DNA of 64,000 bases from Myxococcota bacterium (GTDB taxonomy: Bacteria > Myxococcota_A > UBA9160 > UBA4427): contig JASMLK010000080.1 of NCBI GenBank assembly GCA_030748735.1, forward strand, positions 16,697-80,696, read 5' to 3'. Below, one piece after another: positions 1 to 64,000 of the stretch; positions within the stretch are counted from its first letter, which is position 1, and each line of letters starts with the position of its first letter. Both the position numbers and the translations under genes were made by a program. The notes under the pieces are model-generated. The model was not told where the DNA came from. It did no database searches and saw nothing but the letters and a program-made list of their open reading frames with translations.

Positions 1-1386
1 GAAGGTCTCGCGCAAGCGGTTCTGGTGCTCGAGGTCGTCGGCGCTGAAGAGTTCTTCCATGAAGCCCTGCTTTTCGACGCCGATCCCGTGTTCGCCCGAC
101 AGCACCCCGCCCGCGGCGAGGCTCGCGCGCACGATCTCGTCGCCCGCGCGATGAACACGATCGATCTCGCCGGGAACGCGTGCATCGAAGATCAGCAGTG
201 GGTGCAGGTTGCCGTCACCCGCGTGGAAGACGTTCATCACCACGAGGTCGTGTCGTTCGGCGATGGCGTAGATCTCTTCGAGCACCGCGGCGAGCGAGGA
301 GCGCGGCACCACGGTGTCATGGAGGTAGTAGTCGGGTTTGATCTGGGCCACCGCGCCGAAGGCCGTCTTGCGTCCCTTCCACAGAAGCGCGCGCTCTTCT
401 TCGGTTTCGGCGCGGCGCACCGAAGTCGCGTGGTTGCGCTGGCCGATCTCTTCGATTCGTCGCGCATCGATGGCGATGCCGCCTTCGAGCCCCTCGACTT
501 CAGCGAGCAGGATCGCGGCCGCATCGCGGGGATAGCCAGCACCGACGAAGTTCTCGGCCGCGTTGGTGATCTTCTGGTCCATCACCTCCATCGCTGCGGG
601 GACCATCCCGGCGGCGACGATGTCGCTCACGGTTTGAGCGGCGTCGCGCATCGCGGAAAACGCCAGCAACAAGGTTCGCACGGCGGGTGGGTTCTTCGTG
701 AGACGCACGGCGACCTTCGTCGCAATGCCGAGTGTCCCTTCGCTGCCGACGAACGCACCGCGAAGATCCAGACCCGTTTCGTCGGGACCGATCTCGCCAA
801 AGACCGCGACCTCTCCCGAAGGAAGCACCACCTCGAGGGCCGCGATGTGCGCGTCCGTCACGCCGTAGGCCAGGCAATGGGGCCCCCCCGAGTTGTTGGC
901 GACGTTTCCGCCGATCGTACACACCTGTTGGCTCGAAGGATCGGGAGCGAAGTGGTAGCCGAGTGGGCGGAGTTGGTTCGAAAGATCGAGATTCACGACA
1001 CCCGGTTCGACCCAGGCAACGCGGTTGTCCCCGTCGATCTCGAGGATGCGATTCATCTTCATGAGCGAAACGACGATCGGCGCACCCAACGGTATCGCCC
1101 CACCTGCGAGCCCGGTTCCCGCGCCTCGCGGTACGATCGCCCGCCCGTGATCGATCGCGACACGCGTCAGCGCCTGCACCTCGGCCGTCGAAACCGGAAA
1201 GCAGATCGGACCACTCACGCCCCCCTCATCGAACGAAGCGTCGTGGGCGAACAAGGCGCGCTCGGCGGCATCGAAACGCACGCGGTCGTGAGCGAGGGCA
1301 CGGCGCAGATCCCGCAAGAGCGCCCGATCTGCTGGCGGAACCTTCCGCTCTGCGATTCGCACACGAACCGATTCGACGAAACCCAT
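1..1386 (-). CDS. FAD-linked oxidase, GlcD/glycolate-oxidase-like (partial; C-terminus lies beyond the window edge)
   Basis: Minus-strand frame is open from ATG at 1386 to position 1. It is absent from the ORF track because no stop lies in the window. My translation MGFVESVRV..VPRGAGTGLAGGAIP..VGSEGTLGIATK..FHAGDGNLHP..SGEHGIGVEKQ carries FAD_binding_4/GlcD hallmarks. The + ORF 25..1509 is its antisense shadow. Confidence 0.85.
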   Translation of the reverse strand, partial: MGFVESVRVRIAERKVPPADRALLRDLRRALAHDRVRFDAAERALFAHDASFDEGGVSGPICFPVSTAEVQALTRVAIDHGRAIVPRGAGTGLAGGAIPLGAPIVVSLMKMNRILEIDGDNRVAWVEPGVVNLDLSNQLRPLGYHFAPDPSSQQVCTIGGNVANNSGGPHCLAYGVTDAHIAALEVVLPSGEVAVFGEIGPDETGLDLRGAFVGSEGTLGIATKVAVRLTKNPPAVRTLLLAFSAMRDAAQTVSDIVAAGMVPAAMEVMDQKITNAAENFVGAGYPRDAAAILLAEVEGLEGGIAIDARRIEEIGQRNHATSVRRAETEEERALLWKGRKTAFGAVAQIKPDYYLHDTVVPRSSLAAVLEEIYAIAERHDLVVMNVFHAGDGNLHPLLIFDARVPGEIDRVHRAGDEIVRASLAAGGVLSGEHGIGVEKQGFMEELFSADDLEHQNRLRETF

Positions 1387-1433
1387 GGTACGCAACGTTC
1401 GCGCGAAGCCATGTGCTGCGTCAAGCGCGGCGA

Positions 1434-2450
1434 TCACGAATCGGAGCGAATCTCGACCATCACCTTGCCGAAGACTTCGCGATCGATCAGCGCCTGCATG
1501 CCTTCGTGAAGCCCTTCCATGGGGAGGACCCGATCGATCACGGGTTCGAACCCACCTTTGGCCACGAGATCGAGTAGTGCGATCTGCTCGTCCGGCATCC
1601 AGCCATTCGACCCGATGATGCGCTGCTCGTAGGTCCAGATGTAGCGGATGTCGGTCGGGGGATTGAAGCCGATGGTGGCGCCACAGGTGAGCATGCGCCC
1701 GTCGGCGCGAAGGCAACGAAGACTCTGCGCCCAGGTCTCGCCACCGATGTAGTTGATCGCGACATCGACGCCGCCCCCGACCCCCATGCGTGGCTTGCCC
1801 GAGATCGCATGGACCTGCGCGACCCAGTCCTCGGCTCGGCTATCGATCACGTGGTCCGCACCGAGTTCGCGCAAGCGGTCGAGCTTTTCGGGAGAACTCC
1901 CTGTCGCGATCACCGTGGCACCGACGCTCTTGGCGAGCTGAACACAGCCCGTGCCGACGCCACCGCTCGCACCGAGGACGAGAACCGTCTCGCCCGCTTC
2001 GACTCTGCCGCGCGTGCGCATCATGCGATACGCGGTGCCGTAGGCGATGGGCAGACTCGCGGCCTGAACGTCGCTCACCGCATCGGGAACGGCGATCAGG
2101 TTGGCCACCGGAATGCGCACCTGTTCACACGCGGCGCCGGTGCGCGTTTCTCCCGTCATCCCCTCGCCGAAGACGAAGGGGTGGGGGCAGACGCGGTCAC
2201 CGATCTTCCAGGCCCCCGGGTCGGTGTCGGGTCCGAAGCCCGCGATGCGGCCCGCGTAGTCGCCGCACGGGATCATCGGCATCGGGGTCTTCAAACCCGT
2301 CGAGCCGGCGAGCATCATCGGGTCGAAGCCGTTCATCGACGTGGCGCCCACGTCGATGAGCGCGTCCCCTTCACGCAACTCGGGGGGTGCGATGTCTTCG
2401 ACCACGAGGTCCGCGGGCGAACCGTGTTGGTGGTAGACGACTGCCTTCAT
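1434..2450 (-). CDS. MDR-family zinc-type alcohol dehydrogenase / NAD(P)H:quinone oxidoreductase-like
   Basis: 338-aa ORF. MKAVVYHQHG N-terminus, GDRV, and the Rossmann motif VLVLGASGGVGTGCVQLAK are typical of the MDR superfamily. Confidence 0.9.
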   Translation of the reverse strand: MKAVVYHQHGSPADLVVEDIAPPELREGDALIDVGATSMNGFDPMMLAGSTGLKTPMPMIPCGDYAGRIAGFGPDTDPGAWKIGDRVCPHPFVFGEGMTGETRTGAACEQVRIPVANLIAVPDAVSDVQAASLPIAYGTAYRMMRTRGRVEAGETVLVLGASGGVGTGCVQLAKSVGATVIATGSSPEKLDRLRELGADHVIDSRAEDWVAQVHAISGKPRMGVGGGVDVAINYIGGETWAQSLRCLRADGRMLTCGATIGFNPPTDIRYIWTYEQRIIGSNGWMPDEQIALLDLVAKGGFEPVIDRVLPMEGLHEGMQALIDREVFGKVMVEIRSDS

Positions 2451-2524
2451 GGTCGAGCCTCCACGCGACGCAGCAACCGAACGGGCGCTGCAACGCGCAG
2501 AAGACTACCGGACGCAGTCGGCCG

Positions 2525-3082
2525 TCAGAAGACGCTCTGCCCAAACGCCGCACCACACGGTGTGACCTCTTCCAGGGTCACGGCCGAAACGTCACAGCCC
2601 ACGAGCGCATTCACCCGGCTTCCGTCGCTCGCGGGTTTCACGAAGCCCCAGAACTGGCTCACGCCGTTCCCATCGATGTCGGCACCGGCATCGGCGGTGT
2701 AGCCGGAATCGCCGAGTCCCGCCGCGGTCGTGATTCCATAGGAGAAGAACACCCGACCGTCCGGTACGAACCCGAGGGTGATGAAGCCCGTGCTTGCCGT
2801 GGTGAATTCGGCCTGTGTCGTACCCGGGATCGCAGCTGGCTCGGCCGCGGCCGCGACGTAGCGACCGAATTCGCCGAAGTACGCTTCCTCGGCAGTGCGG
2901 ATGGCCGCCAGGTTCACCTTGGCTTCACTCGACTTCGTCTTCAACTGGAAGCGCAGGTAGGTGGGAATCGCCGTCGAGGCCAGCAAGCCGATGATCGCGA
3001 CCACGATCATCAATTCGATCAGGGTGAAGCCGCGTCGTGCCCCGGCCCGCCGGGTAGCTTGAATGACCGTCTGGGCTCGCAT
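2525..3082 (-). CDS. Type IV pilin-like protein (prepilin N-terminal cleavage/methylation domain)
   Basis: G|FTLIELMIVVAIIGLLA prepilin motif. Start moved to the internal Met (MRAQTVIQ) with GAGGAG upstream. Paralog of 38612..39154. Confidence 0.85.
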   Translation of the reverse strand: MRAQTVIQATRRAGARRGFTLIELMIVVAIIGLLASTAIPTYLRFQLKTKSSEAKVNLAAIRTAEEAYFGEFGRYVAAAAEPAAIPGTTQAEFTTASTGFITLGFVPDGRVFFSYGITTAAGLGDSGYTADAGADIDGNGVSQFWGFVKPASDGSRVNALVGCDVSAVTLEEVTPCGAAFGQSVF

Positions 3083-3282
3083 TGGGGGCACACTCCTCGA
3101 TTCGGCTCTCCTTTGGTACATCGGTCACGAAAGCGCGATCCATAGCTCCACTTTCCGCTGGGCACCAGATATGCAGTATCAACGCAGCCAGCGCGCACCA
3201 CGCGCGTAGCTCGCGGTACCTGGACATCGCCACACGACTGAAGCGGTAGCGGAAGGACACCCCCCTGCCCTCCGGAAGGCCG

Positions 3283-5460
3283 CTAGAAGCGGAAGGTCCA
3301 GCCGAGCTTCGCGCGGGGTTCGGTCTCGCCGCGTTCCCAGTCCCCGTCGTCGATCACGACACCCTGGTTCAGGACCAGGAAGAACTCGCGACCAGGCTCG
3401 ATGATCCAGCGCAGTCGCGTGTTCACGCCGATCGAGTCGCTGTCCGAGTCGTACTGGGCAAAGGTATTCCACGACACTTCGGGGTTGAACTGGATGTCGA
3501 CGCGGAAGCTCGCGATGTGGACGACGAAGTCGCCGAAATCCAGGTCCACGTCCCTTCGGTCGTAGGCCGCCGTGAAGACCAGATGCTTCGAGGGGCGCCA
3601 CGCCACGCTCGGCTCGACATCGAATCGATCGCCCTCGTAGAAGCCGCTGGCGCTCACGATCAGCCCTACCGACACGGGGCGACCATCGCTCGATGCCATC
3701 TCGACAGACCAGCGATTCCACGAATAGCGGCCGGGTTCGATCGCGACATCGCTGCGCAACGCGAAGGGATCGTCGTGGTCCTCGAAGACCCGGGCGTACG
3801 TCACCTTGAAGGTGTCCCCGGCTGCATTGGCGAGGTCGACGGGGTCGAAGGTGATTTCGGCCGACTCGAAGTCGTCGTGGCTATCGGTGACCAGCGAAGT
3901 CGTCACGCGATGGTCGAGGGTACGCACGAAGCGTTCGGGCCGGTGCCGAAAGCGATAGCTCGTGTAGTAGTTCCGCGTGCCTCCGTTGCGGCTCCTGAAG
4001 CCGAGCGCCGGATTGAAGTTTTCCTGGATGCCTTCGGCAATCACGTACCAGTAGACCCGATCGTTCGGGTAGACGAGCCGTGTCCCCCATGCCCAATCGT
4101 CGGAATCGACACCGCTGGTGTGGCTGTGCTGGGCCCACAGGCGGCCCACCACCGTGCGATTCCCGAGGAAGTCGCTCTTGCGGTAGTTCGCATCGGCTCC
4201 GAGGACCCAGTTTTCGTCGTCGCTGTTGGGGTCGCCGTGGGTGAAGATCAGCCCCGCTGTCGATTCCTCCAACACGTTCACCGACGCCCGGGCGACCGCG
4301 AGGTTCTTCACGCCGATCTTTTCGCGGCGACCGTCCGCGTCCGGCAGGCGTTGGTACTTGTCCGTCACGACGTCGACGAAGCCGACGTTGAGAGGCCCCA
4401 CGCGTCCGGTGACCTTCGTTCCGACCAGGATCGGGATCTCTTCGCCTTGGTTGCTCAGGCCGATGCGCCGAGAGAAGTACGGCAGTGGGTTTCGTTGCAG
4501 TCCGCCGAAGTCGAAGATGCCCGCGTCCTGCAGGAAGAACTGCCGCTTTTCGGGGAAGAACAGCGATGAACGCGTGAGATTGATCTGGCGTTCGTCGACT
4601 TCCGCTTCGCCGAAGTCGGTATTGACCGTGAGTGCGCCCGTAAGCGAGGGCGTGATGCGGTAGAAAGCATCGACACCGGGATCGAAGTCGGTGTCCTTCT
4701 TACCGGTCTGCCCGTCGTCGGTGTGACGCAGCGCGAGTTTGGGCACGACGTCGAGGCCGATCCCCTGTCGGATCCCCACGAGCCCCTCGAGGTGCCCGTT
4801 GCCGTTCATGTTGAAGGCTTCGATCTCGGGGGTGGGACTGGCCCAGCGATCCTCTTCGCCGTTGCGCTTGGTGTAGCGGACGATCTGCATGCCCCAGGTC
4901 GTGCGATCGTCTGCGACCGACAATGTCTGGAACGGGATCGCGACCTCCACGGCCCAACCCTGTGCATCGACACGCGCGTCGGCATACCAGATGCCGTCCC
5001 ACTCGTAGGATTCGTCGCTGTTCTCGATCAGGCCGTCGCGCTTGTTGCCGAGGGGGTTGATCTCGAACTGGTAGCCATTGCGGCGGTCGAGGAAGGTGTC
5101 GAGGCTGATCGTGATGCGATCGTCGCTCGCCATGTCGCCGTCGCGCACCATCTTGCTCGCGATGATGTCGCGCGGATCGCTTTCGTGGGCACGCACCGCG
5201 ATGTAGAGGAAGTCGGCGTCGTAGAGGACCCACACTTCGGTGCGCTGCGACGCTTCGCCGTAGGCCACCGGGATCTTCTGGCGCAGCCCTTCGATTCGCC
5301 CCGCCTGCTGCCACGCGTCTTCGACGATGCGTCCGTCGATCTCGGGAGGGTTTTCCGTGCGAACGGCACGCACGTGAACCGACTCTTCCTGGAACCCGAA
5401 GGCCACGTGGGGGAGCAACCCGCACAGCCCCAGCGCGATCGAAAGACCGCGCATCCACAT
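3283..5460 (-). CDS. Outer-membrane protein, CBM9-like N-domain plus DUF5916-type beta-barrel
   Basis: Signal peptide MWMRGLSIALGLCGLLPHVAFG. DGRIVEDAW..YIAVRAHE resembles a CBM9-like domain. Long alternating beta-strand region ends in ..GWTFRF (C-terminal Phe). Start chosen at the MWMRG Met. Confidence 0.8.
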   Translation of the reverse strand: MWMRGLSIALGLCGLLPHVAFGFQEESVHVRAVRTENPPEIDGRIVEDAWQQAGRIEGLRQKIPVAYGEASQRTEVWVLYDADFLYIAVRAHESDPRDIIASKMVRDGDMASDDRITISLDTFLDRRNGYQFEINPLGNKRDGLIENSDESYEWDGIWYADARVDAQGWAVEVAIPFQTLSVADDRTTWGMQIVRYTKRNGEEDRWASPTPEIEAFNMNGNGHLEGLVGIRQGIGLDVVPKLALRHTDDGQTGKKDTDFDPGVDAFYRITPSLTGALTVNTDFGEAEVDERQINLTRSSLFFPEKRQFFLQDAGIFDFGGLQRNPLPYFSRRIGLSNQGEEIPILVGTKVTGRVGPLNVGFVDVVTDKYQRLPDADGRREKIGVKNLAVARASVNVLEESTAGLIFTHGDPNSDDENWVLGADANYRKSDFLGNRTVVGRLWAQHSHTSGVDSDDWAWGTRLVYPNDRVYWYVIAEGIQENFNPALGFRSRNGGTRNYYTSYRFRHRPERFVRTLDHRVTTSLVTDSHDDFESAEITFDPVDLANAAGDTFKVTYARVFEDHDDPFALRSDVAIEPGRYSWNRWSVEMASSDGRPVSVGLIVSASGFYEGDRFDVEPSVAWRPSKHLVFTAAYDRRDVDLDFGDFVVHIASFRVDIQFNPEVSWNTFAQYDSDSDSIGVNTRLRWIIEPGREFFLVLNQGVVIDDGDWERGETEPRAKLGWTFRF

Positions 5461-5555
5461 CGAGACACGTGCGATGCGCTCGCCGCATCGCGGACCGGAG
5501 GTTGTTCGTCCTGACTGCACCGCGAGCGACGTTAGCAGCCCGTCCTTCGACCGTT

Positions 5556-6791
5556 CTACGCGTCGGATTCACCCGCGCGCCGCCGGCGACGGGCTGCGAG
5601 TTCGAGCTTCATCGACTTCAAGATCAAGCGCGGCAACCCCAGTGGATGCTGGCGCAGCTTGCGAAGCACCAGACGCAGCATATGGCGACGGCCATCGAAG
5701 TTCGCTTCGCGTTGCCCGTGCCCCATGTGCATGCCGAGGGCCGGAACGTCGATCACGTCGAGTGGGAGTTCGAAGCGAAACGTCTCGGTTCGCGGTGGCA
5801 GGCAGATGTCGTCGTTGCAGGCCTGGTAGCGCACGCGGACTTCGACTTCGGCGCTCGTCATGTCGAGGGGGCGCGTCTCGCTCGCAAGAACTCCCGTGGG
5901 ATAGACGGGGACCACAACGTCGAAGTCGCCACTGAAGACCGGTAGCTCCATGCCCATGCTCTCGAGGCGGAGGATTTCTGGCTCTGGCATCTGCGGCGGC
6001 TCGACGGCGAGCCCCGGAGGCCCAGCCACGTCGACCTGCAGCGGGATCATGCCTTCGGGCACCGGTTCGCCGTAGACGTGCATGCCCGCTGAGAGTTCGC
6101 AGCGAACGACGATCTGACGAATGACGCCCTGGCGAAGCGTCGCGCTGCCGCCGTGGACGAAAGCCGTCACGCGAACTTCGTCATCACCACCGCTGGCGCG
6201 CGGGGCGTCGTCTGCGATCACAGCGCGACCGAAGGCAGCGTCGATCAGCACTTCGGGGCTATCGCGCTTCTTGTAGGTGTCGTGAAAGAACTTCGCGACC
6301 ACGACACCCGCTTCGTCGGTCACGTAGACGCCGGGGTACGCAATGCCGTGGAGGAAGGCGTCGTCCTTGCCGACCTGGTCGTTCAGGATGCCGTATCGGC
6401 GGATGACTTCGGAGTCGATGTCGGAGAGCAGCCGAAACGGGATGTCCTGCTTGGCCGCAAACTCGCGGAGCACGGGCTGGTCGTCGTACGAGATTGCGTA
6501 GAGCTCGATCCCCGCGTCTTCGAACTTCGCAAAGGCGTCGCGCAGCTCACCGAGCTGCGTCCAGCACGGGGGTCACCAGACCGCGGAGCGATAGAAGACC
6601 ACCACCGCCTTCGCGTTGCCACGCGTCTTGTGGAAGTCGACGGGAACGCCGTCCTTGTCGGGCAACACGAAATCCGGGAGACGTTCGCCCACCTCGGGGC
6701 CAGTCGGGTGCGCGTTGGGCAGCCCGGAGCGAGCGGGGTGCCCGAGCGGCGCCGGGGCATCGAAACCGTGATGGTCGCGTTCGATCGTCAT
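5556..6791 (-). CDS. Predicted selenoprotein: PRX_like (AhpC/TSA redoxin) domain with W-U-P-P-C active site, fused to a DsbD-alpha-like domain; in-frame TGA at 6573..6575
   Basis: ORFs 6573..6791 and 5556..6473 are in the same frame, separated only by TGA (99 nt = 33 codons to the next listed Met). Read-through gives ..AVVVFYRSAVW-U-PPCWTQLGELRDAFAKFEDAGIELYAISYDD... The C-terminal half carries YQACNDDICLPP, a DsbD-alpha-type motif. GAGGAAGG RBS lies before the ATG at 6791. Confidence 0.75.
6541..6559 (-). promoter_or_regulatory. bSECIS-like hairpin downstream of the UGA at 6573..6575
   Basis: RNA reads UGA + 13 nt + CGCAGCUC-GGU-GAGCUGCG. Perfect 8-bp stem with a G-containing apical loop. 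Confidence 0.6.
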
Positions 6792-6856
6792 CGCCCTTCC
6801 TCGCTGTACACAGGTCGAGCCAGGCGCAACATCGCCCGGGCCTCGTTCCTCAGCGA

Positions 6857-7465
6857 TTACTGCATCGTAATCGCGGTCTGGAACGCCGGACGCTTTTCGA
6901 TGCGTCCGATGTACGCCTTCAGGTTCTTCAACTCGTCCGACACCTGTCCGAGGCGGTTCGCCATGAAGAGCGAATGCCCGAGCATGATGTCGGCGGCCGT
7001 GAAGTCACCCACGAGGTACTCACGCCCTTCGAGGGCTTCGTCGACGGGTGCAACCGCACGGCTCAACAGTCGCTGTGCCTGTCCCAACGCTTCTTCGTTG
7101 CGCCGTTCCGGTGGCAGCAACACCGTGTTGACCATGATGGTGTTGATCGGCGGCATCACCATGCCTTCGCAGTAATGGAACCACTGGAGGTATTCGGGGA
7201 ACTCGGGCGAGTCGATCGCCGGCTTGAGGCCACCATCGCCGTAGCGCGCCATCACATACTCGACGATCGCGCCAGATTCCCAGATACGCACGTCACCGTC
7301 GTCGAGCACGGGAATGCGACCGAGCGGATGCCGCGCGCGATGTTCGTCGGACTTCAGCTCCTTGGGATGGAAGGCCATCTTGTTGATCTCGTAGTCGAGA
7401 CCGAGTTCTTCGAACAGCCAGACGATGCGGCCCGCGCGCGAGTTGGGGGCGAAGTGGAGTTTCAT
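6857..7465 (-). CDS. Glutathione S-transferase
   Basis: MKLHFAPNSRAGRIVWLFEELGL..HPLGRIPVL..ESGAIVEY is a thioredoxin-like GST N-domain, followed by a helical C-domain. Start set at the Met preceded by AAGGA. Confidence 0.85.
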   Translation of the reverse strand: MKLHFAPNSRAGRIVWLFEELGLDYEINKMAFHPKELKSDEHRARHPLGRIPVLDDGDVRIWESGAIVEYVMARYGDGGLKPAIDSPEFPEYLQWFHYCEGMVMPPINTIMVNTVLLPPERRNEEALGQAQRLLSRAVAPVDEALEGREYLVGDFTAADIMLGHSLFMANRLGQVSDELKNLKAYIGRIEKRPAFQTAITMQ

Positions 7466-7498
7466 GAAGAGGGGTCCTTTGTAATGGCGCTCGTGTTG

Positions 7499-7514
7499 TG
7501 GCACTTAGAATGCC
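7499..7514 (+). promoter_or_regulatory. Sigma-54-type -24/-12 promoter candidate upstream of the MFS gene
   Basis: TGGCAC-TTAGA-ATGCC matches TGGCAC-N5-TTGC with correct GG..GC spacing. It lies on the same strand as, and upstream of, the transporter gene. Confidence 0.35.
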
Positions 7515-7637
7515 AATAGACGCATGGGCATGTCAAGCGGCCTCGCGTGCCGATGGGATGGCGCAGCACGGCTCGCGTTGTCGAAAAACGGGAGCGACGG
7601 GCGGGAGTGCAACCATCGGCGCGGTAGGCTCCACGAG

Positions 7638-8921
7638 GTGAGCGATGAGCCCGCAGCGCTGGAAACCTCCCCGCCCCTCGTCGGGGCCGAACCGTTCTTC
7701 GGTTGGCGTGTGCTCATCGCGACCTTCATGGCGCAGTTCATCTCGGCCAGCGTGACCTTCGCACCTTTCGGGGTGTTCGTCGTTCCACTGGTCAGCGACT
7801 TCGACACGACGCGCGGCAAGCTCTCGAATGCGCTGTCGATCGGCTTCCTCCTGATGGGGCTGCTGGGGCCGTGGGTGGGCACGCTGCTCGATCGCGGGCA
7901 CGCGCGACGCGCCATGACCGCCGGGCTCGTCGTCTGCGGCGGCGGCCTGATCGCCATGTCGTTCGCCCAGGAACTCTGGCTCCTCGGCGCCATCTACTGT
8001 GGCTGCGTTTGCGCGGGGACCGCGTTCTACGGAATGAACCCCTCGATGTGGATGGCGACCCAATGGTTCGATCACAAGCGGGGGCTCGCCCTCGGCATCA
8101 CGGTCGCGGGTGCGACCTTCGGGTCGATGATCACGCCGCCGCTGGCCGCCTGGCTGATCGAAACCTCGGGTTGGCGAGATGCCCTGTGGATACTCGGCGC
8201 AGGCGCCCTGGTGCTCGGGATTCCCGCCTTCGCCATCTATGCGATCGCCCACCCGGACGAAGTCGGCCAACGCCCGCTCACCGAGCCGGCTGCTGAAGAC
8301 GCCCCAAGCTCGTCCGGCACTGCGCCCGCTGCATTCGAAATGGAGCCGGTCGAAACGGGCACCCTGCTTCGCGACGTACGCCTCTGGTTGATCGCTGTCG
8401 GCTTTGCCTTCGTGTTCACGTCCCCGATCGTGATGATGGCCTGGCTCGTTCCCTTTGCAGAGGATCTGGGCATCACGCTTCAGGACGCTGCGTACTTCTT
8501 CTCGGCGTCCGCGCCGTTTTCGATCCTCAGCAAGATCGTCTTCGGTTGGCTCTCGGATCGGATGCCGCCCCGCATCGCGATCTGGACCGTCGCTGGAGTC
8601 AATGGCGCGTGCTGGGCGTTGCTCCTGATCGATCCGGGCTACACCGCGTTTCTGATGATCGGTGCGCTCTACGGCATCGGAATCGGCGCCGCGGGTCCGC
8701 TCCACGCCGTAACGATCGCCCGCTGCTTCGGACCGATGGCGTTTGGGCGGGCCGCCGGCCTCGGCGGGCTCGCGGGGCTACCGCTGATCGCCGCGACCCC
8801 GGCCATCGCGGGCTATCTGTTCGACCAGACCGCCAGCTATCACACCGTCTTCCAGCTCGAAGTGGCGCTGATGGTGGTCGGTGGGCTGCTGCTCTCGATT
8901 CCGCGTATTCCGAAGGCCTAG
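7638..8921 (+). CDS. MFS transporter
   Basis: About 12 hydrophobic segments, and a typical MFS loop LGPWVGTLLDRGHARR. The longest ORF starts at 7524, but its first ~38 residues are R/G/C-rich and not protein-like. I prefer GTG at 7638; the start remains uncertain. Confidence 0.8.
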   Translation: MSDEPAALETSPPLVGAEPFFGWRVLIATFMAQFISASVTFAPFGVFVVPLVSDFDTTRGKLSNALSIGFLLMGLLGPWVGTLLDRGHARRAMTAGLVVCGGGLIAMSFAQELWLLGAIYCGCVCAGTAFYGMNPSMWMATQWFDHKRGLALGITVAGATFGSMITPPLAAWLIETSGWRDALWILGAGALVLGIPAFAIYAIAHPDEVGQRPLTEPAAEDAPSSSGTAPAAFEMEPVETGTLLRDVRLWLIAVGFAFVFTSPIVMMAWLVPFAEDLGITLQDAAYFFSASAPFSILSKIVFGWLSDRMPPRIAIWTVAGVNGACWALLLIDPGYTAFLMIGALYGIGIGAAGPLHAVTIARCFGPMAFGRAAGLGGLAGLPLIAATPAIAGYLFDQTASYHTVFQLEVALMVVGGLLLSIPRIPKA

Positions 8922-8934
8922 CCCGGCGACTGGC

Positions 8935-9903
8935 TCAAGCTGCGTTGTCGTAGATCGAAGGCCGCGTGCCTACAGGGACGGGCTCCGGATACGCAGCGCT
9001 GAGTGCACGCAGATGGTCGAGATCGTCGAGGCGCTCGAGGTCGAGGCGGGTGGCTTCGCCGCGTTGCTCGAGATCGCGATTGAAGATCCTCGCTACCTCT
9101 TCGAGCGAAAGCGTGTCCTTTGCCAATTCTCGTCGTTCGGCTGCGTCCTGGTAGACATCGGCCTTCCACAGCACGCTGACGCGGTAGTCGGAAAGCGGTG
9201 CGCGCAGGGCTTCCCGTCCCTTGTCGAGGATGACCCAATCTCCGCTGCCGTCGTCGGCGGGCGCGAGCTTCGCACTCGCCGTCACCAACCGCGTTCCCTC
9301 ACCGAGGGGCCCCACCGGCTCGACCTGATGGAACATGTGGTGGTTGTCGCCGATGATCGCGGTATTGGCCATCTCGCCGATGTGACGACGCGGTGGTTTG
9401 TTCGGCCCGTCCGCCCAATAGGCCAGACCGCCGCCTTCTGCGACGTCGTCGAGCCACCAGATGGCAGTCGCCTGACGGATCTCCCAGCGCGTGAACAGCT
9501 CCGACCAGAGCATCGTTCGCAACAAGAACATCGGCGTATTCTGGCGCTCGCGGCCGCGGAACTTCGGGTTGTCGGTGTGAACAGGACCGCACTCACACAG
9601 GCCATACATGATGTTCGTGTAGATGCTCTGGGGAACGATCTCCTCTGCACCCCAGAACTCGCGCGCCGTGTCGATGTACTTCTGGTTCTGGAAGAAGAGG
9701 TCCGAGCCTTCGAGCTTGAAGTCCGCGTGGACCCAATCGTTCTGGAACCACATCGGGCTGTTCTCGACGTCCGGATCCAGACCGGGGCGCATCCAGCCCC
9801 CGAGAGGTGTGTAGGGTGCACTGCGCTCGACGAGTCGAATGACCTCATCGAGGTCGTCGTAGACGTCGCGCAGCAAGATCGGCGGATCGGCGTCGTGCAC
9901 CAT
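8935..9903 (-). CDS. Hypothetical protein (no family recognised; contains H-T-D and a later His cluster)
   Basis: High GC3 coding frame. Start set at MVHDADPPILL, because upstream of it the 410-aa ORF is R/S-rich junk. Contains GPVHTDNP and GDNHHMFHQV. Confidence 0.6.
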   Translation of the reverse strand: MVHDADPPILLRDVYDDLDEVIRLVERSAPYTPLGGWMRPGLDPDVENSPMWFQNDWVHADFKLEGSDLFFQNQKYIDTAREFWGAEEIVPQSIYTNIMYGLCECGPVHTDNPKFRGRERQNTPMFLLRTMLWSELFTRWEIRQATAIWWLDDVAEGGGLAYWADGPNKPPRRHIGEMANTAIIGDNHHMFHQVEPVGPLGEGTRLVTASAKLAPADDGSGDWVILDKGREALRAPLSDYRVSVLWKADVYQDAAERRELAKDTLSLEEVARIFNRDLEQRGEATRLDLERLDDLDHLRALSAAYPEPVPVGTRPSIYDNAA

Positions 9904-9959
9904 GGGGGCGTCCTCCTCGGCCCGCGTCCAGCTGCCGCGGGATGATGACGCCTCGCAAA

Positions 9960-10534
9960 TTGCGTCAACTCGAAGCGGCCGGCAATACGAATCTCGCATA
10001 CGCGAGCCCCGAGACTCGCGTAGCGGATGAGCAGCGACGAATCCGTGACGAGCAGATAGGCGGCATAGAGAAGACTCGCCGCGAACCACGCGGTGATGGT
10101 CGCCCGGTGGCGCGCCAACCCGAGCCCCATTGCAACGCAGAAGAAGAATTCGATGTGCAGCGACCACGCCGGTGGCACCAGCGCCCGGTCAGCGCTGAGT
10201 TGCCCCACGATCGCGAAGATCGAAAGCCATTCCAACGCCGACCCATGCCACTGCAGTCTCGGGTTGACGCTCGCCGCCGCGGCGGGCCACACCACGAGCA
10301 GGCCCAGTGAAAGCAGACACGCGACGAGACAGGCGGGATAGAGACGAAGCGCGCGGTTGCTGAAGAGCGAGTGAGGCCAATTCCGGAATACGGGTAGGTG
10401 CGGTCGAGCACCAACGACATCAAGTAGCCGCTGACGACGAAGAAGCCCCAGCCCCCCCACGCCACCTGGGCGCCCGGCCCGAGATGGGTCACGACCACCA
10501 TGGCGGCAAGGATGTAGCGGAAGCTGCCGAACAT
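9960..10534 (-). pseudogene. Acyltransferase-3 (OafA-like) family gene, frameshifted and truncated
   Basis: N-terminus MFGSFRYILAAMVVVTHLG..GWGFFVVSGYLMS is in frame A (ORF 9965..10534). The family-typical FSNRALRLYPACL.. and further TM helices continue in frame B (part of ORF 9282..10619). The frame switch is near 10380. Total is only ~190 aa, against the ~350+ aa usual for the family. Confidence 0.5.
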
Positions 10535-10775
10535 CGCGCTCGACTCCCCGTGCCCGCGTTCGAAGCCGATCGCACGGGCGCGCAGCCGATGTCGTCATCG
10601 CCGAAGCGGGATGCTCCATTTCCCGGGTGAATCACGCAAATGGATCCGAGGCGCGCCCGCGCGACGTGTGGCAGAGTCGTTCCGAGCCACGAAGCCGCGA
10701 CCAAAATCCTGGCCTCGCCGGTTCGCCTTCCACCCTTCCCCATTTCGTCAGCGCCTCGTCAGGGAGAACGACACC

Positions 10776-11198
10776 ATGGCCTCACGCATTCGAGCGACCG
10801 ACGCAATCGGCTCGCGCTTCGCCCTTCTCGCGTTCGCGACCCTCGTGGTTGCCAGCGGCCTCGCCTGCGCGGGTGATGCACCCAAGGAAGTGATCGAACC
10901 CGTCGAGTTGGTTGCCCGCCTCGGGAATGGGACCGCACCGCTCATCCTCGACGTGCGCACGGAAAAGGAATACGCGGCCGGTCACATCCCGGGCGCGGTA
11001 AACATCTCCCACGACGAACTCGCGCAGCGCATCGGCGAACTTCCCGAAGACAAGAGAACCGAAATCGTCGTTCATTGCCAGAGCGGGCGACGCGCGGGAA
11101 TCGCCGAAAGCCTGCTTCGCGAGAACGGCTTCACGCGTGTGCGCGATCTCGCGGGCCATTGGAAGGCATGGAGTAGCAACGAACGCCCGATGGAATAG
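10776..11198 (+). CDS. Rhodanese-domain sulfurtransferase with signal/lipobox-like N-terminus
   Basis: LILDVRTEKEYAAGHIPGAVNI..VVHCQSGRRA is a Cys active-site loop. AGGGAGA RBS precedes the ATG at 10776. The N-terminal hydrophobic leader ends in LACAG. Confidence 0.85.
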   Translation: MASRIRATDAIGSRFALLAFATLVVASGLACAGDAPKEVIEPVELVARLGNGTAPLILDVRTEKEYAAGHIPGAVNISHDELAQRIGELPEDKRTEIVVHCQSGRRAGIAESLLRENGFTRVRDLAGHWKAWSSNERPME

Positions 11199-11225
11199 CG
11201 AGCGAGCGGCACGCCTGCGGGCGAC

Positions 11226-11969
11226 TCACATGAGCGCGCGCACGACCCCGAGACCCGCGAGCAGCATCAGCAGCCCGATCGCGACACCGCGAAAGCTCCG
11301 CCCACTGCTGCGAGCAAAGCGCCGATTGCCCAACCAGACGCCGAGCGCGAGGGGCAGCAAGCTCCATACGAAGTGCTCGATCACACTGCCCGTCACGAGC
11401 CCGCGCCCTCCCGCAACGGCGAGGGCATAGCTGTCACTCGCGATGAAGTACACGGCGAGGGTCGCGCGCAGGGCGCGCGCGCTCGTTCGGTTCCAGAGGA
11501 AGAGCGCGACGAGCGGAAGTCCGCCGATCCCCGCGGCACCGTTGGCTGCCCCCGAGACCAGGCCCGCCCCGAAGACCTGGGCGGCACCCTGCCCGCCCCG
11601 CAACGTTCCACCAGTCGCAATGGCCAGCGCCGCAGCGAGGATCGCGAGGGAGATCACCAGCCTCATCGTGTCCGCGGGCAGGCGATGGAGGAGTTCTACG
11701 CCAAAGGGGGTGGCGATCAGCGCACCCGCGAGGATCCAGCCCAGCTGCCGCCAGTCGACATCGCGCCAGACGCTCGGGAGCAGGTGGATGCCCGCCGCGA
11801 TCTCGAGCATCAAGACGAGGGGCACCACCTGCGCCGGGGGCCAGGCGAGCGAGAGGCTTCCCACCACGAAGGCCGAAAAGCCGAAACCCGCATAGCCCCG
11901 CACGACAGCGGCGAAGAAGACCGCCGCCAGCGCGAGCCCCAGCGGCAACATGCCGGTCTCTCCGGACAT
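11226..11969 (-). CDS. TSUP (TauE/SafE) family anion permease
   Basis: 247 aa, with ~8 hydrophobic helices. The G-rich motifs VRGYAGFGFS and GAANGAAGIGG are typical of TauE/SafE. Confidence 0.85.
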   Translation of the reverse strand: MSGETGMLPLGLALAAVFFAAVVRGYAGFGFSAFVVGSLSLAWPPAQVVPLVLMLEIAAGIHLLPSVWRDVDWRQLGWILAGALIATPFGVELLHRLPADTMRLVISLAILAAALAIATGGTLRGGQGAAQVFGAGLVSGAANGAAGIGGLPLVALFLWNRTSARALRATLAVYFIASDSYALAVAGGRGLVTGSVIEHFVWSLLPLALGVWLGNRRFARSSGRSFRGVAIGLLMLLAGLGVVRALM

Positions 11970-12066
11970 CTAAGGAAGCCATTCCCCGCACACAGACATT
12001 CGGTCTAAGCTACCCGAAGCACGGTGCTTCCTCCGCCGTTCAGCGCACCCGGCTCGGGAGTCCAGC

Positions 12067-12540
12067 ATGATTCGCTCGATCGCCTTGATGGCCACTGTCG
12101 CGCTCTGCGCTGCGGCCGTGGCTTGTGGTCCGATCGGCCCCCTGCCTGGCGGCCGGCTTCACGGCGAAATCGGTGCGGCGAACCAGGCCGACTGGTCCTT
12201 CGCCGCCGAAATCGAGAACGCACAGCTCGAAACGCGACCCGACAAGCCACATTCGGTCAACACCTGGTTCGTCGCGCTCGGCGCCGCGCTCTACGTCCCG
12301 ACGTCGATGATCCTCGGTCCCAAGGACCCGACGAACCGAGGTTGGGTGGCCAACGTCGACACCGACCCGCGGGTTCGCATCCGGCTCGGCGATCCCGTCT
12401 TCGCTCGCACCGCAGTGCGCGTCGAGGACACGAGCGAATACGAGCGGGCTCGTCTGGCGCTCGAGGCCAAGTACGGGATCGCGGTCGAAGACCGGGACCC
12501 CGAGCGCGTGATCTGGATCTACCGCCTCGACCCGCGCTGA
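12067..12540 (+). CDS. Putative lipoprotein, PPOX/DDN-like split-barrel C-terminal region
   Basis: Lipobox LCAAAVAC|G. WVANVDTDPRVRIRLGD..ARTAVRVEDTSEYERARLALEAKYG resembles the W..N....P.V.V motif of deazaflavin-dependent nitroreductase-like proteins. Confidence 0.6.
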   Translation: MIRSIALMATVALCAAAVACGPIGPLPGGRLHGEIGAANQADWSFAAEIENAQLETRPDKPHSVNTWFVALGAALYVPTSMILGPKDPTNRGWVANVDTDPRVRIRLGDPVFARTAVRVEDTSEYERARLALEAKYGIAVEDRDPERVIWIYRLDPR

Positions 12541-12748
12541 GACCTCGAGTCGCGCGCGGCTGCACACGCGCAAGTCGTGCGCAAGCTCGACTGTCCCCCC
12601 GTGCACTTTTGCGCACGCCCCGGTTGCCACGTCGTTTTCAGGCAACCACAATGCATGAACGTTGCGGTTACCGGCACGAAAGCCCCGCGAGAGTCTGCCC
12701 CCCGCTTTCAGAATCCGTTAGCCCGATGCGCGAGGAGAAACGAAGACG

Positions 12749-13192
12749 ATGAAGGTCGAAAACCAGGTTCTTCCAGACGGGGAAAGGATCAAGGGGTTCC
12801 TCGAACCGGGGCCCGACGGGCCGATCTATATGGTCAACCTGCTCCGCTTCAAAGAGAAAGCAGAATACGAAGACGGCCGAGAGACCGATCTGACCGGTAA
12901 GCAGGCCTATGCGACCTATGGCGAAGGCGTGCAGAAGTTGCTCGCGAAGGTCGGCGGTGGCGGCATGTTCCACGCCGATGTCACCTGGCTCATGCTCGGC
13001 GAAGTCGAAGACCTGTGGGACACGGTCGCGATCGCGATGTACCCCTCGCGCGCCAAGATGTTCGAGATGATGCGCCTACCCGAAATGGCGGAGATCGGAG
13101 CGCATCGATCAGCCGGGTTGGCGGGACAACTCAATATCGAAACGGCGGGTGCGAGCGGGCAGTGGCTCGGCGACGAGGGCTTCGGGACGTAG
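12749..13192 (+). CDS. DUF1330 domain protein
   Basis: PIYMVNLLRFKEKAEY.. and ..DTVAIAMYPSRAKMFEM match the DUF1330 pattern. GAGGAGA RBS present. A second DUF1330 gene lies at 48928..49350. Confidence 0.8.
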   Translation: MKVENQVLPDGERIKGFLEPGPDGPIYMVNLLRFKEKAEYEDGRETDLTGKQAYATYGEGVQKLLAKVGGGGMFHADVTWLMLGEVEDLWDTVAIAMYPSRAKMFEMMRLPEMAEIGAHRSAGLAGQLNIETAGASGQWLGDEGFGT

Positions 13193-13573
13193 CCAGCGCC
13201 GATGCAACCGAAACGATCAAGTGGCGCCTGCGGAACGACAACACCATCCGTGAAGCGATCTACGAGACGGACTTCGACGAAACCAATCGTTTCTTCCTGA
13301 ACCTGCTCCTCGACCCCTTCCGCTTCCGTGAACTGGTGATCGAAGGCAACGGAGAAGTCAACGACGAGTTCCCGATTCGGCGCCGTTCCCGATCGAATAA
13401 CCAAAGCAAAGACGTGACGCGGCCCGTGCCGCGCCGTGGGACCCGGATGCTTCGACCGAAGCGTCCGGGCCCTTTGTCTTCTTGCTGGCAGGCGATGGCG
13501 AGCTGCGGAGTTCTGGCAGGCTCCATACCATCGGGCTGGCAGATCCGAACCCGCACCAGGGAGTCTGCGTACC

Positions 13574-14671
13574 ATGAAGGCTTTGATGATCGGAGGCACG
13601 GGACCCTCGGGCGTCCCGATCGTGCAGGGGTTGGTCGAACGCGGATACGCGGTCGAAATGCTGCACAGTGGGCGCAACGAAGTGCCCGAAACGCCGGGCG
13701 AAGTCGTGCACATCCACGCCGACGTCTACGACCCCGATGCATTGACCGAGGTCCTGGGCGGACGCGAATGGGACCTCGTCATCGCCGCCTATGGTCGCCT
13801 GCGCAAGGTCGCCGAGCTGCTCGAAGGGCGTGCGGGGCGTTTCGTTTCGATGGGTGGGCTTCCGGCGCTCAAGGGCTACATGAACCCGTACGCGTTCCAG
13901 CCCGCCGGCATGCCCGTCCCCACGCCCGTCGACGGTCCGCTGGTACGTGACGAGGCGCTCGACACCAAGGGGCATCGCATCGTACTGACCGAGGAAGCGG
14001 TGCTTCGGCACCAGCCGCGAGCCACGCACTTCCGCTACGCGTTCGTCTACGGCGCGCGTCAGCCGGTTCCCCGCGAATGGCTGATCGTGCGGCGCATTCT
14101 CGACGGGCGCCCGCACATCATCGTGCCCGATGGCGGCCAGACCCTCCATCATTTCGGCTACAACGAAAACCTCGCACACGCGATCCTGCTCTCGATCGAC
14201 AACCCCGACAACACCTACGGACAGATCTACAACGCAGCCGACAGCGAAGTGCTGACCCTGCGCGCGGTGGTCGAGCTCATCGCGACCGGCCTCGACCACG
14301 ACCTCGAGATCATCAACATGCCGTGGGAACTCGCGATCCCCGCACGGCCGTTGATCACGCAGCCCGAAACCACCCACCGCGTCGTCGACACGACGAAGAT
14401 GCAGCGCGACTTCGGTTACCGCGATCTCGTGCCGCCACGCGAGGCCGTGGTGCGCACCGCGAAGTGGTTGGCCGAAAACCCGCCCTCCGCCGAGCAGGAA
14501 AACATCCTCGAAGACCCCTTCGACTACGCCGCGGAAGACGCCTTGATCGAACAATGGAAGAAGGCACTGGCCACGATGCAACCCGTCGAATGGAAGACAC
14601 TGCCGGGCTATGGGATGGCGTACAGCGGTCCGGGCGGTCGCGCGCGGACGAAGGCGACGTTCGAGGAATGA
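13574..14671 (+). CDS. NAD-dependent epimerase/dehydratase family (extended SDR)
   Basis: MKALMIGGTGPSGVPIVQGL is a Rossmann N-terminus. AGGGAG precedes the ATG at 13574. Upstream of it, ORF 13436..14671 is not protein-like. Confidence 0.85.
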   Translation: MKALMIGGTGPSGVPIVQGLVERGYAVEMLHSGRNEVPETPGEVVHIHADVYDPDALTEVLGGREWDLVIAAYGRLRKVAELLEGRAGRFVSMGGLPALKGYMNPYAFQPAGMPVPTPVDGPLVRDEALDTKGHRIVLTEEAVLRHQPRATHFRYAFVYGARQPVPREWLIVRRILDGRPHIIVPDGGQTLHHFGYNENLAHAILLSIDNPDNTYGQIYNAADSEVLTLRAVVELIATGLDHDLEIINMPWELAIPARPLITQPETTHRVVDTTKMQRDFGYRDLVPPREAVVRTAKWLAENPPSAEQENILEDPFDYAAEDALIEQWKKALATMQPVEWKTLPGYGMAYSGPGGRARTKATFEE

Positions 14672-14699
14672 CGTCGGCGCTGTCTGGGTGATGCTGGGA

Positions 14700-15932
14700 T
14701 CAGAGCGCGTCGAGCCAGTCCGCGAACCCGAGGCGGTCGATCGACGCCACGCTGCGCCGCAGGATCGCACGCACGGTGTCTTCGCGTTCGGTGAGTGAGC
14801 CCAGTCCCAGCGATACGGCGGCCACCATCAGGGTCTGGAACGCGTAGGCGCGGTACTGCGCGTCGGTCGCCTCGCGAGAGATGTCGACTCCGAAGCTGCG
14901 CAGGGCATCGAGGTAGCCATCGATCAACTCGCCCTCGGCTTCGGCCAGCACCTCGGGTTCGAGGGAGTTGGACAGGTGGTACTGAACGTCGCGCAGCGGA
15001 CCGCACCACTGCAACCCCTGGAAGTCGATCAAGCCCACGCGGCGCCCCTGTTCGCCGTCATATTCGAAGCAGTTCGCAAGGTGGCTATCGCCGTGGATCA
15101 AGGTCAGCGGCCCACCGTACCAGGCCTCCATCAGGGCGTCCCATTTCGCGATCGCGCGTCGACACAGCGCGGCGTGCTGCTCGCCGAAGAGGTCGGGAGC
15201 ACGACGCTGCGTGGGGGCGATCGCCGCGGCGTTCAATGCGCGGCTACGCGCGCTTCCGCCGGAAGCCAGATAGGTATGGAGGCGCATGGGGAAGATGCGC
15301 TCGCGCTCCTCGACCGACAGGTCGTAGAAGGACGCATGCAGCTCCGCGAACGTGCGCAAGCAACGCGCTGAGCGATCGACGCTGGTGCCCGCCGCCATGT
15401 CGCGGTTGATGAACATCCGCACGGTCGGATCTTCGGTCAGGTTTTCGAGAAGCAGCACGAAGCGACTGCCCCGCTGCACTGCGGCATGGACGCGGGGCAC
15501 TCGTACGGGAATGCGATGCGCGACCTGCGAACAGAAGACGACTTCCGTTTCCCAGAAACCCACCGCGTTCGCGAAGGCACGGGTCGCGAGTTCCGGGCAT
15601 GGAAGTTTCGCGTAGAGGGTTGGTGGGTGCGGAGCTTCAGTGCCGTCCAACCCGTCTTCGAACTCGACATCGACCAGGAAGTTGGTGCAATTGCTGCTTT
15701 CGAACGTGTGACCGGAATAGCGAGCGCCAACCAGCGTGGGGAGTGTGCGTCCAGAAGCGGGGGCTGCGTCTCGCAGAAGCGCTTCCACGACATCGGCCCG
15801 CGCGAGTTGCTCGGCGGTTCGTGGCAGTGACGCGCCGAAGGACTCGCCAACACGATCAGCACCGAGGCGCAGCAACGAACCCAGCCCCCGACCGATGAGC
15901 CCCGCTGTGCCGCCCACTTCGCTTCGATTCAT
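14700..15932 (-). CDS. Phosphotransferase (APH/choline-kinase-like) family kinase
   Basis: LIHGDSHLANCF..VGLIDFQ provides the Brenner HxDxxxxN motif and the DFQ catalytic motif. Confidence 0.8.
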   Translation of the reverse strand: MNRSEVGGTAGLIGRGLGSLLRLGADRVGESFGASLPRTAEQLARADVVEALLRDAAPASGRTLPTLVGARYSGHTFESSNCTNFLVDVEFEDGLDGTEAPHPPTLYAKLPCPELATRAFANAVGFWETEVVFCSQVAHRIPVRVPRVHAAVQRGSRFVLLLENLTEDPTVRMFINRDMAAGTSVDRSARCLRTFAELHASFYDLSVEERERIFPMRLHTYLASGGSARSRALNAAAIAPTQRRAPDLFGEQHAALCRRAIAKWDALMEAWYGGPLTLIHGDSHLANCFEYDGEQGRRVGLIDFQGLQWCGPLRDVQYHLSNSLEPEVLAEAEGELIDGYLDALRSFGVDISREATDAQYRAYAFQTLMVAAVSLGLGSLTEREDTVRAILRRSVASIDRLGFADWLDAL

Positions 15933-15940
15933 CGTTGAAC

Positions 15941-16594
15941 TCAGCCCTCGCTGGGGACGCCGAAGTATTCCATGTAGCGACTCAGTGCGGCTCGCTCGCG
16001 GTCCGCGGTGCCGTCTCCACCGCCGCCCGTCTTGTAGTCGTGCTTGCCGAAGACGCCCCTGGGTTTGTTGTCGAGATACGCCTTGCCCTTGGCGGCTTCA
16101 CTGTCGTTCATCGTCGAGCCGATCTCCCGATAGGCAGCCGTGATCGCCTCCATCGGATCCTGGCAGAAGTCCTGATAGATGACGTTGGCGAACTGCCCTT
16201 TCGGGATCGTGCCATCCTCCATCCAGCCGGTGCTCCGATCCCACATCTTGACGCGCCCCTCCACCATCATGACCTCGTCGAGCATGCTGCCGCTCCAGGG
16301 GGCGTCCGTACGCCACCCGTAGATGGTGCCCTGAACGCTGACGACGGAATCGGTCGTCGTGACCTGGTCTCGATGCATGAAGATCAGCTTGGCGTCCGGG
16401 TAGGTCTCGAGCAACTGCGGCAGCACCGGCATGTGGGTGGGGCCCTCGAGAAGCCAGTGAGGCTTCTTGTACTTCCACTGCAGCAGCTTCAAGATCCGCT
16501 GATGCCACTCGAAGGTCTCGCATCGGATAGAAACCGAGCGCCGCCCAGGGGTTGCGTGCGGGGGTGGCCACTCCATCTTCGGAGGCCCCCGCAT
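15941..16594 (-). pseudogene. Sulfotransferase-family C-terminal fragment (5'-truncated paralog of 16695..17942)
   Basis: FEWHQRILKLLQWKYKKPHWLLEGPTHMP..FMHRDQ aligns with FKWHRRFLQVLQWKAPGKRWALKSPQHLW..QTHRDP of the upstream gene. About 270 N-terminal residues, including the PAPS P-loop, have no room between 16594 and 16695. Confidence 0.45.
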
Positions 16595-16694
16595 CGGCAC
16601 CCACCGCAACGAGTACGACGCGGCCGAGCACGAGACGAACCCAAGATGGGACGCGACGTTTCGAATTCGTGGGACTGATGCATCGCGCTGTTTC

Positions 16695-17942
16695 CTATAC
16701 CGATTCGCGTTCGATATCGAAGTAGCGCCGATAGCCTTCGAAGCGCTCGCGCACTTCGCCCTCATTGAGCCCGGTGTCTGCGAAGCGGTAGAAGTGCTTG
16801 CCGTGTTTGTCGGCCGGGTTGTCGTCGAGGAATTGCCGCATGGCCGCGGCGGCCTCGTCGGAAAGCTCGAGGCCGAAGTGCTCGTACGCGCGGCGCACGG
16901 TTCCGACCTGATCCTGAATGAAGTCGCGAAAATGAAGATCGACCACCTGCTCCCGCGGCAGCGCGCCCGACTCGCGGTACGCCACCGTGTTGTCGTACGC
17001 CTGGGCGAGCGCCTTCGCGTAGTACCGCGCCGCCTCGGGCAGTGACACCGCGTCGCTCGAAAGACGCCGCAGGGTCGCGGCCAGACTGCTGATCGAAACC
17101 AGCACCCGCGCGGGGTCGCGATGCGTCTGCACGAAGAGCGCGTCCGGGTACTCGCGATGAACATGCTGCAGGTGCCAGAGGTGCTGCGGCGACTTCAGCG
17201 CCCAACGCTTGCCGGGCGCCTTCCACTGCAACACCTGCAGAAAGCGACGGTGCCATTTGAAAGCGCTCTTCATGTCGCTGGCTGCAACCCACTGGTCGTA
17301 GGTCGAAACGTCGAACTGCACCTGATAGATCATCGATGCGAAGTCGTGGGACAACATGGCGACGCATTCCTGCGCACGCTCCGCCCCCATCGGGTGCATC
17401 TTCTTGAATTCGGGAACCAGCTGATCGACGCGATCGAGATCGGCCTGCACCTGCGCGATGCGGGGATCGCTGCGAAAGGTCGCGGTCTCCGGCGGTGGGA
17501 GCGGGTAACTCACCTCCCAGGTGAGTGGCACGCGGTTGTCCGGGTCCATCTCGAGCAAATCGTGGAAGATGGTCGTCCCCGACCGCGGTGGCCCGACGAC
17601 GATGATCGGCCGTTCGATGCGTTGCTCGGCGACTTCGGGGTGCTGCTTGAAGAAGTCGACGAGCTTCAGTCGGTTCTCCAGCGTTCGAAGCAGGTCAGCG
17701 CGCGCGACCATGCGCCCCATCAGGGTGAGGCGGGCTTCGGCCTCGAGTCCCTCGAGGAGCAACGCGAGGGGCTCGCGAAAACCCTCACCACCGAAGTCAT
17801 CGAGCCCGCTGTTTTCTCGCGCCTTCGCGAGCAGGCTCTGCAAATCGAGTTTCACGGGCGTGAAGCCGAGCCCCTGGGCCGCGCGGCCGGCGGCATTCAT
17901 CATGCGGACGGGAAGGGGAAGCCGGCTCGTGTGTTCGCTCAT
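16695..17942 (-). CDS. Sulfotransferase family protein
   Basis: VVGPPRSGTTIFHDLL is a PAPS 5'-phosphosulfate-binding loop; KSPQHL..THRDP also present. Start set at MSEHTSRL (ATG 17942). The longer ORF to 18224 overlaps the next gene. Confidence 0.8.
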   Translation of the reverse strand: MSEHTSRLPLPVRMMNAAGRAAQGLGFTPVKLDLQSLLAKARENSGLDDFGGEGFREPLALLLEGLEAEARLTLMGRMVARADLLRTLENRLKLVDFFKQHPEVAEQRIERPIIVVGPPRSGTTIFHDLLEMDPDNRVPLTWEVSYPLPPPETATFRSDPRIAQVQADLDRVDQLVPEFKKMHPMGAERAQECVAMLSHDFASMIYQVQFDVSTYDQWVAASDMKSAFKWHRRFLQVLQWKAPGKRWALKSPQHLWHLQHVHREYPDALFVQTHRDPARVLVSISSLAATLRRLSSDAVSLPEAARYYAKALAQAYDNTVAYRESGALPREQVVDLHFRDFIQDQVGTVRRAYEHFGLELSDEAAAAMRQFLDDNPADKHGKHFYRFADTGLNEGEVRERFEGYRRYFDIERESV

Positions 17943-18073
17943 CAAGAGATCCTCGAAAGAAGCGGACGTTACGCAATCGATCGAACGCCACCAGTCTGGA
18001 AGATGTGTAAGACTGCGGCTCATGGTCGGCGGCCTGCGTTGACGCGGCGGCGCGGCGGCGCGGCGGCGCGGCG

Positions 18074-18889
18074 CTACTTCGCGACGGGCTTCTTCTTCAC
18101 CTTTCGCAGCAGTCCTTCCTGCACGATGGTGGCCACGTGGGTGCCGTCTCTTTGAAAGACGAGCCCCGTCGCGAGCCCGCGACTTCCGATCATGCCGTGC
18201 CCCCGCATGTCGAGCAGCAGCCACTCGTCACTGCGCACCGGCCGCTGGAACCAGATCGAATGATCGAGGCTCGCCCCGATGGTGCTCCCCTCTTCGCGCG
18301 TGTCCCCGGGAAACGATTCATGGACGGCGCTCATCGCGTTCATGTCCGAAAGATAGGCGAGACCGCAGGCATGGAGGGCGGGATCGTCTCCGAGGGGCTC
18401 CGGATAGCGCCCCCAGCATGTCGAGCGCGGAGGATCGTCGGGCGTTTCGATGTCGCAGCGTTCGGCACCCGCGTCCCACTCCTGCTCGAGGTCCTCGGGT
18501 TTCGGAATGTCGCGAGGGAAAGTGGTCGACTGCGTGTTGGGGCCTTCCTCGTCGACCTGGAACGAACACTCGAGGGTGAGGATCGCGCCCGCGCTCTGGC
18601 GCGCGACCACGCGCCGCGTGGTAAACGAGCGCCCATTGCGCACCCGGTCGACTTCGTAGCGGACGGGTTCACGGAGATCGCCGCCGAGGATGAAGTACGC
18701 GTGCAACGAGTGGACACCGTAGTCGGGGTTCACCGTCTTCGTTGCGGCCAACAAGGCCTGGGCGACCACGAGGCCACCATAGATGCGCCCCCACGAATAG
18801 TCGGGGCTCTCCCCGACGTAGGTATCGGGGCCGTGGGGTTCGAGATCGAACACGCCACGCAAGTCGAGTTGCTGATTGTCGAAGGTCAT
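18074..18889 (-). CDS. tesB: Acyl-CoA thioesterase II
   Basis: Double hotdog fold. GRIYGGLVVAQAL, SLHAYFILGGD and RNGRSFTTRRV are TesB signatures. Confidence 0.9.
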   Translation of the reverse strand: MTFDNQQLDLRGVFDLEPHGPDTYVGESPDYSWGRIYGGLVVAQALLAATKTVNPDYGVHSLHAYFILGGDLREPVRYEVDRVRNGRSFTTRRVVARQSAGAILTLECSFQVDEEGPNTQSTTFPRDIPKPEDLEQEWDAGAERCDIETPDDPPRSTCWGRYPEPLGDDPALHACGLAYLSDMNAMSAVHESFPGDTREEGSTIGASLDHSIWFQRPVRSDEWLLLDMRGHGMIGSRGLATGLVFQRDGTHVATIVQEGLLRKVKKKPVAK

Positions 18890-18988
18890 GGGGGGCGGAG
18901 GCTAGCAGCTCGCCGAAGAAGCCTGACCGAACCAGAAGCGGTGGTTCGACCCGGGGTCAAGGCGTGGATCAGGGCTAGCTTCCCAACC

Positions 18989-20239
18989 ATGATGCGAAGT
19001 CGAAGCGGCCCCACGACAACCTGCCTCGTCGTCCTGATCGCGACTTCGCTCACCGCGTGCTTCGCAGGCCCTCGCGCCTCTGACCACCTGGCGGAACGAG
19101 ACGCGACCCCGTGTCGCAGCCCCCGCTTTCCATACCAGGACGGTTGGCTCGGCGCCGATTCCGCCTATTCGGTTTCGCTACCGGGCAAACGGACGCTCTG
19201 GTTGTTCGGGGACACCTTCGTGGGGTCGCCCGATCAACCGGATCGAAACGGGTCGTCACTCGTCCACAACTCGATCGGTATCTCGCGGTGCGACGCTGAT
19301 CGGCGATTCGAAGTGGCGTACTTCTGGAACCGAAGTTCCGGGGATGGTGCCTCGCGCGGTTTCATTCCCGGCGATGACAGCAAGCACTTCTACTGGCTGT
19401 TCGACGGCTTCGTCTTCGAGGGCGAGCTCTTCCTCGGTCTGCTCGAAGTGTCGGCCGCCGAGCCACGCGGCCCCCTCAACCTGCCCTTCCGCTTCAGCGG
19501 AATGAAACTCGCACGAATCGATCACCCCGAAGACGATCCGCGCACGTGGCAACCGGAACTTTCTCGCCTTACCGGGCGAAGCGATGCGTTCAGCGGCGCG
19601 ATGGTGATCCACGAAGACCACCTCTACCTCTTCGCCTTCATCGATCGTGACGCCGCACAGCACCCGCGTTTTCTCGCGCGCCTACCCGCCGCGGCCCTTC
19701 GCGACCCCGCGCCTTCGTTGGCGGACGACATCGAAACCCTGCAACGCGATGGATCCTGGCAGCCAGGCTTCGATCCCGACCGGGCGAAGATCCTGATGGA
19801 CGACAACGCAACCGAGATGAGCGTGCACTTCGACGCCGCCCGATCGAAGTGGGTCGCCTTGTACAGCCACCCCAACGCGAGCGGTGGCTTCCCGGCCGAC
19901 CCCTTCGCGGACGCGATCCTGTCACGCACTGCAGATCGCCTCGAAGGCCCCTGGTCGGCTCCTCGCGTCGTGCATCGCGTCGCAGAACTCGCGGTCGCGC
20001 GTGGTGCACGGCACGACCGCGCAACCATCTGCTACGGCGCCAAAGCGCACGTGCAATACGCTTCCGACCGCGGCGCCCCCGTCACCTACACGTGCAACCT
20101 CTACACGCCCGATGGAGCAGACCCCTACCGGGTCCTCGCGCGACTGCTCGGCCGCATGGACCTCTATCGGCCGCAATCCGTCACGCTGCCCCTCCGCTAC
20201 GAAAGCGAACGGCAGCCGGCGAATCGCCCGGCTCAGTAG
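18989..20239 (+). CDS. DUF4185-type lipoprotein (beta-propeller, glycoside-hydrolase-like)
   Basis: Lipobox SLTAC|F. RTLWLFGDTF..NSIGIS pattern is typical of DUF4185. The upstream part of the 700-aa ORF is antisense to tesB. Confidence 0.75.
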   Translation: MMRSRSGPTTTCLVVLIATSLTACFAGPRASDHLAERDATPCRSPRFPYQDGWLGADSAYSVSLPGKRTLWLFGDTFVGSPDQPDRNGSSLVHNSIGISRCDADRRFEVAYFWNRSSGDGASRGFIPGDDSKHFYWLFDGFVFEGELFLGLLEVSAAEPRGPLNLPFRFSGMKLARIDHPEDDPRTWQPELSRLTGRSDAFSGAMVIHEDHLYLFAFIDRDAAQHPRFLARLPAAALRDPAPSLADDIETLQRDGSWQPGFDPDRAKILMDDNATEMSVHFDAARSKWVALYSHPNASGGFPADPFADAILSRTADRLEGPWSAPRVVHRVAELAVARGARHDRATICYGAKAHVQYASDRGAPVTYTCNLYTPDGADPYRVLARLLGRMDLYRPQSVTLPLRYESERQPANRPAQ

Positions 20240-22674
20240 ACGCTCTGTTCCTCTTCGAGGCGTGCGATTTCATCGTTCGACAGGCCGAGGATCTCGCCAA
20301 GGACATAGTCATTGTGCTGGCCGAGTAACGGCGCCGGCTCGTCGATGCTGGCGCCTCGCAAGCGCCACGGCGGTCGCACGCTCCGCAGGGTTCCGAGGTG
20401 CGGGTGGGTGATGGGCACGTAGGCGCCCCGCGCTGCGAGGTGCGGATCGTCCGCCAGGCTCGCTCCCGACTGAACCAGGGCCGCGGCAACGCCGGCCTTC
20501 TGTAGTTCGTCGACCACCGCTTCTGCTGTCCTGTCCTGCGTCCAGGCTTCGAGGCGGCCATCGAGCGCGTGTTCGTTTTCCTTACGCGCAGCCGCCGTCG
20601 CGAAGTCGTCACCCTCGAGTGCCGCGTCACCCACGACACCACAAAGAGCCCGCCACTGCGCGTCGTTCGCCACGGCGATCGTCACCCAACTCGCGACGTC
20701 GCCGTCCGAAACACATCGATAACAACCATGGGGTGCCATGAACTCGTCGCGGTTGCCCATGCGCTCGGGCACGACGCCACTGAGCTGATAGTCGAGAAAG
20801 GTGTGCCCCATCATGGCGCTCATCGTTTCGGTGCTCGAAAGATCGATGTCCTGCCCTTCACCGGTTCGCTTGCGGTGATGAAGTGCAGCGAGCACGGCGA
20901 ACGCCGACATCGTGCCAACGCGCAGATCCACCGAACCGCTCAATGCGATCGGGGGCTCGTCCGCATGGCCCGAAATGCTCGTGATCCCCGAAAGGCACGC
21001 AAAGGTCGGCGCGTAGCCTGCGTAGCGTCCCTCAGGTCCGGTCGCGCCCACCGCGGACGAAGAGAGCATGATGATGTCAGGGCGGACCTCACTCAAGTCG
21101 TCGTAGCCGAGACCGAGCTTGTCGAGCACACCCGGTCGCATGTTCTGCAAGACGACGTCCGACCTGGAGACGAGTTGCTTGACGATCTCGCGTCCCCCTT
21201 CGCTTCGCAGGTTCAAGGTCACGGAACGCTTGCCGAGGTTCAGGTCGTTGAAGACCGGCGACTCGTCGATCCCTCCCTGCATCGACCCCGCGGTCAACGA
21301 GTGCACCCGTGCATGGTCGAGACGCGCGCGACTTTCGACCTTGATCACTTCTGCACCCAACATGCCGAGCAGGAGTGCGCCCTGCGGCCCGGCCCAGGCC
21401 CAGGTGAAGTCGACGATGCGAATGCCTTCGAGGGGGCGGCGCGCACCGAGGGGTGCCGCGCTACCGGACGCCGCAGCCGCCGGGCGTGGTGACCGACTGG
21501 CCTTGCGCGCTTCTTCGAGGACTTCCTCGGTGTGCTCGCCCAACATGGGCGCGCGCCGACCGACCCAGGGCGTCTTCGAAAACTTGAACGCCGCAGTCGG
21601 CACCTGCAGTGTTCCCGCGCGAGGGTGGTCGATGTCGGCAAAGAAGCCGCGCGCTCGCGGTTGTCGCCATTCGAGTACTTCGGCGACGCTGCGTACCGGC
21701 GCCGCCGGCGTGCCTTCCGCCTGGGCAGCGTGGTAGATCTCTTCGCGCATCAGCGTTTCGCCCCAGGCGTTCTTGCGCTTTTCGACTTCGTCGAAGCGCT
21801 CCATGCGCCCTTGCGGTGTGGCGCACCAATCGGCCTGGGCCCATTCGGGGTTCCCCATCGCGCGCACGAGGCCTTCCCACTGGTGCTTCTCGAGGGTCGT
21901 GAGCATGACCCAGCCGTCCTTCGCCTTGCTCAGACCGCCGGGTCCGCGGCTGGCACCGAAGGGATCGTCTTCGTTCGCGAAGCGCCCGATCGTGACACGT
22001 TCGAGACACATCATCGCTTCCTGCTTCGAGCAATCGACGTGCTCACCGCGACCCGTTTCGAGGCGACCGTAGACCGCACCAAGCGTGCCCAGCGCCGCGG
22101 TCAAGCCCGCGTCGTACTCACCGAGGTAGCCACCGGCCCGTGCGGCTGCACGATCGCCAGCCCCCATCAAGGTGAAGGGCGACGCGTGCCCACCCGCATG
22201 AAAGAGATTCAGGTGTTCGCTCACGTGCTGTGCGTTCGGCCCTGTTTGTCCGAACGGCGTGATCGACGTGAGGATCAAGCCGGGGTTGCGCGTGGCGAGC
22301 ACTTCGTAGCCGAGTCCGAGACGGCCGAGCTCGCCGGGGTTGCGGTCCTCGATCACGACGTCCGCAAGGCTGGCGAGGGCCGCGAACGCTTCGCGCCCTT
22401 CCTCGGCCACCAGGTCGATGCACGCCGAGCGCTTGCTGGTGTTGAGATAGAGGAAGCTACCGCTGCGCTCCGGGTCGAGTTCACCATCGATCACCGGACC
22501 GCGAAAGCGCGTGGGGTCTCCGCCGTTCGGATCTTCGAGTTTGATGACGTCTGCGCCGAGGTCGGCGAGCAACTTGGCGCAGTAGGGGGCTGCGACACCG
22601 GCGCCCAGCTCGAGGACGCGCAGCCCGGCGAGCGGGCCCGTGCCCGCCGCGGAAGAGGGTTCTTTCGTTTCCAT
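20233..22674 (-). CDS. Tandem (two-domain) family III CoA-transferase (CaiB/BaiF type)
   Basis: There are two copies of the N-terminal signature: LAGLRVLELGAGVAAPYCAKLLADLGADVIKLE and LEGIRIVDFTWAWAGPQGALLLGMLGAEVIKVE. 813 aa is about twice the usual ~400 aa. Confidence 0.85.
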   Translation of the reverse strand: METKEPSSAAGTGPLAGLRVLELGAGVAAPYCAKLLADLGADVIKLEDPNGGDPTRFRGPVIDGELDPERSGSFLYLNTSKRSACIDLVAEEGREAFAALASLADVVIEDRNPGELGRLGLGYEVLATRNPGLILTSITPFGQTGPNAQHVSEHLNLFHAGGHASPFTLMGAGDRAAARAGGYLGEYDAGLTAALGTLGAVYGRLETGRGEHVDCSKQEAMMCLERVTIGRFANEDDPFGASRGPGGLSKAKDGWVMLTTLEKHQWEGLVRAMGNPEWAQADWCATPQGRMERFDEVEKRKNAWGETLMREEIYHAAQAEGTPAAPVRSVAEVLEWRQPRARGFFADIDHPRAGTLQVPTAAFKFSKTPWVGRRAPMLGEHTEEVLEEARKASRSPRPAAAASGSAAPLGARRPLEGIRIVDFTWAWAGPQGALLLGMLGAEVIKVESRARLDHARVHSLTAGSMQGGIDESPVFNDLNLGKRSVTLNLRSEGGREIVKQLVSRSDVVLQNMRPGVLDKLGLGYDDLSEVRPDIIMLSSSAVGATGPEGRYAGYAPTFACLSGITSISGHADEPPIALSGSVDLRVGTMSAFAVLAALHHRKRTGEGQDIDLSSTETMSAMMGHTFLDYQLSGVVPERMGNRDEFMAPHGCYRCVSDGDVASWVTIAVANDAQWRALCGVVGDAALEGDDFATAAARKENEHALDGRLEAWTQDRTAEAVVDELQKAGVAAALVQSGASLADDPHLAARGAYVPITHPHLGTLRSVRPPWRLRGASIDEPAPLLGQHNDYVLGEILGLSNDEIARLEEEQSVY

Positions 22675-22733
22675 CGCCCCAGGATCGCGCAGCTCCCTCC
22701 GGGCGTCGATCGTATGCGAGCGGGAATCGCTGG

Positions 22734-23807
22734 CTAGGCAGACTGGAGACGAGCGACGGCGGCGGCCACGGCGCTGTCTTCGGCGGGATCGTCGGGAAGC
22801 GAGAGGTAGATCCCGCGCGCAACATCACCGAACTCTTCGAGCAGGACATCAGCAATTTCTTCGTGGTGCCCGCTGGGCACGAAGACGTCGAGCATCTCGT
22901 CGCTCAGCTGCTTTGGCATGTCGTCCCAGCGCCCTTCGCGCACCAGGGCGTTCAAGCGCTCGCCGACGTCGTGCCAGCCGAACAGGTCGAGGCTCGGCCA
23001 GTAGTTCGGCGTCGAAAAGATGTTGGCAAGCGTGCGGCGATGGGCTTCGCGCTGCGCCGCGATCGCTTCGCGGCTGGAGCCGATCGCCGAAAGCGGGTTG
23101 GCGATCACCTCCAGGCTTTCGATTGCACGACCTACCCGGGCGGCTCCCCTTCGCGCGTTTTCGAGCATGATCTCGCGGATGTAACGCCCCGAAGAGTTGG
23201 TCGGGTGCGGCACGACGGCGTCGGCAAGCTCACCAGCCAGCGCCGTCATGTGCGGACCGATGGCGGCGAGGTGGATGGGAATGTCGGGGTGCTCGAGACG
23301 CCCCGGCTTCGAATATTCCTGCTGCAACGTCAGGCGATAGTGCTCTCCGCGGTAATCGAGAGGCGCATCGTTCTGCCAACAGTCGAAGATGGCCCGCAAG
23401 CCCTGCACGTACTCGCGCATTCGCGGCGCTGGGGGCGACCACGGCGTGCTGTACTTGCCCACGATGATGGGCGCGATCAACGGCCCGAGCCCGAGGCGAA
23501 AGCGACCGTTCGAAAGCGCCTGGAGATCCCAGGCCGCAACCGCCGTGGTCATCGGACTGCGCGGAAAGCAGGCGAGTGCGCTGGTTGCGATTTCGATGCG
23601 CTCGGTCGCCTGCGCGGCGAGGGCCGCGCCGATCAAGCCGTCGTGCACCGAGTCGACGACCGCAAAGCAGTCCATTCCCATCGCTTCTGCGCGCACGGCT
23701 TCGCGGGCGATCTGCGCCGGCCCCGAAAAGAAGCCCGATGATGTCCAGACCTGAAACACGTCGGCTCGATCTACGCGGTCACGAACGTTGGACGGCGATC
23801 GAACCAC
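22734..23807 (-). CDS. LLM-class (luciferase-like) flavin/F420-dependent oxidoreductase
   Basis: TIM-barrel LLM pattern (IEIATSALACFPRSP.., GRFRLGLG). The start is uncertain, because 23807 overlaps the amidase 3' end by 37 nt. Confidence 0.8.
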   Translation of the reverse strand: MVRSPSNVRDRVDRADVFQVWTSSGFFSGPAQIAREAVRAEAMGMDCFAVVDSVHDGLIGAALAAQATERIEIATSALACFPRSPMTTAVAAWDLQALSNGRFRLGLGPLIAPIIVGKYSTPWSPPAPRMREYVQGLRAIFDCWQNDAPLDYRGEHYRLTLQQEYSKPGRLEHPDIPIHLAAIGPHMTALAGELADAVVPHPTNSSGRYIREIMLENARRGAARVGRAIESLEVIANPLSAIGSSREAIAAQREAHRRTLANIFSTPNYWPSLDLFGWHDVGERLNALVREGRWDDMPKQLSDEMLDVFVPSGHHEEIADVLLEEFGDVARGIYLSLPDDPAEDSAVAAAVARLQSA

Positions 23808-25210
23808 GGTCGCGCCGTTTCGAGTTGTGACGAGAGGCGGAAGAGTGTCGACTCGTCACCGAACCGGCCGATGAGCTGGGTCCCGATCGGAAGCCCCGCA
23901 TCGCTCCAATAGAGCGGAACGGAAGTCGCGGGATGCCCCGACGCGTTGAGGAGCTGCGTGAACCCCACGGCGGTGGCGATGTCGCGACCGTAGGCGCCAA
24001 GGTCCGCATTCGACAGCGACAGGCGCCCCAACGGAAGGGGCGGCGACGTCATGGTCGTCGTCAGGATCACGTCGAAGCGTTCGAACTGCGCGTCGACCAT
24101 GCGGGTGGCCTTGTGGATGCGACGGACACCCCGCGCGTAGTCTTCGGCCGAGCGCTTCACCACCGATTCGTAGATCAGGCGTGTCGTGGGTTCGAGGTCG
24201 TCGTCGCGCAGCTCGCGCCCGAGTTCTGCAAGCCGGTCGTCGATGTTCGCGCGAACGTTCGCGGCCATGAGCACGCTGGTGGCCTGGCCGAGCGTCTCGT
24301 AGTCGACGTCGAAGTCGCCCTCTTCCACGTCATGACCGAGTTCGCGGACCAACTGCACCGCGTCTTCGATGGCATCCGCGCAGTCGGGGTGGAGCGGCGC
24401 ACCGTTCCACGGCGTGCGCACGACTCCGATACGCAACCGCCCCGGATCCGCACCGATCTCTTCCAGATAGGGCCGCGTGGGTTCGGGCGAGCGGTAGGGC
24501 ATCCCGGGCTCGGGACCATGGGTCACGTCGAGCAGCACTGCACTGTCGCGCACCGAACGCGTCACCGCGTGTCCGCAACTCATGCCACTCCAGCCTTCAC
24601 CCTGGTCGGGACCGAAAGGCGTGCGACCGCGCGTCGGCTTCAAGCCGAAGAGTCCGCAACACGAAGCCGGGATGCGGATCGACCCGCCGCCGTCGGTCGC
24701 ATGGGCGGCGGGCAGGATCCCCGCGCAGACCGCGGCACTCGCACCCCCCGAAGAACCGCCCGGCGTGTGATCGAGCGCCCAGGGGTTGTGGGTGTCGCCG
24801 TGAAGCGCCGATTCGGTCGTAGCAGTGAGACCGAACTCGGGTGAAGCCGTTCGACCGAAGATCACGAGCCCCGCTTGCTTGTAGCGGCGAACGAATTCGC
24901 TGTCGTGGTCGGGCACCAGATCAGCATAGAGCCGACTGCCGTTCGTGATCGGCACCCCCTCGAGCAGCATGTAGAGATCCTTCAGCAGGTAGGGCACGCC
25001 GCGAAGCGGACCTTCGGGCAGACCTGCTTCGATCGCCGCACGCGCTTCCTTTTCGAGGTCGATCACCACCGCGTTCAGCGTCGGATTGCGTTCGGCGCAG
25101 CGCGCGACGGCGGCGTCGAGGAGTTCGTCGGGCGTGACCTCACCCTCACGCACGAGGCCGGCGAGGCCAACGGCGTCGTACTGTTCATATTCGGGAAACG
25201 GCAGGGACAT
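23771..25210 (-). CDS. Amidase (amidase-signature family)
   Basis: [11 protein letters not shown] is the amidase-signature motif, with a Ser-cisSer-Lys context. Start set at [17 protein letters not shown] (ATG 25210). Confidence 0.85.
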
Positions 25211-25376
25211 GCTTCGTCCTTTGCTTGCATGCGAAGCTCGCGTGATCGCCCGCAACGCGCCGCCAACCCGGTCGTCCACCGACGCGCTGACGGAAGATGG
25301 AGCAGCCGTCGATTCGCGTCTAGGCTGTGGTGATCCGTAGAACGAATCCTGCCGACCACGGTGGTGGCACTTCGGG

Positions 25377-25442
25377 TCAGATGCGCTCTGCGAAGAACTC
25401 ACCATCCCAGTCGATCACGATCAATCGGTTGAGCTTGCCCAT
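25377..25442 (-). CDS. Possible 21-aa small ORF/leader peptide MGKLNRLIVIDWDGEFFAERI
   Basis: Canonical AAGGAGAA lies 3 nt before the ATG, in a locally AT-richer stretch upstream of the amidase. No homology recognised. Confidence 0.25.
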   Translation of the reverse strand: MGKLNRLIVIDWDGEFFAERI

Positions 25443-25603
25443 TCTTCTCCTTGCCTTTGTTGGAGTTGAGCCGTTTCGCCGGGTCGTTCATGTCGGCTGG
25501 CGCCGCGCTGGGGGCTTGAATTGCTTCCCCCGCCTTTGATTGGGAAAGCGACCGGGCGGCGGAGGCGGGGCAGCGCAAAGAGCAGAGCCCGGCCAGGCAG
25601 GCG

Positions 25604-25637
25604 GAAACGGCCCTGAGGGCGAACTCAGGGCCGTTTC
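25604..25637. other. Perfect 14-bp-stem hairpin in a divergent intergenic region
   Basis: GAAACGGCCCTGAG-GGCGAA-CTCAGGGCCGTTTC. No U-tract on either strand, so not a classical terminator. Confidence 0.5.
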
Positions 25638-25650
25638 AGTCGGCGGGGCG

Positions 25651-25666
25651 TGTGAAGCGCTTCACA
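25651..25666. promoter_or_regulatory. Perfect CRP/FNR-type palindrome TGTGA-N6-TCACA
   Basis: TGTGAAGCGCTTCACA, extending to gTGTGAAGCGCTTCACAc. It lies ~100 nt upstream of the DDN-like gene start (25763). Confidence 0.4.
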
Positions 25667-25762
25667 CAGGTGAGGTCTCGACCGAAGCCGCAGGCCGTTG
25701 TGCGCTTCACCGTGAAATGGACCGGGAGACCCGCCCACCGAATCCCATATCCTGTTCCCATC

Positions 25763-26236
25763 GTGAATGAACGCTTCGTCCTCTGGGCTTCGACCAACGC
25801 CTTTACGACCTGGGTGATCCGCCACGTCGCCACCCGCCTCGACCCGTGGCTATTCAAAGCGAGCAACGGACGCTTCACGTCGATGGGAAAGCCTTCGATG
25901 CCGATGGTCACCCTGATGACAGCGGGTGCGAAGACGGGCAAGCCGCGCCCCGTGCATCTCGCCTGCATCGAACACGAGGGGCAGCGCCTCGTGGTCGCGA
26001 GTGCGATGGGGCAACAGCGACATCCCGCCTGGCGATACAACCTCGAGGCGCATCCAGAAATCGGGGTGCAGGCCCCGGGTGAGCGTTACCGCGCGCGAGC
26101 CGAACTTCTCGACGATCGCGAAAAGGACGCCGTCTGGCCTCTCATCAAAGAGACGATCCCCCAGATGGTGGTCTACGAGCAGCGCACCGATCGCAACATT
26201 GGCGTCTTTCGACTCGTCCCACTCACAGACTCATGA
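25763..26236 (+). CDS. Nitroreductase-family deazaflavin-dependent oxidoreductase (DDN/DUF385-like)
   Basis: MVTLMTAGAKTGKPRPVHLACIEHEGQRLVVASAMGQQRHPAWRYNLEAHPEIGVQ matches the DDN core (..G.ksG..R...l......g...vvaS..G....P.W..NL.a.P). GTG start at 25763 is preferred. Confidence 0.75.
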   Translation: MNERFVLWASTNAFTTWVIRHVATRLDPWLFKASNGRFTSMGKPSMPMVTLMTAGAKTGKPRPVHLACIEHEGQRLVVASAMGQQRHPAWRYNLEAHPEIGVQAPGERYRARAELLDDREKDAVWPLIKETIPQMVVYEQRTDRNIGVFRLVPLTDS

Positions 26237-26336
26237 TCCGCACCTCGTACGCGAGCACCTCGTCGTCTTGACGTGGGGGCGTCGTGTCGCAGCATCAGGG
26301 CTTCGCTTTCCAACGAAACCGCAATGGGGGAACAAC

Positions 26337-27260
26337 GTGCGCATTGGCATCCTGTTCGGCGGATCGCGGAGCGAGATCGTCCTCGACGAACTCGTGCGCG
26401 ATACGCGGGACGTCGAACAGCGCGGCTTTTCGACGGTCTGGGTACCAAACGTCTTCGGCCACGACGCCATCACCAGCGCGGCGATCCTCGGTCGAGAAAC
26501 CCGAGAGATCGAGATCGGCACTGCGGTCGTTCCCACGCAACCGCGCCATCCCGTCGCGATGGCCCAGCAGGCGCTCACCGCCGGCGCCGCTTGCGACGGA
26601 CGCTTCACCCTGGGCATCGGGCTTTCGCATCCCGCCGTGATCGAATTCATGTTCGGTCTTTCCTACGCGCGCAAGGCGAAGCACATGCGTGAGTACCTCG
26701 CGGTGCTCGGGCCGCTGCTGCGGGGTGAAGCAGTCGACTTCGAAGGCGAGGAATTCCGCGTGCGCTGTGCCCTCGGTGTTCCGGGTGCAGGCCAGGTGCC
26801 CCTCGTCATCGCCGCACTCGGCAGCCAGATGCTCGGGCTCGCGGGCCACGAGACCGACGGCACGATTCTGTGGATGGCCGGTGTTCGAACGATCGAATCC
26901 CACATCGTGCCGCGCGTGCGCGCTGCGGCACGCGAGGCCGGGCGGCCCGCACCGCGCGTGATCGCCGGCATGCACATCTGCCTCACCTCGAAACCCGACG
27001 AGGTAAAGGCACGCCTCGCAAAGGCGCTTTCGATGTACGGGCAGATGCCGAGCTACCGCGCGATGCTCGACATCGAGGGCACCGAGCAGCCCGAGAACCT
27101 CGCGCTCATCGGAGACGAAGCTGCACTCGACGAAGCCATGGCGCGCCTGCGTGACATTGGCGTCACGGACTTCGAAGCGTCGATCTTCGCGCGCGACGCA
27201 GAAGACGAAGCGCGCACACTCGACTACCTCGAGGGCGTGGCGAAACGCGCGGCTGCTTGA
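26337..27260 (+). CDS. LLM-class F420-dependent oxidoreductase
   Basis: VRIGILFGG..GFSTVWVPNVFGHDA..GRFTLGIGLSH.. GTG at 26337 follows GGGGGA. The upstream part of ORF 25926..27260 overlaps the DDN gene. Confidence 0.85.
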   Translation: MRIGILFGGSRSEIVLDELVRDTRDVEQRGFSTVWVPNVFGHDAITSAAILGRETREIEIGTAVVPTQPRHPVAMAQQALTAGAACDGRFTLGIGLSHPAVIEFMFGLSYARKAKHMREYLAVLGPLLRGEAVDFEGEEFRVRCALGVPGAGQVPLVIAALGSQMLGLAGHETDGTILWMAGVRTIESHIVPRVRAAAREAGRPAPRVIAGMHICLTSKPDEVKARLAKALSMYGQMPSYRAMLDIEGTEQPENLALIGDEAALDEAMARLRDIGVTDFEASIFARDAEDEARTLDYLEGVAKRAAA

Positions 27261-27279
27261 GCGCACGGCGTGTGGACGA

Positions 27280-27756
27280 TCAGCTCGGACGCTTCAGCAT
27301 CAAGGCGTCGCGCACCGCTCGGCACACCAACTCGCCATTCTGGTTGAAGCCGCGATGCTCGAAGGTCACGATGCCCTGCGTCGGCCGCGACTTCGATTCG
27401 CGCGCCGCCACGACTTCGCTTTCGACCCGGAGTGTGTCGCCGTGGAACATCGGCCTGGGGAAGGTGACTTCCTTGAAGCCGAGGTTCGCCACCGTGGTAC
27501 CGAGGGTCGTCTCGTGCACACTGATGCCGATCACGACTGCCACGGTCAGCATCGAATTCACCAGCGGCTTGCCGAATTCGGTTTCGCGTTCGGCGTAGTC
27601 GAAGTCGAGATGTAGCCACGCCGGGTTCATCGTCATCGAGCTGAACATCACGTTGTCGCTTTCGGTCAGCGTGCGGCGAATGGCATGCTGAACGACACGA
27701 CCGGACTCGAGTTCCTCGAACCAGAGCCCGGTGACCGGGCGCGGGGCTTCACTCAT
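27280..27756 (-). CDS. MaoC-like (R)-specific enoyl-CoA hydratase/dehydratase
   Basis: 158-aa hotdog fold. ..[18 protein letters not shown].. and [11 protein letters not shown] are typical MaoC dehydratase motifs. Confidence 0.85.
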
Positions 27757-27783
27757 GGGTGGTGCTCCTCGTTGGCTCTCGAT

Positions 27784-28656
27784 TCAGGCTTCGTTCGAAG
27801 TGCCCGCAGCGGCTGCGGCCAGGATCTGTCGCGCCCGGCTCGCCAGGGGTTCGTCCACCATCTGCCCTTCGAAATCGATCGCGGCAATCCCCTTCGCAGT
27901 TGCCGCTTCGTAGGCGTCGAGCAGCCGCCGCGCGAAGTCGACTTCTTCTTCGCTCGGCAGGAAACCTTCGTTCGCAAGGGTGACCTGCCCGGGGTGGATG
28001 CAGAGCTTGCCGCGATATCCCAGCTCGCGGGCTTCGCGGGTTTCTCGCGCGAAGGCTTCGGCATTGCGGAAGTCGGTTACCACCTGATCGAGAACGGGCA
28101 CGCCTGCGAGCCGGCCCGCCAGGGCAACGCGCGAACGCGCGTAGTGGACTTCGTGATTGCTTTCGGTGCGAACCCCACCCATGTCGGCGATGAAGTCTTC
28201 TGCACCGAAGTAGGCCGCATGCACGCGGGGATGGTCGAGCAGTGCGCAGGCGTCCGCGACGCCGAGCGCAGTTTCGAGGCCTGCGAGGATCGTCAGGTCT
28301 GAATGACCCGCCGCGTCGAGAGCCGCAGCGGCATGATCGACATGTTCGATGCGATCGAGCTTGGGCACCACGATCCCTGCGAGCGCGCCGCACAGCCCTT
28401 CGCGCACATCGTCGTCGAACCAGCTCGAAGCCACCGCGTTCACACGCACGAAGACATGGGCGCCCTGCCCTGCGATCTGCGGTGCGATCTCCTTTGCGTT
28501 CGAACGCCCCTCCGCCTTCGCGTTGGCGGGCGTCGCGTCTTCACAATCGATCACGACACCGTCTGCCCCGCTCTCCGGCAGCTTCACGAGGAAGTCGGGG
28601 CACACCGCGGGTGCGAAGAGAAGAGATCGCAGCCTGTCGATCGCGGTCGAGGTCAT
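27784..28656 (-). CDS. CitE/HpcH-family beta-hydroxyacyl-CoA lyase (citrate lyase beta-like)
   Basis: RSLLFAP.., DGVVIDCEDA, VVPKL, AYFGAEDF and LCIHPGQV are CitE-like signatures. The 4-nt overlap with the upstream carboxylase gene suggests an operon. Confidence 0.85.
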   Translation of the reverse strand: MTSTAIDRLRSLLFAPAVCPDFLVKLPESGADGVVIDCEDATPANAKAEGRSNAKEIAPQIAGQGAHVFVRVNAVASSWFDDDVREGLCGALAGIVVPKLDRIEHVDHAAAALDAAGHSDLTILAGLETALGVADACALLDHPRVHAAYFGAEDFIADMGGVRTESNHEVHYARSRVALAGRLAGVPVLDQVVTDFRNAEAFARETREARELGYRGKLCIHPGQVTLANEGFLPSEEEVDFARRLLDAYEAATAKGIAAIDFEGQMVDEPLASRARQILAAAAAGTSNEA

Positions 28657-30596
28657 TCGTCGTCGTCTTGTCGGTACGTCACGAGTACCTGGCCCGACTC
28701 GACCGAGTCACCCGCCACGGCACGCACTTCGTCCACCACGCCCGGGCCACTCGCTTCGAGGGAATGCAGCATCTTCATCGCTTCGATCACGATCACGACG
28801 TCACCGGCGCCGACTTCGTCGCCCGGTGCGACCGGGGTTTCGGTCACGATCGCCGGGAACGGGGCCACGGTTGCACCGGCACCACCGTGCCCTTCTGCGG
28901 CTGCAGGCGCCCAGTGTTCACTGCGGGGGACGCTGCGGAAGCTGTGGGTAACACCTTCGAGATTGATCGCGATGCGACGCGCGGCGCGATCGACATCGGT
29001 AGCAATTTGCGTCGCGACTCCATCGCCTTCGACCTCGAGGTGGGGGCCGACCTGCTCTGCGCCTCGATCTCCTGCAACGACGACTTCGTGCACGGCACCG
29101 CGACGATCTTCGAGACGGACCTCGAGCGCCGGGCGGTGGGGCGTGGCGCGAAAACTCCCGAGTGCGTGCCACGGGCCGGCGCTTTGCCGTCGCGGTCTCG
29201 AAGCGATCCAGGCGCGCGCGGCCAGGGTTCGGGCCGCTTGCGCCGACGCTTCGGCTTCCTGCGCGCCGGGCGGTGTGGATTCGTCGAGGAACCGCGTCGT
29301 CACGCGTCCTTCCACCACCGGTGGTTGCTCGATCAGCCACCGCTGGAAGCCCGTGTTGGTCACGAGCCCCCCGATCAGGAGTTCGTCGAGGGCGGCGGCG
29401 AGTTTCCGCCGAGCCGTTTCGCGGTCGGGCCCCTCGGCGATCAACTTCGCCACCATGGCGTCGTAGTGGGGCGTGATCGAAGAGCCGGCCTCGATGCCCG
29501 TGTCGAAGCGAACGCCCGACGGAACCCGCAGGCAATCCACGCGGCCGATCTGCGGAGCAAAGTCCGCCGCGGCGTCTTCCGCGTTGATTCGCACCTCGAT
29601 CGCGTGCCCTTCGAAGTGAACCTCTTGCTGTTCGATCGACAAGGGCTCACCCGCCGCGCTTTCGAACTGCATGGCGACGAGGTCGAGCCCCGTGATGGCT
29701 TCGGTCACGGGATGCTCGACCTGCAAGCGTGTGTTCATTTCGAGGAAATAGAAGTCGCCGGTCGCATCGTCGACCACGAACTCGACCGTGCCGGTCGAGT
29801 CGTAGTGCATCGCGGCGGTGAGTTTGCGCGCGGCATCACGCACGCCGTCGATCGTCTCTGGCGCGAGGTTCGGGGCCGGGGCCTCTTCGAGGAGTTTCTG
29901 ATAGCGGCGCTGCACGGAGCATTCGCGCGTGCCCAGATCGACGACGTTGCCATGCTTGTCGCCCACGACCTGCACTTCGACGTGGCGCGCGCGTTCGACG
30001 AAGCGTTCGACGATGACCGCAGCATTGCCGAACGACCGCGCGGCTTCTTCGGCGGCTTCTGCGAGCGCCGTCGAGAAGCCGGCCTTGCCATGAACGATGC
30101 GGATGCCCTTGCCGCCCCCTCCGGCCGCGGCCTTCACGAGCACCGGATAACCGATCTCGTCCGCAGCCCGCTCGAGGTCGGCGGGGTCCTGCGAGGCTTC
30201 GTAGCCGGGGATGGTCGGCACGCTGGCCGCTTCGGCGATCCGCCGCGCTTCGATCTTCGAACCCATCTTCTCGATGGCTTCCGCGTGCGGACCGATCCAG
30301 ACGAGCCCCGCGGCAACGACGCGCCCCGCGAACGCAGCGCTTTCGGAAAGGAAGCCATAACCCGGATGCACAGCAGTGGCCCCGGTCTTCGCCGCCGCGT
30401 CGAGCAGCCGATCGACGTCGAGGTACGACTCTGCGAGTGCAGCGGGCCCGATACGAACCGCAACGGTGGCTTCGCGAACGAACGGCGCTTCGGCATCGGG
30501 GTCGGCGAAGACCGCGACGGTTTCGTGGCCGAGTGCGTGGGCCGTACGGATGATGCGGCGCGCAATCTCGCCGCGATTTGCGATCAGGATACGCAT
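28653..30596 (-). CDS. Acyl-CoA carboxylase alpha subunit (biotin carboxylase + BCCP), MCC/AccA1-like
   Basis: MRILIANRGEIARRIIRTA N-terminus, ATP-grasp GGGGKGIRIV, and the C-terminal biotinylation motif EAMKM. Start at ATG 30596. Confidence 0.9.
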   Translation of the reverse strand: MRILIANRGEIARRIIRTAHALGHETVAVFADPDAEAPFVREATVAVRIGPAALAESYLDVDRLLDAAAKTGATAVHPGYGFLSESAAFAGRVVAAGLVWIGPHAEAIEKMGSKIEARRIAEAASVPTIPGYEASQDPADLERAADEIGYPVLVKAAAGGGGKGIRIVHGKAGFSTALAEAAEEAARSFGNAAVIVERFVERARHVEVQVVGDKHGNVVDLGTRECSVQRRYQKLLEEAPAPNLAPETIDGVRDAARKLTAAMHYDSTGTVEFVVDDATGDFYFLEMNTRLQVEHPVTEAITGLDLVAMQFESAAGEPLSIEQQEVHFEGHAIEVRINAEDAAADFAPQIGRVDCLRVPSGVRFDTGIEAGSSITPHYDAMVAKLIAEGPDRETARRKLAAALDELLIGGLVTNTGFQRWLIEQPPVVEGRVTTRFLDESTPPGAQEAEASAQAARTLAARAWIASRPRRQSAGPWHALGSFRATPHRPALEVRLEDRRGAVHEVVVAGDRGAEQVGPHLEVEGDGVATQIATDVDRAARRIAINLEGVTHSFRSVPRSEHWAPAAAEGHGGAGATVAPFPAIVTETPVAPGDEVGAGDVVIVIEAMKMLHSLEASGPGVVDEVRAVAGDSVESGQVLVTYRQDDDE

Positions 30597-30598
30597 CG

Positions 30599-32221
30599 TC
30601 ACATCCGGTAGACGAGCCCGGGCCCGCGGGACGGTTCGTCCTGCCGCGCCGCGAGCGAAAGGCACAGGCCCAGCGCGTCGCGCGTATGAACGGGGTCGAT
30701 CAAGCCGTCGTCCCACAGCCGCGACGTCGCGTAGTAGGGATCGGAATGGGTTTCGTACTGATCGGCGACTTCGCGGCGCAGCGCTTCGACCTGTTCTTCA
30801 GTCGTCTCGGCGCCCTTCATCCCCGCGAGTCGAATGTCGACGAGCACGGTCTGCGCCGTCTCCGCCGACATCGTTGCAATGCGCGAGTTCGGCCAGGCGA
30901 AGAGGAAGCGCGGATTGAAACCGCGCCCACACATGCCGTAGTTGCCCGCGCCGTACGATCCGCCAATGTGCACCGTGTACTTCGGCACCGTGGCGTTCGC
31001 GACGGCGGCCACCATCTTGGCGCCGTGCTTCGCGATCCCCGCCGCTTCGGAGTCACGGCCCACCATGTAGCCCGAGGTATTCTGCAGGAAGAGCAGCGGC
31101 ACGCGGCGCTGTTCGCAGAGTTCGATGAAGTGCGTCGCCTTCAAGGCCGAGTCACTGAAGATGATGCCGTTGTTCGCGATGACGCCAACGAGATGGCCCC
31201 AGATGCGCGCGTAGCCACAGACGATCGACTCCCCCCATTCGGGCTTGAAGGCCGAGAAGTTCGACCCGTCGACCACGCGGGCGATGATCTCGCGCGCGTC
31301 GAAGGGAATGCGGTCGTCGGCGCTCACGATGCCGTAGAGCTCAGCCGGGTCGAAGGCCGGCGGTTCGGGCTTCGCGCAGTCGAGCCAACCGGGTGCGTCG
31401 CTCATGCGTCGCTGGTTGGTCGCGAGGCACAGCTCGCGCAGGCGGCCGTAGGCTTCGCGTTCGGTCGATGCGATGTAGTCACTCACGCCCGAGGTCCGCG
31501 TATGCAGCACGGCCCCGCCGAGATCGTCGGGCTCGACGATTTCGCCAAGCGCCGCCTTCACGATCGGCGGCCCCCCCAGATAGATCCGCCCGATCCCATC
31601 GACCATGATCACTTCGTCGGAAAGCGCAGGCACGTAGGCACCGCCGGCCGTACATCCACCCAACACGACCGACAGCTGCGGCAACCCCATCGCGCTCATC
31701 CGCGCCTGGCGATAGAACGAGCCTCCGAAGTGGTCCTTGTCGGGGAAGATCTCGTCTTGCAGCGGGAGAAAGGCACCACCCGAATCCACCAGATAGATCG
31801 TGCCCAGGCCATTGTGTTCCGCGATCTCCTGGGCGCGCACGTGCTTCTTGATCGACATCGGAAGCAGCGAGCCGCCCTTCACCGTCGCGTCGTTGGCGAT
31901 GAACATGTAGGGCACGTCGTGCACGAGACCGACGCCCGTCACGATGCCCGCACCGGGCGGGACGCCGTCGTACTGCTCGAAGCCGGCAAGAGAAGACAGC
32001 TCGAGGAAGGGCGTGCCTTCGTCGATCACACAGTCGATGCGGTCGCGCACCATGATCTTGCCACGCGAATGGTGGCGCTCGATCGAACGCGCGCGCCCCG
32101 GGCCGCCGTGGATGCCTTCCTGCTCGCGAGCGCGCAGGGTTTCGACGAGCGCCTGGTACGCATCGCGATTGGTCGCGAATGCACTCGAACCGGGATCGAT
32201 CCGCGATTCGATTGGCCTCAT
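30599..32221 (-). CDS. Acyl-CoA carboxylase beta subunit (carboxyltransferase), MCC-beta/AccD1-like
   Basis: GKIMVRDRIDCVIDEGTPFLELS.., GGAFLPLQDE, GGCTAGGAYVPA and GGSYGAGNYGMCGR are carboxyl-transferase signatures. Confidence 0.9.
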   Translation of the reverse strand: MRPIESRIDPGSSAFATNRDAYQALVETLRAREQEGIHGGPGRARSIERHHSRGKIMVRDRIDCVIDEGTPFLELSSLAGFEQYDGVPPGAGIVTGVGLVHDVPYMFIANDATVKGGSLLPMSIKKHVRAQEIAEHNGLGTIYLVDSGGAFLPLQDEIFPDKDHFGGSFYRQARMSAMGLPQLSVVLGGCTAGGAYVPALSDEVIMVDGIGRIYLGGPPIVKAALGEIVEPDDLGGAVLHTRTSGVSDYIASTEREAYGRLRELCLATNQRRMSDAPGWLDCAKPEPPAFDPAELYGIVSADDRIPFDAREIIARVVDGSNFSAFKPEWGESIVCGYARIWGHLVGVIANNGIIFSDSALKATHFIELCEQRRVPLLFLQNTSGYMVGRDSEAAGIAKHGAKMVAAVANATVPKYTVHIGGSYGAGNYGMCGRGFNPRFLFAWPNSRIATMSAETAQTVLVDIRLAGMKGAETTEEQVEALRREVADQYETHSDPYYATSRLWDDGLIDPVHTRDALGLCLSLAARQDEPSRGPGLVYRM

Positions 32222-32318
32222 GTCCCCGCGCGCTCCTTCCCTGGTGTCGCGCTTGCCCGCGGGCGAGCAGCAGGCTCGGCCGCGGCAAGACGGACGCACA
32301 GGGTGCGACAGGCGCGCG

Positions 32319-34787
32319 CTACGTCAACGCCCCCGCGGCAGCAAGATCGGCGACCCGCTCGTCGTCGTAGCCGAGCAGTTCGGTGAGCACCTCGAAGGTC
32401 TGCTCGCCGATCGTCGGCCCCGCATGGCGCGGAATGCAGGGCGTACCGCTGAACTTCGTGACCGGACCATCCAACTTGACACTGCCAAGAGCCGAATGCT
32501 CGAGTTCGACGAAGTACTCGCGGGCCGCGAGCTGGGGATCTTCGAGCAGATCCGACGAGCGCATCACCACGTTGGCCGGCACCCCGTCTCGGCGCAGTCC
32601 CTCGGCCAGAGCGAAGGGCTCCTGGGTCGCGCACCACGCGTCGACCTTTGCTTCGAGTTCGGCTTTGTGGGCGATCCGGGTCGCGAGCGAATCGAACTCG
32701 CTGCCGCCGAAAGCGTCGAGACCAGGCACGCGTTCACGCAAAGCGTGCCACTGCGCGGTCGTCTCCGCCGCGATCGCGACGAAGCGCTGGTTGCCCTCGG
32801 CGCGGAACACGGCGTGCGGGCAGGCGCGCTCCGAGTCGTGACCGCGCAGCGAAACGATCTTGCCGTTGACCGTGTACTCCAGCACGGCGGGTGAAATGAA
32901 CTGCATCGCCGTTTCGATCTGGGACTGGTCGATGTACTGCCCTTCCCCCGTGCGGTCGCGGTGACGCAGCGCGGCGGCGAGGGCTGCGAGCGAAAAGCGC
33001 GGCGAGATGAAGTCCGTATACGCGCCCCACGGCCCCGACGGCAGACGGTCGGGCCAGCCCGTGAGCCCCACGATCCCGGCGAGCCCTGCACCCTGCAAAC
33101 CGAACCCGGTGTACGACGCTTCGGGTCCCGTCTGACCGCGCATGCAGGAAGACACCATGATGAGTTCCGGTTTGCGCTTGCGCAGGGTCTCGTAGTCGAG
33201 CCCGAGGCGCGCGGCTGAACCCGCGGTGAACGATTCGGTGACGACATCCGCCCAGTCGACCAGATCGAGTGCGACCTTGCGCGCCTCTTCGAGTGAGAGG
33301 TCGAGGGCGAGACACAACTTGCTCTGGTTGTAGTCCGCGGCCGTCCAACCGTTGCTCACGTTGGGCACCATGTCCTTCCACGGCGGCAACATCCGCAGCG
33401 GATCGACGAACTTCTCGGATTCGACCTTCACCACCGTGGCGCCGAGGTTCGCGAGGTCTTTCGACGTCAGCGGCAAGGCGGCCACCCACGCGAAGTCCGC
33501 CACCTTGAGTCCTTCGAAGATGTTCGTGCGCGGCGTCGCCGAAGCCGTCTCCGGGACATCTGGCTTGCGGGCTTCGCTCGCGAGACCTTCCACGATGGCC
33601 TGGTGTTCGCCCAGCCGTGCTGCGGGTTTCAACGTGATGGGCGTCTTCGACATCCGGATGAAGGGACCGGGGTGCGTGTCGCCCCCGACGTCGGTGAAGT
33701 AGTCACGCGCAATCAGCTGCGGGTCGCCCAGCAGGTCGGCGGTGCTCCACACCGGACCGAGCAGCCACTTGCCTTCGAGGGCGCGCTGCTGGATTTCGAC
33801 CTTGGTCTTGGTGCCGAGGAACGCGACGAACTGGTCATAGGCGCGCTGGATGTCGGGGGGCGAGATCTTCCCACCCATCAACAGATCGAACATGTTCGTC
33901 CAATCGTGCTGCGCGAGGTCTTCGTCGATGGCGCCGTCCTCGCTCGCCCAGCGCATCATCGAACCCCAGCTCTTGGCACCGACGTCGCCGAGCACGAGGG
34001 TCATGACGACGAAGCCGTCCTTGCAGTGCGCGCGGTCGGGCACGACGACACCGGGGAGGAGTTCCTGTTTCTCGGCGCGCTTCTCGCCGGAGCCGGGCTG
34101 GTCTTCGTCGGCCAGGATCGGGTAGCCGGTGGCGAAGAGCAGCGTCCACATCACTGCGGCCTGACACGAAACGTCGAGGTGTTGCCCCTGGCCGTCGCGG
34201 TTGCGCGAGTAGAGCGCCGAGCAGACATCTGCGGCGGCCTGCACGGCGCCGTGGTGTGAAGCGTCGGGATAGCCGACGGGTACGGGCGGCCTGTCCTTGT
34301 CGCCCTGCAAGTTCATCAACCCGCCGGCGGCCGACAGCGTGAGATCGGTCGCCGGGGCCTTCGCGTCGGGACCGCTCTGCCCGAACGGAGTCACGGAGAC
34401 ATAGAGCAGTGTCGGGTTTTCGGCTTTCAGGGTTTCGTAGTCGAGGCCGCGCGCCTGCATCTCACCGGGAGTCGATGATTCGACCAGGATGTCGGCACCG
34501 CGCACGAGTTCGACGAGCTTCGCGCGGTCACCGGCGTCGTCGATGTCGAGCACGACACTCTTCTTCCCCACCCCGTACGCGCGCCAGAACAGGGAGCCTT
34601 CGGCGTCGCCCTCTCGCCCGTTTTCGAACGGCGCGGTGAAGCGAGCCTCACACCCGCCCGGAGGCTCGACCTTGATGACTTCGGCGCCGAGGTCGGCGAG
34701 CACACGGCCGGTCGCTTCGGCCAGGGGGGTCGACAGGTCGAGAACACGAATGCCTTCGAGGGCGCCGGGGCGCGTGGTGTCGGACAA
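32319..34787 (-). CDS. Tandem (two-domain) family III CoA-transferase, paralog of 20233..22674
   Basis: LEGIRVLDLSTPLAEATGRVLADLGAEVIKVE and a second copy FEGLKVADFAWVAALPLTSKDLANLGATVVKVE. 822 aa. Confidence 0.85.
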   Translation of the reverse strand: MSDTTRPGALEGIRVLDLSTPLAEATGRVLADLGAEVIKVEPPGGCEARFTAPFENGREGDAEGSLFWRAYGVGKKSVVLDIDDAGDRAKLVELVRGADILVESSTPGEMQARGLDYETLKAENPTLLYVSVTPFGQSGPDAKAPATDLTLSAAGGLMNLQGDKDRPPVPVGYPDASHHGAVQAAADVCSALYSRNRDGQGQHLDVSCQAAVMWTLLFATGYPILADEDQPGSGEKRAEKQELLPGVVVPDRAHCKDGFVVMTLVLGDVGAKSWGSMMRWASEDGAIDEDLAQHDWTNMFDLLMGGKISPPDIQRAYDQFVAFLGTKTKVEIQQRALEGKWLLGPVWSTADLLGDPQLIARDYFTDVGGDTHPGPFIRMSKTPITLKPAARLGEHQAIVEGLASEARKPDVPETASATPRTNIFEGLKVADFAWVAALPLTSKDLANLGATVVKVESEKFVDPLRMLPPWKDMVPNVSNGWTAADYNQSKLCLALDLSLEEARKVALDLVDWADVVTESFTAGSAARLGLDYETLRKRKPELIMVSSCMRGQTGPEASYTGFGLQGAGLAGIVGLTGWPDRLPSGPWGAYTDFISPRFSLAALAAALRHRDRTGEGQYIDQSQIETAMQFISPAVLEYTVNGKIVSLRGHDSERACPHAVFRAEGNQRFVAIAAETTAQWHALRERVPGLDAFGGSEFDSLATRIAHKAELEAKVDAWCATQEPFALAEGLRRDGVPANVVMRSSDLLEDPQLAAREYFVELEHSALGSVKLDGPVTKFSGTPCIPRHAGPTIGEQTFEVLTELLGYDDERVADLAAAGALT

Positions 34788-34936
34788 GGAACTTCCTCCT
34801 GATGAAGCTCGCCATTATACGCACCAGAAACCCGTGTGGATTCCCTGGCTTCGCGCGGGTGGTGCTTCGTGCGAGCTGCCGCCCACTTGCCGCCCCGCAA
34901 CCCGGAAAGCTCGCGTTTCGAGTGCTCGCTTTTCAC

Positions 34937-34976
34937 TTGACAGTGTGAACTGAATCGACATCATTCACAGTGTGAA
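34937..34976. promoter_or_regulatory. Two copies of an ACAGTGTGAA-containing palindrome (TTGACAgTGTGAA / TTCACAgTGTGAA); candidate MarR operator over the promoter
   Basis: Copies at 34937..34949 and 34964..34976 lie 27 nt apart. The first contains a TTGACA -35-like hexamer. The second overlaps the GTG start of the MarR gene. Confidence 0.4.
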
Positions 34977-35436
34977 GCAACAAGACCACTACCGACAGAT
35001 CCTCCGCCTGGTGAACGGAATCGGGCGACTCACCAACCCCCAGCACCTGCCCGCGCTGCGGGAGCGACGCATTTCGCTGGCGCAGTTCCTGGCCCTCGAC
35101 GCACTCGGGAACACGTCGAAGCCCATGCGCATGCGCGAGCTTGCCGAAAGCGCCGGTCTCGCGACGACCGAACTCACGCGCGTGGTGACGAGCCTCGAAG
35201 AGAAGGGCTGGACCGAGCGGCGCGTCGACCCGAACGACAGCCGTGCGCGGCAGGTCGTACTGACCCGCAGCGGAAAGACGCTCATCAAACGCGTGCAGCG
35301 CGAAGCGAACGCCGACCTGCGCGATGTGTGGAGCGACCTCACCCACGACGAATGGCATCGCTTCATCGATCTCATGCAGCGCTTCGAATCGGGGCTGCGA
35401 CGCGTGCGCGCTGGCGCGCGCGACAAGGCTTCTTGA
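34972..35436 (+). CDS. MarR-family transcriptional regulator
   Basis: ISLAQFLALDAL..MRMRELAESAGLATTELTRVVTSLEEKGWTERRVDPNDSRARQVVLT is a winged helix-turn-helix with the MarR pattern. Confidence 0.85.
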   Translation: MKQQDHYRQILRLVNGIGRLTNPQHLPALRERRISLAQFLALDALGNTSKPMRMRELAESAGLATTELTRVVTSLEEKGWTERRVDPNDSRARQVVLTRSGKTLIKRVQREANADLRDVWSDLTHDEWHRFIDLMQRFESGLRRVRAGARDKAS

Positions 35437-35551
35437 GTACCCAGGTCCCGCGCTCCCCAACGAGGTACAGGATGCACGAACACGCAAAGCGTCGTGCATT
35501 CGGTGTTTCGCCCGAGCGTCTTTCACTGCCTTCGCGCGGACGTTCCCTCGC

Positions 35552-36622
35552 GTGACTGAAACGCGTACATCCATCGGCCCGATCGGGTGGTGTTTGGTTT
35601 CGGCGCTGCTCTTTGGTGCGTCCACGCCCGCCGCGAAGCCGCTGGTGGACGACATGGGGCCGGTTTTTCTTTCGGGTGTGCTCTACTGGGGTGCGGCGCT
35701 CGGCGTCGCACCATGGGCACTTCGTGATTGGCGCGGGCAGCGTGGGCGACGCGCGGCCACGGCGCGCGCACGTGGGCATCTGTTGGGAGCTGCGTTCTTC
35801 GGCGGTGTCGTAGGGCCGGTACTCCTGCTCTGGGGGCTCTCTCTCGCCCCCGCCGGCTCGGTGTCGCTCTGGCTCGTGCTGGAAACCGTGGCCACCGCTG
35901 TGCTCGCGCGCTTGTTCTTTCGCGAGCACCTTGGGGCATACGGTTGGTTCGCCACGGCGTTGGTCGTGGTGGCCAGCGCGCTGCTGACGGAACCCGGGCC
36001 CGCAGGCATCCAGGCCGTCACGCTCGTTGCCCTCGCCTGCGTGGCCTGGGGACTCGACAACAACTTCACGGCGCTGATCGACGGCTATTCGACGACCGAG
36101 ATCACGGCCTTCAAGGGTGTCACGGCCGGGCTCGTGAACGTGCCGATCGGGCTGTGGTTGGGCGGTGTCGTCGAAGGGCCGAGCCTGTTGGCGGGGCTGG
36201 TGATCGGCGCGTTGGGTTATGGCGCGTCGCTCGTGCTCTACACCGCCGGTGCACAGCAACTCGGTGCGACGCGTTCGCAGCTGTGCTTTTCCACGTCGCC
36301 GCTCTTCGGCCTCGCCACAGCCGCGCTCGTCCTGGGAGAATCGCTTGGCGCCGCTCACCTGGTTTCGATCAGCTTGATGGCACTCGCGATCTGGTTGCTG
36401 GAACGCGAGTCCCACGAACACGTGCATGCGCACGAAGCGACCGAGCACACCCATTGGCACCGCCACGACGACGGACACCACGATCATGCTCACGACGACG
36501 CGGCCGCCGGGACCCTGTGGCATCAGCATCGCCACCGTCACGCAGCGCAGACCCACCGTCACCCGCACCGGCCGGACCTGCACCACCGCCACTCACATGC
36601 AGACGAAGACGATCAAACCTGA
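35552..36622 (+). CDS. DMT/EamA-family transporter with a ~70-aa His-rich C-terminal tail
   Basis: About 10 TM helices with the two-EamA-repeat pattern. The tail is HEHVHAHEATEHTHWHRHDDGHHDHAHDD..HQHRHRHAAQTHRHPHRPDLHHRHSHADEDDQT. GTG at 35552 is the preferred start. Confidence 0.8.
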   Translation: MTETRTSIGPIGWCLVSALLFGASTPAAKPLVDDMGPVFLSGVLYWGAALGVAPWALRDWRGQRGRRAATARARGHLLGAAFFGGVVGPVLLLWGLSLAPAGSVSLWLVLETVATAVLARLFFREHLGAYGWFATALVVVASALLTEPGPAGIQAVTLVALACVAWGLDNNFTALIDGYSTTEITAFKGVTAGLVNVPIGLWLGGVVEGPSLLAGLVIGALGYGASLVLYTAGAQQLGATRSQLCFSTSPLFGLATAALVLGESLGAAHLVSISLMALAIWLLERESHEHVHAHEATEHTHWHRHDDGHHDHAHDDAAAGTLWHQHRHRHAAQTHRHPHRPDLHHRHSHADEDDQT

Positions 36623-36780
36623 CGCAAGAACTCCGACAGGCCGTAGCCCGTGTGTTCGCCGAAGGTCCACTGCGTCAGGCCTTCGCCGATGTGGGTCGTG
36701 AGACCTTCGCGGCGGTTGCGCAGCGGAATGAAGCCCTTCACCGCGCCGGGGATCTCGTGGGTGTCACCGTCTTCGGTCAT
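36613..36780 (-). CDS. 55-aa ORF MTEDGDTHEIPGAVKGFIPLRNRREGLTTHIGEGLTQWTFGEHTGYGLSEFLRQV (possible gene remnant)
   Basis: Strong GC3 bias indicates coding sequence. It is below the ORF-track size cutoff. It abuts an SDR fragment on the other strand. No family recognised. Confidence 0.25.
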   Translation of the reverse strand: MTEDGDTHEIPGAVKGFIPLRNRREGLTTHIGEGLTQWTFGEHTGYGLSEFLRQV

Positions 36781-36985
36781 CGTAGGGCTTCCCGGGCAAT
36801 CCTCCTACTGCACCACCAAGGCGGCGGTCCAGGGGCTCAGCGAATCTCTCTGGGCCGAACTCGCCCTCGAGGGTGTGGGCGTCACTTCCGTTCACCCGGG
36901 CGCGATTCGCACGGACATGATCCAGGCGACACTCGAAGAGTCGGACGACGTAGGGGCCGCGCAACGCAACAGCGAAGCGTTCCAG
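36770..36985 (+). pseudogene. Short-chain dehydrogenase (SDR) internal fragment
   Basis: VGLPGQSSYCTTKAAVQGLSESLWAELALEGVGVTSVHPGAIRTDM holds the catalytic YxxxK and PG motifs. There is no Rossmann N-terminus, no start codon and no credible C-terminus. Confidence 0.45.
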
Positions 36986-37130
36986 CCGGACGTCGTTTAC
37001 GTTCTCGACCCGGACGGAGTGAGGGGCGAGCTGATCCAGCGATCGGGCGACCGACGAAGCCCCTCGGCAAGTCCATCGCTTGAACCGCACATCACAAGCA
37101 CACCCCGCCCCACCTCGCAGGAGAAGCACG

Positions 37131-38444
37131 ATGACGAACTTCGAACGCATCCCGCGATCGGCCCAGGAGCAGGAGCTGCTCGACCGCGCAGCGCACATCC
37201 TGCCCGCGAGTGCGCGAACGCCAACCATGTCCCTCGACTCGGCCATCATCGTCAAGGAGGGTCGCGGCTCGAAGCTTCGAGACCTTTCCGGCAACGAATA
37301 CATCGACTACCTGCTCGGCTCGGGGCCAATGTTCGTCGGGCACTGCCACCCCGCGGTGGTCGCCGCGGCCCACGAGGCGATCGACCACGGCTCTTCGTAT
37401 CTCCTTCCCAACGAAGCCGCGGTGCTGCTCGCCGACGCGATCGTCAAGGAAACGCCCTGCGCGGAACGCGTTGCATACGGGAGCACGGGGAGTGATGCAG
37501 CCTTCTTCGCACTCCGACTCGCGCGTGCCTATCGCAAGCGCGACAAGATCTTGAAGTTCGAAGGCGGCTATCACGGCCAGACCGACCACGCGATGATGAG
37601 CAACCAGTGGACGAAGCAGCCGGCCGACTACCCCACCCCGGTGCCAAACAGCGAGGGGATCCCCGCCGCGACCGCGGGCGACGTCCTGGTCGCTCCCTAC
37701 AACGACATCGACCGTGCCGCCTCGCTCATCGAAGCCAACGCCGACGACCTCGGCGCCGTGATCGTCGAACCCATGCAGCGCACGGTGACCCCGCGCGAAG
37801 GCTTCCTCGAGGGCCTGCGCGAAGTGACGCGCCGTCTCGACATCCCCCTCGTCTTCGATGAGGTCGTGACCGGCTTCCGTTTCGGCCTGGGAAGCGCGCA
37901 AGGTTACTACGGCGTCACCCCCGACCTCACCGCGATGGGAAAGAGCCTTTCCGCCGGACACCCCCTCTCGGTCGTCTGCGGCAACGACGAACTCATGCAG
38001 TATGGGGCGGGTGTGCGGCGGCTCACGGGCGACTACGTCGCGATGACCGGGACCTTCAGCGGCAACGCGGTTTCCTGTGCGGTCGGGCTCGCGGTCATCA
38101 AGGAGCTACAGAAGGAAGGCGTCTATGAAGCGCTCTTCGCGCGGGGGCGGCGACTGAGTGAAGCCGTTGCGAGTGCATGCGAAAAGAACGACATCCCCTG
38201 TCAGATCGCGGGCGAGCCTCCAGCCTTCGAGCCCTGGTTCACCGACCAGCCGGTCGTCGACTACCGGTCGAGCATGACCGCCGACCCGAAGCTCACCTAC
38301 GGCTTCGCGCAAGCGCTGTTCAACCGGGGCATCCTCAAGGCACACGAGAAGTTCTTCATTTCGATCGTCCACAGCGACGAGGACATCGACGTGACGATCG
38401 ATGCCATGGGCGAAGCTGCCGAGGAGATCGCGGCGAACCGCTGA
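37131..38444 (+). CDS. Class-III aminotransferase (glutamate-1-semialdehyde aminomutase-like)
   Basis: YIDYLLGSGPMFVGHCHPAV.., GSTGSDAAFFALRLARAY and DEVVTGFR..MGKSLSAG (PLP Lys). AGGAGA RBS precedes the ATG at 37131. Confidence 0.9.
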   Translation: MTNFERIPRSAQEQELLDRAAHILPASARTPTMSLDSAIIVKEGRGSKLRDLSGNEYIDYLLGSGPMFVGHCHPAVVAAAHEAIDHGSSYLLPNEAAVLLADAIVKETPCAERVAYGSTGSDAAFFALRLARAYRKRDKILKFEGGYHGQTDHAMMSNQWTKQPADYPTPVPNSEGIPAATAGDVLVAPYNDIDRAASLIEANADDLGAVIVEPMQRTVTPREGFLEGLREVTRRLDIPLVFDEVVTGFRFGLGSAQGYYGVTPDLTAMGKSLSAGHPLSVVCGNDELMQYGAGVRRLTGDYVAMTGTFSGNAVSCAVGLAVIKELQKEGVYEALFARGRRLSEAVASACEKNDIPCQIAGEPPAFEPWFTDQPVVDYRSSMTADPKLTYGFAQALFNRGILKAHEKFFISIVHSDEDIDVTIDAMGEAAEEIAANR

Positions 38445-38611
38445 CCGCACTTTCGCCCGACGCGAAGCGGTGCAAGGCACGGTGCTCGCTGCGGGCGAGT
38501 TGCAGCTCTGCTGCCGGAGCACGGCCGCTCTGCCGCGCCCTCTTGCATTTCATCCCGCGGCACCACGACAAACGGGTCAAGCTGCCTCGTGGAGACTCCG
38601 ATTGTCTGCCC

Positions 38612-39154
38612 ATGAGAAACCAGTCTGAAATTCGAGAGAACACCCGACGACGTGGCTTCAGCATCATCGAGATCATGATCGCGATGGCGATCATCGGCGT
38701 GTTGTCCACCATCGCGATCCCGAAGTACATGGTCTACCAGCTCAAGACCAAGAGCGCCGAGGCCAAGACGAACCTCGGTGGCATCCGCACTTCGCAGGAA
38801 GCCTACTTCTCGGAGTACGGCGTCTTTCTCGCCGCGAACCCCGAACCCGCCCTGATCCCGGGCTCGAGCCGCACCGACTTCGACCGCGTCGGCAGCGACT
38901 TCCAGGGACTCGGCTGGCAGCCCGAAGGCAATGTCTACTTCTCTTATGGCGTCGGCGTGGACGCCGACGCGACCGCCTACACCGCGGATGCCGGTGCGGA
39001 CATCGACGCCGACGGTGTCGTGCAGTTCTGGGCCTACGCCAAGCCCGAAGGCGGAGGCGCCCTGGTGCCGGCCGCCGTCGGCTGCAACGTCGGTGCGATC
39101 ACCGGAAACGACGTCGTCCCCTGTGACCCTGCGGCTGGCCAATCGATCTTCTAG
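38612..39154 (+). CDS. Type IV pilin-like protein (paralog of 2525..3082)
   Basis: MRNQSEIRENTRRRG|FSIIEIMIAMAIIGVLS. Colinear with pilin 1 through AKTNLGGIRTSQEAYF.., ..YTADAGADIDADGVVQFW.. and the C-terminal ..GQSIF. Confidence 0.85.
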   Translation: MRNQSEIRENTRRRGFSIIEIMIAMAIIGVLSTIAIPKYMVYQLKTKSAEAKTNLGGIRTSQEAYFSEYGVFLAANPEPALIPGSSRTDFDRVGSDFQGLGWQPEGNVYFSYGVGVDADATAYTADAGADIDADGVVQFWAYAKPEGGGALVPAAVGCNVGAITGNDVVPCDPAAGQSIF

Positions 39155-39169
39155 CCCGAGCGAACCCGT

Positions 39170-40945
39170 ATGAACGAAGCCGAGCGCTCCGAAGCCGAAG
39201 TTCCTGCCGGAGGGGCTCGCATCGTTCGCCAGGACTTCGCGTTGCGGAGCCGCTTCAACCGGCAGCGCACGCTGACTTCGTCGTGGAGCGTGCTGACCAT
39301 GTTGGGGCTCGTTGGCAGCGATCACCACCTCGTTTCCACGGCGACCGCGATCGATACAGAGCTCGCAGCACTGGCCAAGATCCCACGCGACCAGCGGGAC
39401 GATTCGAGGCTCGAAAAGATCGACGCTGCACACGATGCGATCGAATCGGAGATGCGTGAGTTCGCGGGCGACGTCTCGAAGGAATCGCTGCACCGTACGC
39501 TCCCCGATCTGGTCAAGAACGACCGGGCGCGGGCCGTCGACTTTCTCGACCTCATGCTCACGATGGAAGGAGACGGCCGGGACCACACCGCCACCCGCGC
39601 CGGCACCACCGGCTTCGTGATCTCACTGCTGTGCATGGATCGCCATCCCGGCTCGGAGACCCTGGACCCGATCTCGCTGTCGCCGCGCTTGTTCTATCTA
39701 TGCGAGCAGGCTGCCGGGACCGCCGATCCGCAAGTGAGCGAGATCGCGGGTGCACTCCTCGCAGAGCGCGACCAGCTCGACCTTGCGACTTCCGAAGAGC
39801 GAGCCCCCGACCTCGTCCACCAGTACCGCCACGAGATCGGCGAGCACTTCTTCGTACCGGAACTTCTCCGCGCCTTCGTGGCCTACCGCGGCACCCAACT
39901 CATGCGGGCATTTCCCTATCACGCGTCGTCCTCAGCCAGCACGGCCAGCGAAGATGCGGCGCCGTCTGGTGACGTATTCGCCTCGCCGTTCGAAACCAAG
40001 GTCATCCCCGCCTTCGCGGCTGCGTTGCAGCGCCGGATCGTTGGCGAACAACCGCGGCTTTCGGCGATCGATCGCGTCGCCTGGTGCGTGGACCTCGACT
40101 TCCCGAACGATGCGGAACGCAAGGCACTTGCCTCGCCAGGCATCGGTACGCGCGAAAACGTTCCCGGTACGACCATCCTGGTGGGGCTCCTCTGTCGTTC
40201 CGCCGAGATCATCGCCGACGAACTCGAGCCGATCGGCATTTCGCTCGAACGCCTCACCGAGGACTGGGTCAGAGAACTCAACAACGCGATGAAGAAGCAC
40301 AGTGATCAGCTTCTCGTCGAAGACTACAAGCGGGCCTGCGCACTTTCGGAGCTGCGCACCAGGTACCTGCTCACCGCCCTTTCGGACGCGAGCCGCGAAC
40401 AGCGCGTTCGCGAACCCCACAAGCCGAAGCCGGCTTCGACGAACGAAGACGACGGCCGCGAATTCCGCAAGAAAGCCCGTGATCTCGCGAGCAAGGCCGC
40501 GTCGTCCCCCGACAAGGCCGTCGCCACCACTGCAGAAACGCAAGAAGGCAGTGGTCTCGGCCGGCTCTGGCGGGGCTTTCCGCGGGAGATGCGCGTCAAG
40601 CTCGGGGTTGCTGCGGTGACCTTTGCGCTCTTCGTGGGTTTGCTCGCCCATACGCTGTGGCCATCTGGCGAAATGCAACGCATCGACTCCGCGTGGCTCG
40701 CGTCGGTGACGCCGCACCTCGTCGCCGGCTCGCGCAATGGCGCGGGTACTGGCACGGCCTTCGTGGGAAAGGTCGACGCGGGTTGGCGTGCATTGCCCGC
40801 GGCGGACCAGGAAGTCGTCGCACTCACGATCGTCGAGTCGCTGCAAGACGATGGCCTGGCCAACGTCATGATCTACGACGACACGGGCGTTCTGCGTATC
40901 CAGGCGCTCGGCGACGGCAGTGCACGCGTCGTCCTTGGGAACTAG
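39170..40945 (+). CDS. Hypothetical 591-aa protein, single C-proximal TM helix; starts 16 nt after the pilin gene
   Basis: Uninterrupted high-GC3 ORF with an acidic/helical N-terminal ~470 aa, a TM helix VKLGVAAVTFALFVGLLAHTLW, and a ~100-aa C-terminal domain. No family recognised. Confidence 0.7.
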   Translation: MNEAERSEAEVPAGGARIVRQDFALRSRFNRQRTLTSSWSVLTMLGLVGSDHHLVSTATAIDTELAALAKIPRDQRDDSRLEKIDAAHDAIESEMREFAGDVSKESLHRTLPDLVKNDRARAVDFLDLMLTMEGDGRDHTATRAGTTGFVISLLCMDRHPGSETLDPISLSPRLFYLCEQAAGTADPQVSEIAGALLAERDQLDLATSEERAPDLVHQYRHEIGEHFFVPELLRAFVAYRGTQLMRAFPYHASSSASTASEDAAPSGDVFASPFETKVIPAFAAALQRRIVGEQPRLSAIDRVAWCVDLDFPNDAERKALASPGIGTRENVPGTTILVGLLCRSAEIIADELEPIGISLERLTEDWVRELNNAMKKHSDQLLVEDYKRACALSELRTRYLLTALSDASREQRVREPHKPKPASTNEDDGREFRKKARDLASKAASSPDKAVATTAETQEGSGLGRLWRGFPREMRVKLGVAAVTFALFVGLLAHTLWPSGEMQRIDSAWLASVTPHLVAGSRNGAGTGTAFVGKVDAGWRALPAADQEVVALTIVESLQDDGLANVMIYDDTGVLRIQALGDGSARVVLGN

Positions 40946-40948
40946 AAA

Positions 40949-40977
40949 GCGGGAAACCGGCAAAGCCGATTCCCCGC
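40949..40977. terminator. Imperfect hairpin between convergent genes (possible bidirectional terminator)
   Basis: GCGGGAAACCGGC-AAA-GCCGATTCCCCGC, ~11 bp with 2 mismatches. No clear U-tract. Confidence 0.3.
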
Positions 40978-41020
40978 TCCCAGACCTCCAGACTGGATCG
41001 CCAGCGTCGCTCGATGAGCG

Positions 41021-42226
41021 TTACGCCGAGTTGCTCTCCAGGATGTGGATGCCGCAGGCCGAAGCCAGGCCGATCACGTGGGCCAGACCCACCTTCGCGC
41101 CTTCGATCTGCCGCGGCCCCGCCTCACCGCGCAGGTGATGACAGACTTCCCAGATGTTCGCGATACCCGTGGCCGCGATGGGATGGCCCTTCGACTGCAG
41201 CCCGCCCGACACGTTGACCGGCTTGCTGCCGTCACGGAAGGGAGCGCCCGACTTGAAGAAGTCGACCGCGCCGCCCTCTTCGCAGAGCATCAGGTTGTCG
41301 TAGTGCACGAGCTCGGCCGTGGCGAAGCAGTCGTGTAATTCGACGAGGTTGAGATCTTCCGGCCCCACACCCGCCTGCTCGTAAGCCTGCTTGGCCGCGT
41401 TGCGCGTGAGCGTATTCACGTTCGGCAACACCTGGCAGGCTTCTTCGTAGGGGTCGCTCGTCAGGACCGAAGCCGCGATGCGGATCGCGCGTCGCTGCTG
41501 TTCCTGTGAGAGGGTCTTGAGCTTGCTGCCGCTCACGACCACTGCGGCGGCGGCGCCGTCGCAGTTCGCCGAACACATGGGGCGCGTGTTCGGGTAGGCG
41601 ATCATGATGTCGCCCATGATCTGCTCGAGGGTCATGGCCTTGGTGTAGGCCGCGAGCGGGTTCAAGGTCGAGTGCATGTGGTTCTTCTCGGAGATCTGCG
41701 CGAACAACTCGAAGTTCGCGCCGCCGTAGCGATGGGCGTACTCCATCCCCACCTGGGCGAAGGTGCCGGGCATGTTCTCCGTGCCGATGCGGCCGTCCAC
41801 GGAGCCGACTGCACCGAAGCGTCCGCTGCGCTCGAACTCGTCGCCCTTCTTGCGACCGCCGCCCGTACCGAGCAGGCCCGCGCCTGCGAGCTTTTCGACA
41901 CCGACCGCGAGGCCGAAGTCCGATTCGCCCGCCTTCACGCTCATGCACGCGACGCGAAGTGCGGTCGCGCCCGTCGCGCAGGCGTTCGAAACGTTGTACG
42001 CGGGAATGCCCGTCTGGCCGCACTGCTTCTGGATGATCTGGGCAATTGGGGCCGCACCACCCATCAGGTTGCCCGCGGCAATGATGCCCATGTCCTTCAT
42101 CGTGACACCGGCGTCCTTGAGAGCGGCCAGCGTGGCTTCACTCGCGAGGTCGACGGTGTCGAGATCGGGGTGCTTGCCGAACTTGGTCATGTTGATGCCG
42201 AGGATATAAACGTCTTCTGAACCCAT
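41021..42226 (-). CDS. Thiolase-like protein (SCP-x / lipid-transfer type)
   Basis: VYILGINMTKFGK.., NVSNACATGATAL (active-site Cys) and C-terminal GHPIAATG. Paired with a DUF35 gene, as is usual for this subfamily. Confidence 0.9.
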   Translation of the reverse strand: MGSEDVYILGINMTKFGKHPDLDTVDLASEATLAALKDAGVTMKDMGIIAAGNLMGGAAPIAQIIQKQCGQTGIPAYNVSNACATGATALRVACMSVKAGESDFGLAVGVEKLAGAGLLGTGGGRKKGDEFERSGRFGAVGSVDGRIGTENMPGTFAQVGMEYAHRYGGANFELFAQISEKNHMHSTLNPLAAYTKAMTLEQIMGDIMIAYPNTRPMCSANCDGAAAAVVVSGSKLKTLSQEQQRRAIRIAASVLTSDPYEEACQVLPNVNTLTRNAAKQAYEQAGVGPEDLNLVELHDCFATAELVHYDNLMLCEEGGAVDFFKSGAPFRDGSKPVNVSGGLQSKGHPIAATGIANIWEVCHHLRGEAGPRQIEGAKVGLAHVIGLASACGIHILESNSA

Positions 42227-42320
42227 GGCGTTCTCCTTCGTCGGTTCTATTCGTTGAATCGATTGACTGGAATCGATCGGTGATCGATTCGAAAAGTGGT
42301 TGGGGAAAGAAACCGACGAC

Positions 42321-42716
42321 CTAGGCCGCGGGTTCGAAGCCGAAACTGACGGCCTCGGTTCCCTTCTCGTCGGTCGCGGCGACGAAGGTCGTCAGCTTGA
42401 CCGGCATGCCGAGCTTCACGTGTTCGGGCGAGGCCTCGACGTTGACGATGTTGGTGCGGACGCTCGTGCCGTCGCAGTCGACGATGGCCGATACGAAGGG
42501 CACGTCGACGCCGGGCGGGGCGAAGGACACGATGGTGAAGGTCTTGACGGTGCCCTGGGTCGCGACGTCGGCCTTCTTGAACTCGGTACCCGAGCAGCCG
42601 CCGCACGCGTTGCGGCGATCGAAGAAGCGAGCACCACAACCGGTGCATTCGTTGGCGACGAGGTGCGGGTCGTCCCCGAGCACCAGGTAGTCGACATAGG
42701 GGATCTGGTTGGCCAC
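42321..42716 (-). CDS. DUF35 OB-fold / Zn-ribbon protein (thiolase partner)
   Basis: CTGCGARFFDRRNACGGCS is a Zn ribbon, followed by an OB fold. GTG at 42716 follows GAGGAGA. The longer ORF to 42974 is not protein-like. Confidence 0.8.
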   Translation of the reverse strand: MANQIPYVDYLVLGDDPHLVANECTGCGARFFDRRNACGGCSGTEFKKADVATQGTVKTFTIVSFAPPGVDVPFVSAIVDCDGTSVRTNIVNVEASPEHVKLGMPVKLTTFVAATDEKGTEAVSFGFEPAA

Positions 42717-42861
42717 GGAATCTCCTCGGTGATTCAGACGTTCTTGGTCGGTGAATCTTGGTTGGGGGCGCTGCCAACGAAGGCGGCAGCAACGCTGTGG
42801 ATAGCATATTCGGCGACCCCCAAGTCGAATCGCGAGTGTTGCGAGTTGCCGCAGAGGGCCC

Positions 42862-43015
42862 TCAGGCGCCGGCAGGAGGGCGCGGGTCGAGGATCGGCGT
42901 GCGGTCGCAATACGCGATGTAACTCGGGTCGCTTCCCCACTTCTTCTTGCCGCGGTTCTCGAGCAGGGGAACACCGCTCACTCAGCCCGAACACGCGCTG
43001 GTATTCGACGGGCAA
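42862..43015 (-). pseudogene. Remnant of a DUF1295/steroid-reductase-like gene C-terminus (frameshifted)
   Basis: The frame ending at 42862 reads VSGVPLLENRGKKKWGSDPSYIAYCDRTPILDPRPP*, which resembles the DUF1295 C-terminus. It is preceded by an in-frame stop, and the upstream PVEYQRVFGL is in another frame. Confidence 0.3.
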
Positions 43016-43017
43016 GT

Positions 43018-43278
43018 GGTGTCACGTTCGACAGCCAGGGTCATGCATACGTCACTGGTGAAACCCGCTCGACGGGCTTCTCCGGTGACACGGTGCTGAA
43101 CGGGAGCCCCCTCCAGGCTTCGTGCTCGAGCAACATCGACGCCTGGGTGCTGAAGCACCAGCGCGACAGCCCGGTCTTCGTCCCGGCGCTCAAGTGGGGG
43201 ATCGTTCCCGTCGTCTTGCTACTCGGCTGGTACGGGAGTCAGTCGGTACGCAGTGAAGGGACCGCGAAGAGCAGCTGA
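43018..43278 (+). pseudogene. Isolated SBBP-type beta-propeller repeat fragment with a hydrophobic tail
   Basis: GVTFDSQGHAYVTGETRSTGFSGDTVLNGSPLQ..IDAWVLKH resembles one SBBP repeat. No upstream coding partner. The ORF-track entry 43093..43278 covers only part of it. Confidence 0.3.
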
Positions 43279-43299
43279 GCCGGCTCCTTCGCACTAGCC

Positions 43300-44094
43300 C
43301 TACTTGCGGAATTGCTTGAAGTCCGGCTTTCGCTTCTGCATGAAGGCCGTGACCGCTTCGATGTTTTCCGGTGAGCCGGCGAGCTTCATCATCAATTCGT
43401 CTTCGATCTCGCGTGCGGCCTGGATCGCGTCCTTGTGGGGCGCTTGCAGGGTCTGCTTGATGGCGCGCAGCGAAGGCACCGACCACTGTGCGATCTCGCG
43501 CGCTTTCGCGAGGGTCGAGTCGTGCAGCTCATCGTCGGGCAGGACTCGCGCGCACAGGCCCAGCTCGAGGGCGCGCGCCGCGTCGATCCACTCGGCGGTG
43601 AACATCAACTCGTTTGCGCGTTGTCGGCCGACGGTGGTCTGCAGCGTGTAACTGCTGGCGATCTCGGGCACGAGTCCGAGGTTGGCGAAGGGCAACCGCA
43701 TGCGAAGGCTTTCGCCGGCGTAGACGATGTCCGAGGCGACCGCGATCGTGCAGCCACCGCCGATCGCAACACCCTGCACACTCGAAAGCAGCGGCTTGTC
43801 GAATTCGAAGAGCGCGTCGACGCATGCGAAGAAGCCGCTCTTCTTCCCGTCCTTGCGCGGCGGTGGCGGTTCGCCGCTGAACGAACCGAGGTCGACGCCC
43901 GAGGAAAAGTTGCCGTCCGCCCCTGCCAGTACCACGACGGCCACGCGCGGATCGTCGCGTGCTTCGTAGAGGCAATCGGTGAGCGCGTCCCACTGTGCTT
44001 CGTGGAAGGCGTTCTTCTTTTCAGGACGATTGAGGGTGGCGAACAGCACGCCCTCGTCGTCGAGGTCGCGCAATACGAATTCGGATTCCGGCAC
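43300..44094 (-). CDS. Enoyl-CoA hydratase/isomerase (crotonase family)
   Basis: ATLNRPEKKNAF.., VVVLAGADGNFSSGVDL and GVAIGGGCTIAVASD are crotonase signatures. Confidence 0.9.
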   Translation of the reverse strand: MPESEFVLRDLDDEGVLFATLNRPEKKNAFHEAQWDALTDCLYEARDDPRVAVVVLAGADGNFSSGVDLGSFSGEPPPPRKDGKKSGFFACVDALFEFDKPLLSSVQGVAIGGGCTIAVASDIVYAGESLRMRLPFANLGLVPEIASSYTLQTTVGRQRANELMFTAEWIDAARALELGLCARVLPDDELHDSTLAKAREIAQWSVPSLRAIKQTLQAPHKDAIQAAREIEDELMMKLAGSPENIEAVTAFMQKRKPDFKQFRK

Positions 44095-44143
44095 CGGCAG
44101 CTCCTGGTATGAATGACACCGCCTCAGCAGCGGGCCGGAACCT

Positions 44144-44325
44144 TAGCCCGGATTATTCATGAACATCCGTAGCGAGACGGTGCAGATTCGTGCTCTGGCA
44201 AGAGAAATCGGCGTTCCGCCGCGCAGACGTGGTTCACCCCACGTCGAGCAGCGGGACGCCGATTTCTCTTGCCAGAGTGCGGAGATGTGCCGTCGCAGTA
44301 GGATGTTCATGAATAATGCGGGCTA
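44144..44325. repeat. Long imperfect inverted repeat (~75-nt arms, ~31-nt spacer with its own hairpin); MITE-like element or structured 5' leader
   Basis: Left arm 44144..44219 and right arm 44251..44325. Outer 25 nt TAGCCCGGATTATTCATGAACATCC / GGATGTTCATGAATAATGCGGGCTA differ by 1 mismatch. An inner 21 bp, CTCTGGCAAGAGAAATCGGCG, is perfect. The central hairpin is GACGTGG-TTCACC-CCACGTC (44226..44245). Confidence 0.7.
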
Positions 44326-44391
44326 GCAGCCCCGTGTTGCCCGCTGGGCTAGCTTGCCGCGCGCCCACCGCGCCCGGAGGTTCGATCCAGC

Positions 44392-45582
44392 ATGACGAGC
44401 TTCGACTACGCCGCTAGCCCCGACCCCATCCGCAACGACCTGGCCGATGCCCATCGCCGGCAGTGGCAACGCATCGCCAACACAGGCACCTGGCTCACCG
44501 GCGCCCAGCGGGTCGCCGTGGCGGAGGAAACGCGATGGGCGCGCGACTGCGCGCTCTGCCGCGAGCGCAAACGGGCGCTCTCGCCCTTCGCAGTCGACGG
44601 CGAACACGATCATGCGGGCGTTCTTCCGGCACCGATGGTCGACGAAATCCACCGTGTCACGACCGACGCGGCGCGCCTTTCGCAGAAGTGGTTCGAGTCG
44701 TTGCTCGAGCAGGGCCTCAGCGCCGACGCATACGTCGAGGCTCTCGGCGTCGCGGTCTGCACGATCAGCATCGACGGCTTTCATCACGCGATGGGACTGC
44801 CCGTCGAACCCCTTCCCGAACCGAACGACGGCGAGCCGACACGCGAGCGCCCCGACGATCTCGTCGAAGGTGAAGCCTGGGTGCCGATGCGCGCACCGAA
44901 GGGCCTCAGTGCAGAACTCGGCCTTCCGGCCGGACAGGCGCCCTACGTGATTCGCGCGCTCTCACTCGTCCCCGCCGAAGTCCACGCCTGGGATGACCTC
45001 AGCGCCGCCCAGTACCTGAACAAGCAACAGATGATGCGCTTCGAAAAGGTCCGCGCGATCGACCGCTCACAGATCGAACTCGTGGCCGGCCGCGTCAGCG
45101 CACTCAACGAGTGTTTCTACTGAACGACTTCCCACGCGGTGATGCTCCGTGCGAGCATCGAGTATTCGGGAAGTGGCGGGCAGCTCGGTGGCATCACAGA
45201 GGGTTCCAAGGCGGGTGACGCGGGCATCGAGCATGGCGAACGACTTACGGCCTTCGCGGACGCAGCGGTTTCGGGTGACCCGGCAGCGCTGGCTACTGCG
45301 CGGGACGCCCTGCGCGAAGCGGCCGGGTCCGCGGTCGTCGTCGACGCCGCCGGCGTGATCGGCAACTTCCAGCGCATGGTGCGCATTGCAGACGGCTCGG
45401 GGATCCCCCTCGACACCATGGTCGACACGATGTCGTCCGACATCCGCGAAGACCTCGGCCTCGAGGGCTTCGAGAGCCGCAGGCTCGCCGAGCAGGGTGC
45501 GCTCGCGAAACTGTTTGCGCCGGTTGCGCGCGGGGCTGCAATGCTGGGACTGCGTATCGCGGGCCGGCGCGGACGTCGCTAG
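44392..45582 (+). CDS. Predicted selenoprotein: AhpD/carboxymuconolactone-decarboxylase (CMD)-core protein, in-frame TGA at 45121..45123 (C-x-x-U-x-x-x-H)
   Basis: ORFs 44392..45123 and 45139..45582 share a frame (747 nt offset). Read-through gives ..VSALNECFY-U-TTSHAVMLRASIEY.., which matches the AhpD C-x-x-C-x-x-x-H spacing with the His located after the TGA. GGAGG RBS present. Confidence 0.75.
45141..45159 (+). promoter_or_regulatory. bSECIS-like hairpin downstream of the UGA at 45121
   Basis: UGA + 17 nt + GAUGCUC-CGUGC-GAGCAUC. 7-bp stem with a 5-nt loop whose second base is G. Confidence 0.6.
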
Positions 45583-45606
45583 CGGATAGAGAGGAGAAGC
45601 AACAAC

Positions 45607-46377
45607 GTGGATCGCTTCAGCGTCGCAGGCAAACACATCGCCATCACCGGTGCGTCGTCGGGCTTCGGGCACCACTTCGCTGGTGTGCTCGCGCGCGAAG
45701 GCGCCCGGGTAAGCCTCGGGGCGCGGCGCACGGAAAAGATCGAAGCGCGTGTCGACGGGCTGCGCGGCGAGGGTCACGCGGCTTTCGGTGCGGCCCTCGA
45801 CGTCTGCGACCGCGCGAGCATGGAAGCCTTCTTCACGACCATCGAAGCCGAGTTCGGCCCGGTCGACGTCTTGATCAACAATGCCGGGATCGAAGCCGGC
45901 GCCAAGACCTATACGATGATCGACGAAGACGACTGGGACGCGGTCATCGACACGAACCTCAAGAGCGCATGGCTCATGAGCAAGCTCTACACCGAGCGCG
46001 TCGTCGCCAACGAGCAGCGCGAAGGCAATATCGTGATGATCTCGTCGATCACCGACACGCGGACCATCAAGGGACAGTTCCCGTATGCGATCTCGAAAGG
46101 CGGCGTGACCCGCATGACCGAAGTCCTCGCCCTCGAAGCCCCGCGCTATGGCATTCGCGTGAACGCCATTGCGCCGGGCTACATCCTCACCGACGTGAGC
46201 CGCCTGGTCGTCGAGGGTGACAACGCCCCCGACTTCGTGAAAGGCATCCCGATGCGCCGCTTCGGAAAGTTCGAAGACCTCGACGGGCCGCTCCTGCTGC
46301 TCGCTTCGGACGCGTCGCGCTGGATGAACGGGTCGATCGTGGTGGTCGACGGCGGGCACGTCTGCGCTTCTCTCTAG
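45607..46377 (+). CDS. Short-chain dehydrogenase/reductase (SDR)
   Basis: ITGASSGFGHHFA (TGxxxGxG), NNAG, and S..YAISK catalytic residues. GAGGAGA RBS precedes the GTG start. Confidence 0.9.
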   Translation: MDRFSVAGKHIAITGASSGFGHHFAGVLAREGARVSLGARRTEKIEARVDGLRGEGHAAFGAALDVCDRASMEAFFTTIEAEFGPVDVLINNAGIEAGAKTYTMIDEDDWDAVIDTNLKSAWLMSKLYTERVVANEQREGNIVMISSITDTRTIKGQFPYAISKGGVTRMTEVLALEAPRYGIRVNAIAPGYILTDVSRLVVEGDNAPDFVKGIPMRRFGKFEDLDGPLLLLASDASRWMNGSIVVVDGGHVCASL

Positions 46378-46379
46378 CG

Positions 46380-46401
46380 GGCGAGCGCCGCGGTGCTCGC
46401 C
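46380..46401. terminator. Hairpin between the convergent SDR and AhpD-like genes
   Basis: GGCGAGC-GCCGCGGT-GCTCGCC, a 7-bp perfect stem. No U-tract. Confidence 0.35.
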
Positions 46402-46415
46402 ACACCATCGTGCCG

Positions 46416-47519
46416 CTATCCGACGCCCAGAACGCGCGCGGGGGCCTTTGCGGGGTCGCCGCGTTCGATCTCGGTGTTGGCTGCTCCGCCGAACGCATTG
46501 AGCCCCAGGCGTTCGCGAAAGTCGGCCGAGCCGTGGAGCGTGCCCTCGTCGAGCGGGATCCCGCTCGAGTCGGCGGTGCGAACGAGCCCGTTGAAGATGC
46601 CCACGATGCCGCAGGCTTCCACGAAGCCCGCTTCACCCAGCGTCTTTCGCACGGCCTCACGTGCGGGGTCCATGTCGTCGTTGCCTCGCGTGACGGCTTC
46701 GGCGAAACGCACGAGGGCTTCGCCGTGTTCGATGTCGGAGGCACCCTCCCCGCCCACGGTGGCGTCGAGATTCACTTCCTGGCCAAGCTTGTCGCTGCTC
46801 GCACGGAGCAGACCCACATGGGAGGTCGTTCAGTAGAAGCATTCGTTGACGGCGCTGACCCGGGCCGCGATGAGTTCGGCTTGCGGGCGATCGAGCGGCC
46901 CTCCCCACTCCATGTCGTAGAAGCCGCCCGAGCCGTTGCTGTACATCGCCATCACGTTGGCGAAGAACAGTTGGTTCGCCGACGGTACGAGCGATAGCGC
47001 TCGCGCAACGTTGGGCCCCGTGAAGGGATCGATCATGGGCACGTGGGCGCCTGCGTCGGTTGCTTCGGCGAGTCGGCCGCCGTCGGGTTCACCGGGCTGC
47101 GGGTCCGGCAGCGGTTCGTGCGCGCGCCCCAGGGCTTCGCTGTACGCATCGATCGCACTCATGCAGGCCACGATCGAGATCAGTTCGACGTACGCGCCGT
47201 CACCCAGGGCTGCGATCTTCTTCGCCGCCCACTCGGAATCGATCTTGTGCGCATCGGCCGCGATCGTGCGTGCGGCGTCGACCGCGACTTCGGAGAGACG
47301 GCCTTCGGCGTCCGGAAGACCTTCGCGCAACCACGACGGGTCACCCCGCTTCGCCCGCGTGGCCCGCGCCTGGCGCGCGATCTCGAGGCGTTGTTCGCCC
47401 GTGAAGTACGAACCCGCATTCGCGATCTGCTGCCAACTGGTGCGGTGGACCTGCTGGATCGTGTCGCGTACCGCGAACCCGTCACGGTCGTAGGCGAAGG
47501 TCGAATCGAAGGACGTCAT
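46416..47519 (-). CDS. Predicted selenoprotein: second AhpD/CMD-core protein, in-frame TGA at 46830..46832
   Basis: ORFs 46830..47519 and 46416..46817 are in frame (12 nt apart). Read-through gives ..VSAVNECFY-U-TTSHVGLLRASSDKL... Paralog of 44392..45582, with the same MTSFD N-terminus and NECFYUTTSH core. GGAGG RBS present. Confidence 0.75.
46795..46811 (-). promoter_or_regulatory. bSECIS-like hairpin downstream of the UGA at 46830..46832
   Basis: UGA + 18 nt + CUGCUC-CGUGC-GAGCAG. The loop is identical to the paralog's. One stem pair differs by a compensatory A-U to C-G change. Confidence 0.6.
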
Positions 47520-47581
47520 GCAGTGCCTCCAGGCGCGTCAGGCGAAAACGTAGCGCGCGGTCCGGCACTCGATCGATGGAA

Positions 47582-48229
47582 TCAGATCGGGCCGCGGCCC
47601 TTCCGCCCGCCGAGGATCCAACGAATCATTTCGAGGTGTTGGCCACCCCAGAAGAGTTCGTCGTCGATCCAATAGACGGGCGCCCCTACCGCCATCCCGC
47701 GATCGAAGAGTTCTTCTCCGAGTGCGGCCAAAGTCGCGGGGCCGCGATCTCGCTGCCACGCTTCGAAACCGTCGGCTTCGAGGCCGAGTGCTGCGACCTT
47801 TTTCGCAACGGCCTCCTCGTCCGAGGGATCCAATTCCAGCGCCCAGTACGCACGGAAGATCTCGGCGAGATAATCTGCGACGCACCCGGGGGCGTGTTCG
47901 CGCACCCAGAGCCAACCCACGTTGGCCGCTGCTGGATCGGGGTCACGATAGTAGTCGCGCAACACCAACCCCTGAGCGGACGCGTAGGTTTCGATTTCTC
48001 GCGCGATCTCGCTCGCACGAGAGCGGCGGTGGCGAACGCCGCGATCATCGTCCGCACCCGGCTGCGAAGGCGCCTTCAAGGATGGAACGCTTACGGGCAA
48101 CCAGTTGATGTCGATCCCCGCTTCTCGCCCGAGCTCGATCGTCGGGTGCAATGCGAGATACGTCAGTGGTTGACGCAGGTCGAGGAGTACCGTGAGGCGC
48201 GCTTCGTCGATCGCAGAAGAAAAGCTCAT
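47582..48229 (-). CDS. DsbA-like thioredoxin-fold protein, 2-hydroxychromene-2-carboxylate isomerase / GST-kappa family
   Basis: ..LLDLRQPLTYLAL.. N-terminal motif, with Gln where the family usually has the catalytic Ser. C-terminal GAPVYWIDDELFWGGQHL. Start overlaps the upstream stop (ATGA). Confidence 0.8.
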   Translation of the reverse strand: MSFSSAIDEARLTVLLDLRQPLTYLALHPTIELGREAGIDINWLPVSVPSLKAPSQPGADDDRGVRHRRSRASEIAREIETYASAQGLVLRDYYRDPDPAAANVGWLWVREHAPGCVADYLAEIFRAYWALELDPSDEEAVAKKVAALGLEADGFEAWQRDRGPATLAALGEELFDRGMAVGAPVYWIDDELFWGGQHLEMIRWILGGRKGRGPI

Positions 48230-48918
48230 GCCGCGAACGACCGATTCATCATCAGCGGAGCCGGGCCCTCCTTCCCGCTCAACAGCCAGGCGATGCGGGG
48301 GAGATGCTCGCGACCAAACCAGGCTTCGTCCTCGACGAGAAAGGTCGGCACACCGAACACGCCGCCATCGAAGGCGCGCGTGTTGACTTCGTCATGCAAC
48401 GCCCGCCCTTCGCCTGATGCGTAACTTTCGAAGCCAATCGTTTCGAGCCCGGCCTTCTTCAACACGCTTTCGAACACCGCGACGTCCTCGATGTCGAGTT
48501 CGCGGTTCCAGAACGGCGGATACACGGTGTCGAGAAAGCGATCGTACGCCTCAGGTCCCTGCGCCTTCGCCCACAGCATCGCAATACCGGCGAGACTCGA
48601 ATCCCAGATCTTGATCGTCCCCCGCACGGTCTTCCCGGTGAGATTCGCGTAGCGACGGGCGTCCATGTACGCGTACTTCACGCCCTTCCATTGCTGCGGT
48701 GAGCGCTTGCTCTTTGCGACCTTCCCCTTCTTGTCGAGCTTTGCGCTCCCGAGATAGCTCGGGATGTCGAGTGTGAAGGGGCGCCAGTCGACCTCGACGC
48801 CGAGCGCACGCGCCATGTCGCGCGTCGGCTCGATCGCGAGGTAGGCGTACGGGCTCTTGAGGTCGATGTAGACCGCGAGGGCGTGATCGCCGCGCAGCTC
48901 ACTGAATGCGTTCGACAT
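48226..48918 (-). CDS. DsbA-like thioredoxin-fold protein, 2-hydroxychromene-2-carboxylate isomerase / GST-kappa family
   Basis: VYIDLKSPYAYLA (the SPY motif carrying the Ser) and GVFGVPTFLVEDEAWFGREHL are family signatures. Confidence 0.85.
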   Translation of the reverse strand: MSNAFSELRGDHALAVYIDLKSPYAYLAIEPTRDMARALGVEVDWRPFTLDIPSYLGSAKLDKKGKVAKSKRSPQQWKGVKYAYMDARRYANLTGKTVRGTIKIWDSSLAGIAMLWAKAQGPEAYDRFLDTVYPPFWNRELDIEDVAVFESVLKKAGLETIGFESYASGEGRALHDEVNTRAFDGGVFGVPTFLVEDEAWFGREHLPRIAWLLSGKEGPAPLMMNRSFAA

Positions 48919-48927
48919 GGTCGTGCT

Positions 48928-49350
48928 TCAGCCCTCCCGCGGAGGCAAGGTCTGTTGCGTGGCGATGAGTCGCGAATCGTCGAGAGCCGCTGTTCGATGA
49001 ACCGCGATGGTCAGGTATTCCTCACTCGTCGTCATGTCGATGAAATGCTGGAGCGAGGGATATTCCACGATGACCGCGTCGTCCCAGGCTTCGGCCTCCG
49101 GCGCAATCGGAGCGGAGAGCACGCTACCGGCCCAAATCGGGCGACCGCCCTGCTTGGCGACCAACGGCAGCACCCCATGTCCATAGCGGTCGTAGGCCTC
49201 GCGCCCCGAGCACGGTTCGTGCCCCGAGCCTGCCTCGTACGCGGCTTCGTCGCGGTAGCGCAGCAGATTGATCATCACGAGCGGCCGCGCATCTTTCGCG
49301 TTGGCGAGCAGTTCATCCATCTGGTCCTGGCGGGGTTCGACGGCGCCCAT
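48928..49350 (-). CDS. DUF1330 domain protein
   Basis: PLVMINLLRYRDEAAY.. and DDAVIVEYPSLQHFIDM parallel the DUF1330 gene at 12749..13192. Confidence 0.8.
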   Translation of the reverse strand: MGAVEPRQDQMDELLANAKDARPLVMINLLRYRDEAAYEAGSGHEPCSGREAYDRYGHGVLPLVAKQGGRPIWAGSVLSAPIAPEAEAWDDAVIVEYPSLQHFIDMTTSEEYLTIAVHRTAALDDSRLIATQQTLPPREG

Positions 49351-49436
49351 ATTCGCTTTCTCCCTGGTTTCTTCAGCGGCGATTCAGGGTAACAATCCGC
49401 GGGCGCAAGGCCCGCAAACCCGGAGAGATCACGCGC

Positions 49437-49719
49437 ATGGTTCGAATCGTCCTGATCGTCGTTGGCGTGCTGCTCCTTGTCGTGCTCGGCTATGCCTACT
49501 ACACCAACGCGGTCGCGAACCCGCGGGCGTTGCAGGACATCCGCGACGCCCCGAACGGGGGTCGCGCGGATCGCGTGATGGGCCTGACGCTCCCCGACGG
49601 CCGCACGATCCCCGTGCACGAAGGACGTCTTCTCGCGCCTGCGCCCGAATGCCGTGCCGGGCTTCGGCACGCTCGTCGAGATTCGCTTCGACGCCGGGCC
49701 CGGGACGCTGGCGCCCTGA
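49437..49719 (+). CDS. Small N-terminally membrane-anchored protein, apparently frameshifted near 49615
   Basis: MVRIVLIVVGVLLLVVLGYAYY.. looks like a TM anchor. After ..GRTIPV the protein-like reading (DVFSRLRPNAVPGFGTLVEIRFDAGPGTLAP*) continues in the +1 frame to TGA 49717..49719. The frame-0 continuation is junk that overlaps the next gene. Confidence 0.3.
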
Positions 49720-49740
49720 GGAACGCTCGGGGAGCGTTCC
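49720..49740 (+). terminator. Perfect 9-bp hairpin immediately after the small ORF
   Basis: GGAACGCTC-GGG-GAGCGTTCC. It is followed by GAAAAGG, with no U-tract. Confidence 0.35.
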
Positions 49741-49816
49741 GAAAAGGGGTGGCTACAGTCCGTCCCGTTCTTCGATCTCGCGCCCGGGGTAGCGAAGACA
49801 AGAAAGGGGACCACCC

Positions 49817-50380
49817 ATGGCTTCCACGGACGACGTCATCGAACGACTCGCCACCATCGAACTCGAAGACACCGACGGCAAGATCAACCGCCTCGAATCC
49901 TATTGGCGCGACCAGACGATCGTTCTCGCCTTCGTGCGGCACTTCGGCTGACTCTTCTGCCGCGAGCAAGTCGCGCAGTTGCGCGACCACATGGATGAGA
50001 TTCGTGACCTCGGCGCCGACGTCGTCGTCGTGGGCAACGGTAACCTCGACTTCGCGCAGGCCTTCCGCGAGGACCTCGACTTCGACGGCCCCCTGTTGAT
50101 CGACCCCGAACTCGAAGCCTATCGCGCGGCATCACTTCGGCGCGGACACAAGGAGATCCTGTCGCCTCGCATGCCGCTCAACGCACTGCGATCGATGCGC
50201 AAGGGCTTTCGCCAGACCTCGGTGCAGGGCGACGCGTTCCAGCTCGGCGGCGTCTTCGTGATCCAGACCGGCGGGGAACTCGCCTATCGTTACGCGAGTC
50301 GCGAAGCCGGCGATCATCCGCCGATCGAAGACGTTCTCGACGCGATCGTGGCCGACCCCGCGGAGTTCGAAGTCGGCTAG
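49817..50380 (+). CDS. Predicted selenoprotein: AhpC/TSA_2 (PRXL2/peroxiredoxin-like 2) family, in-frame TGA at 49949..49951 (U-x-x-C)
   Basis: ATG at 49817 follows AAAGGGGA. 44 codons later TGA occurs, and ORF 49979..50380 is in the same frame. Read-through gives ..IVLAFVRHFG-U-LFCREQVAQLRDHMDEI.., matching the family motif F.RH.GC..CRE. Confidence 0.75.
49970..49987 (+). promoter_or_regulatory. bSECIS-like hairpin downstream of the UGA at 49949
   Basis: UGA + 18 nt + GUCGCGC-AGUU-GCGCGAC. 7-bp perfect stem with G in the loop. Confidence 0.6.
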
Positions 50381-51447
50381 AACGCGCGCGTTTCCCCGAT
50401 GTCGAGAATCCACACGTTTTCGTCCGACAACCCCTGCGCACGTCCCGCAGCACGCATCCGCACGGGCGGCTCATCGAGCGGCTCGTCCGCCAGGTCGAAC
50501 GTGCCGAAGTGCATGCCGAGCAAGCGCTTGCCCGCGACATCGACCCCGACAGCCACTGCCTCCTCGGGGTTCACGTGGGCGTCACGCATCATCTCGCGCG
50601 GTTCATAGGCGCCGATGGGAACGGCTGCGAGATCGAAGGGGCCGAGCCGCGCACCGATCGCCTTGAAGCCGTCGTAGTAACCCGTGTCTCCCGCGAAGTA
50701 GAAGCGCCGCTCTTCCCCCGTCACCGCCCACGACGACCACAGCGCCTTGCGTTCGTCGAACACGCCGCGCCGACTCCAATGCTGCGCGGGCAAGCAGTGC
50801 ACCACGACGCCTTCGACGCCCGCGGTGTCGCCCCAGTCGAGTTCCTGCACGTTCGCGATGCCGGCGTCGCGGAGCAATTCTCCGTTGGCTAGCGGCACGA
50901 AGAAGCGCGTGTCCGTGTTGCGTTCCGCGAGCGCCCGCAACGTGGGCAGGTCGAGATGGTCGTAGTGGTTGTGCGAAACCAGCACGAAGTCGATCGGCGG
51001 GAGATCTTCGAGCGCCACGCCGGGCGGCACCAGACGCGGCGGCCCGGCAAACGAGACCGGGCTCGTGATGTCCGACCAGTTCGGGTCGGTCAGGAAGGTC
51101 ACGTGATCCATCTGCACGAGCAGGGTCGCGTGGCCGATCCAGGTCACGGTCGGCGTGCTGTGTTTCGCGTTTTCGCGCAGGAACGCGCCGTCGTTCGCCA
51201 CGCGCGGCGCCTGGCCCGGCCGCGGGGAGAAAGAAGCCCTCGCGCGGCGCATGAAGAAGGGAAAGCGGGTTCCGACCGTGCCATGCCCGACGGGGCCAGC
51301 GACATTGGCGAAGCGCCCGTCTTCGTCTCGCGGGGCGGACGAAACGTCCGGCTCCGCGCGAGCGGGCAGCGCGCTCGCGAAGAGCAGCGACACCGCGATC
51401 GCGGTCATACTGAAAGCAATAGATACCTTCGACGAAGTCGTACGCAC
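50377..51447 (-). CDS. Secreted MBL-fold metallo-hydrolase (NAPE-PLD-like)
   Basis: Signal peptide ..LLFASALPARA|E. VSHNHYDHLD is the HxHxDH zinc motif. Confidence 0.85.
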   Translation of the reverse strand: MRTTSSKVSIAFSMTAIAVSLLFASALPARAEPDVSSAPRDEDGRFANVAGPVGHGTVGTRFPFFMRRARASFSPRPGQAPRVANDGAFLRENAKHSTPTVTWIGHATLLVQMDHVTFLTDPNWSDITSPVSFAGPPRLVPPGVALEDLPPIDFVLVSHNHYDHLDLPTLRALAERNTDTRFFVPLANGELLRDAGIANVQELDWGDTAGVEGVVVHCLPAQHWSRRGVFDERKALWSSWAVTGEERRFYFAGDTGYYDGFKAIGARLGPFDLAAVPIGAYEPREMMRDAHVNPEEAVAVGVDVAGKRLLGMHFGTFDLADEPLDEPPVRMRAAGRAQGLSDENVWILDIGETRAF

Positions 51448-51454
51448 GCGTCTC

Positions 51455-53164
51455 TCAACCTTCCTGGGGACGCAACATGCCCTGCAATTGTAGCCACATC
51501 TGCGCAGGGCTTTCGCATTGGGTCAGGGCGCGCATTTCCGGACGGCTCGCACCCCTGGCGACAGTACCGAGGATTTCGAGCTGGGTGTCGGCGTCGTCGA
51601 TCGGCGTCAGGATCAGGAAGACCAGATGAGCGGGTTGGTCGTCGACGGCGTTCCAGTCGATGCCCTCCTTCGAGACACCCAGCAGCACGAAGGGACGCTC
51701 CAGCAGGTCGAGTCGCGCGTGCGGCACCGCGATCCCGCCACCGATCCCCGTTCCCATGGTCTCTTCCCGCATGCGCGCCGCTTGCTGCAGCGCGGGCTCG
51801 GGAAGTCCCGGCTCGACCTCACAGGCACGGCGTACGAGTTCTTCGATGGCGCCAAAGCGATCGCGCGCCTCGAGGTTGGGGATGAGCCCCTTCTTGGGAA
51901 ACATGCCGAGGATGTTGAACACTTCGCGCCGGCGCAGCGACCAGCTGAAGAGCGGCCCCACCACGAGGGACGAAGCGATCGAGGCGAACACGATCGCCAC
52001 GAAGAGCGGCTCGTCGATCACGCCGGCCCGGCGCCCGACCACCGCGAGCAGCACACCCATCGAGCCACCCGGCATGTGCGCGATCGCCGTCGGCAGGCGA
52101 TCGAAGGCCGGCATGCGCACACCGAGCGTCCCCACCCAGGCGCCGAAGAACTTTCCGAAGATCGAGAGTGCGGTCACGATCACGACCTGCCCGAAGTCGA
52201 AGCGGGCCGCGAAGTCGACGTGCAGACAGATCCCCGCGAAGAAGAGCGGCACGAAGATCGACTCGACCATCTGTGCGATCACCGACCGACTGTGTTCGGA
52301 CAGCGCCCGGTGATCGCCCGCCATCACCCCGGCGATCAGGAAGCCGAAGATCGGATGGACCCCGATCGCGTGCATCCCGACACCGCAGAAGAGACCGAGA
52401 CAGACGACGAAGGAAAGAGGCGTCGAGGGGTTCGGGAGGCCGCGCGCGTCGAACCACTGAAGCGTGCGCGTGGTGAGGGTGCGTCCGAAGGTGGTTGCGA
52501 CGCCGGCCGCCACGACGGTCCCTCCGACGATCGCCAGCAAGCCGAGCGCACCCGACCCGCCGTGGCCCGCGGCGCCCACCATCCCCAACACGATCGCGAG
52601 GACGAGCCATCCCAACAGCTCGTTGATCGCCATGGCGGAAAGCAACAGCAGCCCGAGATCGGACTTCACGATCTTGAGGTCGAACATCAGGCGCGCGACG
52701 ACGGTAATGGCCGTGATGGATATCGCCGCCCCCACGAAGAGTGAGAAGGCGAGCTTCGGCACGACGCCGTCGCTCCAGCCCTCGTAGGCGAACCAGGCAA
52801 CGCCCGTCCCGAGGGCGAGTGGGATCACGACACCACACACCGCGACCGACATCGACTGCTTCCGCAACCGCCAGGCCGACGCGACGTCGACCTCGAGGCC
52901 GATCACCAGCAGCAGGAATAGGATGCCGATCTGTGCCGTGACGTCGAAGAGGGCGAGCTGGGTCGGGTCGTCGGGGAAGAGCGCTGCGAACGCACCGGGG
53001 GCGAGCTGGCCGAAGAAGGTCTTGCCCAGCAGCAACCCAGCAAGGATCTCGCCCGCCAGGGGCGGCTGATCGAAGCTGCGGAAGACCTCCCCCAGTACGC
53101 GCGCAGCCGCGAGCACCACGAGCACCTGCGTGAGGAACAGCAAGAGCTGGCCTTCGTCCATCAC
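51455..53164 (-). CDS. CPA2 (Kef-type) cation:proton antiporter fused to a C-terminal PTS EIIA(Ntr/Fru)-type domain
   Basis: About 12 TM helices of the Na_H_Exchanger type. The C-terminal ..MGTGIGGGIAVPHARL.. is a PTS_EIIA_2 His motif, followed by AHLVFLILTP. Confidence 0.85.
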   Translation of the reverse strand: MMDEGQLLLFLTQVLVVLAAARVLGEVFRSFDQPPLAGEILAGLLLGKTFFGQLAPGAFAALFPDDPTQLALFDVTAQIGILFLLLVIGLEVDVASAWRLRKQSMSVAVCGVVIPLALGTGVAWFAYEGWSDGVVPKLAFSLFVGAAISITAITVVARLMFDLKIVKSDLGLLLLSAMAINELLGWLVLAIVLGMVGAAGHGGSGALGLLAIVGGTVVAAGVATTFGRTLTTRTLQWFDARGLPNPSTPLSFVVCLGLFCGVGMHAIGVHPIFGFLIAGVMAGDHRALSEHSRSVIAQMVESIFVPLFFAGICLHVDFAARFDFGQVVIVTALSIFGKFFGAWVGTLGVRMPAFDRLPTAIAHMPGGSMGVLLAVVGRRAGVIDEPLFVAIVFASIASSLVVGPLFSWSLRRREVFNILGMFPKKGLIPNLEARDRFGAIEELVRRACEVEPGLPEPALQQAARMREETMGTGIGGGIAVPHARLDLLERPFVLLGVSKEGIDWNAVDDQPAHLVFLILTPIDDADTQLEILGTVARGASRPEMRALTQCESPAQMWLQLQGMLRPQEG

Positions 53165-53203
53165 ACGTGAGTAGCGGATTCAGCTCGCGCCTGCGCGGGT
53201 GGG

Positions 53204-54172
53204 TCAGACCTCGCGCACATCTTTGCCGCAATGGGGGCATGCGGTCACGTCGTCGGGCATCGGGATCACCACGTCGCGCACGGCGATTTCGACGATCTGC
53301 TCCGCTTCCTCGGGATCGACACCCAGGGCCGTCGCATGTCGCAGGTACCGGTCGGCTTCCGTGTCGTCGAACACCCCATCTTCGAGTGCGCGATCGGCTT
53401 CCAGTTCCAGGGTGAGTCGTCGCCGACGGTGCTGCTCGGTGAACCCCGAAGCCAGGATACTCGTCGGCAAGGCGACCATGCCGATCCCCACGATCATGAT
53501 CGACGACGCCATCAACTTGCCGAGCGTCGTGATGGGGGTGACGTCGCCGTACCCAACGGTCGTGAGGGTCGCGACCGCCCACCACATCGCAGCGGGAATC
53601 GACGAAAACGCCTCGGGCTGTGCTTCATGCTCGACGACGTACATCGCGCTCGAAGCAAAGGTCATCATCAGCACGAGTACGGTGAAGGCGGAGAGGAAGG
53701 CACCTCGCTGGGCGCGCAGCACATCGCGGAAGACGCTGAGTGCCGGGGAGTAACGCGTCAACTTCATCACCCGAAGCAGGCGCAGGAAGCGCAAGAAGCG
53801 CAGGTCCAACGAGAAGAAGCTGGCAAGATAGAAGGGAGCGATCGCAAGCATGTCTGCGATCGCCATGGGGGACGCGAGGTACCGCAAGCGGCGTGACAAC
53901 ACGCTGCGGCCGTCGCCGGTCTCCTCTGCAGCCACCCAGACGCGAAGCACCAATTCCGCCGAGAAAACGGCAACCGACACCGCCTCGAAGGCCCCGAACA
54001 GGGGGGCGTAGGCATCCGCAAGCGATTCGACGGATTCGAGAATCACCGCGAGGATGTTCCCCGCAACGAGCACGATGACCGACACGTCGAACAGCCGACT
54101 CAGATCGTCGTCGGGCGACGCGACGTTCACCACTTCGTGCGTACGTCTTCGCATACGCGTCCACAAGCGCAT
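53204..54172 (-). CDS. Voltage-gated-type potassium channel (6TM, TVGYGD filter)
   Basis: The S4-like LRFLRFLRLLRVMKL and the selectivity filter ATLTTVGYGDV are both present. Start set at MRLWTRM (ATG 54172). Confidence 0.85.
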   Translation of the reverse strand: MRLWTRMRRRTHEVVNVASPDDDLSRLFDVSVIVLVAGNILAVILESVESLADAYAPLFGAFEAVSVAVFSAELVLRVWVAAEETGDGRSVLSRRLRYLASPMAIADMLAIAPFYLASFFSLDLRFLRFLRLLRVMKLTRYSPALSVFRDVLRAQRGAFLSAFTVLVLMMTFASSAMYVVEHEAQPEAFSSIPAAMWWAVATLTTVGYGDVTPITTLGKLMASSIMIVGIGMVALPTSILASGFTEQHRRRRLTLELEADRALEDGVFDDTEADRYLRHATALGVDPEEAEQIVEIAVRDVVIPMPDDVTACPHCGKDVREV

Positions 54173-54179
54173 GGCGCAT

Positions 54180-54755
54180 TCATCGGCGAATGCGCCGATC
54201 CTCCATAGTTCGAAGGGGTGTCGGCACGCGCCGCGCAACCATTCCCGAAACCGATCGCGCCATTCGGAGCGGCGCGTTCAGCCGGAACCGGGTTCCTGCG
54301 AGCGCGGGGTGTTGGGTTTGCGAACGATTGCGAGAAGGCTCTCTCCCAGCGGGAGGTCCCATCGCCGCAGCCAGGCGGCTTCGCTCGAGAAGGTCGCCTT
54401 GAGGAGCCCGTTCACCTGCGGCGTCGTCGAGCAGATGCTCGAGCACGTCGGTCGCGACGAGCCAATCGGCCGACTCGTTCGCCAGGGGAAGTCGCTCGAG
54501 ACTCCCCTGCAACACGCCGTCGTAACGCCCCTGGCACAAGTGGATCGCCTCGAGGCTCGGATCGACGGCGATCACCTTTCCGAACTGTCGCCAGACTTCC
54601 AGGTTCTGCCCCGAACCCGGACCGATGTCGTAGAAGCCCGAAGCCTCGGGATGCACCACGCCGTTGACGACCGCTCGCAAGATGCGTCGCCTTCCCTCGA
54701 ACCACCAATGCACGGCACCGAGTTCGGCTTCGATCGCGTATGCAGCTGCGTCCAT
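54180..54755 (-). CDS. Class I SAM-dependent methyltransferase, probable frameshift near 54420
   Basis: FYDIGPGSGQN is motif I, followed by ..LVATDVLEHLLDD. Beyond that, the listed frame turns R/P-rich. An alternative frame reads QVNGLLKATFSSEAAWLRRWDLPLGESLLAIVRKP.. and ends at 54278. Confidence 0.5.
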   Translation of the reverse strand: MDAAAYAIEAELGAVHWWFEGRRRILRAVVNGVVHPEASGFYDIGPGSGQNLEVWRQFGKVIAVDPSLEAIHLCQGRYDGVLQGSLERLPLANESADWLVATDVLEHLLDDAAGERAPQGDLLERSRLAAAMGPPAGREPSRNRSQTQHPALAGTRFRLNAPLRMARSVSGMVARRVPTPLRTMEDRRIRR

Positions 54756-54808
54756 GACCCCCTCGGCCTGGTTGGCTCTCGAGACTTCGCGGCTTCGAGG
54801 GGGGGCGT

Positions 54809-56017
54809 TCAGGCGAGAGACAGCAGACACCTTGCCAGGGTGTGGGCGTCGATGAGGGGCCAGCCGTTGTCTCGAACGAGGTCGAGGTCGAGGACTTCGA
54901 CTCCGACCTCCTTGGCCCGCGGGAGATCGAGCGGCGTTTCGTATGCACCGCCCCGTGAGTCGAGCGCGACGAGGTCGAGGATCCGCGCAACCGGCGTGTC
55001 TTCACCGGCGTCTCGTCGCACGGCCGCGATCAATGTCTCGATGCAATCACCCAGGGTCATCCCGACCTGCTCGGGGTCACACCCCATGTTGGGGATGAAG
55101 ACCTTGGAACACGGTGCTTCGGCGATCGCGCGCCCTACCCCGCGCACGAGGAGGTTGGCGAGCACGCTCGAATAGAAGCTCCCGGTCGGAAAACAGATGA
55201 GGTCCGCTTCGCGAATCAAGCGACACACCTTGTCGGCGGCGCGCACTTCGACCGGTGTGTCGTCCCGCATCGAGCGCACCAGATCGAGTTGGCGGATGCG
55301 GCTTTCGATCGGCGGTTCGTTCTTGCCGGTCAGTCGGTGCTGACCGACGACGCGGTCGCCGCTATCGAGGGTCGCGGCGATCTCCACATCTTCCGAGGTG
55401 ATCGGCAGCACCTGCCCCCGCACCTCGACGAGCTTCGAAAACAGGAAGAGCACCGCGTCGATGTCACCTTCGTTCGCGAGCAAGCCGCCCATGATGACGA
55501 GGTTGCCGATGCTCGCGCGACGCAGGTCGAAGTCCGAAGGCATGCGACTCTGGAACTCGCGCAGATGGGTACGCACGAGCCGCCGCAGGGGACCGGGCAC
55601 ACAGCGGACGAGTTCATGCTCGCCGGACACCAACGCATCCAACTCGACCCCGAGCGAGTTTGCCCCGCGATCTTCGGGCAGCCGATACGAGAACAGCCGG
55701 AAGATCTCTGGATTGCCGCGCGCGGTTTCGTCGGCCAGGGACATCATCCGCTGACGCAGATCGCCCACCGAGAGCACGCGAAACGCGCGGCGAATTTCTG
55801 CCGAGCTTCCACCGGAGTCGAAGGCCGTCATCAGGTGGATCGAGTTGTGGGTGTAGCGCTTGAGTTCGCGACTCGTCTTCGCGAGGGCCGAGCCGCCCGA
55901 AAAGAACAGGATCTTCGGCCCGAGTTCGGGGGCCCGCAGATAACGGTCGAGGCGCGCCGGGTCGGGGACGCGCGCCGCCCTTCGAATCTGTACTTCGATC
56001 GGCACTTTCACTCCCAT
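54809..56017 (-). CDS. CofD-like / YvcK (UPF0052) family protein
   Basis: KILFFSGGSALAKTSRELKRYTHNSIHLMTAFDSGGSSAEIRRAF matches the CofD-related fold signature. It lacks the context of a true F420 biosynthesis operon. Confidence 0.8.
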   Translation of the reverse strand: MGVKVPIEVQIRRAARVPDPARLDRYLRAPELGPKILFFSGGSALAKTSRELKRYTHNSIHLMTAFDSGGSSAEIRRAFRVLSVGDLRQRMMSLADETARGNPEIFRLFSYRLPEDRGANSLGVELDALVSGEHELVRCVPGPLRRLVRTHLREFQSRMPSDFDLRRASIGNLVIMGGLLANEGDIDAVLFLFSKLVEVRGQVLPITSEDVEIAATLDSGDRVVGQHRLTGKNEPPIESRIRQLDLVRSMRDDTPVEVRAADKVCRLIREADLICFPTGSFYSSVLANLLVRGVGRAIAEAPCSKVFIPNMGCDPEQVGMTLGDCIETLIAAVRRDAGEDTPVARILDLVALDSRGGAYETPLDLPRAKEVGVEVLDLDLVRDNGWPLIDAHTLARCLLSLA

Positions 56018-56114
56018 GCCGTCGTTGTCGTCACACGGGCAAGCGTACGACAGATTCGAAGCGCGGGGCGAACGAGTCGCGTGTCACACTCGTTGCGTGC
56101 GAAGTGCCGATCCT

Positions 56115-56762
56115 TCAGGCCTGCGGCGGGCGAACAGCGAGAAGTTCGATCGGGCGGTGTGATGCCCGATGCGCGCGAGCGGGTGGCACACCGAGCAGTC
56201 GAAGCTGGTGCTCGGCGATCTCGGCCCCGACTTTCGGGCCCGCACCTTCGCTCGTCCGCAGATAGACGCCCATCAGCCCGGTCGACATCATGAGGTCGAC
56301 GAGGAGATCGTCGACCTCGACGCGGAACACGCCGTCGCGCACCCCCCGATCGAGGTCGGCCCTTGCGAAGCTGGCTACTTCACGACGCAGAGCCGGTAGC
56401 GACCAGACCGCGCGCATGAGGGACTGTCCCCAGCTCGGCTCACTCGAAGCGAGTTCGATGAACTGACGGGTTCCGAAGCTCACGCGCTGCACTGCGTCGT
56501 CGATGTCCGCCATGGCGGCGTCGATGCGCTCGGCGAAGTCACGCGCGATACCGAATGCAACAGCGCCCACGAGTTCGTCTTTGTCGCGAAAATGGTTGTA
56601 GAACGTGCCGTTCGAGACATCGGCCGCGTGGGCAATCGCGTTGATCGACGCCGCCTCGATTCCGTGTTCCGCGAACTTCTCGGCGGCGGCGTCCATCAGG
56701 CGCGCCCGCGTCCGAACGCTCTTCCCCTCCCCCCGCACCCGCTCGGCAAACACCCCGGTCAC
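56115..56762 (-). CDS. TetR-family transcriptional regulator
   Basis: RTRARLMDAAAEKFAEHGIEAASINAIAHAADVSNGTFYNHFRDKDEL is a TetR helix-turn-helix. Confidence 0.85.
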   Translation of the reverse strand: MTGVFAERVRGEGKSVRTRARLMDAAAEKFAEHGIEAASINAIAHAADVSNGTFYNHFRDKDELVGAVAFGIARDFAERIDAAMADIDDAVQRVSFGTRQFIELASSEPSWGQSLMRAVWSLPALRREVASFARADLDRGVRDGVFRVEVDDLLVDLMMSTGLMGVYLRTSEGAGPKVGAEIAEHQLRLLGVPPARAHRASHRPIELLAVRPPQA

Positions 56763-56774
56763 GTGACATCCTTC

Positions 56775-56788
56775 GTCAAGAAATTGAC
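56775..56788. promoter_or_regulatory. Inverted repeat GTCAA-GAAA-TTGAC in the TetR/FAH divergent intergenic region (candidate operator)
   Basis: Seen at 56775..56788. TTGACAGAC and TTGGCAGAC direct repeats follow. Confidence 0.35.
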
Positions 56789-56819
56789 AGACCTCTCAAT
56801 TTTGGCAGACTTCCCAGAA

Positions 56820-58097
56820 ATGACAACTCGAATCACTCGACGATCCCTCCAACCTGTCTTCATTGCCCTGGTCGCCGGCCTGTTGGTCGCGGCCATGCCG
56901 CAGCCCGTCGCCGCCGGCGCCGGCCGCTGCCTCGACGCCGCCGGACTTCCGCGCGTTGCACGCGTCGTGGGTCCCGGTGGCGAAGCCGTCTATGTGAGCG
57001 TTGTCGAAGCGCGGGATGGTGCGCCGACGTCCGTGTCACCTCTCGCGCCGGCCGACACGCCGCTGGCCGAGGTGTTCGAACGCGCTTCCGGCCCAATCGG
57101 GCTCGACGCCGAGGTCTGGCGCATCGGCGAGGGCGAACGACGGGACCGTGTCTGCGCACCGGTCTCCGTCCCACAGAAAACCCTCCACGACGAAAGCGCA
57201 GTCATCGTCGCCGCGGGTCTCAACTACGCAGCACACGCCGACGAGGCCGGTGGTGGCGATGTCTTCCTGTTTCCGAAGCCCGTGGAACCGAGCGCGCCAT
57301 ACGGCTTCGTCGCGCCGCCCGATGGCGTCGTCTTGCTCGACTACGAAGTCGAACTCGCGTACGTGCTGCTCGAAGCCATCGATCTTTCGAACCGGCCCAG
57401 TCTCGACCACTTCCTCGCCAACGCCGCCTTCTTCGTTGCGAACGACATCACCGATCGCGAAGCCCTGCTGCGACGCATTGGCCTCGCGCCACCCGGCACG
57501 GGCTTCGTCGAAGCCAAGGGCCAACCCAACTTCCTGCCCGCCGGTCCCTGGATGGTACGCGGCAGCGAACTCTTCGAGGCACTCGAGCGCTGCGGCGAAA
57601 CGGGGCTGGGGATCCGCCTGGCAGTCGACGAGGGGGACGGTTTCGTCGAACGGCAAAGCGCGACGACGGCCGCCATGATCGTGAAACCCATCGACCTGCT
57701 CGAAAAGATCGCGACCCAGATCCAGAGCGAAGGCCTGCGTACCCACATGCCCTTCGAAACCCGGGATGAAACGCGCCACTACCCGTTCGCCGTGCAGTCG
57801 AGCCCACAATCCCCTCCAATGCTTCCCGCTGGGACCATCGTGGTCACGGGCACGCCCGAAGGGGTTGCGATGCAGGCCCCCGACATCCTCGGCGTGACGT
57901 GGCGCGGCCTGCTTCGCCTGCGAGGCCCGATCGATCAGTTCCGACTCGAACAGGTTGCCCGGGCAAAGAGCGCCGAACCCGGTGGCTATCTCGCACCGGG
58001 CGATCGCGTGCGCGCGTCGATCGACGGACTCGGCGCCCAGGAGTTCGACATTCACCCCCCAGGCACACCGATCCAGCAGGATCCGTGTGGCGAATAG
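56820..58097 (+). CDS. Fumarylacetoacetate hydrolase (FAH)-family protein with signal peptide
   Basis: Signal peptide ..LLVAAMPQPVAAGAG. GLNYAAHADE.., FLFPKP.., LDYEVELAYVL and GTPEGV are FAH-fold motifs. Confidence 0.8.
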   Translation: MTTRITRRSLQPVFIALVAGLLVAAMPQPVAAGAGRCLDAAGLPRVARVVGPGGEAVYVSVVEARDGAPTSVSPLAPADTPLAEVFERASGPIGLDAEVWRIGEGERRDRVCAPVSVPQKTLHDESAVIVAAGLNYAAHADEAGGGDVFLFPKPVEPSAPYGFVAPPDGVVLLDYEVELAYVLLEAIDLSNRPSLDHFLANAAFFVANDITDREALLRRIGLAPPGTGFVEAKGQPNFLPAGPWMVRGSELFEALERCGETGLGIRLAVDEGDGFVERQSATTAAMIVKPIDLLEKIATQIQSEGLRTHMPFETRDETRHYPFAVQSSPQSPPMLPAGTIVVTGTPEGVAMQAPDILGVTWRGLLRLRGPIDQFRLEQVARAKSAEPGGYLAPGDRVRASIDGLGAQEFDIHPPGTPIQQDPCGE

Positions 58098-58109
58098 GAA
58101 ATTCCTTCG

Positions 58110-58399
58110 GTGCCTTCGCCACGCACACAGTTGTGGACTCGAATCGCCCTCACGATCACGGCACTCGAGTTCTTCGGACCGGTGGTCCGCGACTACCATC
58201 CGAGCCACGCCTTCAACCCCGAATGGGTGAGGCACGCGCGCGTCCACCTGGTGTGGCTGCTCGGGTTGGCCGAAGTGCCTCCGGGCGTGCTCTTCTTTCT
58301 ATTGGATCCCGAAGCCAACAGCGGTGCACTCATCGTCCAGGATCTCGACCACGAAGCCGCCTTCATGTTGCCGTTCGATCCCGAAAGCGAAACCGTCGA
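58110..58399 (+). CDS. Hypothetical membrane-like N-terminal fragment
   Basis: WTRIALTITALEFFGPVVRDYHPSHAFNPEWVRHARVHLVWLLGLAEVPPGVLFFLL looks protein-like. Beyond ~58400 the listed ORF is the out-of-frame shadow of the DDN fragment. Confidence 0.3.
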
Positions 58400-58606
58400 C
58401 ATCCACTGTGGTTCCGCAACCTGCAGGCGGACCCGGAATGCGATGTACAGGTCGGGGCGAAGGCCGTGCATGCCTGCGCGCGGGTCGCCGAAGGGGCGGA
58501 ACGTGAGGAGATCTGGGACAGGATGTGCGAGATCTACCCTCCCTACGTCGACTACCAGAACAACACCGAACGCACGATCCCGGTCGTCGTACTCGACCCG
58601 GCCTGA
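58397..58606 (+). pseudogene. C-terminal fragment of a DDN-like deazaflavin-dependent nitroreductase
   Basis: RHPLWFRNLQADPECDVQVGAKAVHACARVAEGAEREEIWDRMCEIYPPYVDYQNNTERTIPVVVLDPA* matches the last ~40 percent of DDN proteins. It has no N-terminal half and no start codon in its frame. Confidence 0.45.
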
Positions 58607-58700
58607 GCGGCCCGAACCACAACTTGCTTCAATTAATAAGGTTTTTTGGACACCGGTCCGTGCTTGAGTTTTTCGTGAACTCTCTTTACTTTTCGCGGTC

Positions 58701-59480
58701 GTGGTTCACGAAGTCATCGACCTCCAACAGGCCCGGCACTCGCCGCGGGTCGCGCGCAAGCGACAGGCGCGCATCCGCGAGATCGTCTGCGCCGCGCTTG
58801 CAATGCTGCGCGACGAAGGAAACGACGCGCTGACCCTCGGACGCGTGGCGACACGCCTCGGTCTCACGACGGCTGCGCTCTATCGCTACTTCCCGTCGAA
58901 GGATGCTCTCGATGCCGAGTTGCAGCGTGCGGTGATCGCTGCGCTGGTGGCTTCGGTGCGCGAGCGCACCGAAGCAGCCGACGCATACGCGGTGCGCGAA
59001 GCGCTCTGCGAACGCGATCGCGCCCTGCTCGCGATCGTGGTGACCGCACTGGTCTTCGAGCGCTTCGCCGAAACCTCGCCGGCGGAATTCGGTTGCCTCA
59101 CGCGCAACCTCAGCACGCCCGATCACGTGTTGCCCGACCGCGAAGCCGCCCACGTATTCGAAGCTGCGTGGTCGGCGCTGGTCGACCTCGCCGTGCGCAT
59201 CGAAGTCGCGCAAGGCTGTGACGTGCTGAGCCAAGGCGACCCGAACGAGCGCGCGGTTGCGCTATGGGCCGCACTTCAAGGCGTCGTGCAAACGCGCAAG
59301 CTCGTGCGAAGCGCGCGCGGCCGCATCGAACCCGGACGCGTTGCACAGAGCCTGGTGCGTTCGCTGCTCGTGGGCTGGGGCGCCGCGCACGACGCAGCAC
59401 AAGACGTACTCGATCTCGCCGAACGCGAAGGCTTCGCGGACGAGCTGGCTTCGACGCTCGATTTCCTCCATACGAATTGA
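58701..59480 (+). CDS. TetR-family transcriptional regulator
   Basis: RIREIVCAALAMLRDEGNDALTLGRVATRLGLTTAALYRYFPSKDAL is a TetR helix-turn-helix. An unusually AT-rich intergenic region lies upstream (58607..58700). Confidence 0.85.
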   Translation: MVHEVIDLQQARHSPRVARKRQARIREIVCAALAMLRDEGNDALTLGRVATRLGLTTAALYRYFPSKDALDAELQRAVIAALVASVRERTEAADAYAVREALCERDRALLAIVVTALVFERFAETSPAEFGCLTRNLSTPDHVLPDREAAHVFEAAWSALVDLAVRIEVAQGCDVLSQGDPNERAVALWAALQGVVQTRKLVRSARGRIEPGRVAQSLVRSLLVGWGAAHDAAQDVLDLAEREGFADELASTLDFLHTN

Positions 59481-59493
59481 ACAGGAACAGCCC

Positions 59494-61251
59494 ATGAGCA
59501 AGCACGACCTCGTGATCCGTGGTGGAACCCTCGTCGACGGCACCGGCGGACAGGTCCGTCGGGCCGACATCGCGATCGACGGCGATCGCATTGCGGCCGT
59601 GGCAAGTCGCGTCGGCGAAGGCGCGCGCGAAATCGACGCCACGGGCCTGATCGTCACGCCCGGTTGGGTCGACATCCATGCCCACTACGACGCACAAGCA
59701 ACCTGGGACCCCTACCTGTCTCCGTCTTCCGAACACGGCGTCACCACCGTAGTCATCGGAAACTGCGGGGTCGGCTTCGCGCCGGTGAAAGAAGACCTGC
59801 GCAACGACCTGATCGACCTGATGGAAGCGGTCGAAGACATCCCCGGCTCCGCGATGCACGAAGGCATTCAATGGGAATGGGAGACCTTTCCCGAGTACAT
59901 GGATGCCCTCGACCGCCGCGAGCACGCGATCGACTACGGCCTGCAAGTGCCCCACTGCGCACTTCGCGCCTACGTGATGGGCGAGCGCGGCATCAACAAC
60001 GAACCCGCGACAGCCGACGACATCGCAAAGATGCAGAGCATCGTGCGCGAAGCCCTGCAACACGGTGCGCTCGGCTTTTCGACATCGCGCACCGAAATGC
60101 ACAACACCAAGGAGGGGGCCCCCGTCCCCGGCACATTCGCGGAACGCGACGAGCTGTTCGGCATCGGCGAAGCCCTCGGGGCCGAAGATGCCGGTGTCTT
60201 CCAGATGAGCCTGACCCATCGCGATGTGCCGAAAGAAATGGGCTGGATGACCGATCTCGCCGAAGAGACCGGACGCATGGTGACCTTCAACCTGCAACAG
60301 ATCGACGAGAACCCCGAACTCTACAAGGAAGGCTTGAAGGGCCTCGACGAAGCCCGCGCCAGGGGGATCACGAACCTGCGCGGCCAGTTTTCGGGGCGCC
60401 CCGTCGGTGTGCTGATGGGTTGGCAAACGAGTGTCCATCCCTTCTTCGGCCACCCTGAGTACCAGAAGTGGCGCAAGCTCCCGATCGACGAAATGCGCGC
60501 GAAACTGCGCGAACCCGAAGTGAAGGCGCGGCTGCTCGAAGGGGGAGAGCTCCTCACGAACGCCCTTCCGCCGAAGGCCGCCATCCCGCTACCCATGCTG
60601 AAGTTCCTGACGGGGTCGACGCAGAAGATGTATCCGATGGGCGGCGGCCACGACTACGAACCCGCACCCGAGCAGTCGGTGAAGGGCATCATGGAAGCGA
60701 CGGGCAAGAGCGCTGCCGAGGTCGTCTACGACGCGCTGATGGACCTCGACGGCAAGGGACTGATCTACTTCCCGCTCTTCGGTTACGCGACCGAACGCTT
60801 CGACGCGATCGAAGAAACCATGCGTCACCCGCAGACGGGCCTGAGCCTCGCCGACGGCGGCGCCCACTGCGGTGCCGTGTGCGACGGCAGCACACCGACC
60901 TTCATGCTGATGCACTGGGCCCGCGACCGGAAACGAGGCGAGCGCATGCCGCTGGAATTCATCGTGAAGCGACAGACGATGGACACCGCCCACCAATACG
61001 GCCTGTTCGATCGCGGCATCATCGAACCGGGCCTCAAGGCCGACGTCAACGTGATCGACTACGACCGCCTGGGCCTTACGGCGCCCGAGATGCGCTTCGA
61101 CTTCCCGGCTTCGGGACGTCGCTTGTATCAGGCCGCCACCGGCTACGTCGCCACGGTGTGTTCGGGCAAGGTGATCTACGAAGACGGCGAACGGACCGGC
61201 GAGCTGCCGGGCCGTCTGATCCGGGGAGAGCAGCCGGCTCCGCAGGGATAG
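59494..61251 (+). CDS. N-acyl-D-amino-acid deacylase (D-aminoacylase)-family amidohydrolase
   Basis: [44 protein letters not shown] is the family N-terminus with the HxH metal motif. Confidence 0.85.
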
Positions 61252-61297
61252 CTGGTATCGTGTCGACTTGCCCTGCGCCCATGCACCCGGAGTCGAC

Positions 61298-62200
61298 ATG
61301 GCAGACAGCTTCGACGAAATCGAACTCACGCGAGGCACGCTTCGCTTTCGCGCGCTCACGAGCGGCTTCACGAGCAACCCCGACGGCCCCGTCGTCTTGT
61401 GCCTGCACGGCTTCCCCGACGACGCGCGCAGCTTTCGCTTTCAGTTGCCCGCCTTCGACAAGGCGGGATACCGCGTCGTGGCGCCCTGGTTGCGCGGCTA
61501 CGAGCCCGGCTCGCAACCGGATGACGGCGACTATTCCCTCGAAGCGCTGGGGCACGACGTCGTTGCATGGATCGACGAACTCGGTGTCGATCGCGTCCAC
61601 CTCGTCGGTCACGACTGGGGTGCTGCGGTCACCTATGTTGCTGGCGCCATCGCGCCCGAGCGGTTCGAATCGCTGGCAACGATCGCAGTTCCCCACGCCG
61701 CAAGATTGACCGAGGGCATTCGCGCCGTACCCGTCCAGCTGCGCAAGTCGTGGTACATGACCTTCTTCCAGCTGCGCGGCGTGGCGGAGTGGGCGGTCGA
61801 ACGAAACGACTGGGCGCTCGTGAAACGGCTGTGGCGCGACTGGTCGCCCGACTTCACGTTGCCCGAAGCAGAATGGTCTTCGCTGCGCGAAACCTTCGAG
61901 GCTCGGGGCGTAAAGAAGGCGATGCTTGCGTACTACCGCCAGAACGCCTCACCCGCCGTCATGCTCGGCTGGAAGACCACCGCCGCGATGAAGCGCACGA
62001 CGGTCCCCGTTCCCACCCTCGCGATCACGGGCGAAGACGATGGCTGCATGGACACCCGCCTCTACGACCACGTCTTCCACGACGAAGACTTCCCGCGCAG
62101 CGTCGAGGTGAAGCGAATCTCGGGTGCGGGTCACTTCGCGCACCAGGAGAAGCCCGACGAACTCAACACCCTGCTTCTGGGCTGGTTCGCGGGCTGCTAA
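61298..62200 (+). CDS. Alpha/beta hydrolase (epoxide-hydrolase/haloalkane-dehalogenase-like)
   Basis: VVLCLHGFPDD.., the nucleophile elbow LVGHDWGAAV, and C-terminal GAGHFAHQEKPDE. Confidence 0.85.
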   Translation: MADSFDEIELTRGTLRFRALTSGFTSNPDGPVVLCLHGFPDDARSFRFQLPAFDKAGYRVVAPWLRGYEPGSQPDDGDYSLEALGHDVVAWIDELGVDRVHLVGHDWGAAVTYVAGAIAPERFESLATIAVPHAARLTEGIRAVPVQLRKSWYMTFFQLRGVAEWAVERNDWALVKRLWRDWSPDFTLPEAEWSSLRETFEARGVKKAMLAYYRQNASPAVMLGWKTTAAMKRTTVPVPTLAITGEDDGCMDTRLYDHVFHDEDFPRSVEVKRISGAGHFAHQEKPDELNTLLLGWFAGC

Positions 62201-63339
62201 CCGAGCAAGCGGCTCGGCAGATCACCGGGGCGTTCGCAGCAGAGTTGTTCGAGCACCTGCTGGAACTGCCGGGTCAGGATGTCGATCGTGTGGCGCCCGC
62301 CCTGGTTGCCGAGGGCGGCCACGCCGTACATGAAGGCGCGACCGAGAAAGGTGAATTCGGCACCCGCGGCCATGGCGCGTGCGATGTCGGGACCGGAGCG
62401 GATGCCGCTGTCCATCATGATGGTCGTGCGGTCTGCGAACGCTTCGGCGATCTCGCAGAGTGTGCGGATCGACGATGGCCCTGCATCGAGTTGCCGCCCC
62501 CCGTGGTTCGAAACGATCACGCCGTCGATCCCCATGCCGATCGCCTTTTCGGTGTCTTCGACGCTCGCCACCCCCTTCAGCACGAGCTTGCCCTTCCACT
62601 GGTCGCGGATCGGCGCGATGCGTTCGAAGTCGAGTCGGCCGTCGAAGGTTTCGTCCATGAAGGTGCCGAGTTGTTCGAGGTCGAGGCCTTCCGGCATGTA
62701 GGGCTCGAGGTTTGCGAACCCCGGCCTGCCAGCCGCGAGTGACTGCAGCGCCCAGGCGGGGCGACCGAACATCTGCACGACGTTGCGCGCGGTCATACGC
62801 GGCGGGAGTCCCAGGCCATTTCGGATGTCACGCGGGCGATAGCCGAAGGTGGGTACGTCACACAGGATCACCAACACCGGACAGCCAGCCTCTCGTGCAC
62901 GCATGATCAGCGCGTCGCGCAAGCGATCTTCCTTCGGCCGGTACAGCTGAAACCACGCACGCCCTTCGCTGATTTCGCTGATCGTTTCGATGCTGCTGGT
63001 CGAAACCGTGCTCAAGATGAACGGAAGATTGTTGTCGCGTGCCGCGCGAGCCAGGATCTCGGGCGAACGCGGCCAGACGAGTCCCTGCAAGCCGATGGGT
63101 GCCACGCCGAAGGGCGCGTCGTACGTGTGACCGAACAACTCGCTGCGCAAGTCGGCACCCTTGTAGGCGTCGAGGTAGTGCGGGCGAAGCTGCAGCTCCC
63201 GCAGCTCGCTGGTGTTGCGCGCGAGGTTCACGTCTTCGTTGCAGCCGCCGTCGAGATACTCGAAGGCAAAGCGAGGGATGCGCGCCCTTGCGCGTGCGCG
63301 CAGGTCGTCGACGCTGGGATATCGCGGGTCCGAAGTCAT
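62197..63339 (-). CDS. FMN-dependent alpha-hydroxy-acid dehydrogenase/oxidase (LldD/glycolate-oxidase family)
   Basis: FAFEYLDGG.., PFGVAPIG, VSNHGGRQLD and DSGIRSGPDIARA are family signatures. Start at ATG 63339 overlaps the upstream stop (ATGA). Confidence 0.9.
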   Translation of the reverse strand: MTSDPRYPSVDDLRARARARIPRFAFEYLDGGCNEDVNLARNTSELRELQLRPHYLDAYKGADLRSELFGHTYDAPFGVAPIGLQGLVWPRSPEILARAARDNNLPFILSTVSTSSIETISEISEGRAWFQLYRPKEDRLRDALIMRAREAGCPVLVILCDVPTFGYRPRDIRNGLGLPPRMTARNVVQMFGRPAWALQSLAAGRPGFANLEPYMPEGLDLEQLGTFMDETFDGRLDFERIAPIRDQWKGKLVLKGVASVEDTEKAIGMGIDGVIVSNHGGRQLDAGPSSIRTLCEIAEAFADRTTIMMDSGIRSGPDIARAMAAGAEFTFLGRAFMYGVAALGNQGGRHTIDILTRQFQQVLEQLCCERPGDLPSRLLG

Positions 63340-64000
63340 CCGATCCGGTCGACCATCACTTCGCCGCGACCGACCACGCAGTCGATCGCGCGCTGCGGGT
63401 CGTCGTAGTCGGCGAGTTTTTCGAGAGGGTTGATGGGACTCAAGACCAGGTCGGCCACCATGCCGGGTGCCACCCGGCCGATCTCGCCTTCGAGACGGCA
63501 GAGCTTCACGTTGGTCTGATAGATCGACCGGAGCACGTCTTCGGCCGGTTCGAGTTCGGCGCGAATGCGGAATTCCTGACTCTGCCAGGCTTGCGCTTCG
63601 CCGAGCAGGTCGGTCCCGAAACCCAATTCGACACCGGCGCGCTTCGCGATTTCGATCGACGCCCTGCCCTGCTCGAAGACGCCCGAGTTCTTGTCGACGT
63701 TGACCTGGGGCAGACCCACCTTGGCACCGATTTCCGCCATCGCCTTGTAGGTCACGAGGGTCGGCACCATGGTCACGCCCAGCTCGGCCATCTCGCTCGC
63801 GACGGCGTCGTCGATCAGGTTGCCGTGCTCGATGCACCGCACGCCGTTTTCGATGGCGAGACGGATCGCGTCGGGCTGGTACGCATGCGAAGTCGTGTAG
63901 GTGTTGCGGTGGTCGGTTTCGGTGGTCGCTGCCTTCACCTCTTCAGGCGTGTATTGGAGCGAGTCGAACGGGTCCGTGGGCGACGCGACGCCGCCCGACG
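63336..64000 (-). CDS. Metal-dependent amidohydrolase family protein (partial; N-terminus beyond the window end)
   Basis: The frame stays open upstream of the listed ORF to the window edge (..SGGVASPTDPFDSLQYTPEEVKAATTE..). HAY..IRLAIENGVRCIEHG.. and GFGTDL are amidohydrolase motifs. Confidence 0.8.
   Translation of the reverse strand, partial: SGGVASPTDPFDSLQYTPEEVKAATTETDHRNTYTTSHAYQPDAIRLAIENGVRCIEHGNLIDDAVASEMAELGVTMVPTLVTYKAMAEIGAKVGLPQVNVDKNSGVFEQGRASIEIAKRAGVELGFGTDLLGEAQAWQSQEFRIRAELEPAEDVLRSIYQTNVKLCRLEGEIGRVAPGMVADLVLSPINPLEKLADYDDPQRAIDCVVGRGEVMVDRIG

What the first reader, a model, noticed from the sequence alone, without database searches (positions are those of the whole stretch)
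44392..45582. AhpD/CMD-type gene with UGA at the second redox Cys (E-C-F-Y-U-T-T-S-H)
The first ORF ends ..RVSALNECFY at TGA 45121-45123. The next codons in the same frame are TTSHAVMLRAS.., and the listed ORF 45139..45582 is that same frame. This reconstitutes the AhpD catalytic spacing C-x-x-C-x-x-x-H (Cys130/Cys133/His137 in M. tuberculosis AhpD), with Sec in place of the second Cys and the essential His located after the stop. A hairpin GAUGCUC-CGUGC-GAGCAUC begins 17 nt after the UGA.

The joined protein is 396 aa, about twice a normal CMD protein. The ~240 aa before the Sec contain an additional C-A-L-C motif (..ARDCALCRERK..).
Basis: partly seen in the sequence, partly recalled or inferred. 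Interest (0 to 1): 0.75.

Follow-up and report, generated by a model that had tools for sequence, protein, structure and literature searches.

The report
Known AhpD-related selenoprotein gene

Summary
ORF 44392-45123 ends ..NECFY-TGA and the same frame runs on (TTSHAVML..) to TAG 45580-45582, giving 396 aa. The joined protein (U->C) matches NCBIfam NF041238 [quoted passage not shown] end to end (473.8 bits, cut-off 175). A 2026 review lists NF041238 as a CxxU selenoprotein, the "hypothetical protein 1" of the 2005 Sargasso Sea study. All 80 related loci fetched, from several phyla, carry TGA at this codon, followed by 117-172 in-frame codons. Rare full-length homologs have Cys there. The AhpD-like domain straddles the UGA. 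The AhpD proton relay is complete: E229-x11-C241-x-Y243-U244-x3-H248, with Sec at the position of the attacking Cys133 of M. tuberculosis AhpD. The hairpin 45140-45160 keeps a fixed distance from the UGA, shows compensatory changes and frozen synonymous sites, and has decayed in two of three Cys forms, as expected for a bacterial SECIS. The N-terminal half is probably a second, degenerate AhpD-like domain that keeps only its CxxC. The window holds a second paralog (47519-46416, minus strand) and a third candidate selenoprotein (UxxC, TGA 6573-6575). The substrate, the partner and the Sec machinery were not found. Verdict: interpretation supported; already known; low interest.

The parts
44376..44380 (+). 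Shine-Dalgarno-like GGAGG, 11 nt upstream of the ATG
   Evidence: Read directly from the sequence. Homolog alignments start at the same Met.
44392..45582 (+). Complete selenoprotein gene 1 (396 aa with Sec244; stop TAG 45580-45582), a member of NCBIfam NF041238 AhpD_rel_CFYUT
   Evidence: Translation. NF041238 E=3.7e-142, 473.8 bits against cut-off 175, residues 13-362 covering profile 1-357/357. tblastn runs through residues 1-396 in one frame in relatives.
44392..44826 (+). N-terminal domain (residues 1-145): six-helix bundle, probably a degenerate AhpD-like domain
   Evidence: AF2 model of this window segment has pLDDT 94.5 and pTM 0.89. The top 25 Foldseek PDB hits are all AhpD/CMD-family chains, TMq 0.5-0.61. 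hhalign of N-half against C-half gives P=0.0016 over 132 columns. The N-only profile's top PDB sequence hit is AhpD-like 2oyo at E=0.24, in the same register.
44548..44559 (+). N-terminal C53-A-L-C56 motif (TGC GCG CTC TGC) at the start of a helix
   Evidence: Present in 81/83 family copies. Aligned with the catalytic CxxC/U position by hhalign and by the 2oyo alignment. It lacks the relay Glu (-12 is V41) and His (+4 is K60), read from the sequence.
44959..45477 (+). C-terminal canonical AhpD-like domain (about residues 190-362), which straddles the UGA
   Evidence: The family profile aligns to whole AhpD-like PDB chains 6k40, 2pfx, 3c1l and 2oyo (E 1.5e-9 to 4.5e-6) over profile positions 192-337. 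The model of Cys form P0263 superposes on 2prr, 3c1l, 6k40 and 6e8l with TMt 0.65-0.77.
45076..45078 (+). Glu229 codon (GAA), the relay Glu 12 residues before C241
   Evidence: Invariant in the family. It corresponds to Mt AhpD Glu118 and PA0269 Glu36 (PMC3141380).
45112..45120 (+). C241-F242-Y243 codons (TGT TTC TAC): the first redox Cys (presumed resolving) and the relay Tyr
   Evidence: C241 is present in 83/83 copies. The C-x-Y-C arrangement matches PA0269 Cys48/Tyr50/Cys51.
45121..45123 (+). In-frame UGA = Sec244, at the position of the attacking Cys133 of Mt AhpD
   Evidence: TGA in 83/83 family copies examined. Cys in rare full-length homologs. Cys133 is the residue that cross-links to AhpC (PMC6626918).
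45133..45135 (+). His248 codon (CAC), the relay His at +4 from Sec, encoded after the 'stop'
   Evidence: H in 83/83 copies. It corresponds to His137 and His55.
45140..45160 (+). Bacterial SECIS-type hairpin: stem 45140-45147 pairs with 45153-45160, and the apical loop CGUGC is at 45148-45152 with invariant G29 and G31
   Evidence: Fixed register in 81 sequences. 92.1% of cells pair, against 25-55% when slid. 43 double-sided changes against 16.5+-2.8 in shuffles (0/500). Pair 22-38 is CG:40, AU:25, GC:4. Synonymous sites are frozen: Leu CTC 81/81, Arg never CGC, third position G 81/81, Ser AGC/AGT only. The hairpin is lost in 2 of 3 Cys forms.
45478..45579 (+). C-terminal hydrophobic and basic tail (..ALAKLFAPVARGAAMLGLRIAGRRGRR), outside the NCBIfam model
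   Evidence: The profile ends at residue 362. Similar tails occur in the downstream fragments of homologs. Its function was not tested.
46416..47519 (-). Second paralogous selenoprotein gene of the same family (367 aa): ..AVNECFY-UGA(46832-46830)-TTSHVGLLRASS.., with no N-terminal CxxC
   Evidence: The joined protein scores NF041238 311.8 bits, profile 1-355/357. An ortholog is present in the syntenic locus L018.
46795..46811 (-). SECIS-type hairpin of paralog 2 (CUGCUC-CGUGC-GAGCAG), in the same register after its UGA
   Evidence: Sequence and fold. It matches the family consensus.

Best explanation
Window 44392-45582 (+) is one gene for a 396-aa selenoprotein of the catalogued family NF041238, the AhpD-related 'CFYUT' (seleno)protein. 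This is the 'hypothetical protein 1' of the 2005 Sargasso Sea selenoproteome.

Shown here:
- UGA 45121-45123 is conserved at this codon across relatives from several phyla.
- It aligns with Cys in rare Cys forms.
- It lies inside, not between, a single AhpD-like domain.
- It is followed after a fixed 16-nt spacer by an 8-bp hairpin (45140-45160) with conserved loop guanosines, compensatory changes and frozen synonymous sites.

Inferred from established bacterial Sec biology: this hairpin is a SECIS that recruits SelB-GTP-Sec-tRNA(Sec) to the ribosome paused at the UGA, so Sec244 is inserted and translation continues.

Shown for the protein: it has two all-helical AhpD-like domains. The C-terminal one carries the complete AhpD proton relay, E229-x11-C241-x-Y243-U244-x3-H248.

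Inferred by analogy with M. tuberculosis AhpD, where the exposed Cys133 attacks oxidised AhpC and the buried Cys130 resolves: the selenolate of Sec244 attacks an oxidised partner (a peroxiredoxin sulfenate or disulfide, or a hydroperoxide directly). C241 then resolves the adduct into an intramolecular selenenylsulfide, and an unidentified reductant regenerates the centre. The N-terminal domain is a degenerate duplicate that keeps only a CxxC; it may be structural or a second redox centre.

A second paralog (47519-46416, minus strand) works the same way but lacks that CxxC.
For: - Family: NF041238 at 473.8 bits against cut-off 175, full length. NCBI names members 'alkylhydroperoxidase-related (seleno)protein'. 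The review PMC13188914 lists NF041238 as a CxxU selenoprotein equal to Sargasso 'hypothetical protein 1'. The original description reports CXXU plus a SECIS (PMC1088965).
- UGA conservation: TGA in 80/80 loci and both window copies, each with 117-172 further in-frame codons.
- Cys forms span the junction.
- The most conserved block abuts the UGA. Conservation continues after it: H248 in 83/83, plus F326, R331 and the AD..G.PLD block.
- The domain straddles the UGA. The model has pLDDT 93.9 and an AhpD fold.
- Relay residues match the published AhpD relay. Sec sits at the attacking-Cys position.
- SECIS. Control: the hairpin is decayed in Cys forms L081 and L083 and intact in the TGT form L082.
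- TGA is an ordinary stop at the natural C-termini of other Pfam-validated genes in the window, so this is not a code-4/25 genome.
- Two further in-frame redox UGAs in the same 64 kb argue that the organism decodes Sec.
- One Cys form is translationally coupled to an AhpC/TSA gene, which fits a peroxiredoxin-linked role.
Against: - No selA, selB, selD or tRNA-Sec was found in the window or in the fetched loci, so Sec-decoding capacity of this genome is inferred, not shown.
- No Rfam family matches the hairpin.
- Single-sequence folding energies are not significantly better than shuffles (z = -0.07 to -1.8).
- Pfam CMD is just under its gathering score (22.4 against 23), and TIGR00778 is below its cut-off for gene 1.
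- No gene family recurs next to the gene across 81 loci, so no partner or substrate can be named.
- The biochemical mechanism is by analogy only. No member of NF041238 has been characterised, as far as the papers searched show.
- The two-domain claim for the N-half rests on individually weak scores (Foldseek E about 0.02, hhalign P=0.0016, hmmsearch E=0.24).
Confidence: 0.93

Rival explanations
1. These are two separate genes. A 243-aa protein ends genuinely at TGA 45121-45123, and an independent ~147-aa protein starts at GTG 45139 or ATG 45142.
For: Public gene calls look exactly like this. 120/120 top homologs are 241-265 aa and end in ..ECFY. Hundreds of ~110-165-aa proteins match the downstream part.
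Against: - The downstream 'genes' have no conserved start (query positions 6-7, 13, 15-24, 29-44 and so on), and no RBS is visible before 45139.
- The frame is always maintained, with zero spacer, in 83/83 copies.
- The essential His and half of the AhpD-like domain lie after the TGA.
- Full-length Cys forms exist.
- The curated model spans both parts.
Confidence: 0.02
2. It is a pseudogene: a recent TGC/TGT->TGA nonsense mutation inactivated a Cys-type AhpD-like gene.
For: A single base change converts a Cys codon to TGA. Cys forms of the family exist.
Against: - TGA is at the same codon in 80/80 loci from Myxococcota, Binatia, Gammaproteobacteria, Thermoanaerobaculia, Spirochaetes and others, and in both window paralogs.
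- Downstream protein conservation and high GC3 are retained.
- The hairpin is under purifying selection and shows compensatory changes.
Confidence: 0.01
3. The UGA is read through, but not as Sec. Candidates are a reassigned code (UGA = Trp or Gly), near-cognate Trp/Cys insertion, or SECIS-independent programmed read-through.
For: No Sec machinery was seen in the window. No selenium data exist for this organism.
Against: - TGA ends many complete, Pfam-validated genes in the window.
- The aligned residue in homologs is Cys, the chemical analogue of Sec, at a redox CxxC.
- The hairpin has the position and loop guanosines described for bacterial SECIS elements (PMC1088965).
- The family is curated as a selenoprotein.
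- Two other redox-motif UGAs lie in the same window.
Confidence: 0.03
4. The conserved hairpin is only a by-product of the conserved peptide ..(M/L)LRAS.. and has no RNA function.
For: The hairpin overlaps a conserved peptide. Single-sequence stability is unremarkable.
Against: - Synonymous positions are frozen only within the hairpin: third-position entropy is 0 bits there against 1.4-1.85 bits in the flanks.
- CGC is never used for Arg, although it is 60% of Arg codons locally. Ser is never TCN.
- Amino-acid changes on the two arms covary so as to keep base pairs: M..I, L..G, A..A.
- Two Cys forms have let both the peptide and the hairpin drift.
Confidence: 0.03

Closest known systems
NCBIfam NF041238 'AhpD_rel_CFYUT', alkylhydroperoxidase-related (seleno)protein = 'hypothetical protein 1' of the Sargasso Sea selenoproteome (Zhang, Fomenko and Gladyshev 2005, PMC1088965; listed in PMC13188914)
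   Same: The same family by a curated full-length model (473.8 and 311.8 bits against cut-off 175 for the two window genes). The C-F-Y-U-T motif, the CxxU redox motif and the SECIS hairpin downstream of the UGA are all the same.
   Different: Nothing essential differs. The papers read here do not mention the apparent two-domain (duplicated AhpD-like) architecture, the conserved N-terminal CxxC, or paired paralogs in which one lacks that CxxC. The family's function remains uncharacterised.
AhpD-like protein selenoproteins (COG2128 / TIGR01926, CxxU; 'AhpD-like 1 and 2' of the GOS study, PMC2398784) and CMD-domain selenoproteins (PF02627, CxxU)
   Same: The AhpD/CMD fold. Sec replaces the second Cys of CxxC. 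Both are found mainly in environmental and marine bacteria.
   Different: Those are single-domain proteins that reach the TIGR01926 or PF02627 thresholds. This protein scores only 26.3 bits (cut-off 81.8) and 22.4 bits (cut-off 23) against those models and has an extra ~190-aa N-terminal half.
Mycobacterium tuberculosis AhpD (PDB 1knc, 1gu9, 1me5)
   Same: All-helical fold. The same proton relay, Glu118/Cys130/His132/Cys133/His137, corresponds to E229/C241/Y243/U244/H248. The second redox position is the attacking one.
   Different: Mt AhpD has Cys rather than Sec and is a 177-aa single chain forming trimers. Its gene sits next to ahpC, and its activity as an AhpC reductase is demonstrated. 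Here no ahpC is adjacent and no activity is known. Structural similarity to Mt AhpD itself is weaker than to the 'peroxidase-related' group.
'Peroxidase-related' AhpD-like structures 2prr, 3c1l (Mlr4105), 2pfx, 2oyo, D. radiodurans AhpD 6k40, and P. aeruginosa PA0269 (2o4d/2ijc)
   Same: These are the best sequence and fold matches of the C-terminal domain (E down to 1.5e-9; TMt 0.65-0.77). PA0269 shares the C-x-Y-C variant of the relay.
   Different: They are ~145-195-aa single-domain Cys proteins that oligomerise. The window protein fuses two such domains in one chain and uses Sec.
Sestrins (for example human Sestrin2, 5dj4)
   Same: One chain built from two AhpD-like helical halves. A weak whole-chain Foldseek match was seen (TMq 0.43, prob 0.75).
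   Different: They are eukaryotic with no detectable sequence similarity. The rmsd of about 15 A makes this an architectural analogy only.

Membership tests
NCBIfam NF041238 AhpD_rel_CFYUT (alkylhydroperoxidase-related (seleno)protein) | Whole-protein score above the curated cut-off (175 bits), with end-to-end coverage of the 357-position equivalog model | tested here: met
   Gene 1: 473.8 bits, profile 1-357/357. Gene 2: 311.8 bits, profile 1-355/357.
NCBIfam NF041238 AhpD_rel_CFYUT (alkylhydroperoxidase-related (seleno)protein) | C-F-Y-U-T motif, with Sec (or Cys) at the fourth position | tested here: met
   E-C-F-Y-UGA-T-T-S-H at 45109-45135. The same motif occurs in 80/80 loci.
Bacterial selenoprotein gene | An in-frame UGA conserved among orthologs, with conserved coding sequence on both sides | tested here: met
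   TGA in 83/83 copies, followed by 117-172 further in-frame codons. Conservation holds on both sides.
Bacterial selenoprotein gene | Cys-containing homologs aligned at the UGA position (a Sec/Cys pair) | tested here: met
   P0257, P0263, P0220, P0291, P0315 and P0327 carry Cys there.
Bacterial selenoprotein gene | A SECIS stem-loop shortly downstream of the UGA, with conserved guanosine(s) in the apical loop (as described in PMC1088965) | tested here: met
   An 8-bp stem starts 16 nt after the UGA. Loop C-G-(U/G)-G-N has invariant G29 and G31. Covariation and synonymous-site constraint are present. The hairpin has decayed in 2 of 3 Cys forms. No Rfam model matches it.
Bacterial selenoprotein gene | Sec-decoding machinery (selA, selB, selC/tRNA-Sec, selD) in the same genome | not testable with these tools
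   None was found among about 30 window ORFs scanned, and there is no tRNA in the window. The rest of the genome is not available. Indirect support comes from three redox-motif UGAs within 64 kb.
Bacterial selenoprotein gene | Selenium actually incorporated into the protein (75Se labelling or mass spectrometry) | not testable with these tools
   This is experimental.
AhpD-like / carboxymuconolactone decarboxylase superfamily (Pfam PF02627 CMD; TIGR00778 ahpD_dom) | Score at or above the curated domain threshold | tested here: not met
   Gene 1: PF02627 22.4 bits against 23, and TIGR00778 20.4 against 27.8. Gene 2 does pass TIGR00778 (29.6 against 27.8). Gene 1 is therefore borderline by single-sequence HMM, although the family profile hits AhpD-like PDB chains at E=1.5e-9.
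AhpD-like / carboxymuconolactone decarboxylase superfamily (Pfam PF02627 CMD; TIGR00778 ahpD_dom) | An all-helical AhpD fold, with the catalytic motif on a conserved two-helix hairpin | tested here: met
   The model of Cys form P0263 (pLDDT 93.9) superposes on 2prr, 3c1l, 6k40, 6e8l and 2ijc with TMt 0.65-0.77. The CxxC lies at the N-terminus of helix 251-268, after helix 234-247.
AhpD (alkylhydroperoxidase D, M. tuberculosis type) | Proton-relay residues Glu-x11-Cys-x-(His/Tyr)-Cys-x3-His (PMC3141380) | tested here: met
   E229-x11-C241-F-Y243-U244-x3-H248, with Sec at the second Cys. All are invariant in the family.
AhpD (alkylhydroperoxidase D, M. tuberculosis type) | Genomic linkage to ahpC or a peroxiredoxin partner | tested here: not met
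   No recurrent neighbour was found in 81 loci; the best family is an SDR in 8. The window neighbours are enoyl-CoA hydratase, an SDR, the paralog and a DsbA-like gene. The only exception seen is Cys form L083, which overlaps an AhpC-TSA gene by 4 nt.
AhpD (alkylhydroperoxidase D, M. tuberculosis type) | Demonstrated reduction of oxidised AhpC, or peroxidase activity | not testable with these tools
   This is biochemical. No characterised member of NF041238 was found in the papers searched.

The most novel reading that the evidence does not exclude
The protein may be a self-contained, two-centre selenoenzyme that arose by internal duplication of an AhpD-like domain. The degenerate N-terminal domain keeps its CxxC (conserved in 81/83 copies) at the ancestral catalytic position. 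In this reading it serves as an intramolecular relay that re-reduces the C241-U244 selenenylsulfide, so the enzyme needs neither AhpC nor a lipoamide-type partner. The co-resident paralog that lacks this CxxC would then be a functionally distinct partner or acceptor. The papers and model descriptions read here do not describe this architecture.
Probability: 0.2. Interest if true: 0.4.

Novelty: already known. Interest (0 to 1): 0.2.

Why it matters
The practical importance is for annotation. In public databases this gene and hundreds of its relatives are split at the UGA into a ~243-aa 'hypothetical protein' and a spurious ~110-165-aa ORF. Protein catalogues therefore hold two meaningless halves of an active site. 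Recognising the UGA as Sec restores a complete AhpD-type redox centre.

Biologically, the window adds an ordinary member, in fact two paralogs, to a selenoprotein family known since 2005 whose function is still untested.

The modest new points are these:
- The family appears to be a tandem of two AhpD-like domains.
- The Sec form overwhelmingly dominates over the Cys form.
- One Cys form retains a fossil SECIS.

These points could help choose constructs for a first biochemical characterisation.

Tried and rejected
- Rfam scan of 44000-46000 at E<=10: only chance-level hits, and none on the hairpin.
- Single-sequence RNA folding as evidence for the SECIS: rejected as uninformative in 65% GC sequence (z = -0.07 to -1.8). 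Comparative tests replaced it.
I modelled the Cys-form homolog P0263 and the window's own N-domain instead.
- Model coordinates are not exposed, so the distance between the N-terminal CxxC and the CxxU centre could not be measured.
- Search for Sec machinery: no tRNA in the window. No SelA, SelB or SelD among about 30 ORFs scanned. No tRNA-Sec in 0.9 Mb of related loci.
- Conserved gene neighbourhood as a clue to function: none beyond synteny with the closest relative L018.
- Considered and rejected: two independent genes, a nonsense pseudogene, an alternative genetic code, and a hairpin that is a mere by-product of peptide conservation (see rival explanations).
Full report
1. THE OBSERVATION

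- An ORF starts at ATG 44392, with GGAGG 11 nt upstream.
- It reads ..RVSALNECFY and meets TGA at 45121-45123.
- The same frame continues TTSHAVMLRASIEY.. without another stop to TAG 45580-45582, 396 codons counting the UGA.
- C-A-L-C is at residues 53-56.
- GAUGCUC-CGUGC-GAGCAUC begins 17 nt after the UGA.
- GC3 is about 0.8 on both sides of the TGA in this frame. The long antisense ORF 45067-46359 is the usual shadow ORF of GC-rich DNA.

2. WHAT IT IS

The joined protein (U written as C) matches NCBIfam equivalog NF041238 'AhpD_rel_CFYUT, alkylhydroperoxidase-related (seleno)protein'. The score is 473.8 bits (cut-off 175), covering all 357 model positions. Pfam CMD is only borderline (22.4 against 23 bits).

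I tested independently of that model whether the UGA is a Sec codon.

(a) The 120 best database homologs (64-100% identity) are all 241-265 aa and stop at ..ECFY. The family's most conserved block, RSQIELVAGRVSALNECFY, lies directly against the 'stop'.

(b) A scan of one genome per species found 371 relatives, and the best 80 loci were kept. They come from Myxococcota, Binatia, Gammaproteobacteria, Thermoanaerobaculia, Spirochaetes and other MAGs. tblastn runs through residues 1-396 in one frame.

(c) All 80 loci (81 copies) have TGA at the homologous codon, followed by T-x-x-H-x-x-x-L-R and 117-172 further in-frame codons. C241, the TGA and H248 are present in 83/83 copies.

(d) An exhaustive search with the C-terminal 152 aa found 875 relatives. 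Most are short ORFs starting at assorted internal codons, with no conserved start. Full-length Cys forms also exist: P0257 ..NNECFYCSASHSLML.., P0263 ..MNECFYCTNAHAMML.., P0220, and later P0291, P0315 and P0327.

(e) A family profile aligns whole ~190-aa AhpD-like PDB chains (6k40, 2pfx, 3c1l, 2oyo; E 1.5e-9 to 4.5e-6) to positions 192-337. The domain therefore straddles the UGA, and neither half-ORF is a complete domain.

(f) TGA is an ordinary stop at the natural ends of other Pfam-validated genes in the window. This excludes a reassigned genetic code.

3. THE HAIRPIN

In an ungapped alignment of 81 distinct sequences the hairpin keeps a fixed register. Columns 20-27 pair with columns 33-40, and the loop C-G-(U/G)-G-N has invariant G29 and G31.
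- 92.1% of cells are paired, against 25-55% when the partners are slid.
- There are 43 double-sided changes, against 16.5+-2.8 in shuffles (0 of 500 reach this).
- Pair 22-38 alternates C-G (40), A-U (25) and G-C (4).

Synonymous sites are frozen exactly over the hairpin.
- Leu is CTC in 81/81.
- Arg is CGT or CGG and never CGC, although CGC is 60% of Arg codons in this window's genes.
- The next codon ends in G in 81/81, across four different amino acids.
- Ser is AGC/AGT in 76/76 and never TCN.
- Third-position entropy is 0 bits there and 1.4-1.85 bits in the flanks.

As a control I fetched the DNA of three Cys forms. Two (L081, L083) have lost the hairpin, with 5/8 and 4/8 pairs. One (L082, codon TGT) keeps it perfectly, which fits a recent Sec-to-Cys conversion with a fossil SECIS.

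Single-sequence folding energies are not significant, and Rfam has no matching family. The case for the SECIS is therefore comparative.

4. HOW IT MOST LIKELY WORKS

The hairpin has the position and loop guanosines described for bacterial SECIS elements (PMC1088965). The inference is that SelB delivers Sec-tRNA(Sec) to the UGA.

The published AhpD proton relay is Glu118/Cys130/His132/Cys133/His137 in M. tuberculosis and Glu36/Cys48/Tyr50/Cys51/His55 in PA0269 (PMC3141380). The window protein has E229-x11-C241-F-Y243-U244-x3-H248. All five positions are present and invariant in the family.

In Mt AhpD the exposed Cys133, not the buried Cys130, forms the cross-link with AhpC Cys61 (PMC6626918). 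Sec244 therefore occupies the attacking position and C241 the resolving one.

The inferred cycle is as follows. The selenolate attacks an oxidised peroxiredoxin or a hydroperoxide. C241 resolves the adduct to a selenenylsulfide. An unknown reductant regenerates the centre.

No partner can be named.
- Gene order is shared only with the closest relative L018.
- No family recurs beside the gene in 81 loci.
- One Cys form (L083) overlaps an AhpC/TSA gene by 4 nt.
- The GOS study noted one Prx-like/AhpD-like gene pair (PMC2398784).

5. ONE OR TWO DOMAINS

The result is pLDDT 93.9, pTM 0.93, all-helical. About half of it superposes on ~190-aa AhpD-like chains (TMt 0.65-0.77), and Sestrin2 appears weakly for the whole chain.

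The window's own residues 1-145 model as a six-helix bundle (pLDDT 94.5). Three lines of evidence bear on its identity.
- Its top 25 Foldseek PDB hits are all AhpD/CMD-family chains (TMq 0.5-0.61, E about 0.02-0.1).
- hhalign of the N-half profile against the C-half profile gives P=0.0016 over 132 columns. It places C53-x-x-C56 on C241-x-x-U244, and GLPxEPLP on GIPLD.
- An N-domain-only profile's top hit among 177,635 PDB sequences is again an AhpD-like protein, 2oyo. At E=0.24 it is not significant alone, but it has the same CxxC register.

The three lines are individually weak but agree. The protein is probably a tandem of two AhpD-like domains. The N-terminal one is degenerate: it has no relay Glu or His but keeps the CxxC in 81/83 copies. 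I put about 0.75 on this.

6. KNOWN OR NEW

CxxU 'AhpD-like' selenoproteins were reported in 2005 and 2008 (PMC1088965, PMC2398784). [quoted passage not shown] The 2005 paper describes that family as having a conserved CXXU motif and a SECIS. NCBI already names members 'alkylhydroperoxidase-related (seleno)protein'.

The finding is therefore correct but already known, and the gene is an ordinary member. The points I did not see described are minor:
- the likely internal duplication;
- the strong dominance of Sec over Cys forms (0 Cys among the best 80 loci, and a handful among hundreds of database hits);
- the paired paralogs.

7. OTHER THINGS IN THE WINDOW

- A second paralog lies on the minus strand (47519-46416). 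It reads ..AVNECFY-UGA(46832-46830)-TTSHVGLLRASS.., has the same hairpin core, and scores NF041238 311.8 bits, but it lacks the N-terminal CxxC.
- A third candidate selenoprotein has W-UGA-P-P-C (TGA 6573-6575, minus strand) in an AhpC/TSA domain fused to DsbD_N.
- A ~185-nt near-perfect palindrome (44143-44326; -142 kcal/mol, z = -19) sits in the divergent promoter region upstream of gene 1. It is absent from the syntenic gap of L018.

8. VERDICT

- Observation: confirmed.
- Interpretation: supported.
- Confidence that this is a genuine Sec-decoding member of NF041238 with a functional SECIS: 0.93.
- Novelty: already known.
- Interest: 0.2.

Noticed in passing
window 46416-47519 (- strand); TGA at 46830-46832: A second paralogous selenoprotein gene of the same family (367 aa, ..AVNECFY-UGA-TTSHVGLLRASS..). 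It converges on gene 1 with an SDR gene (45607-46377) in between. It has the same SECIS core CUGCUC-CGUGC-GAGCAG but lacks the N-terminal CxxC (ARATRAKRGDPSW instead). An ortholog is present in the syntenic locus L018. L057 and about four other loci also carry two copies.
   Followed up: yes
window 5556-6791 (- strand); TGA at 6573-6575: A third candidate selenoprotein: ..VVFYRSAVW-UGA-PPCWTQLGELRD.., a U-x-x-C motif in an AhpC/TSA (BCP/PrxQ-like) domain fused to a DsbD_N domain. The ORF after the TGA starts at Pfam AhpC-TSA profile position 39. A possible hairpin GCAGCUC-GGU-GAGCUGC lies about 14 nt after the UGA. No NCBIfam model passes its cut-off.
   Followed up: partly
window 44143-44326 (intergenic, between the divergent enoyl-CoA hydratase gene 43300-44094 and gene 1): A ~185-nt near-perfect palindrome made of nested inverted repeats (25-nt arms 96% complementary, 47-nt arms 81%). 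It folds at -142 kcal/mol, z = -19.4. It occurs once in the window and is absent from the ~96-nt syntenic gap of the closest relative L018. It looks like an inserted MITE-like or palindromic element, and its effect on expression of gene 1 is unknown.
   Followed up: partly
L082:164-1267 (Cys form P0315): This Cys form uses TGT at the Sec position yet retains the complete SECIS-type hairpin (CGTTGCTC-CGGGT-GAGCGGCG, 8/8 pairs). The more divergent Cys forms L081 and L083 have lost it. This suggests a recent Sec-to-Cys conversion with a fossil SECIS.
   Followed up: partly
L083:1-1320 (Cys form P0327, GCA_038320445.1): This Cys-form gene overlaps by 4 nt the end of an upstream AhpC-TSA/Redoxin gene. 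It is the only hint found of an operon link between this family and a peroxiredoxin.
   Followed up: no
proteins P0139 (204 aa) and P0262 (249 aa): Odd short variants. P0139 joins the first ~50 residues of the N-domain (..AAETRRA) directly to the segment that follows Sec (TSHAMMLRAS..), at the position that the N/C domain alignment treats as equivalent. P0262 joins the N-half to the last ~100 residues. They could be natural deletions, assembly chimeras or gene-call artefacts.
   Followed up: no
window 45478-45579 (residues 363-396 of gene 1): A C-terminal tail rich in hydrophobic and basic residues (..LFAPVARGAAMLGLRIAGRRGRR). It recurs in many homologs but lies outside the NCBIfam model. It may be an amphipathic membrane-associating helix.
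   Followed up: no
window 48226-48918 (- strand): A DsbA-like thioredoxin-fold gene lies 0.7 kb from paralog 2 and is conserved in L018. With the two AhpD-related genes it forms a small cluster of thiol/selenol redox genes, embedded among acyl-CoA metabolism genes (thiolase-like, enoyl-CoA hydratase, SDR, CoA-transferases).
   Followed up: no

What the first reader, a model, noticed from the sequence alone, without database searches (positions are those of the whole stretch)
46416..47519. Second AhpD-like Sec gene on the opposite strand; its SECIS-like stem covaries with the paralog
The architecture is the same: MTSFD.. N-terminus, then ..VSAVNECFY-U-TTSHVGLLRASS.., with TGA at 46830-46832. 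The hairpin is CUGCUC-CGUGC-GAGCAG, with an apical loop (CGUGC) identical to the paralog's.

Comparing the two stems, paralog A has A(45142)-U(45158) where paralog B has C-G. This is a double compensatory change. It also changes the encoded residues (Met to Leu on one arm, Ile to Ser on the other). That suggests selection on the RNA pairing as well as on the protein sequence. Two convergent paralogs flanking an SDR suggests a duplicated functional unit.
Basis: seen in the sequence. Interest (0 to 1): 0.75.

Follow-up and report, generated by a model that had tools for sequence, protein, structure and literature searches.

The report
Known AhpD-related selenoprotein gene with SECIS
This is a genuine selenocysteine-encoding gene whose in-frame UGA is followed by the RNA hairpin that directs selenocysteine insertion, but it belongs to a family first described in 2005 and already curated, so it is ordinary apart from being truncated in the public annotation.

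Summary
On the minus strand, 47519..46416 is one 367-codon reading frame with a single in-frame TGA (46832..46830) in the motif NE-C-F-Y-U-T-T-S-H. The hairpin CUGCUC-CGUGC-GAGCAG starts 18 nt after the UGA. Paralog A (44392..45582) has the same layout, with A-U where B has C-G.

Both proteins match NCBIfam NF041238 [quoted passage not shown] far above its cut-off. A 2026 review equates this family with "hypothetical protein 1" of the 2005 Sargasso Sea selenoproteome.

- All 80 orthologous loci, from several bacterial phyla, have TGA at this codon and an open, homologous frame after it.
- The hairpin is 89% paired, against 23-54% in slid controls, with double-sided changes in 5 of 8 pairs.
- Synonymous variation collapses in exactly the hairpin codons.
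- Recoding the same peptide keeps only 3.8 of 8 pairs, against 7.1 observed.
- Cys-form homologs lack the hairpin.

The hairpin meets every constraint of the published bacterial SECIS model.

The "duplicated functional unit" idea is not supported. The paralogs are only 38% identical, and the A-SDR-B layout recurs only in the closest relative.

Verdict: a real, ordinary member of a known selenoprotein family. Its only practical novelty is that the public record annotates it as a truncated 229-aa hypothetical protein.

The parts
46416..47519 (-). Paralog B: complete selenoprotein gene of 367 codons, Sec at codon 230. It has an N-terminal domain with no Pfam match and a C-terminal AhpD/CMD-like domain.
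   Evidence: Read-through translation. NF041238 at 311.8 bits against a cut-off of 175. Pfam CMD at 30.6 bits against a cut-off of 23. The public record calls only residues 1-229 (P0001).
46830..46832 (-). Sec codon UGA.
   Evidence: TGA at the homologous codon in 82 of 82 sequences. It aligns with Cys in full-length CFYC homologs.
46830..46841 (-). Redox motif C-F-Y-U (Cys227...Sec230), within the signature E215-x11-C-x2-U-x3-H234.
   Evidence: Read from the sequence. E215, C227, F228 and Y229 are invariant in alignment A1. The CxxC of solved AhpD-like proteins aligns here.
46795..46811 (-). SECIS core hairpin: 6-bp stem CUGCUC/GAGCAG and 5-nt loop CGUGC. The loop begins 24 nt after the UGA.
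   Evidence: -8.7 to -10.0 kcal/mol. Covariation. Suppressed synonymous variation. Recoding test.
44392..45582 (+). Paralog A: the same family, 396 codons, Sec codon at 45121-45123, with an extra N-terminal CALC motif.
   Evidence: NF041238 at 473.8 bits. 38% identity to B across the UGA.
45141..45159 (+). SECIS hairpin of paralog A: GAUGCUC-CGUGC-GAGCAUC. In this sequence a lower stem, ACUUCCC/GGGAAGU, spans 45127-45174.
   Evidence: -11.1 kcal/mol for 30 nt; -21.9 kcal/mol, z = -3.25 for 50 nt. The lower stem is not well kept in L001.
45607..46377 (+). Short-chain dehydrogenase/reductase gene lying between the two paralogs.
   Evidence: Pfam adh_short and adh_short_C2. The same position in L001 only.
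47582..48918 (-). Two DsbA-like (PF01323) genes directly upstream of B on the same strand, separated from it by a 62-nt gap. They probably form one operon with B.
   Evidence: Conserved upstream of B only in L001.

Best explanation
Gene B (47519..46416, minus strand) encodes a 367-residue selenoprotein of the curated family NF041238 (AhpD_rel_CFYUT).

Inferred mechanism of decoding: when the ribosome reaches UGA 46832..46830, the hairpin CUGCUC-CGUGC-GAGCAG in the mRNA acts as a bacterial SECIS. The hairpin starts 18 nt downstream and its loop carries G-U at positions 2-3. It is expected to bind SelB-GTP-Sec-tRNA(Sec), so that selenocysteine is inserted and translation continues for another 137 codons.

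Inferred function of the product: the protein has an AhpD/CMD-like C-terminal domain whose catalytic signature E-x11-C-x2-C-x3-H carries Sec in place of the second Cys. It most likely acts as a thiol/selenol oxidoreductase, either peroxidase-related or a disulfide reductase.

What is shown and what is inferred:
- Shown: the in-frame UGA, the conserved downstream frame, family membership, and RNA-level selection on the hairpin.
- Inferred: SelB binding, actual Sec insertion, and the enzymatic activity and its partners.
For: Family and motif:
- NF041238 scores 311.8 bits (B) and 473.8 bits (A) against a cut-off of 175.
- 82 of 82 sequences from Myxococcota, Gammaproteobacteria, Acidimicrobiales, Acidobacteriota, Spirochaetaceae, Opitutales and Binatia have TGA right after ECFY.

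Read-through:
- The frame after the UGA stays open for 120-166 codons in 76 of 77 complete loci.
- It matches the C-terminal part of the Cys-form P0131 in 78 of 79 loci.
- Full-length homologs have CFYC at the same place.

Hairpin:
- 89.1% of cells are paired, against 22.8-53.9% when the partner is slid.
- 5 of 8 pairs show double-sided changes, in 31 cells.
- The covariation score is 0.238 against 0.175 for shuffles, reached by 0 of 500 shuffles.
- Loop G29 is invariant; the loop is CGUGC, CGUGU, CGGGC, CGUGA or AGUNU.

Synonymous sites in the hairpin codons:
- Leu is CTG in 57 of 58 sequences.
- Leu is CTC in 72 and CTT in 9.
- Arg is CGT in 63 and CGG in 14.
- Ala is GCG in 52 and GCA in 3.
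- Ser is always AGY at codon +11.
- Flanking 4-fold codons carry 1.2-1.9 bits of codon entropy.

Controls:
- Recodings that keep the peptide retain 3.78 of 8 pairs, against 7.14 observed.
- Cys forms average 3.35 of 8 pairs. Four close Cys forms have 5-6 of 8 and no hairpin in their MFE fold.

Model and fold:
- The published bSECIS model asks for a loop of 3-9 nt, a stem of 4-16 bp, a G in the first two loop positions, 16-37 nt between UGA and loop, and MFE <= -7.5 kcal/mol (PMC13188914). All are met.
- A family profile matches solved AhpD-like structures 6k40 and 3c1l at E = 1e-16, with the CxxC aligned.
- An AlphaFold model of a Cys-form homolog (pLDDT 90) matches the AhpD core structure 2prr at TM 0.74.
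- A third Sec-type gene in the same window suggests that the organism decodes Sec.
Against: - No selA, selB, selC or selD and no tRNA gene lie in the 64-kb window. The organism's Sec machinery is therefore not shown here.
- On its own, B's hairpin is no more stable than shuffles of the same GC-rich sequence (z = -1.0).
- The compensatory changes are few independent events, because the sequences are related. The shuffle control does not correct for phylogeny.
- Most Cys-form comparators are distant, and some are AT-rich.
- No experimental data on this family's activity was found in the papers searched and read here.
Confidence: 0.93

Rival explanations
1. The hairpin is a by-product of the conserved peptide (M/L)-L-R-A-S-(S/I) and has no RNA-level role.
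For: The peptide is conserved among Sec forms. The single-sequence fold energy is unremarkable.
Against: Synonymous sites are nearly frozen only in the hairpin codons. Recoding the same peptide with each gene's own codon usage gives 3.78 of 8 pairs against 7.14 observed. The Cys-form L101 keeps M-L-R-S-S-S but its MFE fold lacks the hairpin. Double-sided changes keep the pairing.
Confidence: 0.03
2. The TGA is a real stop. On this view, 47519..46830 and 46817..46416 are two separate genes, or the gene is a broken pseudogene.
For: Public annotation calls only the 229-aa N-terminal product (P0001). A GTG-started 133-aa ORF exists downstream.
Against: The same stop sits at the same codon in 82 of 82 sequences across phyla. 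The frame stays open and homologous for about 120-166 codons afterwards. Cys forms are single polypeptides of 324-418 aa. The stop falls inside the catalytic CxxC motif and splits the AhpD fold.
Confidence: 0.02
3. The UGA is read through by something other than the Sec pathway, for example a reassigned genetic code or near-cognate suppression, and the hairpin merely slows termination.
For: Sec machinery is not visible in the window.
Against: TGA serves as the ordinary stop elsewhere in the window's genes. The codon aligns with a redox Cys in homologs. The hairpin fits the SelB-type SECIS model, including the loop G-U. The host phyla are not known to reassign UGA (established knowledge).
Confidence: 0.02

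Closest known systems
NCBIfam NF041238 AhpD_rel_CFYUT, alkylhydroperoxidase-related (seleno)protein; equated with 'hypothetical protein 1' of the Sargasso Sea selenoproteome (Zhang et al. 2005, PMC1088965; table in PMC13188914)
   Same: A full-length match of about 357 profile positions, the C-F-Y-U-T motif, and Sec as the second residue of CxxU. Both window paralogs score far above the cut-off.
   Different: Nothing of substance. B lacks the N-terminal CxxC that A and most Cys forms have and scores lower than A.
AhpD-like selenoproteins 1 and 2 (COG2128 / TIGR01926; PF02627) of marine metagenomes (PMC2398784)
   Same: An AhpD/CMD fold, the CxxU motif, and a bSECIS immediately downstream.
   Different: The solved TIGR01926-type (peroxidase-related) relatives are single-domain proteins of about 190 residues. 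Here an additional N-terminal domain of about 190 residues has no Pfam match. TIGR01926 scores 39.7 bits against a cut-off of 81.8.
Bacterial SECIS consensus (bSECISearch model; the prototype is E. coli fdhF)
   Same: A stem-loop inside the coding region, G then U in a small apical loop, 24 nt from UGA to loop, and MFE below -7.5 kcal/mol. Some orthologs have a bulged base in the stem.
   Different: The primary sequence is family-specific and unusually conserved across phyla. SelB binding was not tested.
Mycobacterium tuberculosis AhpD (TIGR00777)
   Same: The signature E-x11-CxxC-x3-H and an all-helical fold.
   Different: It is not an ortholog: 13.7 bits against a cut-off of 191.95. There is no adjacent ahpC. 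Sec replaces the second Cys.

Membership tests
Bacterial selenoprotein gene (Sec-UGA plus bSECIS) | An in-frame UGA aligned with Cys in homologs | tested here: met
   TGA in 82 of 82 orthologs. CFYC at the same place in 20 full-length homologs.
Bacterial selenoprotein gene (Sec-UGA plus bSECIS) | A reading frame that is conserved and homologous downstream of the UGA | tested here: met
   The frame stays open for 120-166 codons in 76 of 77 loci. 78 of 79 match the C-terminal part of a Cys form.
Bacterial selenoprotein gene (Sec-UGA plus bSECIS) | bSECIS model: loop of 3-9 nt, upper stem of 4-16 bp, G in the first two loop positions, 16-37 nt from UGA to loop, MFE <= -7.5 kcal/mol (PMC13188914) | tested here: met
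   Loop CGUGC of 5 nt, stem of 6 bp, G at loop position 2 followed by U, spacing of 24 nt, and -8.7 to -10.0 kcal/mol.
Bacterial selenoprotein gene (Sec-UGA plus bSECIS) | A hairpin maintained by selection on the RNA (covariation, synonymous constraint, absence in Cys forms) | tested here: met
Bacterial selenoprotein gene (Sec-UGA plus bSECIS) | A genome that encodes selA, selB, selC (tRNA-Sec) and selD | not testable with these tools
   None of these lies in the 64-kb window, and the rest of the MAG is not available. Indirect support: three Sec-type genes in the window.
Bacterial selenoprotein gene (Sec-UGA plus bSECIS) | Selenium actually incorporated at the UGA | not testable with these tools
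   This needs 75Se labelling or mass spectrometry.
NF041238 AhpD_rel_CFYUT | A whole-protein score above the curated cut-off of 175 bits | tested here: met
   B scores 311.8 bits and A scores 473.8 bits.
NF041238 AhpD_rel_CFYUT | The C-F-Y-U-T motif | tested here: met
   NECFY-U-TTSH in both paralogs.
AhpD/CMD superfamily (PF02627) | A Pfam score above the gathering threshold of 23 bits | tested here: met
   B scores 30.6 bits. A scores 22.4 bits, just below the threshold. A family profile matches solved AhpD-like chains at E = 1e-16. A model of a Cys homolog matches 2prr at TM 0.74.
AhpD/CMD superfamily (PF02627) | The catalytic signature E-x11-C-x2-C-x3-H | tested here: met
   E215-x11-C227-FY-U230-TTS-H234. 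E215 and C227 are invariant. Sec replaces the second Cys.
AhpD sensu stricto (TIGR00777) | A score above the cut-off of 191.95 bits | tested here: not met
   13.7 bits for B and 15 bits for A. The gene is related to AhpD but is not an AhpD ortholog.

The most novel reading that the evidence does not exclude
In this Myxococcota lineage, the two old paralogs (A with an extra N-terminal CxxC, B without), the SDR between them and the two DsbA-like genes upstream of B may form one selenium-dependent redox module. The family's two halves may both be AhpD-like, giving a sestrin-like double fold. The SECIS, nearly identical across phyla, may travel with the gene by horizontal transfer and may dictate the conserved L-L-R-A-S-S peptide.
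Probability: 0.15. Interest if true: 0.4.

Novelty: already known. Interest (0 to 1): 0.15.

Why it matters
The main value is annotation. The public record gives this gene as a 229-residue hypothetical protein cut at the Sec codon. Of the 150 best cluster representatives of the family, 128 end at the same point.

The family also makes a clean textbook case. A SECIS inside a coding region freezes synonymous sites and constrains six codons of protein sequence, and that constraint disappears in Cys forms.

It opens no new question about selenocysteine decoding.

Tried and rejected
- Folding single sequences against shuffles gave z-scores of 0.55, -0.17 and -1.0. This is not informative in GC-rich DNA, so it was dropped in favour of comparative tests.
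- Rfam has no family matching the hairpin. Its only notable hit in 44000-48000 is a spurious microRNA match on an inverted repeat.
The N-terminal alignment A1 was used instead.
An 8-sequence subset worked.
- I looked for the A-SDR-B layout, or a second family copy, in the 80 loci. Only L001 has the same layout and only L078 has a tandem pair. The idea of a conserved duplicated unit was rejected.
- Paralog A's 7-bp lower stem is not kept in L001's A copy, so it is not counted as part of the element.
- A third near-match of the hairpin 15-mer lies at 34863-34877, with 2 mismatches, in an intergenic region with no preceding frame. It is taken as chance.
- hhalign of the N-terminal half against the C-terminal half is too weak to claim an internal duplication (Prob 5%).

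Full report
**1. The observation**

Gene B:
- The minus strand from 47519 (ATG, preceded by GGAGG) to 46416 (TAG) is one frame of 367 codons.
- It has a single internal TGA at 46832..46830, in the context ...AARVSAVNE-C-F-Y-TGA-T-T-S-H-V-G-L-L-R-A-S-S...
- Eighteen nucleotides after the TGA lies CUGCUC-CGUGC-GAGCAG, at plus-strand coordinates 46811..46795.

Paralog A:
- It runs from 44392 to 45582 on the plus strand, with TGA at 45121-45123.
- Its motif is NECFY-TGA-TTSHAVMLRASI and its hairpin is AUGCUC-CGUGC-GAGCAU (45142-45158).

The proteins are 38% identical over 365 residues, and the alignment runs straight across the TGA.

A single-sequence test does not show that the hairpin is special:
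- B's 30-nt hairpin folds at -10.0 kcal/mol with z = -1.0.
- The 73 nt after each UGA fold no better than shuffles.

Whether this is more than chance therefore had to be settled by comparison.

**2. What the gene is**

- Both proteins match NCBIfam NF041238, [quoted passage not shown]. This is an equivalog model with a cut-off of 175 bits. B scores 311.8 bits and A scores 473.8 bits.
- Pfam sees only a short CMD (PF02627) match around the motif.
- A profile of full-length Cys-form relatives matches solved AhpD-like and peroxidase-related structures (6k40, 3c1l, 2pfx, 2oyo, 2prr). E-values reach 1e-16 over the C-terminal half, with their CxxC aligned to CFY(C/U).
- An AlphaFold model of the Cys-form relative P0131 (pLDDT 90.3, pTM 0.91) is all-helical. 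It matches the AhpD core structure 2prr at TM 0.74, normalised to the target.
- The AhpD-type signature is present in B as E215-x11-C227-x2-U230-x3-H234. E215 and C227 are invariant in the family alignment.
- It is not an ortholog of AhpD proper: TIGR00777 scores 13.7 bits against a cut-off of 191.95.
- The N-terminal domain of about 190 residues has no Pfam or PDB sequence match.

**3. Is the UGA decoded?**

- A scan of one genome per GTDB species found 583 relatives. The best 80 loci come from Myxococcota, Pseudomonadales and other Gammaproteobacteria, Acidimicrobiales, Acidobacteriota, Spirochaetaceae, Opitutales and Binatia.
- All 80, plus the two window genes, have TGA immediately after ...ECFY.
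- After the TGA the frame stays open for 120-166 codons in 76 of 77 complete loci.
- In 78 of 79 loci, that translation matches the C-terminal part of a Cys-form homolog, at a median of 41% identity over 118 residues.
- In an exhaustive profile search, 128 of the 150 best cluster representatives end exactly at this position, because gene callers cut them at the UGA. Twenty-two are full length at 324-418 aa. Twenty of these have CFYC-type motifs and two have Gly at the position.
- The window's own gene is recorded publicly as a 229-residue "hypothetical protein QF570_11190" of a Myxococcota MAG.

A true stop, a split gene or a pseudogene is therefore excluded for practical purposes.

**4. Is the hairpin a SECIS?**

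The 48 nt from the TGA align without gaps in 81 sequences. For the helix at columns 20-27 paired with 33-40:
- 89.1% of cells form standard pairs, against 22.8-53.9% when the 3' partner is slid by 1-3 columns.
- Five of eight pairs show changes on both sides, in 31 cells.
- The covariation score is 0.238 against 0.175 +/- 0.010 for shuffles, reached by 0 of 500.

| Pair (columns) | Pair types observed |
|---|---|
| 27-33 (loop-closing) | C-G 72, U-A 7, U-G 1 |
| 23-37 | U-A 51, U-G 23, C-G 2 |

- The 16 unpaired cases at 22-38 are gammaproteobacterial A-type genes. In them the helix continues past a bulged A, with G21-C38 in 14 and C20-G39 in 11.
- In four sequences, loop positions C28 and C32 become A and U. 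This adds a pair and leaves a GUN triloop.
- Loop G29 is invariant.

Synonymous variation shows that the selection acts on the RNA. The figures below are codon entropy among sequences that share the modal residue.

| Codon after UGA | Residue | Codons used | Entropy (bits) |
|---|---|---|---|
| +7 | Leu | CTG 57, TTG 1 | 0.13 |
| +8 | Leu | CTC 72, CTT 9 | 0.50 |
| +9 | Arg | CGT 63, CGG 14 | 0.68 |
| +10 | Ala | GCG 52, GCA 3 | 0.31 |
| +11 | Ser | AGC 69, AGT 9, never TCN | 0.52 |
| Flanking 4-fold codons | various | varied | 1.2-1.9 |
| Upstream 2-fold codons | various | varied | 0.64-0.92 |

I then recoded codons +6 to +13 synonymously, using each gene's own codon usage. This keeps 3.78 of 8 pairs on average, against 7.14 observed. 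The median fraction of recodings that reach the observed value is 0.024.

- Twenty Cys-form loci from metagenomes average 3.35 of 8 pairs at the homologous positions.
- Four close full-length Cys forms have 5-6 of 8 pairs, and the hairpin is absent from their MFE folds. One of them, L101, still encodes M-L-R-S-S-S.

The hairpin meets every constraint of the published bacterial SECIS model, quoted in PMC13188914:

| Constraint | Required | Found in B |
|---|---|---|
| Apical loop | 3-9 nt | 5 nt |
| Upper stem | 4-16 bp | 6 bp |
| UGA to loop | 16-37 nt | 24 nt |
| MFE | <= -7.5 kcal/mol | -8.7 to -10.0 kcal/mol |

Rfam has no model that matches the hairpin.

**5. How it most likely works**

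The following steps are inferred, not shown:
- The hairpin recruits SelB carrying Sec-tRNA(Sec) to the ribosome paused at the UGA.
- Sec is inserted at position 230.
- The full-length protein uses the Cys227/Sec230 pair, with E215 and H234 as the proton relay, for thiol/selenol redox chemistry of the AhpD type.

From memory of the M. tuberculosis AhpD literature, which I did not check here, the second Cys of the CxxC is the attacking nucleophile. That would make it the natural position for Sec.

No Sec-machinery gene and no tRNA gene lie in the window, so the host's Sec trait is not demonstrated directly. A third Sec-type gene in the window supports it. That gene is an AhpC/TSA + DsbD_N protein with VW-U-PPC, TGA at 6573-6575 on the minus strand, and a strong hairpin GCAGCUC-GGU-GAGCUGC 14 nt downstream.

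**6. Context and the "duplicated unit" idea**

- B follows two DsbA-like genes on the same strand (47582-48229 and 48226-48918), after a 62-nt gap. It converges on an SDR gene (45607-46377) that follows paralog A.
- This whole layout, including an A-type gene with NQCFY-TGA, recurs in the closest relative L001, a different Myxococcota MAG (74% identity for B).
- It recurs in none of the other 79 loci. One locus, L078, has a tandem pair.
- Weakly similar SDR genes lie near the gene in 11 other loci, but in other positions.
- A and B are old paralogs of two subfamilies. A, like most Cys forms, has an additional CxxC (CALC, residues 52-55) in the N-terminal domain, and B-type proteins lack it.

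The layout is therefore a lineage-specific neighbourhood, not evidence of a duplicated functional unit.

**7. Comparison with what is known, and novelty**

- AhpD-like CxxU selenoproteins were reported from the Sargasso Sea in 2005. "Hypothetical protein 1", with a CxxU motif and a predicted SECIS shown in that paper's figure 3, was among the new families (PMC1088965).
- AhpD-like families were among the most abundant selenoproteins in the Global Ocean Sampling (GOS) marine metagenome data (PMC2398784).

The gene here is a plain member of that family and its SECIS is a standard bacterial SECIS, so the finding is real and already known.

What this analysis adds is modest:
- a corrected gene model for a truncated public annotation;
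- a quantitative demonstration that the family's SECIS covaries, freezes synonymous sites and is absent from Cys forms;
- a few leads listed under things noticed in passing.

**8. Verdict**

- Observation: confirmed.
- Interpretation: supported, except for the duplicated-unit remark.
- Novelty: already known.
- Interest: low (0.15).

Noticed in passing
window 5556-6791, minus strand; TGA at 6573-6575: A third selenoprotein candidate. An AhpC/TSA + DsbD_N protein is interrupted by an in-frame TGA in the motif VW-U-PPC (UxxC). A strong hairpin, GCAGCUC-GGU-GAGCUGC, starts 14 nt after the UGA.
   Followed up: partly
window 44144-44325: A nested inverted repeat lies in the gap between the enoyl-CoA hydratase gene and paralog A. 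It has 25-nt arms that are 96% complementary and 47-nt arms that are 81% complementary. It produces a spurious Rfam MIR1437 hit of 49.5 bits and mirror-image ORFs on both strands. It may be a small palindromic mobile or repeat element.
   Followed up: no
L102 879-2087 (P0207; GCA_044231025.1 contig JAZHBT012768746.1): A family member with S-F-Y-G, that is GGT in place of TGA and Ser in place of the first Cys. It still has the intact hairpin CUGCUC-CGCGC-GAGCGG and the LLRASG peptide. It looks like a fossil SECIS in a copy that has lost its redox residues.
   Followed up: partly
window 44545-44556 (paralog A residues 52-55, CALC); absent from B: Paralog A and most Cys-form relatives carry a second CxxC in the N-terminal domain, and the B-type clade has lost it. 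hhalign places this CxxC on the C-terminal CFYC motif, but weakly (Prob 5%). Foldseek gives a weak whole-length hit to Sestrin2, 5dj4 (TMq 0.45). The family may therefore have a double AhpD-like architecture.
   Followed up: partly
   Followed up: yes
L078 2381 and 3730: One Azotimanducaceae MAG carries two tandem family copies whose sequences after the UGA are nearly identical.
   Followed up: no
L012, about 63 nt after its Sec TGA: One ortholog has an extra in-frame stop 20 codons after the Sec codon, where its near-identical relative L013 has Glu. This is either a sequencing error or a recent pseudogene.
   Followed up: no
window 46380-46401: An 11-nt perfect-spacing palindrome, GGCGAGCGCCG/CGGTGCTCGCC, lies in the 38-nt gap between the convergent SDR gene and gene B. 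It may be a bidirectional terminator, although it has no T-run.
   Followed up: no

What the first reader, a model, noticed from the sequence alone, without database searches (positions are those of the whole stretch)
49817..50380. PRXL2/AhpC-TSA_2-type peroxiredoxin-like gene with U-L-F-C active site
The ATG at 49817 has a good RBS and is followed by 44 codons, then TGA 49949-49951, then LFCREQVAQLRDH.. in frame with ORF 49979..50380. The joined motif FVRHFG-U-LFC-RE matches the F-x-R-H-x-G-C-x-x-C-R-E signature of the AhpC/TSA_2 family. From memory, vertebrate PRXL2A has C-x-x-C at this position and fish SelU is a Sec-containing member of the same family.

A hairpin GUCGCGC-AGUU-GCGCGAC starts 18 nt after the UGA. 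The ORF track reports only the C-terminal 133 aa, which lacks the whole active site.
Basis: partly seen in the sequence, partly recalled or inferred. Interest (0 to 1): 0.7.

Follow-up and report, generated by a model that had tools for sequence, protein, structure and literature searches.

The report
Misannotated selenocysteine redox enzyme gene
This is a real gene for a small thioredoxin-fold redox enzyme whose active-site residue is selenocysteine encoded by UGA; standard gene callers cut it in two, but its type (a bacterial U-x-x-C peroxiredoxin-like/SelL-related selenoprotein) is already known.

Summary
ATG 49817 is followed by 44 codons, TGA 49949-49951, 142 more codons and TAG 50378-50380. 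An 18-nt hairpin starts 18 nt after the UGA.

Only the joined 187-aa protein passes NCBIfam NF040769 "SelL-related redox protein" (138 bits; halves 77 and 19.5; cutoff 120). The UGA aligns with the first Cys of the near-invariant FVRHFG-C-LF-C-RE motif. The closest solved structure is human PRXL2B (prostamide/PGF synthase).

All 80 related loci from species-level genomes, mostly Myxococcota MAGs, keep TGA at this column. The hairpin codons are frozen at synonymous sites, with some compensatory changes. None of 80 Cys-form homologs forms the hairpin.

The window holds three more UGA-interrupted redox genes, while TGA ends about 17 ordinary genes.

Most likely it is a U-x-x-C selenol/thiol oxidoreductase that reduces a peroxide or similar substrate through a selenenylsulfide.

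Novelty is low: a new member of a known kind. The Sec clade is systematically mis-called in public data. In most relatives it is fused to a short-chain dehydrogenase domain, which I did not find described.

No Sec machinery lies in the window, and selenium insertion is untested.

The parts
49802..49809 (+). Shine-Dalgarno-like GAAAGGGG, 7 nt before the start codon
   Evidence: Read directly from the sequence. No sigma-70-like promoter was found in 49300-50500.
49817..50380 (+). Complete selenoprotein gene of 187 codons including Sec, plus TAG stop (50378-50380)
   Evidence: Translation. NF040769 138.3 bits against a cutoff of 120, residues 12-176. PF13911 64.6 bits, PF00578 48.3 bits. AlphaFold model pLDDT 92.8.
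49817..49948 (+). N-terminal 44 codons (beta strands of the thioredoxin fold, ending in FVRHFG)
   Evidence: Aligns with the N-termini of full-length Cys homologs; W30, R41, H42 and F43 are invariant. The codons show normal synonymous variation with conserved amino acids across 81 loci. Gene callers list it as an orphan 44-aa ORF.
49949..49951 (+). UGA read as selenocysteine (U45), the first position of the U-L-F-C redox motif
   Evidence: Aligns with the first Cys of CxxC in Cys homologs. TGA is present in 81 of 81 Sec-clade sequences. In the model it lies between strand 34-39 and helix 47-57.
49958..49960 (+). Codon of Cys48, the resolving cysteine of U-x-x-C
   Evidence: Cys in 81 of 81 Sec loci and invariant in the Cys homologs. 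Corresponds to Cys47 of PRXL2B.
49970..49987 (+). Candidate bacterial SECIS: 7-bp stem (49970-49976 / 49981-49987) with apical loop AGUU (49977-49980), inside the coding sequence for V-A-Q-L-R-D
   Evidence: 97.8% of cells are paired across 79 distinct sequences, and 3 pairs show double-sided changes. Synonymous sites are frozen: GCG 71/71, CAG 81/81, TTG 80/80. The hairpin is absent in register from 80 of 80 Cys-form homologs and from Cys paralogs lying next to Sec genes. The loop G-U sits at nt 30-31 from the U of UGA, similar to the three other UGA genes of the window.
49952..50377 (+). C-terminal 142 codons. The part from 49979 or 49991 onward is what ORF finders report (133 or 129 aa).
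   Evidence: PF13911 covers residues 54-161.

Best explanation
Window 49817-50380 (+) is one gene for a 187-residue thioredoxin-fold oxidoreductase. It belongs to the SelL-related / PRX-like2 (PRXL2, AhpC-TSA_2) group. Its active site is Sec45-Leu-Phe-Cys48.

How it is read (inferred from anatomy and conservation): UGA 49949-49951 is decoded as selenocysteine because the mRNA forms a hairpin 18 nt downstream (49970-49987). [quoted passage not shown] Without selenium or SelB, translation would stop after 44 residues.

How the enzyme works (inferred by analogy with PRXL2B and other U/CxxC thioredoxin-fold enzymes): the selenolate of U45 sits at the N-terminus of the first helix, next to invariant Arg41. 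It attacks an oxidised substrate, most plausibly the O-O bond of an organic or lipid (endo)peroxide, or possibly a disulfide. The resulting selenenic acid or mixed intermediate is resolved by Cys48 into an intramolecular selenenylsulfide. A thiol reductant such as thioredoxin then re-reduces it.

What is shown: gene structure, family membership, fold, the Cys/Sec pairing, conservation of the UGA, and RNA-level constraint on the hairpin.

What is inferred: actual Sec insertion, SelB binding, the substrate and the reductant.
For: Family and fold:
- The joined protein passes NF040769 (138.3 bits against a cutoff of 120). The halves do not (77.3 and 19.5).
- PF13911 scores 64.6 bits and PF00578 48.3 bits.
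- U aligns with the first Cys of FVRHFG-C-LF-C-REQ in 28 of 30 full-length homologs.
- The AlphaFold model has pLDDT 92.8 and pTM 0.89.
- The best structural match is PRXL2B (TM 0.77/0.87), followed by BCP peroxiredoxins and ResA. Sequence E to PRXL2B is 5e-13, with the motifs aligned.

Conservation of the UGA and hairpin:
- TGA is conserved in 80 of 80 related genome loci, with coding conservation on both sides.
- The hairpin is paired in 97.8% of cells. G-C changes to A-U at pair 4 in 6 sequences.
- Synonymous sites are frozen only inside the hairpin. This includes Leu TTG in 80 of 80, a codon that is otherwise rare in these genes.
- 0 of 80 Cys forms have the hairpin, and VAQLRD is not conserved in them.
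- A CGA (Arg) variant one base from TGA still carries the hairpin.

The organism decodes Sec:
- Three further in-frame-TGA redox genes lie in the same window. Two match NF041238 'alkylhydroperoxidase-related (seleno)protein' at 474 and 312 bits (cutoff 175). One is a Prx-like + DsbD_N gene with W-U-P-P-C. Each has a hairpin with G-U in its loop at nt 26-30.
- TGA terminates about 17 ordinary genes in the window.
- Sec use is documented in the lineage: Anaeromyxobacter has 11 selenoproteins (PMC1794560).

Mechanism analogy: in PRXL2B the Cys44 thiolate is positioned to attack the PGH2 peroxide, a disulfide forms with Cys47, and Arg40 (equivalent to window Arg41) is conserved (PMC12938796).
Against: - No tRNA-Sec, selA, selB or selD lies in the 64-kb window or in the 60 related loci that were scanned for tRNA genes. 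Their presence in the source genome is unverified.
- The hairpin is short (7 bp, 4-nt loop) and no more stable than shuffled GC-rich sequence.
- Covariation is thin because the sequence is nearly invariant (8 double-changed cells).
- No Rfam family matches.
- Substrate and reductant are inferred only from a 22-24% identical human enzyme.
- The gene neighbourhood is conserved only in the closest relative, L003, so context gives little functional information.
Confidence: 0.88

Rival explanations
1. Pseudogene or error. A Cys codon (TGC/TGT) mutated or was mis-sequenced to TGA, so the gene is broken and the hairpin is coincidental.
For: Gene callers report two fragments. One relative has CGA and another has Leu at this column, so the codon can change. 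The hairpin is not thermodynamically exceptional.
Against: TGA is present at the same column in 80 of 80 loci from different species that share only 53-78% identity, with purifying selection on both sides. An identical sequence occurs in two independent assemblies, JGI and Logan. The hairpin codons are frozen at synonymous sites only in the TGA-bearing genes.
Confidence: 0.02
2. TGA is a genuine terminator. The cell makes a 44-aa peptide and, from an internal start (TTG 49979 or ATG 49991), a separate 129-133-aa protein that works without the CxxC motif.
For: This is what public annotation shows. PGAP named the equivalent 138-aa fragment of L081 'peroxiredoxin-like family protein'. The C-terminal half alone still scores 64 bits on PF13911.
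Against: The fragment lacks the central strand, the active-site loop and half of the first helix of the thioredoxin fold. The frame is conserved across the TGA and through 49952-49978 in all loci. Neither half reaches the NF040769 cutoff. All full-length homologs are single chains. No conserved start or RBS is needed at 49979, and the annotated starts of the fragments differ.
Confidence: 0.04
3. UGA is decoded, but as a standard amino acid (Trp, Gly or Cys), by a reassigned code or by near-cognate read-through rather than as selenocysteine.
For: No Sec machinery was seen in the window. Codes 4 and 25 exist in some bacteria (established knowledge).
Against: TGA ends about 17 well-supported genes in the same window. 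The aligned residue in homologs is the redox Cys, the classic Cys/Sec pair. A position-specific conserved hairpin follows the codon. Two neighbouring UGA genes match a curated (seleno)protein family whose name carries the motif CFYUT. The GC content of 65% and the Myxococcota affiliation do not fit the known UGA-reassigned lineages.
Confidence: 0.03

Closest known systems
NCBIfam NF040769, 'SelL-related redox protein' (bacterial; Cys forms are annotated under this name, e.g. MFQ5457378.1)
   Same: The joined protein scores 138.3 bits, above the curated cutoff of 120, over residues 12-176. It has the same FVRHFG-C/U-LF-C-REQ motif and the same length of about 175-190 aa.
   Different: The window protein has Sec where the annotated members have Cys. 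The Sec forms are not recognised by current annotation and are called as fragments of 125-140 aa. Most Sec forms also carry an extra C-terminal SDR domain, which the window's gene lacks.
PRXL2 family / Pfam PF13911 AhpC-TSA_2, in particular human PRXL2B (prostamide/prostaglandin F synthase, PDB 9us9/9usa)
   Same: Thioredoxin-like fold (TM 0.77/0.87). CxxC lies at the same place (C44/C47 against U45/C48) and is preceded by a conserved Arg. The alignment covers residues 15-177. It probably shares the chemistry: the first Cys or Sec attacks a peroxide and the second resolves the intermediate.
   Different: Only 22-24% identity. Bacterial rather than animal. Sec instead of Cys. His42 replaces the second Arg. 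A prostaglandin substrate is not expected in a bacterium.
SelL (Shchedrina et al. 2007, PNAS; fish, invertebrates and marine bacteria), a Prx-like selenoprotein with a U-x-x-U diselenide
   Same: A Prx-like thioredoxin-fold selenoprotein with Sec in the CxxC-equivalent motif. In bacteria the SECIS lies inside the coding region just after the UGA (PMC2398784 and PMC2397514 cite this). The curators of NF040769 call the family SelL-related.
   Different: The motif is U-x-x-C in 81 of 81 sequences, never U-x-x-U, so a selenenylsulfide is expected rather than a diselenide. The SelL paper itself is not held, so direct comparison was impossible. From memory, its abstract mentions distant SelL-like proteins in which one or both Sec are replaced by Cys.
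'Prx-like thiol:disulfide oxidoreductase' and 'Prx-like 1/2/3' bacterial selenoproteins (PF00578/PF08534, UxxC); cd02970 'peroxiredoxin-like family protein' (UxxS)
   Same: Bacterial thioredoxin-fold selenoproteins with Sec at the first position of the redox motif. They are common in Deltaproteobacteria and in metagenomes.
   Different: The window's own example of that kind (5556-6791, W-U-P-P-C) scores 105 bits on PF00578 but only 32 bits on NF040769, so it is a different family. The 2026 review table lists neither NF040769 nor PF13911. Its cd02970 entry has UxxS, not UxxC.
Bacterial SECIS elements (E. coli fdhF type; bSECISearch consensus of Zhang and Gladyshev 2005)
   Same: A stem-loop immediately 3' of the UGA, inside the ORF, with a G-U in the apical loop. 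Spacing falls within the range I recall for the consensus (from memory; general description in PMC9312934).
   Different: A short perfect 7-bp stem with a 4-nt loop and no bulged U. The G-U lies at nt 30-31 from the U of UGA, a few nucleotides further than I recall for fdhF. SelB binding is untested.

Membership tests
Bacterial selenoprotein gene (UGA = Sec) | In-frame UGA aligned with a Cys in homologous proteins | tested here: met
   U45 aligns with the first Cys of CxxC in 28 of 30 full-length homologs.
Bacterial selenoprotein gene (UGA = Sec) | UGA and the coding sequence on both sides are conserved across species | tested here: met
   80 of 80 genome loci keep the TGA. Invariant R-H-F-G lies before it and x-F-C-R-E after it, with normal synonymous drift outside the hairpin.
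Bacterial selenoprotein gene (UGA = Sec) | SECIS stem-loop just downstream of the UGA, under RNA-level selection | tested here: met
   Hairpin at 49970-49987. 97.8% of cells paired and 3 pairs with compensatory changes. Frozen synonymous sites. Absent in 80 of 80 Cys forms. Caveat: not more stable than shuffles.
Bacterial selenoprotein gene (UGA = Sec) | Genome encodes tRNA-Sec, SelA, SelB and SelD | not testable with these tools
   None is in the window or in the flanks of 60 loci. Indirect support: three other UGA-containing (seleno)protein genes in the window.
Bacterial selenoprotein gene (UGA = Sec) | Selenium is actually incorporated at the UGA | not testable with these tools
   Needs 75Se labelling or mass spectrometry.
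NCBIfam NF040769 SelL-related redox protein | Whole-protein score at or above the curated cutoff (120 bits) | tested here: met
   138.3 bits, residues 12-176 on profile positions 4-172 of 173. The halves alone score 77.3 and 19.5.
Pfam PF13911 AhpC-TSA_2 (PRXL2-type) | Score above the gathering threshold (27 bits) and a PRXL2-like fold | tested here: met
   64.6 bits. Best PDB sequence and fold match is PRXL2B. The Pfam match covers only residues 54-161, so it excludes the motif.
Thioredoxin-fold CxxC oxidoreductase | Redox motif at the N-terminus of the first long helix, after a central beta strand | tested here: met
   In the model, strand 34-39, then the loop with U45, then helix 47-57. pLDDT is 94-98 in this region.
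SelL proper (diselenide selenoprotein) | U-x-x-U motif (two Sec) | tested here: not met
   U-x-x-C in the window and in all 81 sequences. Position +3 is TGC or TGT, never TGA.
Typical peroxiredoxin (Prx, PF00578) | P-x-x-x-T/S-x-x-C(U) peroxidatic motif | tested here: not met
   PF00578 scores 48.3 bits, above its cutoff of 26. However, the residue three positions before U45 is His42, and three positions before Cys48 is U45. There is no Thr or Ser. It resembles CxxC-type Prx-like proteins, not canonical Prx.
Eukaryotic SelU (SELENOU / PRXL2A-C Sec forms) | Orthology to SelU, with Sec at the same column | not tested
Only the Cys paralog PRXL2B (PDB) was compared. PMC2397514 confirms that SelU is Sec in fish and Cys in most mammals.

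The most novel reading that the evidence does not exclude
The Sec clade of the SelL-related family may be an undescribed selenoenzyme found across the Myxococcota. It has a U-x-x-C motif and an almost invariant SECIS embedded in V-A-Q-L-R-D.

Its ancestral or dominant form is a protein of about 510 aa that fuses the selenoprotein domain to an RDH/WWOX-like short-chain dehydrogenase. This would be a single-chain module coupling peroxide reduction at the selenol to NAD(P)H-dependent processing of the resulting lipid alcohol or carbonyl. The window's stand-alone gene would be a split-off version.

In the data seen here, only Sec forms carry the fusion. The 2026 review of prokaryotic selenoproteomes mentions neither this family ID nor any short-chain dehydrogenase fusion.
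Probability: 0.3. Interest if true: 0.55.

Novelty: new member of a known kind. Interest (0 to 1): 0.35.

Why it matters
For this window the practical value is correct annotation. A 187-aa selenoenzyme is currently recorded as a 44-aa orphan plus a 129-aa 'hypothetical protein'. The same error affects every one of the 80 species-level genomes examined.

The window contains four UGA-encoded redox proteins in 64 kb. The source organism, a relative of a Myxococcota MAG, is therefore selenoprotein-rich, and its redox and detoxification capacity is underestimated by standard pipelines.

The family offers a very clean natural example of an RNA element (SECIS) constraining both codon choice and the encoded peptide (VAQLRD). 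This is useful for training selenoprotein and SECIS predictors.

The fusion of this domain to a short-chain dehydrogenase in most relatives gives a testable hint about substrate, namely lipid-derived peroxides. That hint could also bear on the poorly understood PRXL2/SelU/SelL group in animals.

Tried and rejected
- Rfam, at gathering thresholds over the whole window and permissively over 49700-50500: nothing relevant. I know of no general bacterial SECIS model in Rfam, so this is uninformative.
- Thermodynamic significance of the hairpin: not significant for any of the four UGA genes. I therefore did not use energy as evidence.
- tRNA-Sec search in the window and in 60 related loci: none.
- Search for selA, selB and selD among window genes: none.
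- Conserved operon context: only L003 is syntenic, so I did not use guilt by association.
- The window's SDR gene (45607-46377) as a split partner of the fused SDR domain: only 28% generic SDR similarity. Rejected.
- DNA of the closest Cys forms that share the VAQLR peptide (P0006, P0048): not retrievable. The Cys-form control therefore uses more distant homologs (28-59% identity) plus four Cys paralogs adjacent to Sec genes.
- The original SelL paper (PMC1955791) is not held. SelL statements rest on papers that cite it and on memory.
- Strict monophyly of the Sec forms: not supported. About 10 Cys forms nest within the Sec clade in a simple NJ tree without support values, so I make no claim of a single Cys-to-Sec event.
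- Other in-frame TGA candidates from the GC3 scan (e.g. 51104, 54278, 56084): the sequence context is not redox-like, and they lie antisense to or upstream of real genes. Not pursued.

Full report
**1. Observation**

The sequence is exactly as described.
- ATG 49817 is preceded by GAAAGGGG 7 nt upstream.
- 44 sense codons end in ...IVLAFVRHFG, followed by TGA at 49949-49951.
- The same frame continues LFCREQVAQLRDH... into the ORF that the mechanical ORF list reports as 49979..50380 (133 aa). It ends at TAG 50378-50380.
- The joined product is 187 residues.
- The hairpin GUCGCGC-AGUU-GCGCGAC lies at 49970-49987, 18 nt after the UGA, and is the centroid structure of the local fold.

The window matches a JGI metagenome contig and, for this locus, an independent Logan assembly. 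There the gene is called as a 44-aa ORF plus a 129-aa 'hypothetical protein'.

**2. One protein, not two**

With Cys substituted for U, the joined sequence gives these scores:

| Model | Joined | N-terminal half | C-terminal half | Cutoff |
|---|---|---|---|---|
| PF13911 AhpC-TSA_2 | 64.6 | no match listed | 64.0 | 27 |
| PF00578 AhpC-TSA | 48.3 | 12.1 | 16.0 | 26 |
| NF040769 SelL-related redox protein | 138.3 | 19.5 | 77.3 | 120 |

PF13911 covers only residues 54-161, downstream of the motif. PF00578 and NF040769 do.

In an alignment with 30 full-length homologs (173-204 aa), the N-terminal 44 residues align throughout. The UGA falls on the first Cys of the near-invariant FVRHFG-C-LF-C-REQ motif. 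W30, R41, H42, F43 and C48 are invariant.

**3. Fold**

An AlphaFold model built from that alignment is confident (pLDDT 92.8, pTM 0.89). It places U45 in the loop between strand 34-39 and helix 47-57, the canonical thioredoxin-fold CxxC position.

The best structural match in the PDB is human prostamide/prostaglandin F synthase, PRXL2B (9usa, TM 0.77/0.87). BCP-type peroxiredoxins and ResA follow. By sequence PRXL2B is also the best solved relative (E = 5e-13). Its RRFG-C44-VV-C47-R motif aligns with RHFG-U45-LF-C48-R.

**4. The UGA is conserved**

The protein search showed a bimodal pattern.
- Close hits (50-100% identity) are 112-148 aa and cover only the C-terminal two-thirds of the query.
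- Hits covering about 90% are at most 53% identical and carry Cys.

I fetched 80 related loci from one-genome-per-species contigs. They are mostly MAGs labelled Myxococcota, delta proteobacterium or Binatia.

All 80 have TGA at the same column, with FxRHFG before it and xFCR after it. An upstream start gives an N-terminal part of about 40-44 aa.

The short proteins in the databases are therefore truncation artefacts. NCBI's pipeline named the 138-aa fragment of L081 'peroxiredoxin-like family protein'.

**5. The hairpin is under RNA-level selection**

Across 79 distinct sequences the 7 pairs are formed in 97.8% of cells. Three pairs show double-sided changes: G-C to A-U at pair 4 in six sequences, coupling an Ala-to-Thr change with a synonymous CGC-to-CGT, plus one sequence each at pairs 1 and 2. 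Slid registers pair in at most 56% of cells. Because the element is almost invariant, covariation alone is thin.

The stronger evidence is synonymous constraint.
- Ala +8 is GCG in 71 of 71 sequences.
- Gln +9 is CAG in 81 of 81.
- Leu +10 is TTG in 80 of 80. TTG is rare at other Leu columns of the same genes (1-4 of 46-78 sequences per column).
- Flanking Ala, Arg, Gly and Leu codons vary freely (1.3-1.8 bits).

Controls:
- In 80 Cys-form homologs from metagenomes, none forms 7 of 7 pairs in this register (mode 2-4). The peptide VAQLRD is not conserved, and Leu +10 is mostly CTG.
- Four Cys paralogs lying beside Sec genes also lack the hairpin.
- A relative with CGA (Arg), one base from TGA, still has the hairpin, so it is a very recent derivative or a sequencing variant.

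Caveat: the hairpin is not more stable than GC-matched shuffles (z = -0.1 to -0.7). Rfam has no match.

**6. Does this organism decode Sec?**

No tRNA-Sec, selA, selB or selD lies in the window, which is unsurprising for 64 kb. However, a GC3-guided scan for in-frame TGA recovered three further genes.
- 44392-45582 (+) and 46416-47519 (−) both read N-E-C-F-Y-U-T-T-S-H. They match NCBIfam NF041238 'AhpD_rel_CFYUT, alkylhydroperoxidase-related (seleno)protein' at 474 and 312 bits (cutoff 175).
- 5556-6791 (−) is a Prx-like (PF00578, 105 bits) plus DsbD_N protein with W-U-P-P-C.

All four UGAs are followed by a hairpin. The apical loop carries G-U at nt 26-31 counted from the U of UGA.

TGA ends about 17 ordinary genes in the window, so the code is not reassigned.

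Sec use is documented for Deltaproteobacteria, including the myxobacterium Anaeromyxobacter with 11 selenoproteins (PMC1794560).

**7. Mechanism**

Shown: gene architecture, family, fold, Cys/Sec pairing and the RNA constraint.

Inferred for decoding: SelB bound to Sec-tRNA(Sec) recognises the 49970-49987 stem-loop and inserts Sec at UGA.

Inferred for catalysis: the selenolate of U45, beside invariant Arg41, attacks an oxidised substrate. Cys48 then resolves the intermediate to a selenenylsulfide, and a thiol reductant recycles it.

The analogy is PRXL2B. There the Cys44 thiolate is positioned 3.3 Å from the PGH2 endoperoxide, a disulfide forms within the CxxC, and Arg40 is strictly conserved (PMC12938796). 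I consider an organic or lipid peroxide the most likely substrate class, but this is not tested.

**8. Architecture in relatives**

In most Sec-clade loci the frame continues about 465-480 codons past the UGA. The extra part is a classical SDR with TGxxxGxG and YxxxK motifs.
- PF00106 scores 92.5 bits.
- The best NCBIfam matches are PRK06197-type oxidoreductases, at 171 bits, below the 268-bit cutoff.
- The N-terminal domain of the fusion still passes NF040769 at 144.5 bits.

The window's gene and a few others (L003, L040, L080, L081) are stand-alone. They are scattered in a simple NJ tree, which suggests repeated gain or loss of the domain. About 10 Cys forms nest within the Sec clade (no support values).

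Full-length Cys forms seen here are all stand-alone. The SDR gene in the window (45607-46377) is only generically similar to the fused domain (28% identity).

Only L003 (Myxococcota PL23a_bin.25) shares the neighbourhood, at 70-88% identity. This places the window near that MAG but gives no operon-level clue.

**9. Comparison with what is known**

Bacterial thioredoxin-fold UxxC selenoproteins of the Prx-like kind have been catalogued since 2004-2008.
- The GOS survey lists Prx-like 1, 2 and 3 (PMC2398784).
- 'Prx-like thiol:disulfide oxidoreductase' with UxxC/UxxU appears in the reviews.
- SelL is described as a Prx-like selenoprotein shared by aquatic eukaryotes and marine bacteria.

The family itself has a curated NCBIfam model whose name ties it to SelL.

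The 2026 review table lists NF041238 (the AhpD-related neighbours) and a cd02970 peroxiredoxin-like protein with UxxS. It lists neither NF040769 nor PF13911, and nothing on short-chain dehydrogenase fusions. A full-text search for NF040769 found no paper.

The window protein is not SelL proper, because it has U-x-x-C and never U-x-x-U. It is not a canonical peroxiredoxin either, because it lacks the T/S-x-x-C(U) motif.

**10. Verdict**

This is a genuine but mis-called selenoprotein gene, and a new member of a known kind. Interest is moderate to low for a specialist.

The points of some value:
- The systematic annotation gap (80 of 80 genomes).
- An unusually clean example of a SECIS constraining both codons and peptide.
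- Four Sec genes in one window.
- The apparently undescribed SelL-like-SDR fusion that dominates the clade outside this window.

The main untested steps are the presence of Sec machinery in the source genome and actual selenium incorporation.

Noticed in passing
window 44392-45582 (+), TGA at 45121-45123: A second selenoprotein gene, split by gene callers into 243 aa + 146 aa. The active site reads N-E-C-F-Y-U-T-T-S-H. It matches NCBIfam NF041238 'AhpD_rel_CFYUT, alkylhydroperoxidase-related (seleno)protein' at 473.8 bits (cutoff 175). A hairpin GAUGCUC-CGUGC-GAGCAUC lies at 45141-45159.
   Followed up: partly
window 46416-47519 (-), TGA at 46830-46832: A paralog of the previous gene on the opposite strand (229 aa + 133 aa as called), with the same C-F-Y-U-T-T-S-H motif. 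NF041238 scores 311.8 bits. Its hairpin CUGCUC-CGUGC-GAGCAG has the same loop. It is syntenic in L003.
   Followed up: partly
window 5556-6791 (-), TGA at 6573-6575: A fourth candidate selenoprotein with the motif VVVFYRSAVW-U-PP-C-WTQL. It has an AhpC-TSA domain (PF00578, 105 bits) and a C-terminal DsbD_N domain (45 bits). The hairpin CGCAGCUC-GGU-GAGCUGCG lies at about 6541-6559. It scores only 32 bits on NF040769, so it belongs to a different family from the target.
   Followed up: partly
L004-L082 (e.g. L008 2878-4401; CP070734.1): In most Sec-form relatives the SelL-like domain is fused to a C-terminal short-chain dehydrogenase of about 330 aa, with motifs VTGANSGIG and YAETK. PF00106 scores 92.5 bits. 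The total length is about 505-520 aa. All full-length Cys forms seen are stand-alone. The fusion is not mentioned in the 2026 selenoproteome review.
   Followed up: partly
L010:5483, L014:5514, L069:4672, L071:4611: A Cys-form paralog (FLRHFG-C-[IL]FCRE) lies 1.6-2.5 kb downstream of the Sec gene in four genomes. It has no hairpin after the Cys codon.
   Followed up: partly
L163:186-740 (P0016); P0062: Two full-length homologs have neither Cys nor Sec at the active-site column. P0016 has Arg encoded by CGA, one base from TGA, with the SECIS hairpin intact. P0062 has Leu. They may be recent inactivating mutations or assembly errors.
   Followed up: partly
L022 and L025, hairpin columns 25-26 / 35-36 of alignment A3: These two loci carry GUCGAGC...GCGAGAC. 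This replaces two central G-C pairs with a tandem G·A/A·G mismatch rather than a compensatory pair. L073 has a single C-to-A change in the 3' arm.
   Followed up: no
window 47582-48229 (-) and 48226-48918 (-): Two overlapping DSBA-fold genes (PF01323) lie between the AhpD-related genes and the target. One reads DLKSPYAYL where a CxxC would be expected, which recalls (from memory) the HCCA-isomerase / GST-kappa branch rather than a thiol-disulfide oxidoreductase. Together with DUF1330 (48928-49350) and the three Sec genes, they form a redox/detoxification island that is conserved in L003.
   Followed up: no
window about 58400-58606 (+): Only the C-terminal ~65 residues of an F420H2-dependent quinone reductase (Ddn-like, PF04075) are in frame (...HPLWFRNLQADPE...IPVVVLDPA*). 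The upstream part is out of frame, so this is a possible frameshifted pseudogene or sequencing error. No in-frame TGA is involved.
   Followed up: no
whole window: GC content is 65%. Stop codon usage among 44 confident ORFs is TAG 22, TGA 19 and TAA 3. The gene content is mostly acyl-CoA and lipid metabolism (thiolase, enoyl-CoA hydratase, CoA-transferase, carboxyl transferase, thioesterase) plus GST, a luciferase-like monooxygenase and CofD (F420 biosynthesis). This is consistent with a lipid-oxidising aerobic or microaerobic Myxococcota-like organism.
   Followed up: no
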